Source: an uncultured Gammaproteobacteria bacterium (lineage in GTDB: Bacteria; Pseudomonadota; Gammaproteobacteria; JACCXJ01). Taken from it: 64,000 nucleotides of DNA. Under the pieces are notes generated by a model. It made no database searches, was not told where the DNA came from, and saw only the letters and a list, made by a program, of their open reading frames with translations. Each line of letters begins with the position of its first letter. Positions within the stretch are counted from its first letter, which is position 1. Shown here in pieces: positions 1 to 64,000 of this stretch. A program made the position numbers and the translations under genes. The stretch spans positions 256,001 to 320,000 of the forward strand of contig CAVXTM010000001.1 in assembly GCA_963764725.1 (NCBI GenBank), read 5' to 3'.

Positions 1-203
1 GATGCGCATGATGTCCGGTTTTTCCATGGCTCGAATGCCGTATCACTTTTACAATGGTTCGTTAAAGGTGGTATCTTCACGTTATTATAGGCAGGCGGAA
101 TTCGTGGTGGAACGGGCGCAAAGGCTTGGGGGGAAAAGCACGGCAAAGGATCGGCGCGTTGTGTGGGCGGCAAGCAGAGCATCCAACCGAATTAAGGCGA
201 CGC

Positions 204-599
204 ATGAGTAATATTCCCGAGGACCGTAAGTACACCTCCAGCCACGAATGGGTAAAACCACTCGATGACGGTACGATGCGGGTCGGCATTACCGATCATG
301 CCCAGCAGGCTTTAGGCGATATGGTGTTCGTTGAGTTACCGGAAGTCGGCGGGGCTTATCCGGCCACGGCGGAATGCGCCGTCGTGGAATCGGTAAAGTC
401 GGCATCGGATCTTTACTGTCCGCTGTCCGGCGAAATCGTGGAGGTAAATGAGGCGCTGAATCAAAGTCCCGAAATCGTCAACCGTGATCCCTACGGCGAA
501 GGCTGGATCTTTCGGCTCAAACCAGATGACATGAATGAGATGAATCGTCTTTTGGATCCCGACGAATACGCCGACGGACTGAAAGACGAGCAACACTAG
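204..599 (+). CDS. gcvH: glycine cleavage system H protein
   Basis: [19 protein letters not shown], lipoyl motif [18 protein letters not shown]; ATG at 204 preferred over the track start at 126. Confidence 0.95.
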
Positions 600-741
600 A
601 ACTGCTTTACCACGAGTTCGTCACCGCCCCGGAAGCGATTTGATGAGCTAGCCTTGAGGTCGCCGCTGCAGTGGGGATCTCACTGCGGTAAGATCGCGTG
701 GGCCGTGAGGTACCTCAACGACCAGTCAGGAGCATGAATAA

Positions 742-1239
742 ATGGCAACGGTTACCCTCAAAGGCGCCCCGATACATACCAACGGCAATTTGCCGGCGAT
801 CGGCAGCCAGGCCCCCGATTTCACCCTCGTAGACGGCGCACTAAATGATGTCACCTTGGCGACATACCAGGGCAAGAAGAAACTACTGAATATCTTTCCA
901 AGCCTCGACACACCCGTGTGTGCCGCGTCCGCCAGGCGTTTTAACGACGCAGCGAAAGGTCACGGCGATGTGGTCTTTTTGATGATCTCGGCGGATCTAC
1001 CGTTCGCAATGACACGCTTTTGTAAGGCGGAAGCGACAACTAACGTGATCCCACTCTCTTTGATGCGATCGCGAGCCTTCGCTCGGGACTACGGTGTTTT
1101 GATCGAGGACGGTCCTTTTGCGGGAGTCACGGCGCGGGCTGTCGTGATCCTGGATGGAAAAGACCGGGTTATATTCACACAGCTCGTCCCGGAAATCGGC
1201 CACCAGCCGGATTACGATCGCGCATTGGCAGCACTTTAG
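742..1239 (+). CDS. tpx: thiol peroxidase (atypical 2-Cys peroxiredoxin)
   Basis: FPSLDTPVC, SADLPFA..RFC, ARAV motifs; AGGAG RBS upstream. Confidence 0.95.
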   Translation: MATVTLKGAPIHTNGNLPAIGSQAPDFTLVDGALNDVTLATYQGKKKLLNIFPSLDTPVCAASARRFNDAAKGHGDVVFLMISADLPFAMTRFCKAEATTNVIPLSLMRSRAFARDYGVLIEDGPFAGVTARAVVILDGKDRVIFTQLVPEIGHQPDYDRALAAL

Positions 1240-1372
1240 AAAGCGGTTCGCACTTTTTCACTCCTGTCGCGCCGCTTGCGGCGGAGGAGTGGACCTTCCT
1301 GATGGCCCAGACCTGCGCGGCTAGTGCGGGTACTAGCGTCCATCGTTCTCAAATTCCTGGTCCAAACAATAT

Positions 1373-1440
1373 TTATTCCATATAGCTATATAAAAATAGA
1401 AATATAGTCTTTTACCTAATATATCTTCCGCGCTAAAGTG
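1373..1440 (+). promoter_or_regulatory. AT-rich CysB/Cbl-like (LysR) box plus putative -10 (TAAAGT 1434-1439)
   Basis: Very AT-rich tract TTATTCCATATAGCTATATA... upstream of sulfate-uptake genes; 14/20 identical to a second copy at 5803. Confidence 0.65.
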
Positions 1441-1506
1441 CTCGCAATGGCAGCAGCCCTGTGAACCGACGACCGTATCACGTTACTTTGGCTAGAGATC
1501 TCTATC

Positions 1507-1695
1507 ATGCAAGGCAATCGCGCGAATGTCCCCCTTGGGATCGGTCAAACCTCGCCTCTCTCGGTCGAGGACATCCGTTTGGCGCTCCAGGCGCTTCACT
1601 ACGGCGCCGTGGAGATCACCGTCCATAACGGACAAATCGTGCAGATCGAGCGCAAGGAAAAGCTCCGTGCTTCCTCCGCCTCTGCAAGACAGTAA
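1507..1695 (+). CDS. YezD/DUF2292 (OscA-like) small sulfur-starvation protein
   Basis: LHYGAVEITVHNGQIVQIERKEKLR matches the family motif; first gene ahead of porin and sbp. Confidence 0.85.
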   Translation: MQGNRANVPLGIGQTSPLSVEDIRLALQALHYGAVEITVHNGQIVQIERKEKLRASSASARQ

Positions 1696-1720
1696 AATCG
1701 GAACTGACCAGATCGGCCTA

Positions 1721-1795
1721 TTAACCCCACCAGTTCACTGGAGGTAAAGACAGATGGCATTTAACCAAGAGCTCACCGGGCCACCGGAGGTTCTC
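1721..1795 (+). repeat. two tandem hairpin units CAC-CRG-NNCA-CYG-GAGGT
   Basis: CACCAGTTCACTGGAGGT (1728-1745) and CACCGGGCCACCGGAGGT (1774-1791), each preceded by TTAACC, with a compensatory stem change. Confidence 0.7.
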
Positions 1796-1817
1796 GTAAA
1801 AATAGGAAATTATTTCT

Positions 1818-3225
1818 ATGAGAAACTCCACGCTCACACTCACTCTCCTCGGTGGGTTCGCCACGGGTTTTCATGCTTCACTCGCAGCGGAGGAGGCCAT
1901 TTCGCCCGCGGTACAGCAGCGCATCGACGAGCTCGACCTCAAGGTGCGGACGCTCGAGCGGCGGCTCGAGGTCGATCAGGAAACCAAGCTTGCCGACAAG
2001 GCCAAACAGACGGCCACGGTCTCGGCTGGGGCAGATGGATTTGCGCTCAAGTCCACCGACGGGGCCTTCCAGCTCAAGCTACGCGCGCTCTTACACGCAG
2101 ACAGCCGCTGGTTTTTTCGAGAGCTTTGACTCGGGGACCGACGACACCTATTTGCTCCGGCGCGTGCGCCCCTACATCGAGGGCACGGTCTTCAATATCT
2201 TCGATTTCAAGATCATGCCGGATTTCGGCGGCGGCAAGACGGTCATCCAGGACGCCTACGTCGACGCGCGCTTTCTGCCCTGGTTGCAGATCAAGGGCGG
2301 AAAGTTCAAGACACCGTTCGGCATCGAGCGCCTGCAGTCGGCCTCGGCCATCCGTTTCGTCGAGCGGGCGCTGCCCAATAACATCGTGCCGAACCGCGAT
2401 ATCGGCGGCGAGTTCCACGGTGATATCGGCAGCGGGCTCTTCACCTATTCGGCGGCCGTCTTGAACGGGTCCAATGACGGCCGTTCGAGCGACGACGTAG
2501 GCGACATCGACAACAACGTCGACAAGGACTTCGCCGGCCGGATCTACGCTCATCCATTCAAGGACACGAGCATCGTGCCCTTGCAGGGCCTCGGGATCGG
2601 TTTCGCCGCGAGCTACGTCAACGCCGGGGGCAGCCCGAGCGAGCCCAATTTGCCCAGCTACAGGACTTCGGGGCAGGAGACGTTCTTCAATTATCGCGGT
2701 ACCACCTTCTCGGATGGTGAACGGCTCCGGCTCTCTCCGCAGGGATATTACTACTATGGTCCCTTCGGGCTTCTTTGGGAATACGTCAACGTCTCCCAGG
2801 ATGTCGCGCGCGACATCGACGGTGCGACGCGATCGGGCCAAGTCGACAACGATGCCTGGCAGGTGGCGTTCGGCTATGTGCTCACGGGTGAGGACTCCAC
2901 CTACAAGGGCGTAATACCAAAGAGCCCCTTCTCGTTCCAAAGCGGCACCTGGGGTGCGTTCGAGCTGATGGCGCGCTATAGCGAGCTCAGTATTGACGAT
3001 GAGGCCTTTGCCGCTGGCGACGACTCCTTTGCAAATCCCACTGAGGCGGCTCAGAAGGCGCAGGCCTTCGCTTTTGGCTTGAACTGGTACCTCAACCAGA
3101 ACGTGAAGCTGGTTTTGAACTATGAACAAACGATGTTTGACGGCGGCGGGGGCGGCACGCCTGAAGCACCCAACGACCTCGACGACGAGAAAGTGGTGCT
3201 GGGCCGGGTCCAACTCGCTTTTTGA
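1818..3225 (+). pseudogene. OprO/OprP-family anion-selective porin, +1 frameshift in T6 run at 2112-2117
   Basis: Signal peptide and coiled coil in ORF 1818-2129; barrel (LRRVR, GKFKTPFGIE, GLNWYLN, terminal QLAF) continues in the next frame; removing one T joins them (..SRWFFESFD..). Confidence 0.85.
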
Positions 3226-3255
3226 TCCATTCCAATGAAGCCAAGGAGAAACGCT

Positions 3256-4272
3256 ATGTTTACAAGAGAAGGTTTGCTCGCACTGACCGTCACCACCTTA
3301 GTGTTATCGCTGATCAACCCGCTAGCATCGTGGGCCAAGGAGATCCGTTTGCTCAATGTCTCCTACGATCCGACGCGCGAGCTGTACCAGGAGTATAACG
3401 CGGCCTTCGCGAAACACTGGCAGGAAAAGACCGGCGATACCGTGACCATCCAGCAGTCGCATGGCGGATCGGGTAAGCAGGCACGCGCCGTGATCGACGG
3501 GCTCGAGGCGGATGTGGTGACCCTGGCGCTCGCCTACGACATCGATGCGATCGCGGAGAAATCCGGGCTCCTGCGCAAGAACTGGCAATCCGATCTGCCG
3601 GACTCGAGTTCCCCCTACACCTCCACGATGGCCTTTCTGGTGCGTAAGGGTAACCCCAAGGGGATTAAGGACTGGGATGACCTCGTTAAGCCCGGCGTCT
3701 CGGTGATCACCCCGAATCCCAAGACCTCCGGAGCCGCCCGCTGGAACTACCTCGGCGCCTGGGGTTACGCCCTGCTGAAATCGAATCGTGACGAAGCCAA
3801 GGCCAAAGACTTCATCGCCAAGCTCTATAAGAACGTGCCGGTGCTCGATACCGCCGCGCGCGGCGCGACCACCACCTTTGTCCAACGTGGCATCGGAGAT
3901 GTGCTTATCAACTGGGAGAATGAGATTCTGTTGGCCGGCAGGGAGTTAGGGCCGGATAAGTTCGACATTGTCGTGCCGCCAAGCAGCATCCTGGCCCAGC
4001 CTACGGTCGCCGTGGTCGAAAAGGTCGCAGACAAGCACGGCACGATCGAGGCCGCGCGCGCCTATCTTGAGTATCTCTACACCAAGGAAGGCCAGGAGAT
4101 CGTCGCCAAGCACTTTTACCGGCCGGTGGATGCGGAGGTGGCGGCCAAATACGCCTCCCAGTTCCCGAAGCTGACGTTGTTTACGCTCGCGGAAATAGTG
4201 GGCGATTGGAAGAAAGCCAATCAGGTCCACTTCGCCGATGGTGGGCTGTTCGACCAGATCCATGGACAGTAA
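3256..4272 (+). CDS. sbp: periplasmic sulfate-binding protein
   Basis: [42 protein letters not shown]; AGGAG RBS before ATG 3256. Confidence 0.95.
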
Positions 4273-4326
4273 GCAAAGCAATAGAGGGCTTTAATCATTA
4301 ACCATCTAAACTGAGGAAAAATTTTT

Positions 4327-4488
4327 ATGAGTAATTTTATGTGGGGCTTTATTTTGGGTCTGCTCGCCGGCAGCTTCGGCGTCTTTCTCACGCTGGCCCT
4401 AGCGTACATCGGCGCGCGTGCGGATGCAGACGACCTGGCCGATTGGCGTGAGCTGGGCAAAGAGGACGATTGGATATGGATCGGTTAG
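4327..4488 (+). CDS. 53-aa single-pass membrane peptide (not in ORF track)
   Basis: GAGG RBS, then MSNFMWGFILGLLAGSFGVFLTLALAYIGARADADDLADWRELGKEDDWIWIG*; fills the sbp-TOBE gap. Confidence 0.65.
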   Translation: MSNFMWGFILGLLAGSFGVFLTLALAYIGARADADDLADWRELGKEDDWIWIG

Positions 4489-4524
4489 AGGTGGTTTAAC
4501 CTAGATAACAGAGAGGTATATGTC

Positions 4525-4740
4525 ATGACCATTAGAGCGATCAATGTACGCAATCAGTTTCGAGGAAGGGTTAAGGAGATCTTGGAAGGACCGGTGGTCT
4601 CGGAGGTGGATGTCGAGACGCCGGCAGGGATCGTGACCTCGGTGATCACCTCGCGCTCGATCGCAGATCTCGATCTCAAGGTAGGGTCGGAGGTGCTGGC
4701 GCTGGTGAAATCGACCGAGGTGGCGCTGGCGAAACTATAG
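4525..4740 (+). CDS. ssuF: TOBE/molybdopterin-binding-like protein (SsuF type)
   Basis: INVRNQFRG, GIVTSVITSRS, ALVKSTEV; GAGG RBS. Confidence 0.85.
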   Translation: MTIRAINVRNQFRGRVKEILEGPVVSEVDVETPAGIVTSVITSRSIADLDLKVGSEVLALVKSTEVALAKL

Positions 4741-4879
4741 GATTAATCCCAAGTGTAGCGGGCCGGCAGCCGCCGGTCCGCTGCCGCCGGTCCGCTCGAA
4801 TCCATGAGCGGACCTCACAAAAGCGACACACGGGTGTCGTGTTCCGCAATGATTTTTCATATGCGGTAGGAGGAGCAGC

Positions 4880-5812
4880 ATGCCGATCAGTCAGATCATC
4901 GATTATTTCAATGACCAGATGCGGGTTGCACCTATGCGCTTCCTTCCCGAGGATCCGATTCGTTCGCGCTACGGGGCGGTCGAGGGGTATTTCGGACCGT
5001 TGCGGCTGACGAGCGTGTTTCAGCCCCTCGTCGCTATCGCCTCCGGCGGGTGCCTCGTCGCCGGCCATCAAGCCTATTTGCGCGCGATCGGTGCGAACTA
5101 CGCGGCGCTACCGGCGCCCGAGGTCTTTGCGAGCGCCCGCGAAGCGGCGGCGATCGTATATCTGGATCGGCTGTGCCGCACGGTGCATACGCTCAATTTT
5201 CTGCGCCAGGCGAACAACGAGTGCTGCTTGTTTATACATGTGCACGCCCGCCATATCCTGCGTGTCCCGCATGAACATGGCGAGTACTTCGAAGCTCTCT
5301 TGCATCGCTGCGGCTTGACCCCGGAGCGCATCGTGATCCAAGTTAGGCCGCCGAGCATGGGGAACGCCGATGAACGCCGCCGAACGCAGGCTGCGCTGAG
5401 AAACTACCGGCGGCGCGGCTATCGCCTGGCTATGAACGTCACGTCCGGCGTCCACAGGGAGAATATTCTCGAACACCTTTTGGAGTTCCAACCGGATTAC
5501 GTGCGACTCGACCGCACTTGCCTGCCGATCGGGGACACTCAGGCGGCGGTGGCCCGGGCTATGACCTTGATCGCTCTTCTCCACGAAGCAGGAGCCAAGG
5601 TCATTGTCCATGGCCTTGAGAGCACGGCGCAAGTGCGTGCCGCCACTGAATTCGGGGTGGATGTGGCCGCAGGAGATCACTTCGGCCGGCCGAGCCCTGA
5701 TCTCAGCAATGGTATCCCCGTCCCGGTGGACGGCAGTCGTCCGTTCGGAAGCCGCACAGCGGCCGGTAAGTCGCCGTTTGGGGCGAACGATGTCTTCTTA
5801 CGTTATGCATAA
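4880..5812 (+). CDS. degenerate (probably inactive) EAL-domain protein
   Basis: LTSVFQP, LDRLCR, PDYVRLDR, GLES, GDHFGRP scaffold; catalytic motifs substituted; AGGAGG RBS. Confidence 0.8.
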   Translation: MPISQIIDYFNDQMRVAPMRFLPEDPIRSRYGAVEGYFGPLRLTSVFQPLVAIASGGCLVAGHQAYLRAIGANYAALPAPEVFASAREAAAIVYLDRLCRTVHTLNFLRQANNECCLFIHVHARHILRVPHEHGEYFEALLHRCGLTPERIVIQVRPPSMGNADERRRTQAALRNYRRRGYRLAMNVTSGVHRENILEHLLEFQPDYVRLDRTCLPIGDTQAAVARAMTLIALLHEAGAKVIVHGLESTAQVRAATEFGVDVAAGDHFGRPSPDLSNGIPVPVDGSRPFGSRTAAGKSPFGANDVFLRYA

Positions 5813-5850
5813 TAGTTATTTATAGCGATAGGCAATCGTCTGCTAGATTA
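5803..5850 (+). promoter_or_regulatory. second CysB-like box upstream of cysTWA
   Basis: TTATGCATAATAGTTATTTA resembles 1373-1392. Confidence 0.55.
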
Positions 5851-5970
5851 CGTAACATGACACCGATCCTCGAGTTTCCTTTCGCTGAACCTGCGCACCC
5901 GGGCCGCCGAACACCCCTGAGCGATGTGCCGATACCTGCCGTGCTCACATTGCCGTAAGAGAGCACCGCG

Positions 5971-7773
5971 ATGCCACCTACCATCCAGAAGCGCCCGTCT
6001 CCCAGCCATTCCCCGATCCCGGGGTTCGGACTGACCTTGGGCTACACGATGATCTACCTCAGCCTGATTGTGCTGATCCCGCTCGCTGGGGTATTTGTCA
6101 AAGCAGCCGGGCTCGGTCTTGACGGCCTCTTGCAGATTCTCGGTTCGCAACGTGTACTGTCGGCGCTGAAGCTTTCCTTCGGAACGGCGCTGATCGCGGC
6201 AGCCATCAACCTGGTCTTCGGCATGCTCGTGGCCTGGGTATTCGTGCGCTACGAGTTTGCGGGCAAGCGGCTCTTCGATGCGACGATTGATCTGCCTTTC
6301 GCGCTGCCGACCGCCGTCGCAGGCATCGCCCTGACGGCGCTCTACGCGGGCAACGGCTGGGTCGGCCAGTTTCTGGAATCGCTGGGCATCAAGGTGGCCT
6401 ACACGCCGCTCGGCATCGTCGTCGCGCTGACTTTCATCGGCCTGCCGTTCGTGGTGCGCACGGTGGAGCCGGTGCTGAGGGACGCCGAGAAGGAACTGGA
6501 GGAGGCTGCCGCCTCGCTCGGCGCAACGCGCTGGCAGACGGTGAGCCGGGTTGTCTTTCCGGCCATCCTGCCCGCGCTCTTGACCGGCTTCACGCTGGCC
6601 TTCGCGCGCGGCGTCGGCGAATACGGATCGGTGATCTTCATCGCCGGCAATCTGCCGCATGTGTCCGAAATCGCGCCGCTGCTCATTGTCATCAAGCTGG
6701 AGGAGTATAATATGGCGGGCGCCACCGCGGTGGCAGCCGCCATGCTGGTCATTTCCTTCGCGCTATTGCTGGTGATCAACGCGCTGCAGGCGTGGACCAA
6801 CCGCCACCGGACGCAGCCACCATGTCGAACCCGCTCTGCCTCATCCTGTGCTTCAGGGAGTTGGAGCATGAGTCCGCAGATCGACCACTCGCTGCTCGAT
6901 CCGCCCGAGCTCCCGTTCGAGCCGCTGATAGAGCGCAATGCCGTAATCACCGAGCAGCCTTGGGTCCGCTGGATTCTGACGGCCGGCGCGCTCACTTTCC
7001 TGATGGTGTTTCTTCTGCTTCCCCTGGTCGCCGTCTTTACGGAGGCCTTGCGCGGCGGCTTCAAGCTGTACTGGGATTCCTTGAAAGAACCCGACGCGCT
7101 GGTGGCGATCCGGCTGACCCTCACCGTCGCTGCCATCGCGGTGCCGCTGAACCTTGTCTTTGGCGTGGCCGCGGCCTGGGCCGTCACCAAGTTCGAGTTC
7201 CGCGGCAAGTTCTTCCTTATCACGCTTATAGACCTGCCGTTTTCGGTGTCGCCGGTGGTCTCCGGGCTGATCTACGTGCTGATATTCGGCGCGCAGGGAT
7301 GGTTCGGTCCTTGGCTGGCCGCGCACGACATCCACATCATCTTCGCCGTACCGGGAATTGTGCTGGCCACGGTGTTCGTGACCTTTCCCTTCATCGCCCG
7401 CGAGCTGATACCGCTGATGCAGGAGCAGGGCACGGACGACGAGCAGGCGGCGCTGTCCTTGGGCGCGAATGGCTGGCAGGCCTTCTGGCATGTCACGCTG
7501 CCGAACATCAAATGGGGCCTGCTGTACGGCGTGCTGTTGTGCAATGCCCGCGCCATGGGCGAGTTCGGTGCGGTCTCCGTGGTCAGCGGCCACATCCGCG
7601 GCGAGACCAATACCATGCCGCTGCACGTGGAAATCCTCTACAACGAATACAACTTCGCCGCAGCCTTCGCCGTGGCCTCGCTCTTGGCCGGGCTCGCCCT
7701 GGTCACGCTCGCGTTGAAGTCCTTCCTCGAAGCACGGCACGGCGTCGAGCTATCGGCCTCACATCGTCATTGA
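5971..7773 (+). CDS. cysTW: sulfate ABC permease, CysT and CysW in one reading frame (CysW ATG with GGAG RBS at 6868)
   Basis: CysT motifs [27 protein letters not shown]; CysW motifs [32 protein letters not shown]. Confidence 0.9.
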
Positions 7774-7784
7774 CGGAGCCACTC

Positions 7785-8909
7785 ATGGAAATTCGAATCC
7801 GCCACATCCACAAAAGCTTCGCCGGCTTTCCCGCGCTGGTGGACGTTAATCTGGACATCCGGTCGGGCGAGCTGATCGCGCTCTTGGGTCCGTCCGGCTC
7901 CGGCAAGACAACGCTGCTGCGCGTCATCGCCGGGCTTGAATTTCCGGACTACGGGACGATTCTGTTCGGTACCGAGAACATGGCACGCAAACCCGTGCGT
8001 GAGCGCCGCGTCGGCTTCGTGTTCCAGCACTACGCGCTGTTCAAGCACATGAGCGTGCTGGACAACATCGCATTCGGTCTGCGCGTGCAGCCGAGGTCCT
8101 TGCGGCCTGATGAAGCCCAGATCCGCCGCAAAACCGTCGAGCTCCTGGACCTGGTGCAGCTAGGCGGTCTGGAGCGGCGCTACCCGCACCAGTTGTCCGG
8201 CGGACAGAAACAGCGGGTAGCCCTGGCCCGCGCCCTAGCGATCGAACCGCGCGTGCTGCTTTTGGACGAACCGTTTGGTGCGCTCGACGCTAAGGTGCGC
8301 AAGGACCTGCGCCGCTGGCTGCGCGAGCTGCACGACCGGACCGGCTACACGACCGTGTTCGTCACCCACGACCAGGAAGAGGCGCTGGAGTTGGCCGACC
8401 GGGTGGTGATCATGAACCGTGGGTGCCTCGAGCAGGTCGGCACCGTGGACGAGGTGTACGAGCACCCTCGAACGCCGTTCGTCTTCGACTTCCTGGGCGG
8501 CACCAACGTGCTCGACGCCGAAATGCACGGACGCAAGGTGTTCCTGCGCGGCGCCGAGCAACCGCTGGTGACCGACATCATCCATCCCGACGGCCCCGCC
8601 GATCTCTATGTACGCCCCGGCGATCTGCGCCTTGCGGACCCGGGCTCGCCCGGCATCGAAGTGCATGTAACCGCCGTTCAGCGCACCGGGCCCATCGTGC
8701 GCGCCAGCGCCGAAGTATTGGCCAACGGCACCGGCATCAGCATCGAACTGCCTCATCTGCACCACGACGCAGCCAGGTTCCAGGCAGGCGCCACACTACG
8801 GCTGAAGATGATGCAGTTCTGCGTATACCCGCGAGCGGCTGCGGTTCATGCGCACCCGGTTACGGAGGCTCCGGAACCCGCCGAATCGCAAGAGCGCACC
8901 CGCGCCTAG
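7785..8909 (+). CDS. cysA: sulfate ABC transporter ATP-binding subunit
   Basis: [36 protein letters not shown]-terminal TOBE-like region. Confidence 0.95.
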
Positions 8910-9173
8910 TATCGCCTTCGGGGCGCTCGGTGAGCACTACGACATCCTGAAAAGCTTCTCGCCAGACGAAACCTGGAGCTGGCCCGGACGGTCCTCCAGT
9001 TGGGCTGCACCGCGAGGTCAAGCCGCGATGCCGACGCGACGTGGCGACTACCCCATTCGGCCTTCACAAGACCCCGAATAGACCTAGTCTAGCGATCGTG
9101 CCGAGAATATAGGGACGTGGTAAAGTCGCTTTAGGATACGTAAGCCGTCGTAACCGGCGGCGGGAGGAGCTCA

Positions 9174-10661
9174 GTGCGCCACACAACGATAGTATCCACC
9201 GTGCTCGCGGCGATGTTTGCCACCTGGAGCGCTTCTCTGGCAGCGACGCAGTTCGCGAATCCCCCGGAGATCGCGAGTGCCAACGGGGTGCTCAATGGCC
9301 TGCTCACCGTAGCGCCGGCTCGGGTGCGGGTCGGCAGCAAACAGGTGGTGACCACCGTCTACAACGCGCTCTTGATGCCGCCGCTCCTGCGCGTGCAGCC
9401 CGGTGACCAGGTCCAACTCCAGGTCCGCAACGACGCCGCGCAGTCGGCGAACATCCACTACCATGGTTTCCAAGTCACCCCCCTCGGTAGCGGCGACAAC
9501 GTCTTCCTCGACATCACCCCGGCTACGACTTTCTCTTATGACTTTGAGATCCCTGCGGATCATCCGTCCGGGCTCTATTGGTACCACCCGCATGTCCACC
9601 CCGAGGTGAATCCCCAGATCGCCGGAGGCCTGTCGGGGGGTATCATCGTCGGAAACATCTTAGCGCCCTTCCCCGAGCTCACCGACATCACCGAGCGCGT
9701 CTTGCTCCTCAAGGACACGAAGATCCGCGGGGGCAAGGTGGTGCGGAATCCCGATCCGACCGGACCGACGACGCGCACGATCAACGGCCTGTTCAAGCCA
9801 CGCATTCACATCCAGGCGGGCGAGCTGCAGTTCTGGCGCATCGGCAACATCGGCGCCAACATATACTACAAGCTCACGCTGCCGCAGCACGTATTCCACG
9901 TGATCGCGCAGGACGGCAACCTGAAGAACCGGCTGGTGCGGAAGGAGACCCTGTTGATCCCGCCCGCGGCGCGCTATGAGGTCCTCGTCCGTGGTGCGAA
10001 GCCTGGCAGGTATCCTCTCCAGGCGCAACGGTTCAGCACCGGTGGCGACGATTACCCCGCTCAGCGCCTCGCGACCATCGTGTCCAGTGGGCCGAGGGTT
10101 GCGAACCCCATCTCACTGCCGACGAGCTTCCCATCGGTTCCCGATCTCAGGCGCGCGCCGATCGCCAGGGACCGCGTGATCACGTTCGCCAACGCGAACA
10201 ACAGCACCAACCCGGCGAAGCAGTTCACTATCAACGGCAAGTTCTATAATCACAACCGTATCGACACGAGCGTGCCGCTCGGCAGCGTCGAGCGATGGAC
10301 GATCCGGAACACGGCGGACGAACTGCACGTCTTCCACATCCATCAGACCGATTTCCAGGTCGTCGCGGTCAACGGCAAGCGGCGGAGTTTCACCGGCTAC
10401 CAGGATACGGTGAACCTACCGTTCGCAAGGCGCAAGAACGGGCGGCTCATCCCGGGCGAGGTGACCGTGATCATCCCGTTCACGAACCCGGTGATGGTCG
10501 GCCAGTTCGTCTACCACTGCCACATCGTGCAGCACGCCGATCAAGGCATGATGGCCAACATCCAGGTGGTCTCGCCCACTGCGATATCCACGGCCGCGCG
10601 GGCGCCCCCGGGTCCACTGATGCCCCTCGTATCAGCCACCGCGAGCACACGGCGAAACTGA
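9174..10661 (+). CDS. secreted multicopper oxidase (laccase-like)
   Basis: All four Cu motifs: HYHG, WYHPH, HVFHIH, HCHIVQHADQGMM; signal peptide; GGAGG RBS. Confidence 0.92.
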   Translation: MRHTTIVSTVLAAMFATWSASLAATQFANPPEIASANGVLNGLLTVAPARVRVGSKQVVTTVYNALLMPPLLRVQPGDQVQLQVRNDAAQSANIHYHGFQVTPLGSGDNVFLDITPATTFSYDFEIPADHPSGLYWYHPHVHPEVNPQIAGGLSGGIIVGNILAPFPELTDITERVLLLKDTKIRGGKVVRNPDPTGPTTRTINGLFKPRIHIQAGELQFWRIGNIGANIYYKLTLPQHVFHVIAQDGNLKNRLVRKETLLIPPAARYEVLVRGAKPGRYPLQAQRFSTGGDDYPAQRLATIVSSGPRVANPISLPTSFPSVPDLRRAPIARDRVITFANANNSTNPAKQFTINGKFYNHNRIDTSVPLGSVERWTIRNTADELHVFHIHQTDFQVVAVNGKRRSFTGYQDTVNLPFARRKNGRLIPGEVTVIIPFTNPVMVGQFVYHCHIVQHADQGMMANIQVVSPTAISTAARAPPGPLMPLVSATASTRRN

Positions 10662-10691
10662 AGCCCATCAAGTAGACAGAGAGGCAGCACC

Positions 10692-11228
10692 ATGACCGAT
10701 CCCCGGACAGACCTGAGCGCGGTGTTCGATGCCCACGTCGCGAACGAATTCGTGGCCCGGGACGTCGATGCCACGATGGCGACGATGACAGCGGACCCGT
10801 ACGTCAACCACGTGCCCACAATGATGGGCGGCGTGGGCCACGACGAGGTTGCCCGTTTCTATGCCGATTACTTCATCGGGCATTGGCCCGCGGACACCGC
10901 GATCAGGCCGGTGTCGCGAACCGTCGGCGACGATAGGGTCGTCGCCGAGATGGTGATGACGTTCACCCACGACATCGTGATGGATGCCTTCCTGCCGGGC
11001 ATACAGCCGACGGGATGCCACGTCAGTCTCGCCGTGGTCGTCATCATGGGCTTTCACGGGGACAAGGTGGCCTACGAGCACATCTACTGGGACCAGGCGT
11101 CGCTGCTCGCGCAGATCGGTCTTCTCGACGAGAAGGTGCTACCGGTGACGGGCGTCATCCAGGCGCGCAAAGTCCTGGACAAGGACATTGCGGCCAACCA
11201 TCTCCTGCTGCGGGACCGGGAGGGATGA
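10692..11228 (+). CDS. SnoaL/NTF2-like ester cyclase family protein
   Basis: DATMATM, VNHVPT, FTHD, EHIYWDQAS. Confidence 0.85.
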   Translation: MTDPRTDLSAVFDAHVANEFVARDVDATMATMTADPYVNHVPTMMGGVGHDEVARFYADYFIGHWPADTAIRPVSRTVGDDRVVAEMVMTFTHDIVMDAFLPGIQPTGCHVSLAVVVIMGFHGDKVAYEHIYWDQASLLAQIGLLDEKVLPVTGVIQARKVLDKDIAANHLLLRDREG

Positions 11229-11333
11229 TGCCCCTCTCTGCAACGAGAGTCAGTCAATCCCTTCGGCCGAGGCCTTGTCGGCCGCAGGCGATACCTGCGC
11301 AACGGCTGCTTTGAATCTGGCTTTCATTTCGGC

Positions 11334-13076
11334 TCACCTGCGAATGGGTCTGGGGGCTTCTAATGCTCCGTCGCCGATCGTTGCGAGAGCTTGGTGCAGG
11401 CTCGCGTAGATGCGTTGCGGCCCGATCACCTCGGTCAGGAGGTGACGGTCGAGGTCGGCGCGCAGGAAGGGCTCCACGTGCACGAGCACCAGCGCGACGC
11501 CCTCCCGGGTCAGGTCCTGCTGGAGATCCCGCAGCGCCCGTGCAGCGGTGTAGTCGACGCCGGTGATCGCTCCGGCGTCCACCACCAGCCAGCGAACCCG
11601 GGAGGGAGCGCCGGCTACCAGCTTCCGGGCCTCGTCGGCGAAGCGGGCCGCGTTGGCGTAGAAGAGGGCGGCTCCGAACCGGTAAATCAGCAGGCCGGCT
11701 CCGCTGAGGGCTCCCGGCTCGGCGGGGACCGACCGCCACTGGCCGTTCTCGTCCTTCACGAGGACGGCGGTGTGCGGCCGGTAGCTATGGCTCACGTGCC
11801 GCAGCAACGAGAGCGCCATCGCAAGCAGGATCCCCTCCTCCACGCCGAGCATCACCACCACCGCGGCGGTGATCAGCGCCAGGCGGAACTCGCCGGGGCT
11901 TTCGCGCCGGATCTCGCGCAAGCCTCGCAGGTCGACGAGCCCGATCGCGATCGTGAACACGATCGCTCCCAGCACGCATTGGGGGAGGAATCGAAGCGGG
12001 CCGGTCAGGAACAGCAGCACCAGCGCCACCACGGAGGCGGTGGCGAGCTGCGCGAGCTGGCTCCGCCCGCCGGAGGTCTCCACCATCGCCGTCTGCGTCG
12101 GACTGCCGTTCACGACGAAGGTTCCGGACAGGGCCGCGGCCGCATTCGCCGCCGATAGTCCGACGAGGTCCGAGTCTTCGTCGAGCGCCTGCCGGTGGCG
12201 GGTTGCGTAGGCACGCGCCGTCGCCGCGCTCTGGGCGACGATCATGAAAAAGCAGGAGGCCGCTACCGGGAGCAGCGCCCGCGCCTCCTGCCAGTGGACG
12301 TCCGGCAGCCGGAGCTGCGGGAGACCTCCCGCCACGGGCCCGATCACAGCGAGGCCGCGAGCGGATAAGTCGAAGGCCGCGCTCGCTGCCACCGCGCCGA
12401 CCACCGCAACGAGGGGTCCGGGAATTCGGGGCGCCAGCCGGCGACAAGTGAGCACCACCGACACCACCGCCGCCGAGACGCCCAGCGCGAGCGGCTGCAC
12501 GCGGTCGAGGTTGCGCAGGATCTCGGCGAGCTGCTCGAGGCTGCTACTACCGTGGACCCGGAGCCCTAGCATCTCGCCCAGGACCGCAATGCCGACCTGG
12601 AAACCGACGCCGGTCAGGAAGCCGACCAGGACCGTCTGCGAGAGGAAGTCCGCGAGGAAGCCGAGCTTGAAGGCCCGCGCGAGCAGCAGGAAGCCGGCGG
12701 TCAGCAGCGCCACGAGCCCGGCCAGCGCCACGTACCGCTCGCTCCCCGCCGGCGCCATCGGGGAGAGCCCGCTAGCGAGGATCGCCGCGGTTGCCGAATC
12801 CGCCGCCACCACCAGGTAGCGCGAGGAGCCGAGCGTGGCGAAGGCTGCGATCGGGAACAGCAGAGTGTAGAGCCCGGTTACCACCGGCATGCCGGCGATC
12901 CGGGTGTAGCCGAGCGCCTGCGGGACGTTCATCGCGGCCAGCGTGAAGCCGGCCAGCGTGTCGCGTAGCGCCCCGTCGCGGCGGATTGGCAGGATTCCCT
13001 GAAGCAGCCAGCGACGGGTCGGCGAAGGCGTGCGTCCGGATCCGTCCGCGGATGCCCGGGATCCGTCCGGGCTCAT
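11334..13076 (-). CDS. SulP/SLC26 anion permease with STAS domain
   Basis: PQALGY, GLY, GSSRYL, NGSPTQT, STAS segment LFYANA...VDYTA. Confidence 0.92.
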   Translation of the reverse strand: MSPDGSRASADGSGRTPSPTRRWLLQGILPIRRDGALRDTLAGFTLAAMNVPQALGYTRIAGMPVVTGLYTLLFPIAAFATLGSSRYLVVAADSATAAILASGLSPMAPAGSERYVALAGLVALLTAGFLLLARAFKLGFLADFLSQTVLVGFLTGVGFQVGIAVLGEMLGLRVHGSSSLEQLAEILRNLDRVQPLALGVSAAVVSVVLTCRRLAPRIPGPLVAVVGAVAASAAFDLSARGLAVIGPVAGGLPQLRLPDVHWQEARALLPVAASCFFMIVAQSAATARAYATRHRQALDEDSDLVGLSAANAAAALSGTFVVNGSPTQTAMVETSGGRSQLAQLATASVVALVLLFLTGPLRFLPQCVLGAIVFTIAIGLVDLRGLREIRRESPGEFRLALITAAVVVMLGVEEGILLAMALSLLRHVSHSYRPHTAVLVKDENGQWRSVPAEPGALSGAGLLIYRFGAALFYANAARFADEARKLVAGAPSRVRWLVVDAGAITGVDYTAARALRDLQQDLTREGVALVLVHVEPFLRADLDRHLLTEVIGPQRIYASLHQALATIGDGALEAPRPIRR

Positions 13077-13597
13077 CGATCGGAGCCCGCGTTGGCGTCG
13101 AGCCGGGCGACCAGCGCGCCGGCGCGCTCGACGACCAGCACGGGGTCTCCCGCCGTGCGCAACCGATCGGCGACGAGCTGTCCGAGCGGGCCGAAGCCGA
13201 TCACCACCACGTGTCGGGTTAGATCATCGAGGGTGCGTCGCATCGATCGGTTCTCCCGAAAAGCCATCACCGCGTCGCTCGACAGCAGGCCGGTGAGCCT
13301 GGAAACGGCGTAGCCGCCGATGATCAGGACGACGAACATGGTCGCGATCATGAACACCTTCTGGCGATCGTTGAAACCGGTGAAGTCCCCGAGCGTGGAG
13401 AGCAGATTCGCCGCGTTCCAGAGCGCGTTGAAGGCCCTTTCGTCGAACGGGTCCAGGGACGAATCGAGCATCAGCAGCCCGGCCATGCACCCGACCAGGG
13501 CTAGGGCCAGCAGGGCGAAGGTCCGCAGCGCCCGGCGCCGCCATTCCTGGAGGTGCAGGAGTCCGAGTCGGGGCTCGAAGGTGCGGTAGATGGGCAT
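13073..13597 (-). pseudogene. 2TM potassium-channel protein with truncated TrkA-N/RCK domain
   Basis: TM, pore (LSTLGD), TM, then HVVVIGFGPLG Rossmann start ending after about 40 aa; stop overlaps the SulP ATG. Confidence 0.7.
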
Positions 13598-13647
13598 CGG
13601 CTTGGGGTCCGCCCTCGGGAAGGTCCCTTCCGGCGGGCCGCCTGCTC

Positions 13648-14517
13648 CTAGCTTCCTTGTTTCGAGGCATACCCGGCCCGCTGGCTCTGCTCCTCCTCCG
13701 CGGCGTGGTACTTGCCGGCGATCTCCGCGATGTCCACGTGCGTCGGCGGCAGCTTCAGGTCCATCTCTTCCATCGTGTCGGCGATGATCTGCGAGATCGC
13801 GAGATCGCGGAACCACTTGTGGTTCGCCGGAATCACGTACCACGACGCGTGCCGGGTGCTGGTCTCCGCCAGCGCATCCTCGTAGGCTTCCAGGTACTTG
13901 GGCCAGAGCTCCCGCTCGGAGTAGTCGGTCTCGCTGATCTTCCAGTGTCGCGACGGGTCGTCCAGGCGCTGCTTGAAGCGCGTGAGCTGCTCTTCCGGGC
14001 TGATGTGGAGGTAGAACTTCAGGACCCGCGTGCCGTTTTGGATCAGCATCGCCTCGAAATCGTTGATCAGCGCATAGCGCTTCGACCAGACCGACTTCGG
14101 CTCCAGCTTGTGCACGCGCACCACCAGGACGTCCTCGTAGTAGGATCGGTTAAAGATCACCACCTCGCCCTTGCCCGGTGTGCGCTGGTGGGCCCGCCAC
14201 AGGAAATCGTGCGCCGCCTCGGCCTTGCTCGGCTGCTTGAAGCCGAAGACCGAGGTCCCCTGTGGGTTCATTCCGCTGAACAGGTGCCGCACCACGCCGT
14301 CCTTGCCAGCGGCGTCGAGCGCCTGCAACACCACCAGCAGCGACTGGCTGGCGTCCGCGTAGAGCAGATACTGGAGCTTGTCCATCCGCTCGACGTGCTT
14401 CCGGATCTTCGGGATCGCCTTCTCGTGCGACTCGTGCTTCGCCGTGTACGAGGGATCGATCTTCGCCAGCCGGATCTTTTTGCCGGGCTCGACGCCGAAC
14501 TCTTTCCGGTAGTCCAT
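13648..14517 (-). CDS. ppk2: polyphosphate kinase 2 family (single domain)
   Basis: DAAGKDG Walker A, FKQPS, HDFLWR, FNRSYYE, WYVIPANHKW. Confidence 0.92.
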   Translation of the reverse strand: MDYRKEFGVEPGKKIRLAKIDPSYTAKHESHEKAIPKIRKHVERMDKLQYLLYADASQSLLVVLQALDAAGKDGVVRHLFSGMNPQGTSVFGFKQPSKAEAAHDFLWRAHQRTPGKGEVVIFNRSYYEDVLVVRVHKLEPKSVWSKRYALINDFEAMLIQNGTRVLKFYLHISPEEQLTRFKQRLDDPSRHWKISETDYSERELWPKYLEAYEDALAETSTRHASWYVIPANHKWFRDLAISQIIADTMEEMDLKLPPTHVDIAEIAGKYHAAEEEQSQRAGYASKQGS

Positions 14518-14533
14518 GGCAACGCGTTCCCTT

Positions 14534-17161
14534 CTAGGCCCGGCTCGCCCCGGAGCCGCCGATCCCGGGGACGTGCGGCTGGAGCGTCTGGCTCACCAAT
14601 CCTACGCTCTTCGAGTGACGCGCGGTACGGTACTCGGCGAAGCGCTCGGTGATCAGCCGGACGCCTCCCAGCACAAACAGCCACGCCAGGTTGTAGGCCC
14701 ATACCCAGGCGATCAGCTTCCAGCCGATCGGCTCGACCAGCCAGCCCAGGCCGCACATTGCGATCGCCACCATCTGGGTGAGGGCGATTGCCGTGAACAG
14801 GGGCGCAGCCGGGTAGGGAGGCAGGAAGAACCACCGTTCGGTCCGCGTGACGAACATCAGCAGATGGCCGCCGGCCACCAATTGCAGGAACATCGCCGTC
14901 TGCAGCTCGGACCGGGTCCACAGCCCGAAATACAGCCGAGCGTCCGGATCGGCGAGCACCTCCATGCCGATCAGGAGCATGCCGAACGACTGGACCACCG
15001 AGAACGAGCCAAGCACCGCCGAGACGCCCAGCAGCTTCGGCATCTGCCAGCGGATGGGCTTCTCGCTCACCGGCGTGTTATCGTAGGCGATGGTCATGAT
15101 CGGCAGGTCGTCGAGCAGCGACATGGCGACGATCATGATCGACGTGAGCGGCACGAAATCCAAGAAGATCGAAGCCAGCACCACCACGAACATGATGTCC
15201 ATGGTGAGGGCCACGCGGTAGATCGTGTAGCTCGTGATCCGGCCGAAAATCCTCCGGGCCTCGTCGATGGCGCTGTTGATCACCGAGAGGCCGGGGGCGG
15301 TGAGGATCAGCGCAGCCGCGCCGCGCGCGGCGTCCGTAGCGCCCGACACCGCGGTGCCGCAATCCGCCTGCTTCAGGGCGGGCGCGTCGTTGACGCCATC
15401 TCCGGTCATTGCGACCAGATGCCCGCGCGACTGCAACGATTTGACGATCGCGTACTTGTGCTCCGGGAACACGCGGGCGAAGCCGTCCGCCTTCTCGATC
15501 GCGTCGCCAATCTCGGGCGGCACGTGGTTCGGTTCCATGTCCTTCGGGAAGGCATCGGCCGCCCCGATGATGTGGGTTCCGAGCCCGAGCTGGCGCGCGG
15601 TCTCGATGGCGATCGCGGTGTCGTCGCCGGTGATCATCTTCACCTGCACGCCCTTGCTCTTCACCTTGTCGACGGTCGCCTTGGAGTCGTCGCGCGGCGG
15701 ATCGAACATCGGCAGGATCGCGAGCAGCGCCCAGCTGGCGCCGCCGTCCTCCGAGCGGGCCACGCCGAGCGCGCGTGAGCCCTTAGCCGCCAGCGCCGCG
15801 ACCGTTTGCGCGACCTTCTGCGCGACGTCCGGCGCCGGCTTGACGAGGTTGACGATCGCCTGCGGCGCTCCCTTGGCGACCACCACGGTCCGGCCCGAAG
15901 GGTCGGTCACGGTCGCGGCGGTGCGTTTGATCACCGGATCGAAGGGCACGAACTTGACCTGCTTCCAGCGCTCGAGCGCCTTCGGGTCCTTCAGCGCCGC
16001 GATCACGGCGGTGTCGATGGCGTCGCGGTCCTCGATCTTCGAGGCCAGCGCGGCGGCCAGTACGCAGTCCTGGGGATCCCTGCCCGCGAACAGGATCGGG
16101 TCGCTCAGGCTGAGTTGATTCTTGGTCAGCGTCCCGGTCTTGTCCGAGCACAGCACGTCGACGCCCGCCATCTCCTCGATCGCGGAGAGCTTCGAGACGA
16201 TCGCCTTCTCCTTGGAGAGCGCGAGCGCGCCGAGCGCCATCGTAATCGAGAACACCGCCGGCATGGCCACCGGGATCGACGCGATCAGCAGGATCAGGAC
16301 GAACTGCAGGATATTCAGCGCGTCCGCGACTCCCCAGGTGTCGGCGACGACGATGTCGTGATGGACCCTGAAGGCAATCAGGATCAGCGCCAGGACGACG
16401 GCGACCACGATTAGGAAGTTCCCGATCTGGAACATCGCCTTCTGCGCGTGGCTGACGGCGCCCGCGCCCGCCACCAGCTTGGCCGTGCGGCCGAAAAAGG
16501 TGGTCGCGCCGGTGGCGATCACGACGCCTTCCATCTCGCCCTGCTTGACGACGCTGCCCGAGTAGGCCTCGTCCCCGACCTTCTTGGCCGCGGGTAGGGA
16601 CTCGCCCGTGAGGGCCGCCTGGTCGATCGACGCGTAGTCGCCCGACACCAGCCGCAGATCGGCCGGAACGATCACGCCTAGGCGGATCTTGACGATGTCC
16701 CCGGGGACCAGCGTGGCAGCCTGAAGGGTCTGCCACTTTCCGTCGCGCAGGGCGGTTGCTTCCAGCGCCAGCCCCTTCTTCAGTGCCGCCAGCGCGTTCG
16801 ACGACTTCAGATCCTGCCAGAACTCGAGGGCGGCGTTGAACAGCAGCAGCGTGGTGATGATCGCGAAGTCCTCCCAGCGGCCCAGAATCGCCGACACAAT
16901 CGCCGCCACCTCGATCATGTACGCGATCGGACCGGTAAAGTGGCCGAGGATCCTGGCCGCCAGGCCCTTCTCTTTTTCGATCAGGGCGTTGGGGCCGTAC
17001 CGGGCGAGCCGCTGCTGGGCTTCCGTAGCGAGGAGCCCTCGATCGGGTCGGACGCCGAGGTTCGCGAGCACCTGTTCGATGGGAAGCTTCTCGAGATCGG
17101 TGGCGGCAGCGGAGCCGCCCATAGCGGCGGATCCGGGAAGCGGCGGAGCAGGTGTGGACAT
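14534..17161 (-). CDS. P-type (P3A) plasma-membrane H+-ATPase
   Basis: TGES, IPVAMP, CSDKTGT, KGAP, DPPR, TGDGVNDAPALK, and P3A-typical DDLPIMTIAYD. Confidence 0.92.
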   Translation of the reverse strand: MSTPAPPLPGSAAMGGSAAATDLEKLPIEQVLANLGVRPDRGLLATEAQQRLARYGPNALIEKEKGLAARILGHFTGPIAYMIEVAAIVSAILGRWEDFAIITTLLLFNAALEFWQDLKSSNALAALKKGLALEATALRDGKWQTLQAATLVPGDIVKIRLGVIVPADLRLVSGDYASIDQAALTGESLPAAKKVGDEAYSGSVVKQGEMEGVVIATGATTFFGRTAKLVAGAGAVSHAQKAMFQIGNFLIVVAVVLALILIAFRVHHDIVVADTWGVADALNILQFVLILLIASIPVAMPAVFSITMALGALALSKEKAIVSKLSAIEEMAGVDVLCSDKTGTLTKNQLSLSDPILFAGRDPQDCVLAAALASKIEDRDAIDTAVIAALKDPKALERWKQVKFVPFDPVIKRTAATVTDPSGRTVVVAKGAPQAIVNLVKPAPDVAQKVAQTVAALAAKGSRALGVARSEDGGASWALLAILPMFDPPRDDSKATVDKVKSKGVQVKMITGDDTAIAIETARQLGLGTHIIGAADAFPKDMEPNHVPPEIGDAIEKADGFARVFPEHKYAIVKSLQSRGHLVAMTGDGVNDAPALKQADCGTAVSGATDAARGAAALILTAPGLSVINSAIDEARRIFGRITSYTIYRVALTMDIMFVVVLASIFLDFVPLTSIMIVAMSLLDDLPIMTIAYDNTPVSEKPIRWQMPKLLGVSAVLGSFSVVQSFGMLLIGMEVLADPDARLYFGLWTRSELQTAMFLQLVAGGHLLMFVTRTERWFFLPPYPAAPLFTAIALTQMVAIAMCGLGWLVEPIGWKLIAWVWAYNLAWLFVLGGVRLITERFAEYRTARHSKSVGLVSQTLQPHVPGIGGSGASRA

Positions 17162-17208
17162 GCGCCCACTCTATACCTGCCGGCCTCCGAGCATCAATAA
17201 CGGCGAGT

Positions 17209-18450
17209 TCACGCGCCCGAACGTTGCGCGGCGATCATCGTGATGTCATCGTATTGCGGGGCCGAACCTTGGTAGTCGGTCACGGCCTTCAGCAACCCAT
17301 CGCACATCGCTTGAGCGGGCACACCCGTGTGCGCGCGCAGCGCCGCTTGCAAGCGATCAACGCCGAAAGCATGCTCGTGCGCGTCCACGGTGTCGGTGAT
17401 GCCGTCGGTGTAGAGAAACAGCGTAGCGCTTCGGGGAATGATCATCGTTGCCTCATCAAATCGGGGATCCTCGATGATCCCCAAGGGTTGCCCAGGGCCT
17501 TGGGGCATCAGTTCGGTCTGACCCGCCGCATCAACGAGGATCGGCAGTTCGTGCCCGGCGCGGGCGTAGTCAAAGCGCCCGCTATGGATATCCAGCACTC
17601 CGTAGAGGACCGTGACGAAGAGCCCCGTGTCGCTCATCTCCAGCAGATGACGGTTGACCCGGCGTAGAGTCTCGCCGGGCGCCTCGAATCGGCTCGCCTC
17701 GGCGCGCCAGAGTGCGCGCGTCTGGGCCATGAATATCGCCGCGGGCACTCCCTTGCCGGTCACGTCGCCCACGACGGCGCCCATCGCCTGGTCGCTCAAA
17801 GCGATGAAGTCGAGGAAATCGCCGCCCACCGCGCGGGCCGGCGCCATGCGCATTCCGAAATTGAACGCCGGCGAGCGCGGCACCACCTTGGGAAGAATGC
17901 CTACCTGGATCTCGTACCCGAGCTGGAGCTCGCGCTCCAATTTCTCCTTCTCGATGATTTGGCTCTGCGCGGCTTTCAGACTTTCGTAAGCCTCGGCGAG
18001 TCGGCGGTTCTTTTCCTGCAGGTCGTGGATCGCGGCGGCGTGCGAGGCGGTCAGGCGCTCGCTCAGCACCCGCACCATTTCGTAGGCCAGCAACGGCTGC
18101 CGGTGGAGCAACGCGTCAAAATCGCCGCGGCTCATGCGCAACATCCGCACCTGCTCCGCCGCGCGCACCGTGGCCATGTGGCGTCCATCGCGATTAAAGA
18201 GACTTAGTTCGCCCAGAAACTCGCCCGCTCCGCGTACGCCAATCACCTGCTCCTCCTCCGTACCCATGGCCTTGATCACTTCCGTCCGGCCCGAAATCAC
18301 GATATAAAAATGGTCACCCACGCCACCTTCGCGAAAGAGAATCGTACCGGGCGGTGCTTCAACGGACTGAAGCGTGGACTCCAGGTGCTCTATTTCCTTC
18401 CTGGGCAGAGAACCAAAAAGCGGCACCCGTGCTAGGACCAATGTTTTCAC
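17209..18450 (-). CDS. cNMP-binding domain + coiled coil + SpoIIE/RsbU PP2C phosphatase
   Basis: GEFLGELSL cNMP motif; VGGDF, DVTGKG, AGH, YTDG, DDIT. Confidence 0.9.
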   Translation of the reverse strand: MKTLVLARVPLFGSLPRKEIEHLESTLQSVEAPPGTILFREGGVGDHFYIVISGRTEVIKAMGTEEEQVIGVRGAGEFLGELSLFNRDGRHMATVRAAEQVRMLRMSRGDFDALLHRQPLLAYEMVRVLSERLTASHAAAIHDLQEKNRRLAEAYESLKAAQSQIIEKEKLERELQLGYEIQVGILPKVVPRSPAFNFGMRMAPARAVGGDFLDFIALSDQAMGAVVGDVTGKGVPAAIFMAQTRALWRAEASRFEAPGETLRRVNRHLLEMSDTGLFVTVLYGVLDIHSGRFDYARAGHELPILVDAAGQTELMPQGPGQPLGIIEDPRFDEATMIIPRSATLFLYTDGITDTVDAHEHAFGVDRLQAALRAHTGVPAQAMCDGLLKAVTDYQGSAPQYDDITMIAAQRSGA

Positions 18451-18471
18451 AGAATACCCGTCTCCGTTTAG

Positions 18472-18611
18472 GGAAGCTCTGCAAAAGTTACTGTGCAGCC
18501 CATCTGCTATGTCGCGTGCTCGCTCGCCGCTCGCCTATCTACCTGATATGTCTCGCGACTCGCTCCGCTTCGCGCATCTGGGCTTGCTCGCGACACTTTT
18601 GCAGAGCTTCC
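18472..18611. mobile_element. 140-bp MITE, IS5-like
   Basis: Perfect 17-bp TIR GGAAGCTCTGCAAAAGT / ACTTTTGCAGAGCTTCC; flanks TTAG/TCAG; second copy at 25133. Confidence 0.85.
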
Positions 18612-18670
18612 TCAGCGCTTACTGGATGGATTTTACGCCCGCTCTTGGGTATCGATACAACGGCTCGCTG

Positions 18671-19783
18671 TTATTGCTGAAATCTATGCAATATGGCTGG
18701 AATCACCGGCGTCTGCGAGCGCACATCGAGGTTTTGCGCGCGGTGTCGCAGCATGTGGTCCATCAGCACCAGCGCCAGCATGGCCTCGGCGATGGGCGTC
18801 GCGCGGATCCCAACACAGGGATCATGGCGGCCAAGAGTGACGACTTCGACGGGGTTGCCTAGGATGTCGATCGAACGGCACGGCAAGCGCAGGCTCGAGG
18901 TCGGTTTAAGCGCGATGCCTACCACGATATCCTGACCGGAGGAGATCCCGCCGAGGATCCCGCCCGCGTGATTGCTGAGAAATCCTTCCGGCGTCATCTC
19001 GTCACGGTGTTCGGTCCCCTTCTGGGTCACGCTCACAAACCCGGCGCCGATGTCCACTCCCTTGACGGCATTGATGCTCATCATGGCCTTGGCGATGTCG
19101 GCATCGAGCCGATCGAAGACGGGTTCTCCGAGACCCGGCGGTACGCCGGTGGCGACCACGTTGACGCGCGCACCAATGGAGTTACCTTCCTTGCGCAAGG
19201 CGTCCATGTAGGCTTCTAGGTCGGGGACCCGCTGCGGATCGGGGCAGAAAAAGGGATTCTGGTCTACGGCCTCCCAGTCGCGGAGCTCGATGCGGTGGGG
19301 CCCCAGCTGAGCGAGATAACCGCGGATCGCGATGCCGTAGCGCTCGCGCAGGTATTTCTTCGCGATCCCGGCCGCGGCTACCCGCATGCAGGTCTCGCGC
19401 GCCGAGGCCCGGCCGCCGCCGCGGTGATCACGGATCCCGTACTTCTGCTGGTAGGTGTAGTCGGCATGGCCGGGCCGAAACTGCGCGAGGATTTTGTCAT
19501 AGTCCTTGGAACGCTGATCGGAATTTTCGATGAGAAGCCCGATCGGCGTCCCGGTGGTCTTGCCCTCGAAGACACCGGAGAGGATTTTCACGAGGTCGGC
19601 TTCACGGCGCTGGGTCGTGTGCCGGGAGGTTCCGGGCTTGCGCCTATCGAGATCGCGCTGCAAATCCGCTTCGGACAACGCGAGTCCGGGCGGACAGCCG
19701 TTGACGATGCAACCGTAGACCGGGCCGTGGCTCTCCCCGAAAGCGGTGATGGTGAACAAGACGCCGAAACTGTTGCCGGACAT
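18671..19783 (-). CDS. aroC: chorismate synthase
   Basis: GESHG, RPGHAD, RASARET, KPTSS, GRHDPC. Confidence 0.97.
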
Positions 19784-19839
19784 AGGTAGTATTGTAAACG
19801 TTTAAACGCAGGAGCGTCGTGAGAGCTGTCCCCGCTCTG

Positions 19840-21812
<1,973 letters not shown>

Positions 21813-21826
21813 ATTGGTGTGTCACA

Positions 21827-22249
21827 TTATGTTTCGATAAATAGCGGCGCCACATAGGGGAATACAAGGGCCGCGGTGATGATCACGGTCGCCGTCCAAA
21901 GGCTCAATTTGGCGAAGCGATCCGAGGCCGGCCTCGCGCAGGACGAACCCGGCAGGCATGCCGCTTTCGGCTTGCGGTAGACCATCGCGAATCCCGCTAC
22001 GAGGCACGCGAGTGTTACCACCACGAAGTAGGGTTGATAAGGGGCTAACGCGGTCAGGTTACTGATCCACGCGCCACTGATCCCGAGCGTAAACAAGACC
22101 AGCGGCAGGACACAACAAGAAGAGGCCGCGATCGCGGTGACGATGCCGCCGAGCGACACGAGCGTTTTCCCCGCCGCCTGACGCGTCCGACGAGTTTCAG
22201 TCACTGCTTGTCTTATCAAAGAGTTCTCCGACGGGTTACCGGAAGCCAT
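21827..22249 (-). CDS. merT: mercury transporter
   Basis: ASSCCVLPL, PYQPYF, ACLPGSSCA. Confidence 0.92.
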   Translation of the reverse strand: MASGNPSENSLIRQAVTETRRTRQAAGKTLVSLGGIVTAIAASSCCVLPLVLFTLGISGAWISNLTALAPYQPYFVVVTLACLVAGFAMVYRKPKAACLPGSSCARPASDRFAKLSLWTATVIITAALVFPYVAPLFIET

Positions 22250-22278
22250 GATGATTCCTTCTAATCCGACTGTTAGGT

Positions 22279-22309
22279 AATATAGACCCTGTAGTGACTA
22301 CAGAGTCAA
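22279..22309 (-). promoter_or_regulatory. MerR operator/promoter
   Basis: Minus strand TTGACT, 19-nt spacer, TATATT; dyad CTGTAG-TCA-CTACAG inside the spacer. Confidence 0.9.
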
Positions 22310-22315
22310 GAGGCG

Positions 22316-22750
22316 TTGGTAATTAATACCGAGTCCAGCCGGGCAGGCTTGAAGATCGGCCAGCTTGCGCAGGCCACGAAGTGCAACATCGAAACCATTC
22401 GCTACTACGAACGGGCAGGGCTCCTTCCCTTACCTCCCCGTACGCAAGGTGGTTACCGGGTCTATGAATTAGAACACGTCAAGCGCCTGAACTTTATTCG
22501 GCGAGCTAGGGATCTCGGATTTAGTCTCGAAGAGGTCCGGGCTTTGTTACGGCTCGTGGACGCGCGCGGACGATCATGCAACGAAGCGCGTGCGCTCGCC
22601 GTGCAACACCTCACGGATGTGCAAGCCAAGATCACGGATCTGAAATCCATGGAGCAAGTGCTGAAAACCATGATCGCTCGCTGTAAAGACGGGAACCTGC
22701 CGGATTGTCCTCTCATCGAGGCCCTCTTTCGGGAGTCTTGCTTAAGGTAA
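22316..22750 (+). CDS. merR: MerR-family Hg-responsive regulator (start approximate)
   Basis: ETIRYYER, GFSLEEV, three Cys (SCNE, RCKD, DCPLI); divergent from merT. Confidence 0.9.
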   Translation: MVINTESSRAGLKIGQLAQATKCNIETIRYYERAGLLPLPPRTQGGYRVYELEHVKRLNFIRRARDLGFSLEEVRALLRLVDARGRSCNEARALAVQHLTDVQAKITDLKSMEQVLKTMIARCKDGNLPDCPLIEALFRESCLR

Positions 22751-22970
22751 GGTCCGAGATCCTGGGTTTCCCGTTGGACCGCGAAGAAATCGCTGATCTG
22801 CGCTTACGCGAGGACCTATCCCCGTGCTTCTGCGCCGGCATGGCTGCTCGGGCAGCGCAACATGGGACGAAGAAGCGGCTTTCTGGGTGGCCAAAATTGG
22901 ATGATGTGGACGGGCTTTATACAGAAGCCACAATGGAAGACCTTATCAAGAAGCAGTTATCCTCTGTGAG

Positions 22971-23008
22971 GTCCAACGGGTCGGATATCAGCTCCGACGG
23001 GGTTGGGT
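22971..23008 (+). other. internally shortened attC-like remnant
   Basis: GTCCAAC (RYYYAAC) ... GTTGGGT (GTTRRRY) enclosing a GTCGGA/TCCGAC stem; only 38 bp. Confidence 0.4.
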
Positions 23009-23037
23009 GACACATCGTACTTACAGAGCACAGTTGT

Positions 23038-23361
23038 TCAATACTTCCGCTCGCACTTCACTTCTTCCTTGAATTCATCACGCTTCACCTCCTGCTTGAC
23101 CTTGCATGGGCCGTCCTCAAATTCCTTCTTCCACTCTCCGCCCCATCGTGCACCGACTCCGTCCTTACACTTTATCTCGCGCTTGAACTCTCCGCGCTTT
23201 GATTCGATCTTTACTTCACAGGGGCCATCCCAGAACTCCTCCTTCCATTCGCCTCCCCACCAACGCTTCTTGGCATGGCGACGGTCGTCATCGTAGGCAA
23301 GTACAGTGTTGTGCACACCAAAAATCAGGACTAGGAGAATCGTGATGTGTGATGTCTTCAT
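23038..23361 (-). CDS. secreted small protein with two Cys-paired repeats
   Basis: Signal peptide; WGGEWKEEFWDGPCEVK...IKC and WGGEWKKEFEDGPCKVK...VKC; GGAG RBS. Confidence 0.8.
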   Translation of the reverse strand: MKTSHITILLVLIFGVHNTVLAYDDDRRHAKKRWWGGEWKEEFWDGPCEVKIESKRGEFKREIKCKDGVGARWGGEWKKEFEDGPCKVKQEVKRDEFKEEVKCERKY

Positions 23362-23519
23362 GACTATCTCTCCAAAGGTTAAATGTGGCCAAGATCGAAA
23401 GGCCCTCAGTTCTTAGATTGCGGGCCAACGAACCTGTAGGAAACCTACGGAACTTTCATTGTAGCCGAGGTGCAGATCTGCAACGAATGGTTGGGCAAAG
23501 TGGAGATCTGGGATGCGAC

Positions 23520-23775
23520 ATGGCGCACTATAAGCACGACGACCATGGGCAGACGAGGATGATCGCGGTGAGCTACGAACAGCAGATCCTGCCCGGTAGT
23601 TTTAAATTCACGCTCCATCACCTGATCGATAACGATGTCGATCCATCGGTTTTTGAGACCCGTTACCACAACGACGCGAGCGGGGCGCCGGCCTACGATT
23701 CGGCAATCCTCTTGAAGATAATGCTCTACGCCTATTCGAAAGGCATCACCTCCAGCCGCAAGATAGAATGTCTTT
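23520..23775 (+). pseudogene. IS1182-family transposase N-terminal fragment (DUF772)
   Basis: QILPGSF, GAPAYD..LLKIMLYAY.KGITSSRKIE; homology stops before the tRNA. Confidence 0.85.
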
Positions 23776-23807
23776 TTGACTTTACTGGATGTTGTTGGAC
23801 GGGTGCT

Positions 23808-23894
23808 TGGTGCCGAGAGTGGGAATCGAACCCACACGGGGTTTCCCCCACCAGATTTTGAGTCTGGCGCGTCTGCCTGTTCCGCCACCTCGGC
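23808..23894 (-). tRNA. tRNA-Leu (CAA)
   Basis: GCCGAGG acceptor stem, CCAGA-CTCAAAA-TCTGG anticodon arm, long variable arm, GGTTCGATTCC, encoded CCA. Confidence 0.97.
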
Positions 23895-24124
23895 CGGCAC
23901 CTTCGCTTGGCTAGTATAAGGGAACAGGCTTGATCGGAGAACCCGCAGGACGGGAACGCTGCTGGGCTTCCTCCTCGTGGAAATCGGGTTTGGGATGGAG
24001 TGCGTCAACGAGCTGATCTATACTCAGGCCGCGCTGCACAGAGTCGGGCGATTGACAGATTCTGTCTGATCAACTGTTCGGACCCATGAAGTAGTAAATC
24101 GGACGAGGCGCAACATTCTTAGCT

Positions 24125-24328
24125 ATGGCAAGGAAGATCCGGCAGTTGGTAAAGGACCTGACGGATGCCGGATTTTATGAGATCCAGGCCGGAGGTAAGG
24201 GATCACATCGTAAATTTACGCATGCAGGATATCCGGGCGCCGTGACACTCAGCGGCAAGCCTGGCGATGACGCGAAGCCGTATCAGGAAAGGCAAGTTCA
24301 ACGAGCAGTGGAAGAGGTTCTTAAGTGA
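24125..24328 (+). CDS. hicA: HicA-family toxin
   Basis: GKGSHRKF.H motif, 67 aa. Confidence 0.88.
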   Translation: MARKIRQLVKDLTDAGFYEIQAGGKGSHRKFTHAGYPGAVTLSGKPGDDAKPYQERQVQRAVEEVLK

Positions 24329-24546
24329 AGACGAGCGATAAATACCACAAGTGGGTGGAGTGGAGCGAAGAAAATCAAGCCTACCTTGGAAAATGTCCAG
24401 ACCTCATTACTGGCATTCACGGTGATGATCCCCTACAGGTCTACGGTGATTTGTGCGAGGTGGTGGAGGATGTTATTCAGCATTTTGAATCTGAAGGTCG
24501 TTCTCTTCCTCCACCGAGAGTCCGACCCATGCTTGAGGTAGCGTGA
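24325..24546 (+). CDS. hicB: short HicB-family antitoxin
   Basis: WSEENQAYLGKCPDL, HGDDP, GRSLP; overlaps hicA. Confidence 0.85.
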   Translation: MKTSDKYHKWVEWSEENQAYLGKCPDLITGIHGDDPLQVYGDLCEVVEDVIQHFESEGRSLPPPRVRPMLEVA

Positions 24547-24599
24547 GAGCTTGTGAAAAAACCTGCTGCGCTCGCTCGCGACGATTGATTCACACGCTC
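24547..24599. mobile_element. 53-bp mini-MITE with TGA target duplication
   Basis: TIR GAGCTTGTGAA / TTCACACGCTC (10/11); TGA on both sides. Confidence 0.65.
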
Positions 24600-24610
24600 T
24601 GAGGTCTTAG

Positions 24611-24673
24611 ACCGAACAAAGCGCTTCGCCGGACGCGGCACAAGCAGCGCGCCGGTGAACTTCAACATTCGGT
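24611..24673 (+). other. integron attC site (R' G>A mutated)
   Basis: ACCGAAC ... ATTCGGT, 63 bp; inner TTCGCCGG-A-CGCG / CGCG-CCGGTGAA stem with one extra-helical base. Confidence 0.75.
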
Positions 24674-24697
24674 GCTGAGAAGAGGTCAAGTCATGAC

Positions 24698-25132
24698 ATG
24701 CTTCAGACGGTAGCTCAGTTTGTTGCGATGGTCGCATGCGGCTTGTTTGCCGGTGCCGCTGTTTATATTAACCTTGTTGAACACCCTGCACGGATGGAGT
24801 GCGGTACTGAACTTGCCGCAACCGTTTTTGCGCCGAGCTACCGCAGGGCGGCGGTTATGCAAGCGTCACTCGCTGCACTCGGTTTTCTTTCCGCGGTGGT
24901 GGCATGGTTTGCAGGCGGCACGCTTTGGTGGCTGGTTGGCGGTTTACTCCTTGGGCTCGTCATTCCGTTCACCTTAGTAGTCATCATGCCGACGAACCGA
25001 CAGTTGCTCGACCCCACCTTGGACAGAACGTCCTCAACCGCACGCGAGTTACTCGTTCGCTGGGGCCGATTACATGCCGTACGCAGCGTTCTCAGTATTG
25101 TTGCGCTGGTTATCTTGATCGCCAGCGCCTAA
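24698..25132 (+). CDS. DUF1772 / anthrone-oxygenase-like membrane protein (gene cassette)
   Basis: VEHPAR, PFTL..IMPTN.QL, WGRLHAVRS. Confidence 0.85.
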   Translation: MLQTVAQFVAMVACGLFAGAAVYINLVEHPARMECGTELAATVFAPSYRRAAVMQASLAALGFLSAVVAWFAGGTLWWLVGGLLLGLVIPFTLVVIMPTNRQLLDPTLDRTSSTARELLVRWGRLHAVRSVLSIVALVILIASA

Positions 25133-25222
25133 GGAAGCCCTGCAAAGCTATTGCGCCGCCCATCTGCTTTGTCGCGTGCTCGCTCGTCACTCGCCTATCT
25201 ACCTGATATGTCTCGTGACTCA
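25133..25222. mobile_element. truncated copy of the 18472 MITE
   Basis: GGAAGCCCTGCAAAG left end and shared core TCGCCTATCTACCTGATATGTCTCG; right TIR missing. Confidence 0.8.
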
Positions 25223-25404
25223 CACGGCGGCCGACACCGAGCGTTGAGCAGGACCCCCTCCAATCTATTCCCCGGCATCCTTAGCCATCGGGGTTTCATA
25301 CCCCGTGGTGAGCGAAATCAAATTGAACCATCCGCCCGGAGATCCGGGTCGTGGTGCAGGAAGTAGCGCCGGCCTTTGGGCAAGGGGCATCGTCACGGCT
25401 TTCC

Positions 25405-26526
25405 TCAACCGAGTAACTGGGAATTCTTGGTGTTTCTAAACACCACGGGCTTTTCAGCACGCTGGGCGGCCCGCTCGATCGCGCCAAGGACCCGATCATG
25501 GTGGGGCGAGAGATCGCAGACGGGGTCCGCGTTAGCGGCGTCGCCGGTGAGCATGTAGGCTTGGCAGCGGCACCCGCCGAAGTCCTTGAAGCGCTCGGGG
25601 CAGGAGCGGCATGGCTCGCGCATCCACTCGAAACCGCGATAGCGGTTGAAGGCGGCCGACTCGTTCCAGATCCACTCGATGCCGTGGTCGCGGACATTCG
25701 GGAAATCCAGCCCGGGGAGTTGCCGGGCGGCATGGCAGGGGAGCGCGGTGCCATCGGGCGCGATGCAGAGAAACACGGCGCCCCAGCCGTTCATGCAGGC
25801 TTTGGGGCGTTTCTCATAATAATCGGGAACGACATAAAAGATTTTCATCCTGCCTTTCATGCTTTCCTGATAGGCATGGGCGACGGCCTCGGCCCGATCG
25901 AGTTGCTCACGGCTGGGCAGCAAGCGATCGCGGTTGTGAAAGGCCCAGCCGTAATACTGCGTCGTGGCAAGCTCCACGTAGTCGGCGTCGAGGTCGCTGG
26001 CGAGACGCAGCATGTCCGCAATCTGGTCGACGTTATCGCGATGAGTCACAAAGCACAGAACCATCGGGTAGCCATGTTTCTTTACGGCGCGCGCCATCTC
26101 GACCTTGTGCGTGAACGCTTCCGTTCCCGCCAGATAATCGTTGAGATCCTTCCGGCTCGCCTGGAAACTGATCTGGATATGGTCCAATCCGGCCTCGCGG
26201 AACGCTTTGAGGCGAGCCTCATCCATGCCGAGCCCCGAGGTGATAAGGTTGGTATAAAAGCCTAAGGATCGAGCTTCCCTGATTAGAATTTCAAGATCGC
26301 GGCGCACCAGCGGTTCGCCGCCGGAGAAGCCCAATTGCGTTGCGCCTAGCGCGCGGGCTTGGCGCAGCACCGTGAGCCAATCCTCGGTGCTCAGTTCGTC
26401 CTTAGTGCGCGCGTAATCGACGGGGTTCGAGCAGTAGGGACACTGCAGCGGACAGGCATAGGTCAACTCCGCTAGCAGCCACAGAGGCTTAGGCCGCGCC
26501 GCTGATTCGAACCCAGCCGTGCTCAT
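25405..26526 (-). CDS. pqqE: PQQ biosynthesis radical SAM enzyme
   Basis: [36 protein letters not shown]. Confidence 0.96.
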
Positions 26527-26776
26527 GCGCAGTCTCCATAAAATGCCTGATCTCGTCGCCGATTCTAGCCCCGGAAAACTGCCGCTCGAGGTCGTCGATG
26601 ATGGCGCTCAAGCGGGTTTTCCCGTCGCACCGCGTGAGGATCTCCCCGGCGGTCTTGTTGAGCTTGACCATGCCTTCCGGATACAGAATGACATAGGCTT
26701 GCTGAGCCTCCTCCCACTGCAAGCGAAACAGGGGGGCGATCTGAGGGATGCAGTCATCCGCGAAATGCGCGCTCAT
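26489..26776 (-). CDS. pqqD: PQQ peptide chaperone
   Basis: [19 protein letters not shown]. Confidence 0.93.
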
Positions 26777-26779
26777 CGC

Positions 26780-27520
26780 TCAAGGCACAACATTGAAATA
26801 CGGCTGGCGGTGATCCACATACGCGAGCCATAGTGCATCGAGCATCGTCCACAACACATCGAGCTTAAACTTTAAAATCGCAAGCGCGCGCTGCTGCTCG
26901 GTACGGCTACGGAAAGTGTCGAGCGTGATCGCCAGCCCGTGCTCGACATCGCGCCGCGCTTCCCGCAACCGCTGGCGAAAGTAGGCATAGCCCGCGGGTT
27001 GGATCCAGGGATAATGCTCGGGCCAACGGTCGAGGCGTTGCTGGTGGATCGCGGGGGCGAAAAGCTCGGTAAGCGAGGAACAGGCAGCCTCTTGCCAGGT
27101 GGCGCGGCGGGCGAAGTTCACATAGGCATCGACCGCGAAACGCACCCCGGGCACTACCCGCTCGTGTGACCACAGCTCCTCGCGCGTGAGCCCCACCGCC
27201 TCGCCAAGCCGTAGCCAGGCGTCGATGCCTCCCTCATCGCCCGCGCTGCCGTCGTGATCGACGATCCGTTGGATCCACTGGCGGCGCACCTCGCGGTCGG
27301 GACAGTTCGAGAGCACGGCGGCATCCTTGATGGGGATGCTCACCTGATAGTAAAAACGGTTCGCGACCCATCCCCGCACGCCATTCTCATCGAGCTTTCC
27401 GCTGTTCATGAGCACGTGGAAGGGATGGTGGATATGATAGTACCGTTCCATGGAACGCAGTTCTTGCTCGAATTGGGCGCGCGTCCACGCGGCGGGCTCG
27501 CTGACGGGCGCATCATTCAC
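26780..27520 (-). CDS. pqqC: PQQ synthase
   Basis: [31 protein letters not shown]. Confidence 0.96.
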
Positions 27521-28431
27521 AGCACGATCTCCATGCCGTCATACGCCACCTCAATGCCGCGTTCGGTCAGCGCCTGCCGCTCAGGACCGTCCTCGTTGAG
27601 GATCGGGTTGGTATTATTGATATGGATGAGCACCTTGCGCGGCTGTGACAGTGGCTCCAGGATGCTCAACATGCCTCCCTCCCCCGAGAGTGCGAGGTGG
27701 CCCATATCGCTTGCGAGCCTGGTGCTGATCCCGAACCGCAGGAGCTCGTCCTCGGTCCACAAGGTGCCATCGACGAGCACACAATCGGCTTCTGACAAGT
27801 TGCGGTATACCTGGTCGTCGACTTCGCCGAGGCCTGGCGCATAAAACAGGACCTTTGAAGTATCGAGGTCTTCGATCTTGACGCCGATCGTATCGCCGCG
27901 GTGCGGGTTGTGGCGGTGGGGCGAATAAGGGGGCGCCTCGCTTCGCAAAGGCACCGCGGTGAAGCGCAAATTTGCGGCGCGGGGTACGGTGAACGGCTCG
28001 CCGTCGATGGGCAGCGTACGCCATTCGACCCCGCAATAGTATTCCAGCACTCGAAACAGTGGGTAGCCCGTCGTCAGATCTTGATAAACCATGTTGGTAC
28101 AATAGACGTCCAACGGCTGCTTATGTTCGCGTAGCATCATCAAACCGGTGGTGTGGTCGATCTGGGCATCGACCAGCACGATGGCGCAGATCCCCGTGTC
28201 GCGCACGCCGCGGCCTGGCTGCAAGGCCGGCACGGAGACTAACTGGGTGCGTATGTCGGGCGAGGCGTTGAACAGCACCCAGTCGACACCGTTGCCGGAG
28301 ACGGCTATCGAGGATTGCGAACGCGCGCGGGCGCGCAAGGACCCCGTGCGCAGACCCTTGCAATTCGGGCAGTTACAGTTCCATTGGGGAAAACCGCCGC
28401 CAGCGGCGGAACCGAGGACGTGAATACGCAT
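27517..28431 (-). CDS. pqqB: PQQ biosynthesis protein B
   Basis: [23 protein letters not shown]. Confidence 0.96.
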
Positions 28432-28683
28432 GGATGGCTTGAACGTCGTAAGGGGCGCCATCGTAGCAGAAACGGCGCGCCTTGTCTGACAGGATCGCGG
28501 CGATGATTAGCCCCCGCCAGAATCCGACCGGGTCCGCTCCAGAAGCGAGCGCTGCCGCGCTCGGAACCGGATTAGACCCGCGCACCAAAGTAATTTAAGG
28601 TCATGCTCCGTTATGGAGCCGTCATGCCTATGGATGTCCCACAAAGGTGCGTCGGACCGCTACCGCGCAGCCCAGTGCATGGC

Positions 28684-30051
28684 CTAGGTTAAAAACACGG
28701 CGGCGAGACCCAGGAACACGGAGAATCCGACTACATCGGTCACCGTGGTCAAAAACAACCCTCCGGCAAGCGCCGGATCGATGCCAAGTTTCTTCAGGCC
28801 GAGCGGAATGAGCGTACCCGCCAAGGCCGCAGCGGCTAAATTGGCCAGGAGCGCAAGCCCGAGGATTAAGCCGAGCCCCACGTCCGAAAACCAGGTGGCG
28901 GCTACAAACCCGACCACGACGGCCCAGAGTATCCCATTGCAAACACCCACGGCGATCTCCTTCTTGAGCAGCGATCCTAAGTTATCCTGGCCCACCCGAT
29001 CCAAGGCCAAACCCCGAATCATGATCGTAAGCGTCTGACTGCCGGCGACGCCTCCCATGCCGGCAACGATGGGCATCAGGATCGCGAGCGCCACGATCTC
29101 CTGCAGCGTGGCCTCAAAGCGCCCGATGACCCAGGCCGCAAGAAACGCCGTAATCAGATTGACGCCCAACCACACCGCACGGCGCGGCGCACTCACCGCG
29201 ATCGGTGCGAACATGTCATCCCCTTCGTCCAAACCCGCGAGGCTCATCAGCGAATGGTCACCTTGGTCGCGGATCACATCGACCACATCATCGACGGTGA
29301 TCCTGCCGATCAAGCGGCCGTTTTTATCGACCACCGGCGCCGACACCAAGTCGCGTTGCTCGAACCTCTTGGCCACTTCGGCCGCCGGGAGATCGGCGGG
29401 GATCGCTTCCGGTTCCCTGACCATCACGTTCTCGACCTTGCGATCGGGATCATTTGTAAGCAGGGCCGTAATCGGCAGCAAACCTTGATACCTGTGGTTG
29501 CGATCGACCACCATGAGGTTATCGGTTTTTTCCGGGATCTCGGCGCGCCAGCGCAGATAGCGAATGACAACGTCGAGGTCTACATCACCGCGGACGGTGA
29601 TGGCATCGGTATTCATCAAACCACCGGCCGTATCCTCCGGGTAGTACAAAACCGAAGATACGCGGACACGGTTTTGCTCGTCCATAAGCCGCAACACGCT
29701 ATCGAGCACCGTTTCCGGCAAGTCCTGCAAGATGTCGGCGGCGTCGTCGCTCGCAAGGCCGCGTGTCACATCCGCTACTCTGTCCGCACCCATGTTCTCC
29801 AATAAGCCTGCACGCACCGCATCCTGTGCATGGGATAAGACAGCGCCCTGCTGCTCAGGCGAGATAAGTTGCCACACTTGTAGGCGTTGGTGCGGGGGAA
29901 GGGACTCGATCAGATCGGCTATCTCGGCAGGATGACGATCCGCCAGCTCTTTACCGACGGTGACAAGATCACCTTCCGAAAGCGCGTCTTGCAGTATGCC
30001 CCGGAAGATCTCCGCGGTCTCTTGCCCTGTATTTTGAGATGCTTGGGTCAT
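28684..30051 (-). CDS. mgtE: magnesium transporter
   Basis: CBS pair, ITVDDVVD, GSQT, IDPALA..TTVTD. Confidence 0.95.
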   Translation of the reverse strand: MTQASQNTGQETAEIFRGILQDALSEGDLVTVGKELADRHPAEIADLIESLPPHQRLQVWQLISPEQQGAVLSHAQDAVRAGLLENMGADRVADVTRGLASDDAADILQDLPETVLDSVLRLMDEQNRVRVSSVLYYPEDTAGGLMNTDAITVRGDVDLDVVIRYLRWRAEIPEKTDNLMVVDRNHRYQGLLPITALLTNDPDRKVENVMVREPEAIPADLPAAEVAKRFEQRDLVSAPVVDKNGRLIGRITVDDVVDVIRDQGDHSLMSLAGLDEGDDMFAPIAVSAPRRAVWLGVNLITAFLAAWVIGRFEATLQEIVALAILMPIVAGMGGVAGSQTLTIMIRGLALDRVGQDNLGSLLKKEIAVGVCNGILWAVVVGFVAATWFSDVGLGLILGLALLANLAAAALAGTLIPLGLKKLGIDPALAGGLFLTTVTDVVGFSVFLGLAAVFLT

Positions 30052-30114
30052 CGGGTATCAATACCTTCGGCGAGCATGCCTCCGACGGCATAGGTGGGAT
30101 TCTGCCGAGGCGCT

Positions 30115-31863
30115 TTAGTTCAAGCCGGCGTTGATGCGTCCGAGCAAGTCGTTTATTTCACTGCTGCTGCTCGCCGCCAGCAGTTGCTCGGAAAGAGACT
30201 TGACCTCCGCGAGGCGGGTATTGTTGATGATTTTCTTTACTTCCAACAAGACCGCCGGGTGCACGCTGAAATCCCGCAAGCCAAGCCCGAGGAGAAGGCG
30301 TATGTAGCGCAGATCGCCGGCCATCTCACCGCACATGGCGACGGGCTTTTTGTGATCCCTAGCCGCCTGGATGATTATGCGGATAAAGCGCAGCACCGCC
30401 GGATGGACCGGATCATACAAATAACTGACCTCGTCATCGACCCGATCTATCGCCATCGTGTACTGAATGAGGTCATTGGTTCCTATCGAGAGAAAATCAA
30501 GCTGCTTGGCAAAAAGGTCGGCGCACATCGCCGCCGCAGGCACCTCGATCATGCCGCCGATGGGCATGTCCGGATCGAAGGGGACGGCGTTTGATCGAAA
30601 TTCCGCGCGGATCTCCGCGATAATCGCGAGCACTTGGTAAAGCTCTTGGAGGTTTGAAAGCATCGGGATGAGAAGCCGCAGCGGCCCGAGGGCCGAGGCC
30701 CGAATGATGGCGCGTAACTGAGGCAGAAACAGTCCCGGCTCCTTGAGACATAGACGCACCGCGCGCAACCCGAGCGCCGGATTCGCAAGCAGCGGCCGTT
30801 CCCGCCCGCTACTACCATCGACCTGCTTGTCGGCTCCCAGGTCCAGCGTTCTAATCGTAATTGGTATGCCTTGCAAGGCATGCAAGGCCTGGGAATACAC
30901 CTGGAACTGTTCTTCCTCGGCCGGCGGACGGTCCCGGTTCATATAGAGATACTCGGTGCGATAAAGGCCGACGCCCAAGGCCCCGACGTTCAGGACCGAT
31001 TCGAAATCCTTCGGCAACTCGATATTGGCTTCCAGGCAAATCATTATGCCGTCCCCGGTCATCGCCGGCGCGCCCTTCAGCTTAATAAGTTCAGCTAAAT
31101 AGACCCGCTCTTGCTGCTGTAATCCTTCGTAATACCGGATCGTCTCAGGGTCCGGATCGACCAAAAGCACGCCCGAGATCCCATCGATGATGACGAGGTC
31201 TTCTTCACGCACGTAGCGGCGCGCTTGATGTAGGCCCACGATGCTCGGGATGCCCAGGCTTCGCGCGAGGATCGCCGTATGTGAGGTCGGACCACCGTGC
31301 TCGGTCGCGAACGCCGCGATGCCGTGATGTTGCATGAGCACCGTATCCGCGGGTGTGAGGTCATCCGCCAGCACGATGTAGCCCCGCAGCCGGCTATCGG
31401 GAACCTCGTGCCGCATTGGGCCCTGATTAAGCAAAATGCGTTGCATGCGATTGACGACGTGATCAACATCATCCTTGCGTGTCCTTAGATAGGGATCATC
31501 CATTTCCTCGAAGACCACCACCAACGCATCGCGCTGGATTTTCAAGGCCCATTCAGCGTTACAGCGCCGCTCGGTAATCAGCCGTGCGGGCTCTTGCGTC
31601 AAGGCCGAGTCCTCCAACATCAATAGATGGGTGTCGATGAACGCAGCGATGTCGGGTGCGGTCGCGGGTGGAATATGGTCCCGGATCGCGCGCAATTGCT
31701 GCCTGGCGGTGAGCACGGCGTGCTCGAACCGGCGTACTTCCGCGACGACATACTCTTCTGTCACACAGTACTCGCTAATGTCGAGCTGGTCGCGGTGGAG
31801 AATATGAGCCCGTCCCATCGCGATGCCTCGAGAGACGCCAACACCGTGGAGGGAAATGCTCAT
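30115..31863 (-). CDS. ptsI: PTS enzyme I
   Basis: GGPTSHTAI, GLYRTE, DFLSIGTNDL, MCGE. Confidence 0.95.
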   Translation of the reverse strand: MSISLHGVGVSRGIAMGRAHILHRDQLDISEYCVTEEYVVAEVRRFEHAVLTARQQLRAIRDHIPPATAPDIAAFIDTHLLMLEDSALTQEPARLITERRCNAEWALKIQRDALVVVFEEMDDPYLRTRKDDVDHVVNRMQRILLNQGPMRHEVPDSRLRGYIVLADDLTPADTVLMQHHGIAAFATEHGGPTSHTAILARSLGIPSIVGLHQARRYVREEDLVIIDGISGVLLVDPDPETIRYYEGLQQQERVYLAELIKLKGAPAMTGDGIMICLEANIELPKDFESVLNVGALGVGLYRTEYLYMNRDRPPAEEEQFQVYSQALHALQGIPITIRTLDLGADKQVDGSSGRERPLLANPALGLRAVRLCLKEPGLFLPQLRAIIRASALGPLRLLIPMLSNLQELYQVLAIIAEIRAEFRSNAVPFDPDMPIGGMIEVPAAAMCADLFAKQLDFLSIGTNDLIQYTMAIDRVDDEVSYLYDPVHPAVLRFIRIIIQAARDHKKPVAMCGEMAGDLRYIRLLLGLGLRDFSVHPAVLLEVKKIINNTRLAEVKSLSEQLLAASSSSEINDLLGRINAGLN

Positions 31864-32129
31864 TCCGACTCGCCGAATCTGTTAGCCACGAGATCCTCTA
31901 AGCTTGCGATAGCCTGCCCCTCGTCGGGTCCACTCGTAAGGATTTCGATCTCGCTTCCGTTGTGAGCGGCGAGCATCATGACCCCCATGATACTCTTGCC
32001 GTTGACTTCCTTCCCATTTCTGCGAATCGTGATCTCGCATTGAAAGCGCGACGCCAGTTGCACGAAACGCGCGGCCGCGCGGGCATGCAAGCCGAGCTTA
32101 TTTACGATCCGAACATTACGGAACATCAT
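31860..32129 (-). CDS. ptsH: HPr phosphocarrier
   Basis: GLHAR, NGKSIMGVM. Confidence 0.95.
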   Translation of the reverse strand: MMFRNVRIVNKLGLHARAAARFVQLASRFQCEITIRRNGKEVNGKSIMGVMMLAAHNGSEIEILTSGPDEGQAIASLEDLVANRFGESE

Positions 32130-32135
32130 CCACGG

Positions 32136-32531
32136 TTAATCCGTATCGCTAATTTCCACGATCCCGTCGCGACCGCCGGTAATGGCCTTGTCGACGAGTC
32201 GCTCCAGTCCAAGATCGGCGTAGTTCAGTACTCGGAGCAGCATCGGCAGATTGACGCCGGTTACGATTTTCACGCGCGCTTCACCCAGCAGCCGGGTCGC
32301 GATATTGCACGGTGTGGCGCCGCAGATATCCGTCAGGACGAGCACGCCGTCGCCTTGATCTAGCGCTTGGATCATGGCGCTGGCTTGAGCGTGCGCTCGT
32401 TCCGGCTCACAGTCGCGTCCGATGCTGACGACGGCGAGCGGCAGCGGCTGTGGTCCGAGCGTCTTTACCGCAATATCGCGAAGCGACTCACCGACGTTGT
32501 CGTGTCCGATGATCAAAATGCCGACGCTCAT
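32136..32531 (-). CDS. PTS EIIA, mannose/fructose type
   Basis: IIGH, LTDICGATPCN, GVNLPML. Confidence 0.9.
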   Translation of the reverse strand: MSVGILIIGHDNVGESLRDIAVKTLGPQPLPLAVVSIGRDCEPERAHAQASAMIQALDQGDGVLVLTDICGATPCNIATRLLGEARVKIVTGVNLPMLLRVLNYADLGLERLVDKAITGGRDGIVEISDTD

Positions 32532-33412
32532 ATGAGGCCTGTCCCGTCGCGGTGGGTTACGAGCACATGCCGTCCTTGCGAGCTAAGATGGGACGCCAGG
32601 CGTTCCACGATATACACCGACCGATGGTGCCCGCCGGTGCATCCCACGGCGACCGTTAAATAACTGCGTTGGTCCGCTTCAAACCGAGGTAACCAAGAGT
32701 CCAAGAACGCACGGAGCTGAGCGGTCATGTCGTGCGCGAGCGGCGCCGCCTCCAAGAATTCGATGACGGGAGGATCGCGTCCGGAGAGGTCGCGTAACCG
32801 CGGTTCCCAATGCGGATTGGGTAAGCAGCGTACATCGAAAACGAAATCGGCGTCCACGGGCAGACCGTGCTTGAATCCAAACGAGATAAGTTGTACCGAC
32901 ATGATGTTGGCTTGCTTTTGTGCGACTCGTTCCCGCACCAGAGCCCGCAACTGGTGGACCGAGGTGCGGCTTGTGTCTATGCGTAAATCCGCGTACTCCG
33001 CGAGCGGTCCAAGCAAACGCCGCTCCTCGTGAATGGCGACCGTGAGCGACACTTCAGTTGCGGAGAGCGGGTGCTTGCGGCGCGTCTCACTAAAGCGCCT
33101 TAGCAAAGCGTCGTCGCCGGCCTCCACAAATACAAGCTCAACCGCAAACTCGCTGCTTTGCTGTTGCCGCAAAAACCGCGGGAAGTTCGTCAATGCATCG
33201 GCGGGATTACGAGCATCGATGCCGATAGCAACGTTTTCGTAAAGCGGTTGCTCGGCCGAGCGAATTTGAGAGAACAATTCCGGCGCCAGACCGATGGGGA
33301 GGCTATCGATACAGTAATAGCTCAGATCCTCGAGGACATTGAGCACGGTGGTCTTTCCCGCACCCGACATACCCGTGACAATGATCAACCTCCGGGCCAC
33401 GGCAACCCTCAA
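32528..33412 (-). CDS. rapZ: RNase adapter RapZ
   Basis: GMSGAGKT, SFGFKHG, DVRCLPNP, GCTGGHHRS. Confidence 0.95.
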   Translation of the reverse strand: MRVAVARRLIIVTGMSGAGKTTVLNVLEDLSYYCIDSLPIGLAPELFSQIRSAEQPLYENVAIGIDARNPADALTNFPRFLRQQQSSEFAVELVFVEAGDDALLRRFSETRRKHPLSATEVSLTVAIHEERRLLGPLAEYADLRIDTSRTSVHQLRALVRERVAQKQANIMSVQLISFGFKHGLPVDADFVFDVRCLPNPHWEPRLRDLSGRDPPVIEFLEAAPLAHDMTAQLRAFLDSWLPRFEADQRSYLTVAVGCTGGHHRSVYIVERLASHLSSQGRHVLVTHRDGTGLI

Positions 33413-34425
33413 ACCGCTTTATCGAGCAAAGCGCGTTGTCTGTGCATAAAATCGTCGGCCGAGTTATAACCGCTCATGCGCAAGATGTGGTTACGGGCGG
33501 CACACTCGACCAATACCGCTAAGTTACGGCCAGCCGTCACGGGGAGGACGATCTCCGGGAAATCCAGTCCCAGGACCCGGCGCGTACTATAGCTTCCTTC
33601 CAGGCGATCGAGGTTAATCAAGCCTTCACCCTCCAATCGCTCCAGGCGAATGATCAAGCGCAAATACTTGTTGCTTCGCAAGGCCCCCGCGCCTAAAAGC
33701 TCACGAACGTTCAAGATGCCAAGCCCGCGCACCTCGAGGAAATCGAGCAGGCCCTTCGGACACGTGCCGTTGACGATATCGGGGGCGATGCGCGAAAACT
33801 CCGGCGCGTCGTCCGCGATCAATCGGTGTCCGCGCGTGATGAGCTCCAGAGCCAATTCGCTCTTTCCAACCCCGCTCTCACCGGTGAGCAATACGCCTAT
33901 GGACATCACCTCCAGGTATACCCCGTGCAGCGTCACCACCTCGGCCAAAAGATTCGACAGGTAGTAATGCAGGTCATCGGAGAGCTTATTGCTCGCGAGC
34001 GTCGAGGTGAAAAGCGGCGTGCTGCTTTCCTCGCACGCCCTGCCTAGCTGCTCTGGCACGGGCTGGCTGTCGGCGACGACGATACAATGGGGTTCGTGAC
34101 TCAGCAATTGCCGGATCGCATCCTCGCGCGAGATCGCGCGCAACCCGGACAGATATTGGATCTCGGAGGATCCCAGCACCTGGATCTGGTTCGGATGAAT
34201 CAAATTCAGGTGGCCCACCAAGGATTTCTCGGAGCCCAGGCCTGCGCTGTGATCGTGCCTTGTTTCCAGGGTGCTGATATGGTCCCCGACGATCTTCCTC
34301 CTGGTCTCGGGGTGCACCTCATCGGACCTAATCGATCGCCCCCCGCCCGCACGCCCGGCCACCCACTTGAGCGCAAGCCGCTCGGAATGGATCTCGAATA
34401 ACTCGCTAATTGTGACCGACTGCAT
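33409..34425 (-). CDS. hprK: HPr kinase/phosphorylase
   Basis: GESGVGKSE, LIADD, LEVRGLG, GRNLA. Confidence 0.95.
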   Translation of the reverse strand: MQSVTISELFEIHSERLALKWVAGRAGGGRSIRSDEVHPETRRKIVGDHISTLETRHDHSAGLGSEKSLVGHLNLIHPNQIQVLGSSEIQYLSGLRAISREDAIRQLLSHEPHCIVVADSQPVPEQLGRACEESSTPLFTSTLASNKLSDDLHYYLSNLLAEVVTLHGVYLEVMSIGVLLTGESGVGKSELALELITRGHRLIADDAPEFSRIAPDIVNGTCPKGLLDFLEVRGLGILNVRELLGAGALRSNKYLRLIIRLERLEGEGLINLDRLEGSYSTRRVLGLDFPEIVLPVTAGRNLAVLVECAARNHILRMSGYNSADDFMHRQRALLDKAV

Positions 34426-34891
34426 AGCTTCGCGGGCGATCCGGCCATGCGCTCAGTAGCTCATAGAGCGTGTCGGCGTCGGTACATGCCCTGATCCGGG
34501 ACACAAAGTCCTCATCGCTGAACATTTCCGCAAGCTCGGCTAGAATCCTTAGATGCTCGTCGTGGCAACGGGCGGGAACCAGTAACGCAAAAAAAAGATC
34601 GACGGGCTTCTCATCGATGGCGTCGAAATCAACGCCGGTCTTGGTATAAATAAACGCCCCAAGGGGGTGATCGCCGTGCGCGGTCCGGCCGTGCGGGATC
34701 GCAATCCCGCGCCCCAATGCGGTGCTACCGAGCCGTTCCCGCGTGATCAGACTATGGAACACCTCGTCACTGGTTAACGTCTCTGGTAGATCCGCGATCA
34801 ACCTTGCTAAGGCTTCGAGCACGCCTTTTTTGCTGCATACATCGACCTGGACGGCGACGCGATCGCGGACCAGGATCTCATCTATACCCAT
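34406..34891 (-). CDS. ptsN: PTS IIA(Ntr)
   Basis: RERLGST..GIAIPHGR. Confidence 0.93.
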   Translation of the reverse strand: MGIDEILVRDRVAVQVDVCSKKGVLEALARLIADLPETLTSDEVFHSLITRERLGSTALGRGIAIPHGRTAHGDHPLGAFIYTKTGVDFDAIDEKPVDLFFALLVPARCHDEHLRILAELAEMFSDEDFVSRIRACTDADTLYELLSAWPDRPRSYAVGHN

Positions 34892-34936
34892 CGCTTATTC
34901 TCTATGTTCCGTGCGCTATGACTCTAAGCACCCCCT

Positions 34937-35251
34937 CTACGTTTTGCGCCCGCCGTCCCCGCGATGATGATCCGTTATTTTGTCTTTGTGTTTCAGCAGC
35001 TGGCGGTCTAGTTTGTCCACTAATGCGTCGATCGCCGCGTACATATCGTCGTGCTCGGCGTCCGCGAACAGATGACCGCCCGCGACGCGCATCTTGGCCT
35101 CCGCGCGTTGCCGCTGCTTCTCGATGGCCAAAATGACGTGTATTGCCGTAACGTGATCGAAATGCCGCTCCATCCTTTCAAATTTTGTCTCGACGTAATT
35201 GCGGATCGCGTCCGTAACTTCCATATGGTGACCGGAAACGTTTATCTGCAT
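34937..35251 (-). CDS. hpf: ribosome hibernation promoting factor
   Basis: MQINVSGHH, DMYAAID. Confidence 0.95.
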   Translation of the reverse strand: MQINVSGHHMEVTDAIRNYVETKFERMERHFDHVTAIHVILAIEKQRQRAEAKMRVAGGHLFADAEHDDMYAAIDALVDKLDRQLLKHKDKITDHHRGDGGRKT

Positions 35252-35379
35252 GGCAACTCCCGATAATTAGAATTGGCTAAAGAGAACCTCTGAGCATGCC
35301 CGTTCTTTCCTGCGACTTGACGCAGTTCTTGCCGCGTTTCGCAAGAGCTGCAACCGAATGTGCGGGTGTCGCTGCACCG

Positions 35380-36855
35380 CTACACGAGGCGTTTTCTTTC
35401 ATTCGAGGGCGGAATAGCCATGGCCTCGCGGTACTTAGCGACGGTCCGCCTGGCGACGTTAATCCCTTGCTCCGATAACACCGCCGCGAGCTTGCTATCG
35501 CTCAAGGGTTTCAACGAGTTCTCGGCGGCGATTAGTTTTCTGATGACGGCGCGTATGGCTGTTGACGAACACTCGCCGCCCGCGGAAGTGCTCAAATGAC
35601 TGGAGAAAAAATACTTGAGCTCATAAATTCCCCTGGGCGTGTGCATGTACTTGCGGGTCGTTACGCGCGAAATCGTTGATTCGTGCATGCCCAATACCTC
35701 GGCGATATCGTGCAGAACCAGCGGCTTCATCGCCACATCACCGTGTTCTAGGAAAGCGCGCTGACGCTCAACGATGGCCGTTGCGACCCGCAATAATGTC
35801 TGACTTCGGCTTTGCAGGCTTTTTATAAACCATCGTGCTTCTTGCAGGTGTGTCCGCAGCGAGGTGTTATCCTGGCTGTTGTCGGCCCGGCGCACCATGC
35901 TCGCGTAATAGGGATTAACGCGCAGGTGCGGAACTACCTCGGCATTTAATTCAACCTGCCACGCACCGGCTTTTTTTCGTACGTGGACGTCCGGTACGAT
36001 ATATTCCACTCGGGCATCCTGAAGGTGCGCCCCGGGGCGCGGATTCATGGTCTGGATCAGTGCGACCACCTGTTGCAGTTCCTCCCTGCTCAACTTCATG
36101 CGCCGCGCCAAGCGTACGTAATCACGCTCGGCGAGGAGGTCGAAATGCTTTTCCACTAAATGCCTAGCTTGATCCAGCCATGGACTACCGCCGTCTTGCT
36201 GATCCAGTTGGATAGACAAACACTCTTGCAGGCTGCGCGCCGCAACCCCCGGGGGATCCAAGCGCTGCACCCAATGCAGAACGGCCTCGATTTCGTCGAG
36301 CTCGATTTGGTCTTGATTGACGGATTGGCGCAGCTCATCAAGACTTGTTCTTAAGAAACCATCATTGTCCAGCGCATCGACGATCGCATAGGCAATCGCT
36401 TTGTCTATATCACTGATCGACGACAGATTGGTTTGCCACAGCAGATGGTCCTTCAGCGATTCGTCCGCGGTGCGCTGATTCTCAATTTCAAAACCGGCGT
36501 GGTCCCCCGAAACGGTTTGGGGCATTGACGCGTCATAGACATCATCCCATGCGCTATCGACCGGAAGTTCCTCGGGAATATCCTGGCCGATCGCGGCGCC
36601 GGCTACATCTTCGACCTCACTCGCGACTTTTGGCGTCTCCGCGTGCGGGAGGCTTTCGGTGTCCTGCAACTTCGAGCTCCCGTAGCCGTCTTCGTGCTCA
36701 TCCTCTACCGCCTCCAACATCATGTTAGACTCAAGCGCCTGCTGGATTTCCAGGCTCAGTTCTACGGTGGACAGTTGCAACAAGCGAATCGCTTGCTGTA
36801 ACTGGGGGGTCATGATGAGGCTCTGCCCTAAGCGTTGCTGCAGTGCTTGCTTCAT
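35380..36855 (-). CDS. rpoN: RNA polymerase sigma-54
   Basis: MTPQLQQAI, HESTISR, RpoN box ARRTVAKYRE. Confidence 0.97.
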   Translation of the reverse strand: MKQALQQRLGQSLIMTPQLQQAIRLLQLSTVELSLEIQQALESNMMLEAVEDEHEDGYGSSKLQDTESLPHAETPKVASEVEDVAGAAIGQDIPEELPVDSAWDDVYDASMPQTVSGDHAGFEIENQRTADESLKDHLLWQTNLSSISDIDKAIAYAIVDALDNDGFLRTSLDELRQSVNQDQIELDEIEAVLHWVQRLDPPGVAARSLQECLSIQLDQQDGGSPWLDQARHLVEKHFDLLAERDYVRLARRMKLSREELQQVVALIQTMNPRPGAHLQDARVEYIVPDVHVRKKAGAWQVELNAEVVPHLRVNPYYASMVRRADNSQDNTSLRTHLQEARWFIKSLQSRSQTLLRVATAIVERQRAFLEHGDVAMKPLVLHDIAEVLGMHESTISRVTTRKYMHTPRGIYELKYFFSSHLSTSAGGECSSTAIRAVIRKLIAAENSLKPLSDSKLAAVLSEQGINVARRTVAKYREAMAIPPSNERKRLV

Positions 36856-36955
36856 AAATGCTGGTTCCGGCGCGCTAGGGCAGAGTCTTTGCGTGTATAA
36901 GTTTCATTTTAACGCAATTTTCATCGCCGGTATCCGCCAGCTCGCGCTTCAAGCA

Positions 36956-37564
36956 TTATTTATCGGTGCCTGGCGCGGGCCCCTCTACCCGCCGGAGCCG
37001 CGCCCGATAGGCGCTAGACCAGGAGGGAACCACGGACCGCCGGATCCCGGTCAGCCGTCGCCACCAATAGCCTGCCCGGAGATCCGACACCCGCACCGCT
37101 CCGGTTCGGACACTCGGCGCATGCACGAATTTGTTTTGACCCATATATATTCCAACATGGGTATAGGGGCGGTCGGCGGTCTGGAAGAACAGCAAGTCGC
37201 CGGGTAGACGGGCTGCCAAGGGCACCTGCGGTAAAGCAGACGCCATGGATACTGTATCGCGCGGGAGCACGATTCCATGCCTGGCATAGACATATCTCAC
37301 AAAGCCGCTGCAGTCGAAACCTTCCTCGGGCGAATCACCGCCGTAACGATACGCCACCCCGGTCAGGCTCAAGGCGGTCGCTACGATTTCCGGTGGACCG
37401 TCGAGCGCCGCGGCCGGTTCGCGATGCGTGAGGCTTCCCGCACACCCCGCGAGAACAGTCAGACTCACTACCAGGCCACCGCGCGCGACATGAATCTTTC
37501 GTCGCCGGTTTCGTAAGAAGGTGTCTACGGTGTTATAGGTGCGGACCGCCGCCATAATCGCCAC
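36956..37564 (-). CDS. NlpC/P60 lipoprotein (true start probably further downstream)
   Basis: LAGC lipobox, YRYGG, FDCSG, HVGIY, FVHA. Confidence 0.88.
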   Translation of the reverse strand: MAIMAAVRTYNTVDTFLRNRRRKIHVARGGLVVSLTVLAGCAGSLTHREPAAALDGPPEIVATALSLTGVAYRYGGDSPEEGFDCSGFVRYVYARHGIVLPRDTVSMASALPQVPLAARLPGDLLFFQTADRPYTHVGIYMGQNKFVHAPSVRTGAVRVSDLRAGYWWRRLTGIRRSVVPSWSSAYRARLRRVEGPAPGTDK

Positions 37565-38538
37565 AGGCTCTTCACGGTAATTTCGAAATGACAGCCTTCG
37601 GTATAAAGATCGACCTGCCCTAAGCGTCCCAGTCTTAGTCTCGTGAGAAGCGGCTGGAACCAGTCTCGATCAAGGCGCGCGACCTCTTCAAGGCAGGCCT
37701 GGTGATCGTGAGCGCCCTGCTCCTCGGGGAAAACCACCAAGCATTCGGTCGCCGGCCCGGCTTGCTCCAGCAGCGCTCCAAAACTCTCGGGCAGGGGCGA
37801 GGGCGCGCAACCGCCGAGGACCGCTAGGCCCGTCATGATGGGTTCCGCGCCCCATACGGTGCGACCGGGAACCGCGGCGACAGGCGGCAAGCTACCCGCT
37901 CCCCAAAACCATAGGCTATTGATGGCCGGCTCACCGCGGTCCTCCCGCTCGCGGTTGACCGCGGAATCATGTAACACCATTTGGACCTCGTTCATAAGCC
38001 GCACCCACTGTTTAGCGTCCCTGCCCTGCGGCAAAAAACCCTCTAAGTGCCGCGTGGCCACTGCCGAAGGCGGCCACGTGTTAATCGCCGCCGCGTCTTC
38101 GAGCCGCACATACCAGCGCTTGGGATCGCGCCCCACCATGATCTCGATCGCATGGGCTGCCAACGCGGCATTTAGATCACTCACTAGCCGCCGGGCTTCG
38201 TTCATACCGAGGCTATAGCTACGGCCATCGAACAGGATCAGCTTGGCTAGGTCCGGTTGAAGATGCACTGGATCGGCGCGCATCCACCCACCGCCGTGCT
38301 CGGAGGTAAAATCGGCGAGATGAGTGATCGCCGCGACCGGGAGATCATACTCTCGATGTTCCTCGACGCCGAAGAGGCGACAGATGAGGGTCTCGTAACA
38401 CGTGCCGTCGTCCACCCGCGCCGCGCGCGCGAGCAAGATCGCTAACGCCCGGACGCGATGCTCCGCGCCAGCGTCAAACCGTAATCGATCCGAGTGCGAT
38501 CCAAAGAGCCCGGGAACTACCAGCGTTAGCCGCGGCAC
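37525..38538 (-). CDS. phosphoglycerate-mutase-like conserved protein (RpfE type)
   Basis: RADPVHL, NEVQMVLH, NSLWFWG. Confidence 0.8.
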   Translation of the reverse strand: MPRLTLVVPGLFGSHSDRLRFDAGAEHRVRALAILLARAARVDDGTCYETLICRLFGVEEHREYDLPVAAITHLADFTSEHGGGWMRADPVHLQPDLAKLILFDGRSYSLGMNEARRLVSDLNAALAAHAIEIMVGRDPKRWYVRLEDAAAINTWPPSAVATRHLEGFLPQGRDAKQWVRLMNEVQMVLHDSAVNREREDRGEPAINSLWFWGAGSLPPVAAVPGRTVWGAEPIMTGLAVLGGCAPSPLPESFGALLEQAGPATECLVVFPEEQGAHDHQACLEEVARLDRDWFQPLLTRLRLGRLGQVDLYTEGCHFEITVKSLWRLWRRSAPITP

Positions 38539-38559
38539 GATCTCCCGAAAACCGTCAAA

Positions 38560-38760
38560 TCAGCGTCGAAACAGCCACAAAACCAGGGAGACGATTAAGC
38601 TGATGAGCAGACCGGTCACGATCGGGAAATAGAGCCTGAAACCGCCGCGTTCAATGACGATATCGCCCGGCAAACGCCCCAAGCCCAACTTCGTCACCCA
38701 CGGCCAGAGGAGGCCAATCGCGACCAGCAGCAGCCCGAGCGTAACCAATACCCGCGGCAT
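38560..38760 (-). CDS. DUF2905 membrane protein
   Basis: GRLPGDI, YFPIVT. Confidence 0.88.
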   Translation of the reverse strand: MPRVLVTLGLLLVAIGLLWPWVTKLGLGRLPGDIVIERGGFRLYFPIVTGLLISLIVSLVLWLFRR

Positions 38761-38764
38761 GCTT

Positions 38765-39421
38765 TCAGCTTAGCGCCTTAACGCCCGTTTCCGTCCCAAT
38801 GATCAGAAGATCCGCAGGGCGGCGCGCGAAGATCCCGTTGCTTACGACACCCGCAATGTGATTGATCTCGGCCTCCATCTTGGCGGGGTCCAGCAGCGAA
38901 AGATTACGCACATCCAAGATAACGTTGCCGTCATCGGTGATATAACCGGTTCGCCATAGCGGCTGACCTCCGAGCTTCACTAGCTCGCGGGCGACGTAGC
39001 TCCTGGCCATGGAGAGCACCTCGATCGGCAGAGGATAGCGGCCGAGGACATCAACGAGCTTGCTGTCATCGACGATACATAGAAATCGCCGACTCGCGGC
39101 AGCAACGATTTTTTCACGCGTGAGCGCGCCGCCGCCGCCCTTGATCAATTGCAGGTGCTTAGTGGCCTCATCCGCGCCATCGATATAAAGGGGTAGCCCG
39201 CCGGTGTGGTTGAGGTCGACGATCGCGATGCCGCGCTCCTTCAGCCGCGTCTCCGTCGTCTTAGAGCTTGGAACGGCGCCCTCAATCCGGTGTTTTACCC
39301 GCGCCAATATATCGATGAAGAGGTTCATCGTCGTCCCGCTACCCACCCCGATGACGGCGCCCGCTTCAATATGCTCGATCGCAGCCTCAGCCGCGCGGCG
39401 TTTCTTTTCGTCCTGAGTCAC
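38765..39421 (-). CDS. rpiA: ribose-5-phosphate isomerase A
   Basis: [16 protein letters not shown]. Confidence 0.96.
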
Positions 39422-39454
39422 GTGAACAGGCCGTTCAATGGTATCTTAATGGTC

Positions 39455-40972
39455 ATGATAGACGAGTATGTGAAGCTTATCCTCACGGCGCGCGTTTACA
39501 ACGTTGCTAAGAAAACACCGCTCGACCTGGCGCCCGAGCTGTCGCGCCGGCTCGATAACACGGTATGGTTAAAGCGCGAAGACCTCCAGCCGGTATTCTC
39601 TTACAAACTCCGCGGCGCGTACAATCTGATGTCGCACCTCAGTCCGGCCGAACGCCAACGCGGTGTCATCGCCGCCTCGGCAGGGAACCATGCCCAAGGG
39701 GTTGCGTTGGCCGCCCAGCGTCTCGATCTGCGCGCGATCATCGTGATGCCGAAAACAACACCCGAGATAAAGGTAGCCGCGGTACGGCGTCTGGGAGCCG
39801 ACATCGTGCTTCACGGAAATACCTATGACGATGCTTGCGAGCATGCGCATCGGCTCGAGGAGGAACGCGGGTTGTGCTTCGTTCACCCTTACGACCACCC
39901 CTTGGTGATCGCCGGCCAAGGCACCGTAGGAAAGGAGATCCTCGAACAACACTCGGGCGATCTACACGCGATCTTCGTTCCCGTCGGTGGCGGCGGACTC
40001 ATTGCCGGAATCGCCGCCTACGTCAAACAATTGATGCCGGCGATTAAGGTCATCGGGGTCGAATCCGACGAAGCGCCCAGCATGCGAGAGGCGCTCAAGG
40101 TCGGGAAACGTATAGTGCTGGAGCACATCGGGATCTTCGCCGACGGCGCGGCCGTCCGCCAGGTGGGCGCGGAACCGTTTCGCATCGCGCAGAAGTTCGT
40201 CGATGAAGTGCTGTTGGTCACTAACGACGAGATATGCGCGGCGGTCAAGGACACGTTCGAAGATACTCGTTCAATTCCCGAGCCGGCCGGGGCGCTGGCG
40301 CTCGCCGGCTTGAAACAGTATGTCACCGGCACCAAGCTCAGTGGCTGCAACCTCGTGGCGATTTTTAGCGGTGCTAACGTCAACTTCGATCGGCTGCGCC
40401 ATATCGCCGAGCTCGCGGAGCTCGGCGAACAGCGCGAGGCGCTCCTCGGGGTCACCATTCCCGAACACCCGGGGAGCTTTCGGGCATTTTGCCACGCGAT
40501 CGGGGCGCGATCGATCACCGAATTCAACTATCGTTACGCCGACCTGCGCGACGCCAAGGTGTTCGCCGGGATCCAGCTGCGTCACGGTGTCACGGAAAAA
40601 AACGCCTTGATCGTCTCGCTCCAAGAAAAGGGTTATCCGGTGGCTGATCTCTCGAACAACGACATGGCCAAGGTCCATATCCGCTATATGGTGGGAGGGC
40701 GCGCCGGACCAATCGCCGACGAGATCTTGTTCCGATTCGAGTTCCCGGAACGCCCCGGGGCGCTGCTGCATTTCTTAACCGAGTTGGGCGATCGCTGGAA
40801 CATCAGCCTGTTTCACTATCGCAACCATGGAGCCGCCTATGGGCGGGTGTTAGTGGGGATCCAGGTCCCGGAGCGCGAGCGGAAAGGTTTCGACGCGTTT
40901 CTGAACGCACTCGGGCTCGTTCACGCGGAAGAAACGGAGAATCCGGCCTACGCCATGTTCTTGCGTCAATGA
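39455..40972 (+). CDS. ilvA: biosynthetic threonine deaminase
   Basis: KREDLQPVFSYKLRGA, ASAGNHAQG, C-terminal FPERPGAL regulatory domains. Confidence 0.96.
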   Translation: MIDEYVKLILTARVYNVAKKTPLDLAPELSRRLDNTVWLKREDLQPVFSYKLRGAYNLMSHLSPAERQRGVIAASAGNHAQGVALAAQRLDLRAIIVMPKTTPEIKVAAVRRLGADIVLHGNTYDDACEHAHRLEEERGLCFVHPYDHPLVIAGQGTVGKEILEQHSGDLHAIFVPVGGGGLIAGIAAYVKQLMPAIKVIGVESDEAPSMREALKVGKRIVLEHIGIFADGAAVRQVGAEPFRIAQKFVDEVLLVTNDEICAAVKDTFEDTRSIPEPAGALALAGLKQYVTGTKLSGCNLVAIFSGANVNFDRLRHIAELAELGEQREALLGVTIPEHPGSFRAFCHAIGARSITEFNYRYADLRDAKVFAGIQLRHGVTEKNALIVSLQEKGYPVADLSNNDMAKVHIRYMVGGRAGPIADEILFRFEFPERPGALLHFLTELGDRWNISLFHYRNHGAAYGRVLVGIQVPERERKGFDAFLNALGLVHAEETENPAYAMFLRQ

Positions 40973-41110
40973 CCAGCCGATGCCTGCATCCGACCGACTC
41001 TTCGACTACGGCAGGCCGCGTATGCGCCACGAAGCCATGGTTTACCGATACGCGCGGGTTTAAATGCATCGCTTCGAGCGACTAGCGCCTAGAACCGGCC
41101 GACCTTGACC

Positions 41111-41785
41111 ATGCAGCAGCCAACGCTTCGTGAAGCTATTGTCGCTACGGCGCGAGAGCTCAGCGCCAGCGGTTTAAACGTCGGCACCGCGGGCAATCTT
41201 GCGGTGCGTACCGCAGACGCCTTCCTGGTCACGCCGACCGGAATACCCTATGCGGATCTCAAGTCCGAGCACATCGTCGAAGTTACGCTCGCAGGGGAGG
41301 TGCGCGGTCGGACCCTGCGTCCATCGAGCGAATGGCGCATCCACCGCGACATTTTCATCGCCCGGCCCGAGGTCGGGGCTACGCTGCACGCCCATACTCC
41401 TCACGCCACCGCGTTGGCGTGTTGCCGCATGGGGATCCCGGCGTTTCACTACATGGTCGCCGTGGCCGGCGATCGCAGCATCCCGTGCGCACCGTACGCG
41501 GCCTTTGGAACCCAAGCGCTCTCGGATCACGTGGTCGGCGCTTTAAGAGGCCGGCGAGCCTGCCTGATGGCCAACCACGGGATGATGGTCGTGGGCATCG
41601 CCTTAAAAGACGCGTCGCGCTTAGCCCAGGAGGTGGAATTTCTCGCCCGGCTCTATTGCATGTCGTTACAAATCGGCGCGCCGGTGATCCTATCGAATGC
41701 CGAGATGGCGGAAGTCTTAGAACGATTCCGAACCTATGGCCAGCAATCCAATGATAGCGAGATTTCACCTACTTCTAGTCGTTAA
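41111..41785 (+). CDS. class II aldolase/adducin family (FucA/Ald2-like)
   Basis: PSSEWRIH, HAH, ANHG. Confidence 0.88.
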   Translation: MQQPTLREAIVATARELSASGLNVGTAGNLAVRTADAFLVTPTGIPYADLKSEHIVEVTLAGEVRGRTLRPSSEWRIHRDIFIARPEVGATLHAHTPHATALACCRMGIPAFHYMVAVAGDRSIPCAPYAAFGTQALSDHVVGALRGRRACLMANHGMMVVGIALKDASRLAQEVEFLARLYCMSLQIGAPVILSNAEMAEVLERFRTYGQQSNDSEISPTSSR

Positions 41786-41916
41786 GGATTGGACACGAAC
41801 CGGGCTTTTATACAGGCATGCTCGGTTGCCGTGAGGGCCGAAGCAGCGGGACCTGGGCCTATTTTGACTGCGCACCGGAAATAAGTCGATAGCCCGGTGC
41901 TTGCGCGCGCGAACGC

Positions 41917-42729
41917 TTAACCGGCTTGAAGCGTCTGAAATAATTCTTTGAGCTTCTCGCCCGGATCCGGCGCTGCCATGAAGGTTTCACCGACAAGGAA
42001 GGCGTGGACCCCATGGCGCCGCATCAACTGCACGTCCTCGGGCGTGCGGATCCCGCTTTCGGTAACGACGATGCGGTCATCCAGAACATCGACCAGGAGG
42101 CGGATAGTAGTCTGCAGATCGGTCGTGAATGTACGCAAATCGCGATTGTTAATGCCGATCAGGGGCGTACGCAGCATGATCCCCCGTTCGAGTTCCTCGC
42201 GGTCGTGAACCTCAACGAGCACATCGAGCCCGATTTCGCACGCCAAAGCGGACAGCTCTCGCAACCGCCGGTCGTTTAACGCCGCCACGATCAACAAAAT
42301 GCAATCCGCGCCGAGGGCTCTCGCTTCGTACACCTGATAAGGGTCAATGACAAAGTCTTTTCTCAAGACCGGCAGCGCGCACGCCGCGCGCGCCTCCTTC
42401 AAGTGCGGATCGGCGCCTTGAAAAAAACGACTATCCGTCAACACCGACAAGCACGCCGCACCAGCGCGTGCATAACTCATGGCAATCGGCGCGGGCTGGA
42501 AATCCTCTCGTATAATCCCACGGCTAGGTGATGCCCGTTTCAGCTCCGCGATGACCGCCGGGCGTCCGGAAACTATGCGCTCGCGGATCGCCGTGGTGAA
42601 CCCACGCGTCGCGCCGGCATCCCTGGCACGCGCCCGAATCTCATCGAACGTACGGCCTACCTTACGCGCCGCAACTTCTTCCCGTTTATGGCGTAGGATG
42701 TCCGCAAGCGCGTTTCCTGAGTTAATCAT
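41917..42729 (-). CDS. trpC: indole-3-glycerol phosphate synthase
   Basis: [30 protein letters not shown]. Confidence 0.96.
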
Positions 42730-43367
42730 TTAGTTCGTGATCCGAAACATCAATTCTGGAGAAGTTGGAAGACCGCCAGCGCTCGCGTTCGCGTCCGGCC
42801 GCCCTATTTCGATACCCTGTTCGAACGCATTGCCATGGCATCCGGCGATTAGTCATATCCACCCTTTTGCTCCCGTGGCCCTACCCTTGGCGCTCTGGCT
42901 CCTAGCGCGACACACACAATGGGCCGATTTTACGCGTCGTTCAATTATTGTTCGCCCGGCTCGGTGACGGGATACCGGCTACTGGCCTGTCACTACGGTT
43001 TCCGGCTCATCCACAATGAAGACATCAAAACACCTTGCCGACTTACAAGGCATCCTGCGCATTCTCGGCATCATTGGCCGTCGAGGCACGGAGCGCGCGC
43101 CTCGGTATGCCGCATGGGTCAGCGAAGTGGGATGGGTCCGCTATCGAATCCTGGCTTTCGAGGCGACGTAATAGCCTGGACACATTCCGGGCCTAGCATC
43201 GGGTTTTGCGCCGAACTCATTGACAGCGCACGCGAGTCCCCACCGTCCCAGAGCTAATTAACGACATTCACGCACGAACCAATTCACCCTGTTCGAGTAC
43301 GAATCTTGCACTATAAACTACTGCCTTAGTCGAATGTTAGCTACCACCGCACCGAGTACATAGATAC

Positions 43368-44396
43368 ATGGGAAACGCCGTCGCCATAACCCAACAGAAT
43401 TCACTTGTGGATGGCCCCGGCGTGCCCCTTTACCAAGTCTCGGCGAAAACTCTTCCATCCGACCAGGATCTCATGGAGCGGCTCAATGGCCGCTTTGCTC
43501 CCATTCACCTTCGCCAGCGCCTCGGATTTGAGTCCGACCATGAAGCCTCGGTATTTGGTCAAGGATTGAAGTTCTTCCATCTGGAGAACTGGTATTCCGT
43601 GCACTCACTGATCCGCACTAGCTTGCGTCTATCATTGCTGCTGGGACGCGGACGGCGCAATGCGCGTCGTATTGAGCTGCGTCATAACGTGGTTCCGATC
43701 TCCGGCCTCCCGGATGCCTTTGAAGGATTGAAGATCCTGCACCTCAGCGATTTGCATATCGATATGTACGGGGAATTCCCTCAGGTTTTGGCGGAGCGCG
43801 TTCAGGCAATCGACTACGATATTTGCGTGATGACCGGCGATTATCGCTATAAGACCTTCGGAAATTGCGAAGCGGCGCTGAAGGGCTTAGAGCGCTTGCG
43901 TTCGCAACTCAAGGATCCTATTTATGCGGTCCTGGGAAATCACGACTCGGTGAAAATGGTGCCGCCCATGGAGGACCTGGGCATACGCGTACTGCTAAAT
44001 GAGTCCATCGCCATCAATCGGGGCGAGGCGGTGCTGCATTTAGCCGGAATCGATGACCCCCATTACTACCGCACCGATAATTTGGAGCGTGCCCGCGAGG
44101 ACATCGATCCTCGCAACGTCTCTGTTCTGCTTGCGCATTCACCCGAGATATACAAGCAAGCGGCTTATGCGGGTTTCAAACTGTTGCTCTGCGGGCATAC
44201 CCATGGAGGTCAAATCTGCCTGCCCGGACAATGGCCGATTATTTATGACGCCAAATGCCCCCGCCGGATGGCGCGTGGCGCCTGGCACTACCGCGATCTT
44301 CAAGGTTATACCTCGGCGGGCGCGGGTTCATCCATGGTGGAGGTAAGAATCAACTGCCCGCCGGAGATAACGGTCCACTGCCTGCGCCACTCGTAG
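43368..44396 (+). CDS. YkuE-like metallophosphoesterase
   Basis: SDLH, TGD, GNHD, GHTHGGQ. Confidence 0.9.
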   Translation: MGNAVAITQQNSLVDGPGVPLYQVSAKTLPSDQDLMERLNGRFAPIHLRQRLGFESDHEASVFGQGLKFFHLENWYSVHSLIRTSLRLSLLLGRGRRNARRIELRHNVVPISGLPDAFEGLKILHLSDLHIDMYGEFPQVLAERVQAIDYDICVMTGDYRYKTFGNCEAALKGLERLRSQLKDPIYAVLGNHDSVKMVPPMEDLGIRVLLNESIAINRGEAVLHLAGIDDPHYYRTDNLERAREDIDPRNVSVLLAHSPEIYKQAAYAGFKLLLCGHTHGGQICLPGQWPIIYDAKCPRRMARGAWHYRDLQGYTSAGAGSSMVEVRINCPPEITVHCLRHS

Positions 44397-44486
44397 CAGC
44401 CGATGCGCTTGCGTCGGGCAGCGTCCCGCCTCTGCGCTTCACCCCCCGAAGCATGCACTAGAAACAACGATTCAGCTCGCTCCGAT

Positions 44487-44930
44487 TTAGCGCCGCTCGA
44501 ACACCTTGGTGTCGCCCGCGGAGTCAAACGACATAATTTCATAGGAGTCTTTTCGGTCCCCTTCCATGCCGGGAGAGCCCATGGGCATATCGGGTACGGC
44601 AATCCCTGTGACCTTGGGGCGTTCCGACAGCAGACGTTTGACCGCATCCGCCGGTACGTGTCCCTCGACCACATAGCCCTCGGCGATGGAGGTGTGACAG
44701 GCGGCCAGATGTCTAGGCACCGCATGCTTTCTTTTAATCTCGTCTAGGTTTCCTACATCAAGAGCCTTAACCTCAAAGCCGTTTTGACGCATGTGCTCGA
44801 CCCATTTCTTGCAGCATCCGCACTGCGCACTCTTGTATACCGTGATCTCCGCAGCCAGGGTTGCCATTGGAAACGCGGCAACCATAAGCGCAAAGCCCCC
44901 ACTCAAAAAGACATGCTTGATCATTGTCAT
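44487..44930 (-). CDS. DUF411 (CopG-like) periplasmic metal-binding protein
   Basis: CGCC, CHT, EGHVP, MPMGSPGME. Confidence 0.9.
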   Translation of the reverse strand: MTMIKHVFLSGGFALMVAAFPMATLAAEITVYKSAQCGCCKKWVEHMRQNGFEVKALDVGNLDEIKRKHAVPRHLAACHTSIAEGYVVEGHVPADAVKRLLSERPKVTGIAVPDMPMGSPGMEGDRKDSYEIMSFDSAGDTKVFERR

Positions 44931-45046
44931 GCTCGACTGCCCCTTGAACGAAAAAATACGTGCACGCCGAAGTGCTCGATAGACGCACCGGTGCCGGTAT
45001 GCATTCCGCGATGAATGCGCGCCGTGCTTGCTGAGGACTCCCCAGG

Positions 45047-45604
45047 TTGCTATTGTTCGCGCCTCGTTTTCGAGTAGAGATTGTAACGGTGCCGCTCACT
45101 AAAGCCGAGATCCAAGCGCTAGGCATAATTGTCGTCTTACTGTGCATTCCGGTATTAATGCGCGTTGAGGTGAAGAACAAGGCGTCGTGGGTGCTTTACT
45201 ATCCCGTCATACCCATCACCGCTTATTTACTGTATGAATGGGCGATCAAACTAAACATTCCCAGTTATGGCCTGCGCGTTGACCTGATATTGATGTGGCC
45301 AATCCTCGTGTTGCTGCTGGCGAAATCATGGTTCCGCTGGATGCAGCTCGGGAAAGAATCCAAGGTACCGATAACCGCAGCTTCGGAGCTCGCGATTACC
45401 TCCTTTCTCGCCGGTATGGTGGGTTTTAGTAACCCTTTCATCTGCCCGCTCATGGCCGTCGTTTACGGCCACCGCGCCATTTACCAATCGGAACATCAGG
45501 AGTTTAAGATGAAAAAGCTTGCCGGAGCGGGATTAATGGCTGGCTACGTTGGATTGTTCGTCAGCGCGATCGGCCTACTGGGCTATTTCTCACAAGGTCC
45601 CTAG
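45047..45604 (+). CDS. multi-pass membrane protein with DUF4190-like C-terminus
   Basis: Several hydrophobic segments, AVVYGHRA, LAGAGL; start uncertain. Confidence 0.6.
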   Translation: MLLFAPRFRVEIVTVPLTKAEIQALGIIVVLLCIPVLMRVEVKNKASWVLYYPVIPITAYLLYEWAIKLNIPSYGLRVDLILMWPILVLLLAKSWFRWMQLGKESKVPITAASELAITSFLAGMVGFSNPFICPLMAVVYGHRAIYQSEHQEFKMKKLAGAGLMAGYVGLFVSAIGLLGYFSQGP

Positions 45605-45963
45605 CCGCACTCGGCAGCGCCGAGGCACGCTTCATTTTGTACGCGGCGCGTTATTGGATATCGCAAAATATCGGCCAATACGCCCACGACGTCGCTAATT
45701 TTATGATTCCACTTGCAAACGCGGCTTTGAAAAGAACGAAGGCCCGATTGCGACTACCGTCGCCCGCAGTAGCGTTCGATGCGTAAACCATTTCAATGCG
45801 AAACGGTAAACGGTTTGAACTACCCATTGAAATCCATATGTTCCAACGCCATTATTACTAAAAATCAAACTTGCCCGTCCGAGTGAGCTAGCAATCATTT
45901 GGTCTCATGGACCGTGTGGGGTCGGCTCGGGCAACCCCACGGCACAAGAATAACGAGGTCGTC

Positions 45964-46776
45964 ATGAAAAAAAGCATAAAATCAGCCTTGGGCGGGAAGG
46001 AATCGCGGCGAAACGGAAATGCACACATGGATCTCGACGCGGTACGCAACGCTTATCGGCGCTACGCGGGGTTCTACGACGTCTATTTTGGTCCGGTAAT
46101 GCAGAAGGGCCGTCACACGGCGATCAGGAAGATGGGGTGCAATCCTGGGGATCGGATCCTAGAAGTCGGCGTCGGCACCGGGCTCACGCTCGATTTGTAC
46201 CCACCGAACGTCGAGATCACGGGAATTGATGTGTCCTCAGAAATGCTTGAGCGCGCCCGCGCTCGTAAGGAACGCCTTGGCCTCGACCACGTTGTCGCTC
46301 TGAGCGTGATGGATGCAGAACGGACGCATTTCAGCGATCATACCTTCGACAAGGTTGCCGCGATTTATGTGGCCTCTGTCGTGCCCCATCCAGAACGCCT
46401 CGTAAACGAGATGCGCCGAGTCTGTAAACCCGGTGGCGAACTGTTTTTTCTAAACCATTTCAAGAGCCGAAATCGAGTGCTGGGCGGTATCGAACGATTT
46501 CTTGCCCCCTTGTCGCGCCTTCTTGGCTTTAGAACGGACCTGTCATTGGATACGTTTATCCAGGAAACCAATCTCGATGTTATTGATAAAAGCCGCGCTA
46601 ACGTCTTTGGGTATTGGGTGTTGATTCGAGCGCGCAATAGTAGGACTCGTTACCCGCGGGCTTTAGATCGCGAAAGCGTATCGGTCAACACCGGCGCCTT
46701 CATCGCGGAGGAACCAGGTTCGCATATCGAGTACGTGCCGTGCTCGAACCAATCAAGGCCCCGGTCACCGCCGTAG
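45964..46776 (+). CDS. class I SAM methyltransferase, PmtA-like phospholipid N-methyltransferase
   Basis: AYRRYA..YD, LEVGVGTG, RRVCKPGG, NHF; GAGG RBS. Confidence 0.8.
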   Translation: MKKSIKSALGGKESRRNGNAHMDLDAVRNAYRRYAGFYDVYFGPVMQKGRHTAIRKMGCNPGDRILEVGVGTGLTLDLYPPNVEITGIDVSSEMLERARARKERLGLDHVVALSVMDAERTHFSDHTFDKVAAIYVASVVPHPERLVNEMRRVCKPGGELFFLNHFKSRNRVLGGIERFLAPLSRLLGFRTDLSLDTFIQETNLDVIDKSRANVFGYWVLIRARNSRTRYPRALDRESVSVNTGAFIAEEPGSHIEYVPCSNQSRPRSPP

Positions 46777-46782
46777 CGCCAG

Positions 46783-47481
46783 TTACCAGGTGATAAGCGT
46801 GCCGTCAAAATTCAAGAATTTGCCGCTGTCGGCGAGCGTGACCTTATCGATGAGCTCGCGTAACCGCCGGACGCTGTCCGGTGCGTCGATCTGGGCGTTA
46901 ACTCCGCCCATATCTGTCTTGACCCAACCGGGGTGCACCACCACAACGGCGATGTCCTTTGGCCGCAGATCGATCGCCGCGCTACGAACGATAGCGTTGA
47001 GCGCCGCTTTGGTAGAACGATACACATAGCTGCTACCGGAGGTGTTCTCGGACATGCTCGCCATCTTACTACCTAAGCAAACGATCATGCGCTTCTTGCT
47101 GCGCCCAACTGAGCCGATCAATGCCTCCATCATCTTCATTTGAGCGATCGCATTGACCCGGAAGGCTTCCAGCCACCGCGCTTCGTCCGTGGCGCCGAAC
47201 TGCGCATTTCTTTGCCCGTCGATACCGGCATTGTTAAGCAATAAGTCGATCGGCGTCTCGCCGATTGCTGACACTACCTCTTTGATTTGCTTTCGGTTCG
47301 CGATATCCAAGCGGTGAACGGTAACGTGCTGTTGCGACGCCGAAGCGAGTCGATTAAGGACTATGGCTTGTTCAGGATTACGACAGGTCGCAAACACCCG
47401 CCATCCGGCTTGAGCGTATTGGCGCACGAATTCCAGGCCAAGGCCCCTATTACAGCCCGTGATTAGGACCGTATAGCGCAT
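46783..47481 (-). CDS. short-chain dehydrogenase (CsgA-like)
   Basis: TGCNRGLG, NNAG, YRSTK, HPGWVKTDMG. Confidence 0.92.
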   Translation of the reverse strand: MRYTVLITGCNRGLGLEFVRQYAQAGWRVFATCRNPEQAIVLNRLASASQQHVTVHRLDIANRKQIKEVVSAIGETPIDLLLNNAGIDGQRNAQFGATDEARWLEAFRVNAIAQMKMMEALIGSVGRSKKRMIVCLGSKMASMSENTSGSSYVYRSTKAALNAIVRSAAIDLRPKDIAVVVVHPGWVKTDMGGVNAQIDAPDSVRRLRELIDKVTLADSGKFLNFDGTLITW

Positions 47482-47563
47482 GTCCGCTGGAGATCGCGTC
47501 CTTGAGAGCTATTACCCATGAAATAGCCTAAAAAGTAACGAGGCGCCTGGCGCTCCGCGTTGC

Positions 47564-48050
47564 TCATAAATCATTCATGACTTCTTGCCGTTTTGAATCG
47601 TATTCCTCGCGCGAAATCAAGCTCCCCGCCCGAGTTGTAGAACGATTGGCCCTTTACGGATACCGCCTCTCATGCGCCCTCGCCGCTCTCCCGGCCACCG
47701 GTCTTGGCCGGATAAAGACGCCGGTTGACCCCCGGTCCGCTCCGCGTATGTCCTTTTTCGCGGGATATCCCGCGGGTTGGTGGAGATCACCGAAGACCAG
47801 ATGCAGCTCCTATCCTTAGTAAAACACTCGTCCGCCAATAGTGACGCGTTCTTTAGCGAAAAAGAACGCCTTCTTTACGCCCTCGACCGCGAAGGTGGAC
47901 TCTTCCCGCAGCGTGGCTTCAACGCCCGTTTGCAAAGTCCTTCGCTAGCACACCAGATCTCTTAAAAAGCGAGAACACTCGGGTCGTACGAAAAAGGGTA
48001 CTTGAGTCCGATAAAAGGCTCAACTACGATCGCAACGGCGGATTCCGTGG
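47564..48050 (-). pseudogene. decayed SHOCT-domain protein (5' limit approximate)
   Basis: Hand translation gives GGRVFY*G*ELHLVFGDLH and C-terminal LISREEYDSKRQEVMNDL*; internal stops and frameshifts. Confidence 0.6.
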
Positions 48051-48104
48051 AGGAAACGGCTAGATTCGAGAAAAAACAAGCTGTTTTTAGATGCAAACTG
48101 TCCA

Positions 48105-49070
48105 GTACCAGCCCAAAAAATCCACCGACGCCAAATACCTCCGAGTCATGCTCCCTGCCGTCAAACCATTCTCTGATTGGATCCATTTACAGTTGTTGGC
48201 AATGCATTCTTTTCAGAACAGCGAGTCTGGACCGTGGATGCCACCGAGATCGATGAGACCTCCTTCGAACTCGATACGCCTTGATTCGCCGTATTGAATC
48301 CGATCTTCTTCCGGTTATTCGAGAAGAGGTAGCTGATCTGCGCTAACCATCCATCCTACTCGCGCTCCTCTCCAGCCCAATAGGAGCGCGTCCTCATCCA
48401 GAATCACCGTGCTACCGAGGGCTTCGCCCGTATTACCGGACACGGATACCCCAACGCCCTCCCAACCGACCATGACCCCGTCAGCCACATCCAAAGCTTC
48501 CACCTTGGCTCCCGCGCGGCGCGCCGGTCTAATCCGCGTCAACCGATCTTAAGATGCCGATCTCGACCTGGAAGCCGCAGTACCCGGAGTCTTATAGGAG
48601 GACCGGACAGTTTAGGTCGGATAGAGATAACCATAACCGCTGTGGTGGATGGCAAGACTGGCTGCATCACTGCTCCTATAAAAAGTGCGGCCAACGCCAA
48701 TGCTAAAGCCCATGTCGTGGGGAGGTAGTTCTGTCGTTGGGAGAGCCCCAAAGCACGGCCCACACTCACGGTACCCTTGCTCCCATCGACATTGAAAAAT
48801 ACCTCGCGCATATCGATTTCCAATCCTGTACCCTAGTCGTTGGGGTTTTTGCTACTGTGCGTCTGAATCATCGGCGCTATATTGAAGGCGAAAAACGCAA
48901 GCAGAAGAACGTTTCGCACCCCAGAGCTATCCTCACGCTACGCTGAAACCTGACTTCCCACCCGTTGTTGCAGCCGACCCCCACCACGGCATTGGCAGTA
49001 CTCGCCGCAAACGACCACTGCGGCCAAGTGCAGGAGTCCCGTCCAACGAACGCCGTTCCCCTTCCGTCAT
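48105..49070 (-). pseudogene. decayed outer-membrane porin
   Basis: GGAGG+ATG, then fragments ANAVVGVG..NGWEV, VRN..LAFFAFNI, IDMREVFFNVDGS.GTVSVGR, GEALGST, DSEVFGVGGFF across frames with stops. Confidence 0.7.
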
Positions 49071-49464
49071 ACAACCCTCCAGGTATGCGTTGAAGAATGC
49101 CTCCGTAGTTTACTCATTATCGCCACCGTATTGAGGATGCATTAAGATGCTCGCAAAACTGTATTCACAACACAACTTACCGGATTATTAAAGCTATGCT
49201 TGTATAAACGCAACGAGAATGTTTTTCGATACATGCAATGTTGCTATTCTACAACGCACTTATCCGGGCTACCCACATTCATAGGCTTGTTGCCCGCGGG
49301 GTTATAGAAACTAATGACGCGTCCAGCAGTCTGGATGGCTACATTCCTTTCTATGACGTATATCGATTATGAAGTGCAAATCGAGAATCTTTTTATACGT
49401 ATACATATATACAGTTACTGCGCATATCCGGCAGTAGTCGTTAATCACATCAAGGAGATTTTGT

Positions 49465-49968
49465 ATGGAAGATCTTAGGTTGTGGCTCTGGGTGACGATG
49501 CCCATCATGTTCGTATTCGGTATAGTAGTCGGCCGTTTTTTCTCAACCGGGGCAAAACGTATAAAGGCGCTCAAGGCAGAAATCGAACAAATGAGAGCCG
49601 ATCTGGATAAGACGCGGTCGGAGTTCGATCAGACGAGGATGGCCCTTGAAAAGTCGCAATCGGACTCCGATGAATACCACCAGAGGGTGACTGATCATTT
49701 TTCTAAGGCCGCGGATCTTTTTAATAGCTTAACGGTAAATTATCGAGCGGTTTATGAGCATCTCGCAAAAAGCTCCCTAAACCTGTGCGACGAGCACATG
49801 GTAATGCTCAGTGATAACGTCCCTGAAGGCCGCCGCATCCGGACAAACGAAACGCGTGCTAAACCCCACGGGGCTCTGAGGGCGAACGGCGTCCGCACAC
49901 CGAGCGCAAGTACATCCGAAACCTCTTCGGCTCATACCGAACCGAATGCTGAGTCTTTCGAAAAATAA
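49465..49968 (+). CDS. YhcB/ZapG (DUF1043) family protein
   Basis: N-terminal TM, coiled coil, VTDHFSKAADL...YRAVYEHLA; AGGAG RBS. Confidence 0.85.
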   Translation: MEDLRLWLWVTMPIMFVFGIVVGRFFSTGAKRIKALKAEIEQMRADLDKTRSEFDQTRMALEKSQSDSDEYHQRVTDHFSKAADLFNSLTVNYRAVYEHLAKSSLNLCDEHMVMLSDNVPEGRRIRTNETRAKPHGALRANGVRTPSASTSETSSAHTEPNAESFEK

Positions 49969-50190
49969 AATTCGCAGACCTAATATATGCCCACTCCAAA
50001 CGGAGGAGTCGCGAGAGCGTACCGCAGGTTCTTTTTCGGAGCGGCTAGTTCACGATCTATAGAACACCCGCTATGGCAGCATGCATCGATTCAATACGTT
50101 CTACGGTCGGACCGTTTTGTGAATAGCATTATTCTTCCCGCGTTTTCTCACCGTCTTCATTTCATTTTCGTATAAACCCCTGGTCAATCC

Positions 50191-51442
50191 CTGAGGTATC
50201 CCCTCAAAAATAGTTTTCCAAACAACGAGATAAAGTTGAATTGCTGAGGAACCTGCATGGTGTCTGATGATCTCAAGGAAGTGTTAGGAGCTTACAGGAG
50301 GTCACACCATGCAGGCGCGAGAAGTATTACACAAATTGCTGATTCAAACGTGCGGGGAGATGCACGCTGTGCGACGAGAGGCACTGGAGACGATGGTCTG
50401 GGCGGGTCTGACATGGCAGCGGATGACGGTAACCGGCTTGGGCCGCGCTATTGGGGGTATTGCCCGCGAGAAGCACAACATCAAGCGCGATCGGTTGCTG
50501 TCGAACGGACATCTGCAGTTGGAACGCGAGGCGATGTATGGGGTGTTGGCGCAACGGTTGGTAGGACAGCAGAAACATCCGGTGCTGCTGGTCGATTGGT
50601 CAGATCTGGACGAATGGCGGCGCAATCAGGTGTTACGCGTGTCACTGGCGGTCGAGGGAAGCACTTACAGTGTACGAGGAAGTGCACGGTCGCAAGACGG
50701 CGGTAAAGCCGAAGACCCATGTACAGTTTCTGTGTCGACTGCAAGCAGTGCTGCCGCCCGGGTGTCAACCCATTTTGGTGATAGACGCCGGCTTCAAGAC
50801 GCCCTGGTTTCAGGCGGTGGAGGCGTTGGGATGGTACTGGGTGTCGCGGGTGCGTGACCGGCGCTATGTCAAGCTCGGTAGCGAGAGCGAGTGGATATCG
50901 GTTAACTCGCTGCACCCACAGGCGGCGGTTGGCCCGTAGTCAGGCCTATGTCTGCCAACTGGTGATCTACAAAGGCAAGGCCAAGGGGCGCCATGAAATC
51001 AACCGCTACGGCAAGCGCTCTACCGGCTAGCCGCAAGCTCGCCCATAGAGTGGTACAGATCTATCGCCAACGCATGCAGATCGAAGAGAGCTTCCGCGAT
51101 GCGCCCGGTTTGGTCTGGCGCTCGAGTTTCATCGTAGCCGTGACCCACAGCGGCTGGCGATCCTGCTCATCTTGGCCCTCGCGCTGCTGGTGTTGTGGCT
51201 CATCGGCAGCATCGCCAAGGAACGCGGACTGATGCGTCACTATCAGGCCAATACCGTGCGGCACCGGGAAGTCCTATCCGTGATCTTTCGCGGCATTTGT
51301 ATCATCGAACGGGCACAGGATCACTTCACAGCAGCCGAATTATGCATCGCGTGGCGAAGCGTCCATCGCATTAACGCAACGGCATGCGACTATCAGTCAT
51401 GACAATCACGCTTGACGCGATAATTTCGTGGGGATCTCTCAG
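50191..51442 (+). mobile_element. defective IS4-family (IS10-like) insertion sequence
   Basis: Ends CTGAGGTATCCCC and rc CTGAGAGATCCCC; 9-bp flanks GGTCAATCC/CGTCAATCC; frameshifted transposase (KHNIKR.DRLL, DAGFKTPWF, YRQRMQIEESFRD). Confidence 0.9.
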
Positions 51443-51769
51443 CGTCAATCCGGAAATCCGATCTCTTAAGACGTGCTAAGGTTAAGAATTTCATCTGTAA
51501 AATTAAAGGAAAGCCATCATTGTGTCGCTTTATTATTTCCTGAGAATTTAGGGGATCGTTCAGCAGCGTTTCTGCCCTAACGTGTGACGTGACAATAGCG
51601 GCGCCCGTGCTGCAACGAGTCTGCGGAAAGGTTCGCGAATTCCCGGTGACCCTACACACTTAAGCGACAAATTAGCCGTTTCCTTAGCAATTCAGAAGCT
51701 AACGAACACACAACAGCGCGAGCGGCATAATGCGTTCACCATGCAAAACAACTGATTCAGCATACGGGT

Positions 51770-53488
51770 ATGTCAGCGACTCCGAATAAACCGCTTTTGA
51801 CGGGCCTCGCAAGGACACTCGCGGGAGCGGGTTTGCTAAGCGAAGACCGCACCTACGAAGCTTCACAAGAAGCCGCCAAGAAAAAAGTCCCGTTTGTCAG
51901 TTACTTAGTCGAAAGCAACCTGATCAGCAGCAGGGACATCGCCTGGGTGGCCTCGAAAGAATTCGGGGTGCCGCTCCTCGATATCAATGCCTTCGAGTTC
52001 GATCCTGAAATCACCAAAATGGTCGCGGAGAATCTGATCAAGAAACACCGCGCATTTCCCTTGTTCAGAAGAGGAAATCGCCTGTTTATCGGTGTCTCGG
52101 ATCCAACCAATCTGCAAGCACTGGACGAAATAAAATTCCACGTAGGCGCGAACACCGAAGCCGTTCTCGTCGAAGAGGACAAACTCGCCAAAGCCATCGA
52201 GAAGGCCCTCGATGCCGCGGACACGAGTCTATCTCAGTTAGGCGATGATGACCTCGGAAACCTCGAGGATCTCGAGATAGGTAACGAAGAGAAAACGGAA
52301 CAAAAAGAGGATCCCGACGTTGATGACGCACCCGTGGTTCGCTTTGTCAACAAGGCGCTTCTCGATGCCATCAGAAAAGGCGCTTCGGATCTGCATTTTG
52401 AACCGTATGAGAAATATTATCGCGTGCGTTTCCGAATTGACGGGGAACTTAGCGAGCTTGCACGACCTCCTGTGGCTCTCGCCAACAAGTTCGCTTCGCG
52501 AATTAAAGTCATGTCGCGGCTAAATGTAGCCGAGCGCCGCGTACCGCAAGACGGCCGAATAAAACTTAAGATTTCAAAGAATAAGGCTATCGATTTTCGG
52601 GTGAGCACCTGCCCCACGCTTTACGGTGAGAAGGCGGTGCTTCGTATCCTCGATTCGGACTCGGCTCGCCTTAACATCGATATGCTCGGATACGAAGATT
52701 TCCAGAAGGAAATCTTCTTGAGGAATTTAAAGAAACCTTACGGTATGTTTCTGGTCACCGGCCCAACCGGGAGCGGGAAAACGGTTTCTTTGTACACCGG
52801 GATCAACATTATTAACACCGTGGATGTGAACATCTCCACGGCGGAAGATCCGATAGAAATAAACCTTCCTGGCGTTAATCAGGTGCAAGTCGACGAAAAA
52901 ACAGGCATGACCTTTCCCAAAGCCTTGAAAGCGTTTCTACGCCAAGACCCCGATATCATCTTGGTCGGAGAGATCCGCGATATCGAGACCGGCTCTATCG
53001 CGGTAAAGGCCGCTCAGACCGGTCATATGGTCATGTCTACGCTGCATACCAACGACGCCCCCCAGACGCTCACAAGAATGGCCGATATGGGCATACCCTC
53101 GTTTGCCATCGCCACCACGATCAACATCATTATCGCGCAACGTCTGGCGCGGCGGCTTTGTTCAAGTTGCAAGAAACCGGTCGATATTCCCAAGGATGCG
53201 CTCTGCTCGGAAGGGTTTAGCGAGGAGGATCTGGCTACAAGCTTTACGGTATATCACGCCGTCGGGTGTGACCAGTGCAATAGCGGATACAAAGGTCGCA
53301 CAGGTATCTACCAGGTCATGGAAATCTCCGACGCTATGAAGCGTCTCATCATGGATGGAGCAAATGCGATCGAGTTAGCCGATCAATCGAGAAAAGAAGG
53401 CATACCCGATCTTCGGAAATCCGCATTGAAAAAAATTAAAGACGGCATCACCAGTATCGAAGAGATCAATAGCGTAACAATGGATTAA
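51770..53488 (+). CDS. pilB: type IV pilus assembly ATPase
   Basis: ASDLHFEP, GPTGSGKT, LRQDPD, STLHTND, Zn-binding Cys. Confidence 0.96.
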   Translation: MSATPNKPLLTGLARTLAGAGLLSEDRTYEASQEAAKKKVPFVSYLVESNLISSRDIAWVASKEFGVPLLDINAFEFDPEITKMVAENLIKKHRAFPLFRRGNRLFIGVSDPTNLQALDEIKFHVGANTEAVLVEEDKLAKAIEKALDAADTSLSQLGDDDLGNLEDLEIGNEEKTEQKEDPDVDDAPVVRFVNKALLDAIRKGASDLHFEPYEKYYRVRFRIDGELSELARPPVALANKFASRIKVMSRLNVAERRVPQDGRIKLKISKNKAIDFRVSTCPTLYGEKAVLRILDSDSARLNIDMLGYEDFQKEIFLRNLKKPYGMFLVTGPTGSGKTVSLYTGINIINTVDVNISTAEDPIEINLPGVNQVQVDEKTGMTFPKALKAFLRQDPDIILVGEIRDIETGSIAVKAAQTGHMVMSTLHTNDAPQTLTRMADMGIPSFAIATTINIIIAQRLARRLCSSCKKPVDIPKDALCSEGFSEEDLATSFTVYHAVGCDQCNSGYKGRTGIYQVMEISDAMKRLIMDGANAIELADQSRKEGIPDLRKSALKKIKDGITSIEEINSVTMD

Positions 53489-53500
53489 TGAGGCGAGCTT

Positions 53501-54727
53501 ATGGCAGTAGCAACCCTGAAACAGAGCACCTTTCTTTGGGAAGGCCTCGATAGATACGGCAAGCGCGTCAAGGGTGAGCTTGCGGCCGCCAGCGATGCAT
53601 CGGTAAAAGCCGTGCTCCGCCGGCAGGGCGTCAACCCGCTGAAAGTTACGAAAAAGCGCGCTTCCCTCTTTGGCGGTGGAAAGAAGAAAAAGATCATTCC
53701 CAAGGACATCGCTGTATTTAGCCGCCAGTTAGCCACCATGATGTCATCCGGCGTCCCCCTAGTACAGTCCTTTGAGATCGTGGGGCGCGGTCATGAAAAC
53801 AAGAATATGCAAGATCTCCTGCTCGCCATCAAAGCGGACGTAGAAGCAGGTACGTCACTCGCCGACTCCTTAGGAAAACATCCTTTGCATTTCAACGAGC
53901 TGTACGTGAATCTCGTCGCCGCGGGTGAGGCCTCGGGTATTCTAGAATCGATCCTACATAAGATTGCTACGTATTTGGAAAAAACCGAAGCCCTAAAATC
54001 GAAAATAAAATCGGCAATGTTCTACCCGACCGCCGTGATCGTGGTAGCGTTTATCATCACCGCCATTCTGATGATTTTCGTGATACCGCAATTCCAACAG
54101 CTATTTGAAGGATTCGGCGCCGATCTGCCTCCGCTTACAAAGCTAGTCATCACGATTTCAGAATATTTCCAAGAATACTGGTGGGCGATCTTCGGCAGCA
54201 TCATCGGGACCATTGTAGGCCTCATGCAACTGAAAAAACGTTCTGTTGGATTCGCGCATTTCTTAGACCGGCTGGCGTTAAAGCTTCCGATTGTAGGCAA
54301 AGGTATCCTTGAAAAAGCGTGTATAGCCCGTTTCAATCGTACTCTATCGACGATGTTCGCGGCGGGTACACCCTTGGTGGAAGCGATGACCGCCGTTGCG
54401 GGTGCGTGTGGGAACATCATCTTCCATGATGGGACCATAAGTATGCGCGATGAAATCTCCACAGGCACCCAGCTGAACGTGGCGATGCGCGATTCAAAAC
54501 TCTTCCCCAATATGGTGATTCAGATGGTAGCGATAGGTGAAGAGTCGGGTGCTCTCGATACCATGCTCGGTAAGGTCGCGGACTGGTATGAACAAGAGGT
54601 TGATGATGCAGTGGCGGCGCTAACGAGCTTGCTCGAACCGATCATCATGGCGGTCTTAGGTGTCGTTATCGGTGGCTTGGTGATTGCGATGTATTTACCC
54701 ATATTCAAGATGGGACAGGTGGTATAA
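53501..54727 (+). CDS. pilC: type IV pilus platform protein
   Basis: RQLATMMSSGVPL, GEESG, AMYLPIF. Confidence 0.96.
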   Translation: MAVATLKQSTFLWEGLDRYGKRVKGELAAASDASVKAVLRRQGVNPLKVTKKRASLFGGGKKKKIIPKDIAVFSRQLATMMSSGVPLVQSFEIVGRGHENKNMQDLLLAIKADVEAGTSLADSLGKHPLHFNELYVNLVAAGEASGILESILHKIATYLEKTEALKSKIKSAMFYPTAVIVVAFIITAILMIFVIPQFQQLFEGFGADLPPLTKLVITISEYFQEYWWAIFGSIIGTIVGLMQLKKRSVGFAHFLDRLALKLPIVGKGILEKACIARFNRTLSTMFAAGTPLVEAMTAVAGACGNIIFHDGTISMRDEISTGTQLNVAMRDSKLFPNMVIQMVAIGEESGALDTMLGKVADWYEQEVDDAVAALTSLLEPIIMAVLGVVIGGLVIAMYLPIFKMGQVV

Positions 54728-54766
54728 TCTCGCCTGTACGCAGCGCGCGCCGAAAGCGACCGATTC

Positions 54767-55645
54767 GTGTTAGAAACTCTAGCCGTATTCTTCGAGACGA
54801 CCCCGCCCGCGTTTACGACCTTCATGGGCTTGATTGGACTCGCGGCGGGGAGTTTTCTCAACGTAGTGATCCATCGCTTACCACGGATGATGGAGCAAGA
54901 ATGGCGGACTCAGTGCGCGGAATTATCTGGTCAAGCCGACGGCTTTCCGACGTCACGATTATCCCTAGCATCCCCGTGTTCCTCTTGCCCGCAGTGCGGT
55001 CATAAGATCACTGCGTTAGAGAATATCCCTCTCTTGAGCTATTGTTTTTTGAAGGGCCGCTGCGGGGCATGCGCCGAGCCGATATCCTTGCGCTACCCGT
55101 TGGTCGAGCTACTAAGCGGTGTAACGACAGCGGCGATAGCATGGCGCTGGGGTTTTAGTTTGCAAACCCTATTCGCGGCTTTCTTAAGCTGGAGCTTAGT
55201 TGCACTTAGCTTCATTGACATTGATACGAAGTATCTGCCTGATTCGATTACGCTCCCATTTCTTTGGTTCGGGATCGCATGTAATTATTTTGGTGTTTTC
55301 ACCGATCTTGAATCCAGCGTCGGCGGTGCCATGGCAGGCTATTCAAGCCTGTGGATCGTTTATCAATTGTTCAAGCTCACCACCGGTAAGGAAGGGATGG
55401 GCCACGGTGATTTTAAGTTGCTCGCGATGCTCGGCGGCTGGATCGGCTGGCAGGCAATACCGGTTATTATCGTATTGTCATCCTTCGTCGGCGCCGCGAT
55501 CGGCGTCACGCAGATCGCATTTCAAGCAGCGGATCGCGGCACCGCGATACCTTTTGGGCCTTATCTCGCTTGTGCGGGATGGATTTCGCTACTCTGGGGG
55601 AAGGATCTCGTCGCAGCCTACATGCGGTGGATAGGAGTAGCATAG
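54767..55645 (+). CDS. pilD: prepilin peptidase/N-methyltransferase
   Basis: GSFLNVVIHRLP, two CxxC, GMGHGDFKL, PFGPYL. Confidence 0.96.
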   Translation: MLETLAVFFETTPPAFTTFMGLIGLAAGSFLNVVIHRLPRMMEQEWRTQCAELSGQADGFPTSRLSLASPCSSCPQCGHKITALENIPLLSYCFLKGRCGACAEPISLRYPLVELLSGVTTAAIAWRWGFSLQTLFAAFLSWSLVALSFIDIDTKYLPDSITLPFLWFGIACNYFGVFTDLESSVGGAMAGYSSLWIVYQLFKLTTGKEGMGHGDFKLLAMLGGWIGWQAIPVIIVLSSFVGAAIGVTQIAFQAADRGTAIPFGPYLACAGWISLLWGKDLVAAYMRWIGVA

Positions 55646-56241
55646 CTAAGAGAATTGCACTAACGGGTGGGTTTGGCGCAGGAAAATCCACCGTGTGCGC
55701 CATTTTTGCCGGCCTCGGCGTCCCGGTAATCGACGCCGATCAGATCGCACGCGAATTGGTTACGCCTAGCCAACCTGCCTTAAACCTGATAGTCAAGACG
55801 TTTGGAAACGATGTTCTCGATAGTCATGGTGAGTTAAGGCGCACGGCGTTGCGGAAGATAATTTTTAACGATGCGGCCCGGCGTAAGCAACTTGAAGCGA
55901 TCCTGCACCCACGTATCTTGCAGGAAATGCAGCAACGCGCGCAATCGGTCTGCGCACCCTATTGCATCTGCTGTGTCCCCCTGCTCCTAGAAACAGGGCA
56001 GGCCTCGCGTTTCGACCGCGTTGTGGTCGTCGATACGCCGCTCGATATTCAGTTAGAGCGAGCCATGCAGCGCGATCATTTGACAGCAGAAGAGGCTAAA
56101 GCGATCATTCGGACTCAAGCCTCCCGCGAGGAACGTCTCGAAGCAGCCGACGATGTATTAGCAAATGACGCGGAATTGGCTCATGTACAAAGACAGGTGC
56201 ATGCGTTGCATAAGCGCTATCTAGCTTATAGCAACATTTAA
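55627..56241 (+). CDS. coaE: dephospho-CoA kinase (start uncertain)
   Basis: LTGGFGAGKST, IDADQIAR, LEAILHP, VPLLLE. Confidence 0.93.
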   Translation: MDRSSIAKRIALTGGFGAGKSTVCAIFAGLGVPVIDADQIARELVTPSQPALNLIVKTFGNDVLDSHGELRRTALRKIIFNDAARRKQLEAILHPRILQEMQQRAQSVCAPYCICCVPLLLETGQASRFDRVVVVDTPLDIQLERAMQRDHLTAEEAKAIIRTQASREERLEAADDVLANDAELAHVQRQVHALHKRYLAYSNI

Positions 56242-56388
56242 TAAAAGCCCTCTAGCTTGGCATGCAGAGCTTCCCATTAGCAACGCGACTTCAATTTAGC
56301 GCTGCGGTATGCTGACGAATCCGGTGCGGCTTTAGTCATGACGGGTGGACCTTCTCGTTTAACGTCCGAGCAGAGAGAATACGTTCCA

Positions 56389-57168
56389 ATGACGGAAGGT
56401 GGCGTAATCATTACCTATGAGCAACCCTTAAATGAACGTGTCCGCGTCTTACTTCGATTAGAACACCTTTTTCTTTTCGTTTCCGAGCGTATAAGCGGTT
56501 TCTCGGAATGGGATAGCCGTGCCGCGTTGGGCGCGTTGATCGACATCACGGATGTTCTCTGGCGGTCTGATATTAAGGGTGAATTGATTAAGGAGCTAGA
56601 ACGCCATTTAGCGACTTTTAGTCGCCTTAGAAGCAATCCTCACGTAGACTGTCATCGCCTCAACGAGACGCTGTTAAGTCACGATAAAACGCTTAGAATC
56701 TTGAAACATCCGGGTTATCAGCCCGGCCACACGCTCCGGCAGGATGAGCTTATTAACGCCGTTAAACAGCGAACTGCAATTCCGGGCGGTACCTGTAATT
56801 TCGATCTACCCGCGTATCACTATTGGCTGAATCGCCCGTCCTCTCATAGGCTTTCCCGCATACATGGCTGGCTAGACGAACTGTCTGTGATCAGAGATGG
56901 GGTTTTCCTTGCGCTCCACGCGATCCGTGACAGCGCTTATACGACAAGAGTTGCCGCCCTAGGGGGTTTCTATCAGCAGTCCTTGGAGCCGACTGCTGCT
57001 CACCAACTGATTAGAGTTCAATTGCCTTCCGTAGCAGAGTTGTTTCCAGAGGTTAGCGCCGGTAAACACCGTTTTACGATACGATTTTTGGAGCAACCTG
57101 AGACCTCTGCGCGCCCTGTTCAAACAGGATGCGATGTCGAGTTTGATCTGCAGTGTTGTATTTTATGA
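56389..57168 (+). CDS. zapD: cell division protein ZapD
   Basis: YEQPLNER, IPGGTCNFDLP, SAGKHRFTIRF. Confidence 0.93.
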   Translation: MTEGGVIITYEQPLNERVRVLLRLEHLFLFVSERISGFSEWDSRAALGALIDITDVLWRSDIKGELIKELERHLATFSRLRSNPHVDCHRLNETLLSHDKTLRILKHPGYQPGHTLRQDELINAVKQRTAIPGGTCNFDLPAYHYWLNRPSSHRLSRIHGWLDELSVIRDGVFLALHAIRDSAYTTRVAALGGFYQQSLEPTAAHQLIRVQLPSVAELFPEVSAGKHRFTIRFLEQPETSARPVQTGCDVEFDLQCCIL

Positions 57169-57347
57169 GAACACGCTGCCCCGTGTGCCACAAACCTGTG
57201 GATATCTCCAAAGATAAGCCATGGCGCCCCTTCTGTTGCAAGCGTTGCAGGATAATCGATCTCAGTGAATGGATGGACGAAAAGCACAAGATAGCGGGCG
57301 CCGATCCAGTACCTCTCGGAGACGCCGATGACCTTTTCGAAACTTGA
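57165..57347 (+). CDS. yacG: DNA gyrase inhibitor
   Basis: CPVC...RPFCCKRC..IDL..W; ATGA overlap with zapD. Confidence 0.92.
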   Translation: MRTRCPVCHKPVDISKDKPWRPFCCKRCRIIDLSEWMDEKHKIAGADPVPLGDADDLFET

Positions 57348-57364
57348 GACGTCCTGGCCGCCGA

Positions 57365-58390
57365 TTAATCCGCTGAAGTCTTAACAAAGCGAGGCGTACA
57401 GTAAGACTCCTTTGCTCTCCAGAGACTTCGTATTGCCGCAATCCCTTGGGCGCCGCACCGCCACGCCGTTTCGAGATCGCACGCGCTCAAACCACCCAAG
57501 GCATAAACAGGCTGCCGCGCACCCCTGGCAAGCTTGCTAAACTCTCGCCATCCGAGCACTGGGCTTCCTGGATGCGTACCCGTCCTACGAACTGGGGATA
57601 GCACAATAAAATCGACACCAATCTCATTCGCCCATTCGATCTCAATACGGCTATGACAGGAGGCTGCAATCCAATAGGAGCTGGCAAGAGGGCGCTCCCG
57701 CAACTCACGTAAACGTCGCGCCGAAAGATGTACGCCATGCGCGCCAAGTGACACGGCGGTTTGCGGCCAAGTGTTCAATAACAGCATCGTATCATGTCGT
57801 TTACAAACCTGGAGCGCCTCGCGCGCGAGCCTCGCGAACTGCGATGGCGGCATCTCCTTAGACCGCAACTGGAACATCCGAATACCTGCGGATAAACACT
57901 GATCAAGTTGCCCGAGAAACTGATTGAGATCCCCGCTGGGCTCGGGGTTAATCAAGTATAAAGGAGGCAACCGAAGCGCCGTAATAATCGGCGTATTCGC
58001 CTCGGGAAAGGTTTTCTCATCGAGATCCGCTGTGCCTGACCAAGTAATAGTTTGGCCTTCACGGCCGTGCGCAATTCCACGCCACTGCTCGACCCGCCAG
58101 CAGTCCAGAATAACCTCTCTATCTTGGTAGCTGTGCTGTACCTGGATAAAGGGCCGGTAGGAGATTATTGTTATTCCAAGTTCTTCAAAGAGCTCTCGCT
58201 CCAAAGCTTGGGTTACGCGTTCTCCCGGTTCGACTTTTCCGCCCGGAAATTCCCATAACCCGCCATGAAAAGCCGTAGCTGTTCGCTTCGATACGAGAAC
58301 TTCACCCCGCTCATTTACGATGACGCCTACGGCAATGTGCACCGGTCGTAGGCCATAGGATTTCACCTCACCAAACGGAAGAACGGCCAA
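57365..58390 (-). CDS. MutT/Nudix hydrolase fused to a thiamine-phosphate-synthase-like domain
   Basis: Nudix box WEFPGGKVEPGE..ALERELFEELG; QLR, GVHL, SCH, YALGG. Confidence 0.9.
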   Translation of the reverse strand: MAVLPFGEVKSYGLRPVHIAVGVIVNERGEVLVSKRTATAFHGGLWEFPGGKVEPGERVTQALERELFEELGITIISYRPFIQVQHSYQDREVILDCWRVEQWRGIAHGREGQTITWSGTADLDEKTFPEANTPIITALRLPPLYLINPEPSGDLNQFLGQLDQCLSAGIRMFQLRSKEMPPSQFARLAREALQVCKRHDTMLLLNTWPQTAVSLGAHGVHLSARRLRELRERPLASSYWIAASCHSRIEIEWANEIGVDFIVLSPVRRTGTHPGSPVLGWREFSKLARGARQPVYALGGLSACDLETAWRCGAQGIAAIRSLWRAKESYCTPRFVKTSAD

Positions 58391-58404
58391 GAGCAGAAGA
58401 GTTC

Positions 58405-59631
58405 TTAGGTGCGGTAACTGGCGTTGATTCGAACATAATCGTAGGACAAATCACATGTCCACACCTCGCTATTGGCGCTACCCCTACCCAGCTCGATGCG
58501 AATAGCAAGCTCGGGTTTCGCCATTGCCGCCCGCGCTTGTGCTTCGCTATATCCTAGCGCCCGTGCGCCGGCGGAAACCACCACTACATCGTTAATGCTA
58601 ATGCGCACGCGGCTAACGTCGAGATCCCTGGGCGCCGCGCGGCCGAGCGCGGCGAGGATACGGCCCCAATTCGGATCCGAGGCGAAACACGCAGTCTTAA
58701 CGAGAGGTGAATTGGCTACCTCACGAGCGATAACCGTGCACTCCTCTTCGGACTCGCCGGCGCGCACTGCCACCGAGATAAACTTGGAGGCGCCTTCCCC
58801 GTCGCGCACGACTGAGTGCGCGAGCTTCAAGCTGACATCGAGAATAGCGGCATAGATCATCCGCCCCTCGCCGCTGCCGATATCCTCGATGAGCGGAAGA
58901 GCGGATCGGCCTGAAGCAAAGAGAACACAGGCGTCGTTCGTCGAGGTGTCGCCGTCGACCGTGATCCGGTTGAACGTACGGTCTACGATTCGTTTCAATC
59001 CCTGCTGCAAAGCACTTAGTCCTAGAGCCGCGTCGGTCCCAATAAATGCCAGCATGGTTGCCATCTTCGGCTGTATCATTCCGGCCCCTTTTGCGATCCC
59101 GGTCACTGTGATCAGCCGACCGCCCACCTTGACTCTTGCCGAAGCCGCTTTCGGCACGGTGTCCGTCGTCATGATGGCCCGCGCCGCTGCATCCCATCCG
59201 TCCGCTGCCAAACACCCGACCGCTTCAGGGATCGCGCGCCTGATCTTTTCTACCGGAAACCGCTCACCGATAACACCGGTTGAAAACGGCAACACGGCCT
59301 CGTCCCTGCAAGCCGCGAGACTGGCCAGTTGCTGGCAATTCGTCAGCGCATCGTCTATTCCCTGCGAGCCCGTGCCGGCATTAGCGTTACCTGAGTTAAT
59401 TAACAAATATCTTGGCGGACACTGCGCGATGTGTCTACGTGCGAGGATCACGGGTGCGGCGCAAAAGCGATTCTGTGTGAATACCGCGGCGCTTGCGGTA
59501 CCTTCACACAGTTCGATCACCACCAGATCATCACGGTCTATGTGTTTAATGCGGGCGGAGGCCGTACCGAGGCGGATCCCAGGTACCGCCAGGAGGCTGT
59601 TCATCCGCGCGGAGGAATCGTCATTGACCAC
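58405..59631 (-). CDS. argJ: ornithine acetyltransferase
   Basis: NSGNANA, IMTTDT, KGAGMI.P.MATML, DGDTSTND, DGEGA. Confidence 0.96.
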   Translation of the reverse strand: MVNDDSSARMNSLLAVPGIRLGTASARIKHIDRDDLVVIELCEGTASAAVFTQNRFCAAPVILARRHIAQCPPRYLLINSGNANAGTGSQGIDDALTNCQQLASLAACRDEAVLPFSTGVIGERFPVEKIRRAIPEAVGCLAADGWDAAARAIMTTDTVPKAASARVKVGGRLITVTGIAKGAGMIQPKMATMLAFIGTDAALGLSALQQGLKRIVDRTFNRITVDGDTSTNDACVLFASGRSALPLIEDIGSGEGRMIYAAILDVSLKLAHSVVRDGEGASKFISVAVRAGESEEECTVIAREVANSPLVKTACFASDPNWGRILAALGRAAPRDLDVSRVRISINDVVVVSAGARALGYSEAQARAAMAKPELAIRIELGRGSANSEVWTCDLSYDYVRINASYRT

Positions 59632-59655
59632 TGTCCCGCCGGACTTGCCGTACGC

Positions 59656-62382
59656 TCATACAAGCTTTCCGTGGCACTGTTTATATTTCCGGCCGGAGCC
59701 ACACGGACACAGCGAGTTACGGCCAATCTTAGGATGCTGACGCGTGACTGGCGATTTCACCGTCGGCCCGGGCGAGGCAGCGTTTTGATCTCGATCCTCC
59801 AAAGAGCTCCCCGCTTCTGCATGGCTGTACTCGACCGGCGCGGCGCGCCGCCGCTGCCGCTCCACGGCTTCGACATCTTCTTCCGCACGCACCTGCACAC
59901 GCGAGACGATACCAATGACATCGCGTTTAATCTCTTCCAGCATTTGAGAGAACATCTGAAATGCCTCGCGTTTATATTCTTGTTTGGGGTTTTTCTGTGC
60001 GTAGCCTCGCAGATGGATCCCTTGCCGCAGATGATCCATCGCTGCGAGGTGCTCCTTCCAGTGTGCGTCCAAGACCTGTAACATCACCGCCTTTTCAAAA
60101 TGCCGCAGGACCTGCACTCCGGCAACAGCTTCTTTCTCCTCGTAAGCGCGTTCGATATCGCTTAGTATGTTCGCGCGTAAGGACTCTTCATCGAGCGATC
60201 CATCCTGTTCCAGCCAGCCCTTGATCTCCAGGCGCTGACCGAACTCGCTCTCCAGAGCATCCTCGAGACCTTGCAAATCCCACTGCTCATCCAAACTCTG
60301 CGGCGGTATGTAGGTATCGATCATGTTGTAAACGACGTCGTGTCGGATCCCCTGAATACTTTCCGAGATATCCTCGGCATTCATAAGCTCGTTGCGCTGC
60401 TCATAGACCACCTTGCGCTGATCATTGGCGACATCATCGTATTCTAGGAGTTGCTTTCTTATATCGAAGTTGTGTCCTTCGACTTTACGCTGGGCGTTTT
60501 CGATCGCTCGCGTGACCCAATGATGTTCGATCGCTTCGCCTTCTTGCATACCCAAGCGTTGCATGAGCCCGGCAACCCGATCGGAGGCAAAAATACGCAT
60601 GAGATTGTCTTTAAGCGACAGATAAAAGCGGCTCGATCCGGGATCGCCTTGCCGCCCGGAGCGGCCACGCAACTGGTTATCTATGCGCCTCGATTCATGC
60701 CGTTCAGTACCGATCACGTGAAGACCCCCTGCCGTTACGACCTGATCGTGCCTGCGTTGCCATTCGGCTTTCAAGCGCGCGACCGTGACCTCGTCCGGGT
60801 TCTCGATCGCTTTCATCTCTTCGTCTAGACCGCCGCCGAGCACGATATCCGTTCCGCGGCCCGCCATGTTGGTGGCGATCGTGATTGCTCCAGGCCTCCC
60901 CGCCTGGGCAATGATATGCGCCTCCTTCGCATGAAATTTTGCATTCAATACCTGGTGTTCCAAGCCTTCCGCCCGCAAGAGAGCGGACACAAACTCGGAG
61001 GTTTCGATCGATGCGGTCCCAACCAGCACCGGCTGGCCTCGAGCGTGACAATCTTTGATATCATCGACAATCGCCTTGAACTTATCTTCTTGAGGCAGGT
61101 AAACAAGATCTCCAAGATCGTTGCGAATCATGGGCTTGTGCGTTGGAATCACGATCACTTCCAGGCCATAAATCTGCTGGAATTCATACGCCTCGGTATC
61201 TGCCGTGCCGGTCATCCCCGAGAGCTTGTGGTAGAGCCGAAAGTAATTTTGAAAGGTAATCGAGGCAAGCGTCTGGTTTTCATTTTGGATCGCCACGCCC
61301 TCCTTGGCTTCGATCGCTTGATGCAATCCTTCTGACCAGCGTCTTCCCGGCATCGTACGTCCAGTAAACTCATCGACGATGACAATTTCATTATTTCGCA
61401 CGATATACTCGACGTCCTTGTGGAATAGAACATGTCCCCGCAGGGCCGAATGGATGTGGTGCATCAGTCCGATGTTGCCAGCACTGTACAAACTTTCACC
61501 CTCCTGCAATAAGCCTTCTTGCGCAAAAAGTTGCTCGACACGCTCATGTCCCTGCTCGGTCAAATAGGCTTGTTTTGCCTTCTCGTCCACCGTGTAATCG
61601 CCGGGACCGTTTTCTTCACGCTGCCTGGTAAGCTTGGGAATAAGTCTGTCCACCCTGACATAAAGGTCGCTACGATCTTCGGTAGGGCCGGAGATAATCA
61701 ATGGCGTGCGGGCTTCGTCGATCAGGATCGAATCGACTTCATCGACGATCGCGAAATTCAAGCCCCTTTGCACGCGGTCCGCCTTAGAGAAAGCCATGTT
61801 ATCGCGCAAGTAATCGAATCCGAATTCATTATTGGTTCCGTAGGTGATATCCGCGCCGTAGGCCGCCTGCCGCTCCGCTTGTGACAAGCCCGGGACAACA
61901 ACGCCGATGCTCATTCCCAGGAACTCGAATATTCTCCCCATCCACTGCGCATCGCGGCGGGCTAGATAGTCGTTTACGGTAACGATGTGCACACCATTTC
62001 CGGTTAACGCATTGAGGTAAGCGGCGAGCGTCGCGACGAGCGTCTTACCTTCGCCGGTGCGCATCTCGGCAATCTTACCCGCGTGCAGCGCCATCCCGCC
62101 AATAATCTGTACGTCGAAGTGCCGCATGTCGAGCACCCGCCTTCCGACCTCCCGGACCGCGGCAAACGCTTCCGGTAAGAGGTCGTCTAGCGCCTCGCCG
62201 TGGCCATACCGATCTCGAAGCTCCTGGGTCTTCGCCGCGAGTTGCGCGTCGTTCATTGCGACGCAAAACGATTCCAGTTCGTTGACTCGCGTCGCCGTCT
62301 TTGTCATCCGCTTCAGAAGCCGCTCGTTACGGCTCCCGAAAACGCGGCCTAAGAAACCACTGATGCTCAGGTTTGCACGCAT
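59656..62382 (-). CDS. secA: preprotein translocase ATPase
   Basis: [48 protein letters not shown]. Confidence 0.98.
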
Positions 62383-62494
62383 AGGGATTGGAACTTGCCT
62401 AAAGTAAGAAATGCATTGAAAAGCAACTGCTATAATTGAAGCTAGTATGCGCCCACCGAAGACCAGATCGTGAACTGACTACGGACGCCCGACA

Positions 62495-62947
62495 GTGCCT
62501 CGCCAACCCCACCAAGCCATCGCCATTGGTAAGCTGCTCAATATTAATCCTTCCGGCCGGTGCGGGAAACTAGTCAACCATGCACGGCGCCTCGCCGCCT
62601 TAGAGGTTGCTCTGCTTAGCGTGTTGCCGCCCGAATGGAAACATCATTGCACGGTAGCCAATGTGCAGGACCAAACGCTCGTCGTAAGCACAACCTCGCC
62701 CGTTTGGGCAGCCCGCGTGCGGTTGATGGCGCCTCAACTCATGGAGCAATTAAAGGCACGATGCCCGAACGAGACCCTGCGCGCCTTCCATGTGAGAATC
62801 CACCCGCGGGTAGAAACAACGCACAAACCGAACGCTACACGTCCCGTTCTGTCATCAGGCAGCGCTGGCCTCTTGCTCTCTGTATCGAAACAGTGCTCGG
62901 ATCACGGTTTGGGACTCGCCTTAGAGCGCCTATCAAGAAACGGTTAA
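62495..62947 (+). CDS. DciA/DUF721 family protein
   Basis: Position between secA and lpxC; HCTVAN..LVV..SPVWAARVR. Confidence 0.8.
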   Translation: MPRQPHQAIAIGKLLNINPSGRCGKLVNHARRLAALEVALLSVLPPEWKHHCTVANVQDQTLVVSTTSPVWAARVRLMAPQLMEQLKARCPNETLRAFHVRIHPRVETTHKPNATRPVLSSGSAGLLLSVSKQCSDHGLGLALERLSRNG

Positions 62948-62963
62948 GTACCTTTAAAACCTC

Positions 62964-63875
62964 TTATACGGCCGGCGATGGACGCATGAAGTTGATCGGC
63001 AATTCCACTTCGTCCTTGAAACTAACGAGCTCCCACGCTGTTTTATCTCCCAACAACTTCCGAAGCAACCGATTGTTCAATGCATGTCCTGACTTGTGGC
63101 CATGAAATGCCCCGATAAGGCTGTGACCCAATAAGTAAAGATCCCCGATGGCGTCCAGAATCTTATGTTTTACAAACTCGTCTTCATAGCGCAGACCGTC
63201 TTCGTTTAGCACGCGGTAATCGTCAACGACGACGGCATTGCTGAGGTTCCCTCCCAACACCAAATTCATTTCGCGCAGCATCTCGACCTCCTTCAGGAAT
63301 CCAAAGGTGCGCGCGCGGCTGACTTCTTTTACGAACGAGGTGGTCGAAAAGTCGACCTCCGCGAACTTGCACGACTCGCGAAAAAATGGATGATCGAACT
63401 CGATGGAGAATGACACTTTAAAACCGTCGAAAGGCTCAAATTTTGCCCATTTATCCCCATCTTCGACCGCAAGCTTGCGTTTGATGCGAATAAACCGTTT
63501 CGAGGCGTTCTGTTCCTCAATACCGGAAGACTGTAGCAGAAAGACAAACGGCCCCGCGCTCCCGTCCATGATCGGAACCTCGGGCGCACTGACATCGACA
63601 TAGGCGTTATCGATACCGAGGCCGGCGAACGCAGACAGCAAGTGCTCCACGGTGGAAATACGCACCTCACCCCTGGCAAGGCTGGTCGATAGCTGGGTAT
63701 CGCCGACGTTCTCGGCGCGCGCCCGGATTTCCACCGGTGGATTGAGATCCGTGCGGCGAAAGATAATCCCAGAGTTTGCCGCGGCGGGGCGTAGTGTCAC
63801 TAAAACCTTCTTCCCGGTGTGTAAGCCTACCCCAGTGGCGCGAATGACATTTTTGAGAGTGCGTTGTTTTATCAT
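62964..63875 (-). CDS. lpxC: UDP-3-O-acyl-GlcNAc deacetylase
   Basis: [32 protein letters not shown]. Confidence 0.97.
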
Positions 63876-63959
63876 CTCCCCCTCGCTCCTCAATAGTTAT
63901 CGCAAGTCTAACATGCGTTACCGCAATGCAACAAAAATGCCCCCCGTGTCATGAAAGCC

Positions 63960-64000
63960 TTAATCCGCCTGCCGTCTTAAGAAGGCCGGTATGTCAAGAT
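63960..64000 (-). CDS. ftsZ: FtsZ C-terminal end (partial)
   Basis: LDIPAFLRRQAD* immediately upstream of lpxC. Confidence 0.9.
   Translation of the reverse strand, partial: LDIPAFLRRQAD

Follow-up and report, generated by a model that had tools for sequence, protein, structure and literature searches.

A conserved hairpin motif downstream of oscA as a candidate translational gate of sulfate-uptake operons

The oscA locus and its two hairpins

The window, by which we mean the whole stretch of 64,000 nucleotides analysed here, carries, in this order, gcvH, tpx, yezD/oscA, a Porin_O_P gene, sbp, genes for a TOBE protein and an EAL protein, and a cysT/W-like permease ORF (Table 1). Relatives of the yezD product are named in their sources either 'sulfur starvation response protein OscA' or 'YezD family protein'. 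In P. corrugata, oscA and sbp/cysP have been reported as a single transcriptional unit (Viti et al. 2009, as cited in PMC3596284 and PMC2996968), and the same two articles (PMC2996968, PMC3596284) portray OscA as a conserved protein that is required for the sulfur-starvation and chromate response and has no known mechanism. Both hairpins considered here lie in the 122-nt spacer that separates the yezD stop from the porin ATG (1818).

Table 1. Features around the oscA-porin junction of the window (positions are those of the window)
Feature	Position	Strand	Details
yezD/oscA (62 aa, DUF2292)	1507..1695	+	Pfam PF10055, E 3.6e-15; stop at 1693-1695
Hairpin 1, divergent motif copy	1724..1745	+	-6.4 kcal/mol folded alone
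Hairpin 2, consensus-like motif copy	1767..1794	+	-12.8 kcal/mol folded alone
Predicted hairpin over porin start	1793..1822	+	-8.0 kcal/mol, z -2.43; also in the 135-nt fold
Porin_O_P gene	1818..3225	+	PF07396, E 6.7e-27; first gene past the hairpins
sbp, sulfate-binding protein gene	3235..4272	+	Pfam SBP_bac_11, E 6.1e-43

Several features of the surrounding genes deserve a brief comment. The porin gene is broken up into two frames, with ORFs at 1818-2129 and 1852-3225, and its run of six T at 2112-2117 corresponds to TTCTT, one base fewer, in the nearest relative, a locus from a Chromatiales MAG (L001; YezD 95% identical) in which the frame is intact; the split is either a real frameshift, that is, a pseudogene, or a homopolymer assembly error. 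Upstream of yezD, an AT-rich stretch (1365-1440) contains the palindrome-like TATAGCTATATA and is almost unchanged in L001. This stretch is probably the promoter/regulator region of the operon, and a CysB-type site within it would be a guess; a sigma-70 scan of the same stretch gave a minus-strand match only. Further downstream, the ORF at 5971-7773 (600 aa) includes two BPD_transp_1 stretches and looks like CysT and CysW joined in one frame, with no stop between them.

When folded alone, the two hairpins adopt the same two-tier shape. The inner stem of hairpin 1 is formed by CCAG (1730-1733) and CUGG (1738-1741) around the loop UUCA (1734-1737); it is flanked by A1729 and A1742 and followed outward by CC/GG pairs (GG 1743-1744), with GGAGG at 1740-1744. 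In hairpin 2, CCGG (1776-1779) pairs with CCGG (1784-1787) around the loop GCCA (1780-1783), and an internal loop, C1774 and A1775 opposite A1788, leads to an outer helix of 6 bp (1768-1773/1789-1794), GGAGG occupying 1786-1790. The two copies are spaced 46 nt apart. A sequence-only reading of this DNA had placed the hairpins, whose inner stems span 1730-1741 and 1776-1787 of the plus strand, just so and had pointed to a compensatory change in the stem, and on both counts it was right, the third stem pair being A-U in the first copy and G-C in the second. Such a doublet is hardly expected by chance: the pattern ACYRGNNNACYRGAGG has two matches when both strands of the 64-kb window are searched, solely the two hairpins, compared with a mean of 0.04 in shuffled sequences, and none of 100 shuffles reaches two.

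Other parts of that reading fared less well. It had taken the 'CAC' flank to be fixed, and hairpin 2 of L001 has AAC instead, the only invariant part of this flank across the family being the A that adjoins the stem. Antitermination had been envisaged as well; a terminator scan of 1200-3300 gave no site between 1696 and 1817, and, as regards an intrinsic terminator or attenuator, neither hairpin is followed by a U-run, the next letters being UAAAGAC and UUCUCGUAAAAA. Between the window and L001, the hairpins differ in a loop base of hairpin 1, in the unpaired N9 of hairpin 2 and in one A-to-G substitution that keeps a G.U pair, and the 22-nt spacer between the hairpins differs by 5 changes; this pattern is not strong evidence because the two genomes are too close.

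Conservation and pairing constraint across oscA loci

A genome scan with the YezD alignment matched 599 stretches, of which 574 were confirmed as relatives by tblastn, and the best 80 of the at least 574 were analysed. This sample is dominated by Pseudomonadaceae and Azotobacter, with only four other lineages, namely the Chromatiales MAG (L001), a Verrucomicrobia MAG (L012), Methyloversatilis (L016) and a bin labelled Rhodocyclaceae (L017). In the site scan, only the closing C and G of the inner stem, together with the AG that follows, were prescribed, the two middle pairs being left free. Under these settings, the motif is present downstream of oscA/yezD in 62 of the 80 loci (the best 80 of at least 574), with 64 sites in all, or 66 when the two window sites are included, and its carriers include Pseudomonadaceae, Azotobacter, Methyloversatilis and the Verrucomicrobia and Chromatiales MAGs. 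All oscA-linked sites lie on the oscA strand, 12-155 nt past the oscA stop, and the hairpin, as read in the 200 nt that follow each oscA stop, has the consensus CCCGA-CYGG-ANNA-CCRG-AGGG. A single copy follows oscA in 59 of the 62 motif-bearing loci, among them L011, which has a second copy elsewhere; tandem copies are found in L001, 46 nt apart, and in L016, 47 nt apart. In the window, L001, L012 and L016, the porin gene stands between the motif and sbp (oscA-motif-porin-sbp); pseudomonads have oscA-motif-sbp. By tblastn, sbp lies downstream of oscA in 79 of 80 loci, the sequence of the remaining one (L005) stopping too early, and sbp is conserved downstream of oscA and the motif across all lineages examined. 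A tblastn search of 72,556 plasmids with YezD gave no match at E<=1e-3.

In the 18 remaining loci of the 80, the motif was not found (L013, L019, L022, L030, L032, L041, L044, L052, L053, L054, L056, L063, L067, L068, L073, L076, L079 and L080). On a quick maximum-likelihood tree of Sbp (79 rows; L005 and L050, which have no long sbp match, are omitted), presence and absence of the motif require at least 10 changes. Together, these gains and losses and the 18 oscA loci without the motif indicate that it is dispensable. In three of the loci without the motif, L063, L076 and L080, CCCGACCACGGGC is found at the hairpin's place, ~15-30 nt past the oscA stop, as if the inner stem-loop had been deleted, and the short ORF MNRYQYCRCNPRMPA is retained; the same CCCGACCACGGGC remnant occurs in L067 and L079, where the short-ORF pattern was not detected. 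In L016, the oscA stop is separated from the first of the two motif copies by a stretch with a G+C-rich inverted repeat (GGCGGAC...GTCCGCC, 3178-3230) and a T-run close to it, so that the motif there may follow a partial terminator, in the leader of porin-sbp.

The 66 sites align without gaps, and all loops are 4 nt long. Columns A10, C11, G14, C19, G22 and A23 are invariant, and C7, C8, G13, A18, C20, G24 and G25 are at least 90% conserved. The shared architecture comprises an outer C:G helix, an internal loop with N-A opposite A, an inner stem of 4 bp, an NNNA tetraloop and GAGG in the 3' arm, and the structure tested was ....((((..((((....)))).))))...... Standard pairs fill 93.4% of the 472 pair cells compared with 88.6% in column shuffles, a control that takes no account of relatedness and in which 0 of 500 replicates reach 93.4%; when the partners are slid by 1-3 columns, the fraction falls to 33-52%. 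Changes on both sides are seen in 5 of the 8 pairs, and the four inner pairs show no mispair at all in the 59 distinct sequences. Folding eight representative sites alone gave the same two-tier hairpin in every case.

The covariation itself is modest. Pair 12-21 is U.G in 29, C-G in 16 and U-A in 14 of the 59 distinct sequences and never C/A, varying by single steps via U.G, and its state has changed at least 15 times on the Sbp tree. Pair 13-20 is G-C in 57 and A-U in 2, the latter being hairpin 1 of the window and of L001, so that, downstream of oscA, this one lineage alone shows a full double change of the inner stem. An RNA on the plus strand is favoured because U.G, the commonest state, would be A.C on the opposite strand, and because the oscA-linked sites share one orientation. 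The proposal that a conserved RNA motif follows DUF2292 genes is therefore upheld, with the motif in 62 of 80 loci, no inner-stem mismatch and a detectable constraint on pairing. The hairpin appears to be metastable rather than dominant, given that, in a context of +/-80 nt, the inner stem belongs to the minimum-energy fold at 34 of 66 sites.

Covariance models reinforce these conclusions for one hairpin more than for the other. Model R1, which was built from the 66-site alignment, window sites included, finds in the window only the two hairpins on which it was trained, with 28.1 and 23.0 bits (hairpin 1 being the 23.0-bit hit), the next hit scoring 13.1 bits. Over 472,045 nt of loci, both strands, R1 recovers the 64 training sites (E <= 0.0014) and adds a new one, in L011, at 2661-2692 (-), with 22.7 bits, followed by a hit of 16.3 bits. 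Model R2, derived from 62 sites of other genomes with the window and L001 sites left out, ranks hairpin 2 first among its hits in the 64 kb (22.4 bits, E 8.3e-4; the second-best has 11.3 bits). Hairpin 2 is thus independently recognised as a member because R2 finds it without training on the window. In the same scan of the window at E<=10, hairpin 1 is not listed. We regard hairpin 1 as a divergent copy; its membership rests on flanks identical to those of hairpin 2 (A, A and GGAGGU), on a loop of the NNCA type, on its position 46 nt upstream of hairpin 2 and on the tandem parallel in L016.

The element matches no described RNA family that we could find. A gathering-threshold scan of the whole window with Rfam 15 returned only a tRNA (23811-23894); at E<=10, the region 1240-1900 gave two chance-level hits, neither over the hairpins, and at E<=5, ten motif-bearing loci gave nothing at the motif. 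Thus, no Rfam 15 family explains the motif in the window or in these loci, which answers a possibility that the sequence-only reading had raised against itself. In the full-text literature searched, a coverage that excludes most subscription journals, no RNA element is described at oscA/yezD: DUF2292 is mentioned only incidentally, and the papers on oscA, Pseudomonas and sulfate, judged by title and the start of the abstract, present no RNA element. The stem-loop is apparently undescribed so far.

Shine-Dalgarno sequence, short ORFs and the porin start

The 3' arm together with the outer helix spells a strong Shine-Dalgarno sequence, (G/A)GAGG(G/U), which pairs with an interrupted anti-Shine-Dalgarno-like CC-NA-CY of the 5' arm, and the A.A/N interruption keeps the helix weak. 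GAGG is present in the 3' arm at 63 of 66 sites. Much of the sequence conservation of the stems is accounted for by a fixed Shine-Dalgarno sequence with its complementary arm. An ATG, GTG or TTG starts 3-13 nt after the GGG at 49 of the 66 sites and at the other 17 there is none. As in Shine-Dalgarno-sequestering hairpins in general, the ribosome-binding sequence is paired within the stem, GGAGG lying wholly in the 3' arm (in the window, at the positions given above). That class also has the start codon of a real ORF 5-10 nt past the Shine-Dalgarno sequence, and start codons at Shine-Dalgarno spacing follow the motif at the 49 sites and at the L011 rhodanese gene described below. The motif differs from the generic class in that its sequence and shape are conserved across distant lineages and in that several copies, hairpin 2 among them, have no start codon behind them.

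In most pseudomonads, the start codon at Shine-Dalgarno spacing opens a short ORF containing Cys/Met codons, or else a 5-6-codon ORF that overlaps the start of the former. Of 63 motif-bearing sources, 36 have a short ORF that ends in R-M-(R/C)-x-stop and in many cases contains 1-3 Cys codons, as in MNTHRHRCCRPRMCD and MSTHLYHRCCWRMCR; examples between the motif and sbp are L015 3215-3262 and L007 290-379. The Arg-Met pair is nearly always encoded as CGAATG, a fixed string that suggests a constraint beyond coding. Judging by its codons and its place, the pseudomonad short ORF may be a Cys/Met-sensing leader peptide for sbp. The window, L001, L012 and L016 have no such Cys/Met leader ORF, which sets these loci apart from leader-peptide attenuators. 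In mycobacteria, polycysteine short ORFs have been presented as cysteine-responsive attenuators that are leaderless (bioRxiv 10.1101/834739). The resemblance is that the Shine-Dalgarno sequence of the pseudomonad motif drives a Cys/Met short ORF upstream of a sulfate-uptake gene; the differences are that a structured Shine-Dalgarno sequence precedes the pseudomonad ORF, that the ORF is missing from the four loci just named and that no attenuator or terminator was seen.

An additional copy is found in L011. Its stem is CUAG/CUAG, with both middle pairs changed, and 8 nt separate it from the downstream ATG of a gene with a Rhodanese domain, which is followed by a hexapeptide transferase gene (CysE-like) and is divergent from oscA; relative to oscA, the copy sits ~270 nt upstream, within the leader of the divergent gene. 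This location at the ribosome site of the rhodanese gene implies that the element is more than a 3' structure of oscA and can also provide sulfur genes with a structured ribosome site.

In the window itself, a role as Shine-Dalgarno sequence is not evident, and the same is true of the first hairpin of L016. There is no start codon within 13 nt of hairpin 2. Hairpin 1 is followed by ATG 1754, from which a frame runs for 236 codons out of phase over the porin; a translated ORF from this ATG was dropped as a candidate, the ATG being replaced in L001. Nor do the GGAGG boxes act as the Shine-Dalgarno sequence just before the porin, as had been supposed, because they end 73 and 27 nt before ATG 1818, distances too great for a porin ribosome site. 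The putative site AGGAAA (1804-1809) is better placed than either of them.

The porin start would itself be structured. In the predicted hairpin over it, 1793-1798 pair with 1817-1822, so that AUG 1818-1820 and part of AGGAAA would be paired, and the outer 7 bp are identical in L001. Two bases at its foot, C1793 and U1794, belong to the outer helix of hairpin 2 as well. With +/-80 nt of context, the inner stem of hairpin 1 has a pairing probability of 0.96 and that of hairpin 2, which faces competing pairings, one of 0.03: in longer folds, the 5' arm of hairpin 2 pairs with 1715-1719 and its GGAG with CUCC 1826-1829, inside the porin codons. Given these competing pairings, a factor that stabilises hairpin 2 could conceivably alter access to the porin start.

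Candidate functions of the motif

So what could a conserved RNA element, constrained in its pairing and fixed in strand and in position after oscA, be doing there? The reading that we favour, although we put its chances at no better than even, is that the hairpins are tandem copies of a cis-acting RNA element on the oscA-(porin)-sbp mRNA that acts as a translational gate. The folded hairpin would hide the ribosome-binding sequence; a trans-acting factor, or the ribosome that finishes oscA, would open it; and ribosomes could then load in the intergenic region. We infer that the motif controls translation, with sulfur status as the signal. The window copies, behind which no start codon is conserved, would act on porin/sbp expression as factor-binding or ribosome-loading sites, possibly by competition of hairpin 2 with the predicted pairings that clamp the porin start.

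A special case of this gate is that OscA/YezD itself binds the hairpin, of which the window has two copies, as its own operator, and so exerts feedback on the translation of sulfate-uptake genes. We consider this unlikely, notwithstanding the tight linkage: 64 of the 65 sites in 472 kb of loci come no more than 155 nt after an oscA stop, and neither oscA nor the motif is present in the sbp and cysPUWAM regions of E. coli K-12 (best 8.4 bits). This linkage is partly built into the search, as only oscA neighbourhoods were sampled, and in 18 of the 80 loci no motif was found near oscA. The invariant unpaired A (columns 10, 18 and 23) and the sequence-fixed closing pairs would suit a hairpin recognised by a protein, yet the fixed stem sequence is also explained by complementarity to the fixed Shine-Dalgarno sequence. 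The protein itself offers few clues. An AF2 model of YezD from a 36-sequence alignment (mean pLDDT 73.7) predicts a helix at 20-28 and a beta-hairpin at 33-51, and a Foldseek search of this model against the PDB gave a best E of 2.3, AbrB/MazE-like swapped-hairpin DNA binders coming first at E 2.3-4.2, which is not significant. A YezD profile searched against PDB sequences found nothing relevant (TRAF3 at E 0.07 was discarded), the ESM Atlas gave no usable hit, and a search among longer relatives for fusions yielded one 137-aa DUF2292 protein and nothing informative. Should OscA/YezD (60 aa) turn out to be a new kind of small RNA-binding translational regulator, which we think improbable, the tandem window sites would bind an oligomer and couple sulfur status to the translation of the porin and the binding protein.

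Rather than a gate, the motif might be an intercistronic processing or stability element, either a site of RNase cleavage or a structure protecting the oscA mRNA at its 3' end or the porin/sbp mRNA at its 5' end, by which genes of the same operon would reach different levels. It does sit between the cistrons of one transcript, at a variable distance to both neighbours, it is kept at the 17 sites where no start codon follows, and there is no terminator-like U-run behind it. A mere protective stem, however, needs no fixed sequence, no fixed unpaired A and no GAGG in 63 of 66 copies, and the use of the motif as a ribosome site at the rhodanese gene and the short ORFs points to translation; accordingly, we view this explanation with considerable doubt.

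Could the hairpins instead form a small riboswitch? Guanidine-II (mini-ykkC) riboswitches consist of two small tandem hairpins that bear Shine-Dalgarno sequences and ligand-binding ACGR tetraloops, and the paired hairpins of the window, L001 and L016 are similar in being small, in their tetraloops and in the Shine-Dalgarno sequence of the 3' part. Two Shine-Dalgarno-bearing hairpins at spacings of 46 nt (window, L001) and 47 nt (L016), a conserved internal loop and the sulfur-gene context would all suit cooperating hairpins that sense a sulfur-related metabolite or ion. The motif departs from guanidine-II in its NNNA loops (UUCA, GCCA, ACCA and others), in mostly being one hairpin (59 of 62 loci are single-copy downstream of oscA), in the sulfur-uptake context and in having no Rfam hit, and it is not a member of that class. 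The tetraloop is variable save for its last A, the element is very small and no Rfam riboswitch model matches, all of which makes a riboswitch very unlikely.

Copies that are perfect palindromes (CCGG-N4-CCGG) bring to mind an operator in double-stranded DNA, bound by a transcription factor such as a CysB-type regulator. This reading is least likely of all, close to negligible, because CTGG-N4-CCGG, the most frequent form with 29 of 59 distinct sequences, is no palindrome yet a valid U.G pair, no C/A combination occurs, all 64 oscA-linked sites share one orientation relative to oscA, and the site lies inside the operon, the AT-rich promoter-like region being instead upstream of yezD.

Several known elements were compared with the motif and set aside. 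CsrA/RsmA sites present GGA in a hairpin loop, with an A(N)GGA core; the motif likewise is a short hairpin overlapping a Shine-Dalgarno sequence, with GGA in many copies, but this GGA is in the stem or junction and not in the loop, and 14 of 59 distinct sequences read CCAGAGG, without GGA in the 3' arm, so that the motif falls outside this class. ANTAR targets are two tandem hairpins with hexaloops in which the first base is A and the fourth is G, and the 4-nt loops of all 66 sites rule out an ANTAR antiterminator target. The loop of 4 nt also disposes of a T-arm mimic, and a K-turn was rejected as column 9 is not conserved. A bacterial SECIS or readthrough signal was discarded, the oscA stop here being TAA and the distance from stop to hairpin ranging from 12 to 155 nt, and so was a sigma-54 promoter, for which the GG/GC spacing is wrong by eye and which is absent from the window copies. 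The closest analogue in terms of gene context is the sul1 RNA motif, which Weinberg et al. 2017 (PMC5737381) list as an orphan cis-regulatory candidate before sulfate-transport and sulfur-metabolism genes. The present motif is an orphan sulfur-gene candidate of the same sort and differs from sul1, since the Rfam 15 scans (E<=10 for 1240-1900 of the window, E<=5 for the ten loci) gave no sul1 hit.

When all these considerations are taken together, the motif is most likely a gate of sulfate-uptake operons that locks a Shine-Dalgarno sequence and so controls translation. If it proved to be only the structured ribosome site of a leader ORF, it would be a modest addition to the catalogue of RNA motifs. 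To our knowledge, the control of sulfate assimilation in Gram-negative bacteria has been described almost entirely as transcriptional, through CysB and its relatives. A motif found between oscA and the sulfate-uptake genes in Gammaproteobacteria, Betaproteobacteria and a Verrucomicrobia MAG alike points to sulfur control at a post-transcriptional level, and it provides a concrete, mutable target of 20-30 nt for probing the role of OscA.
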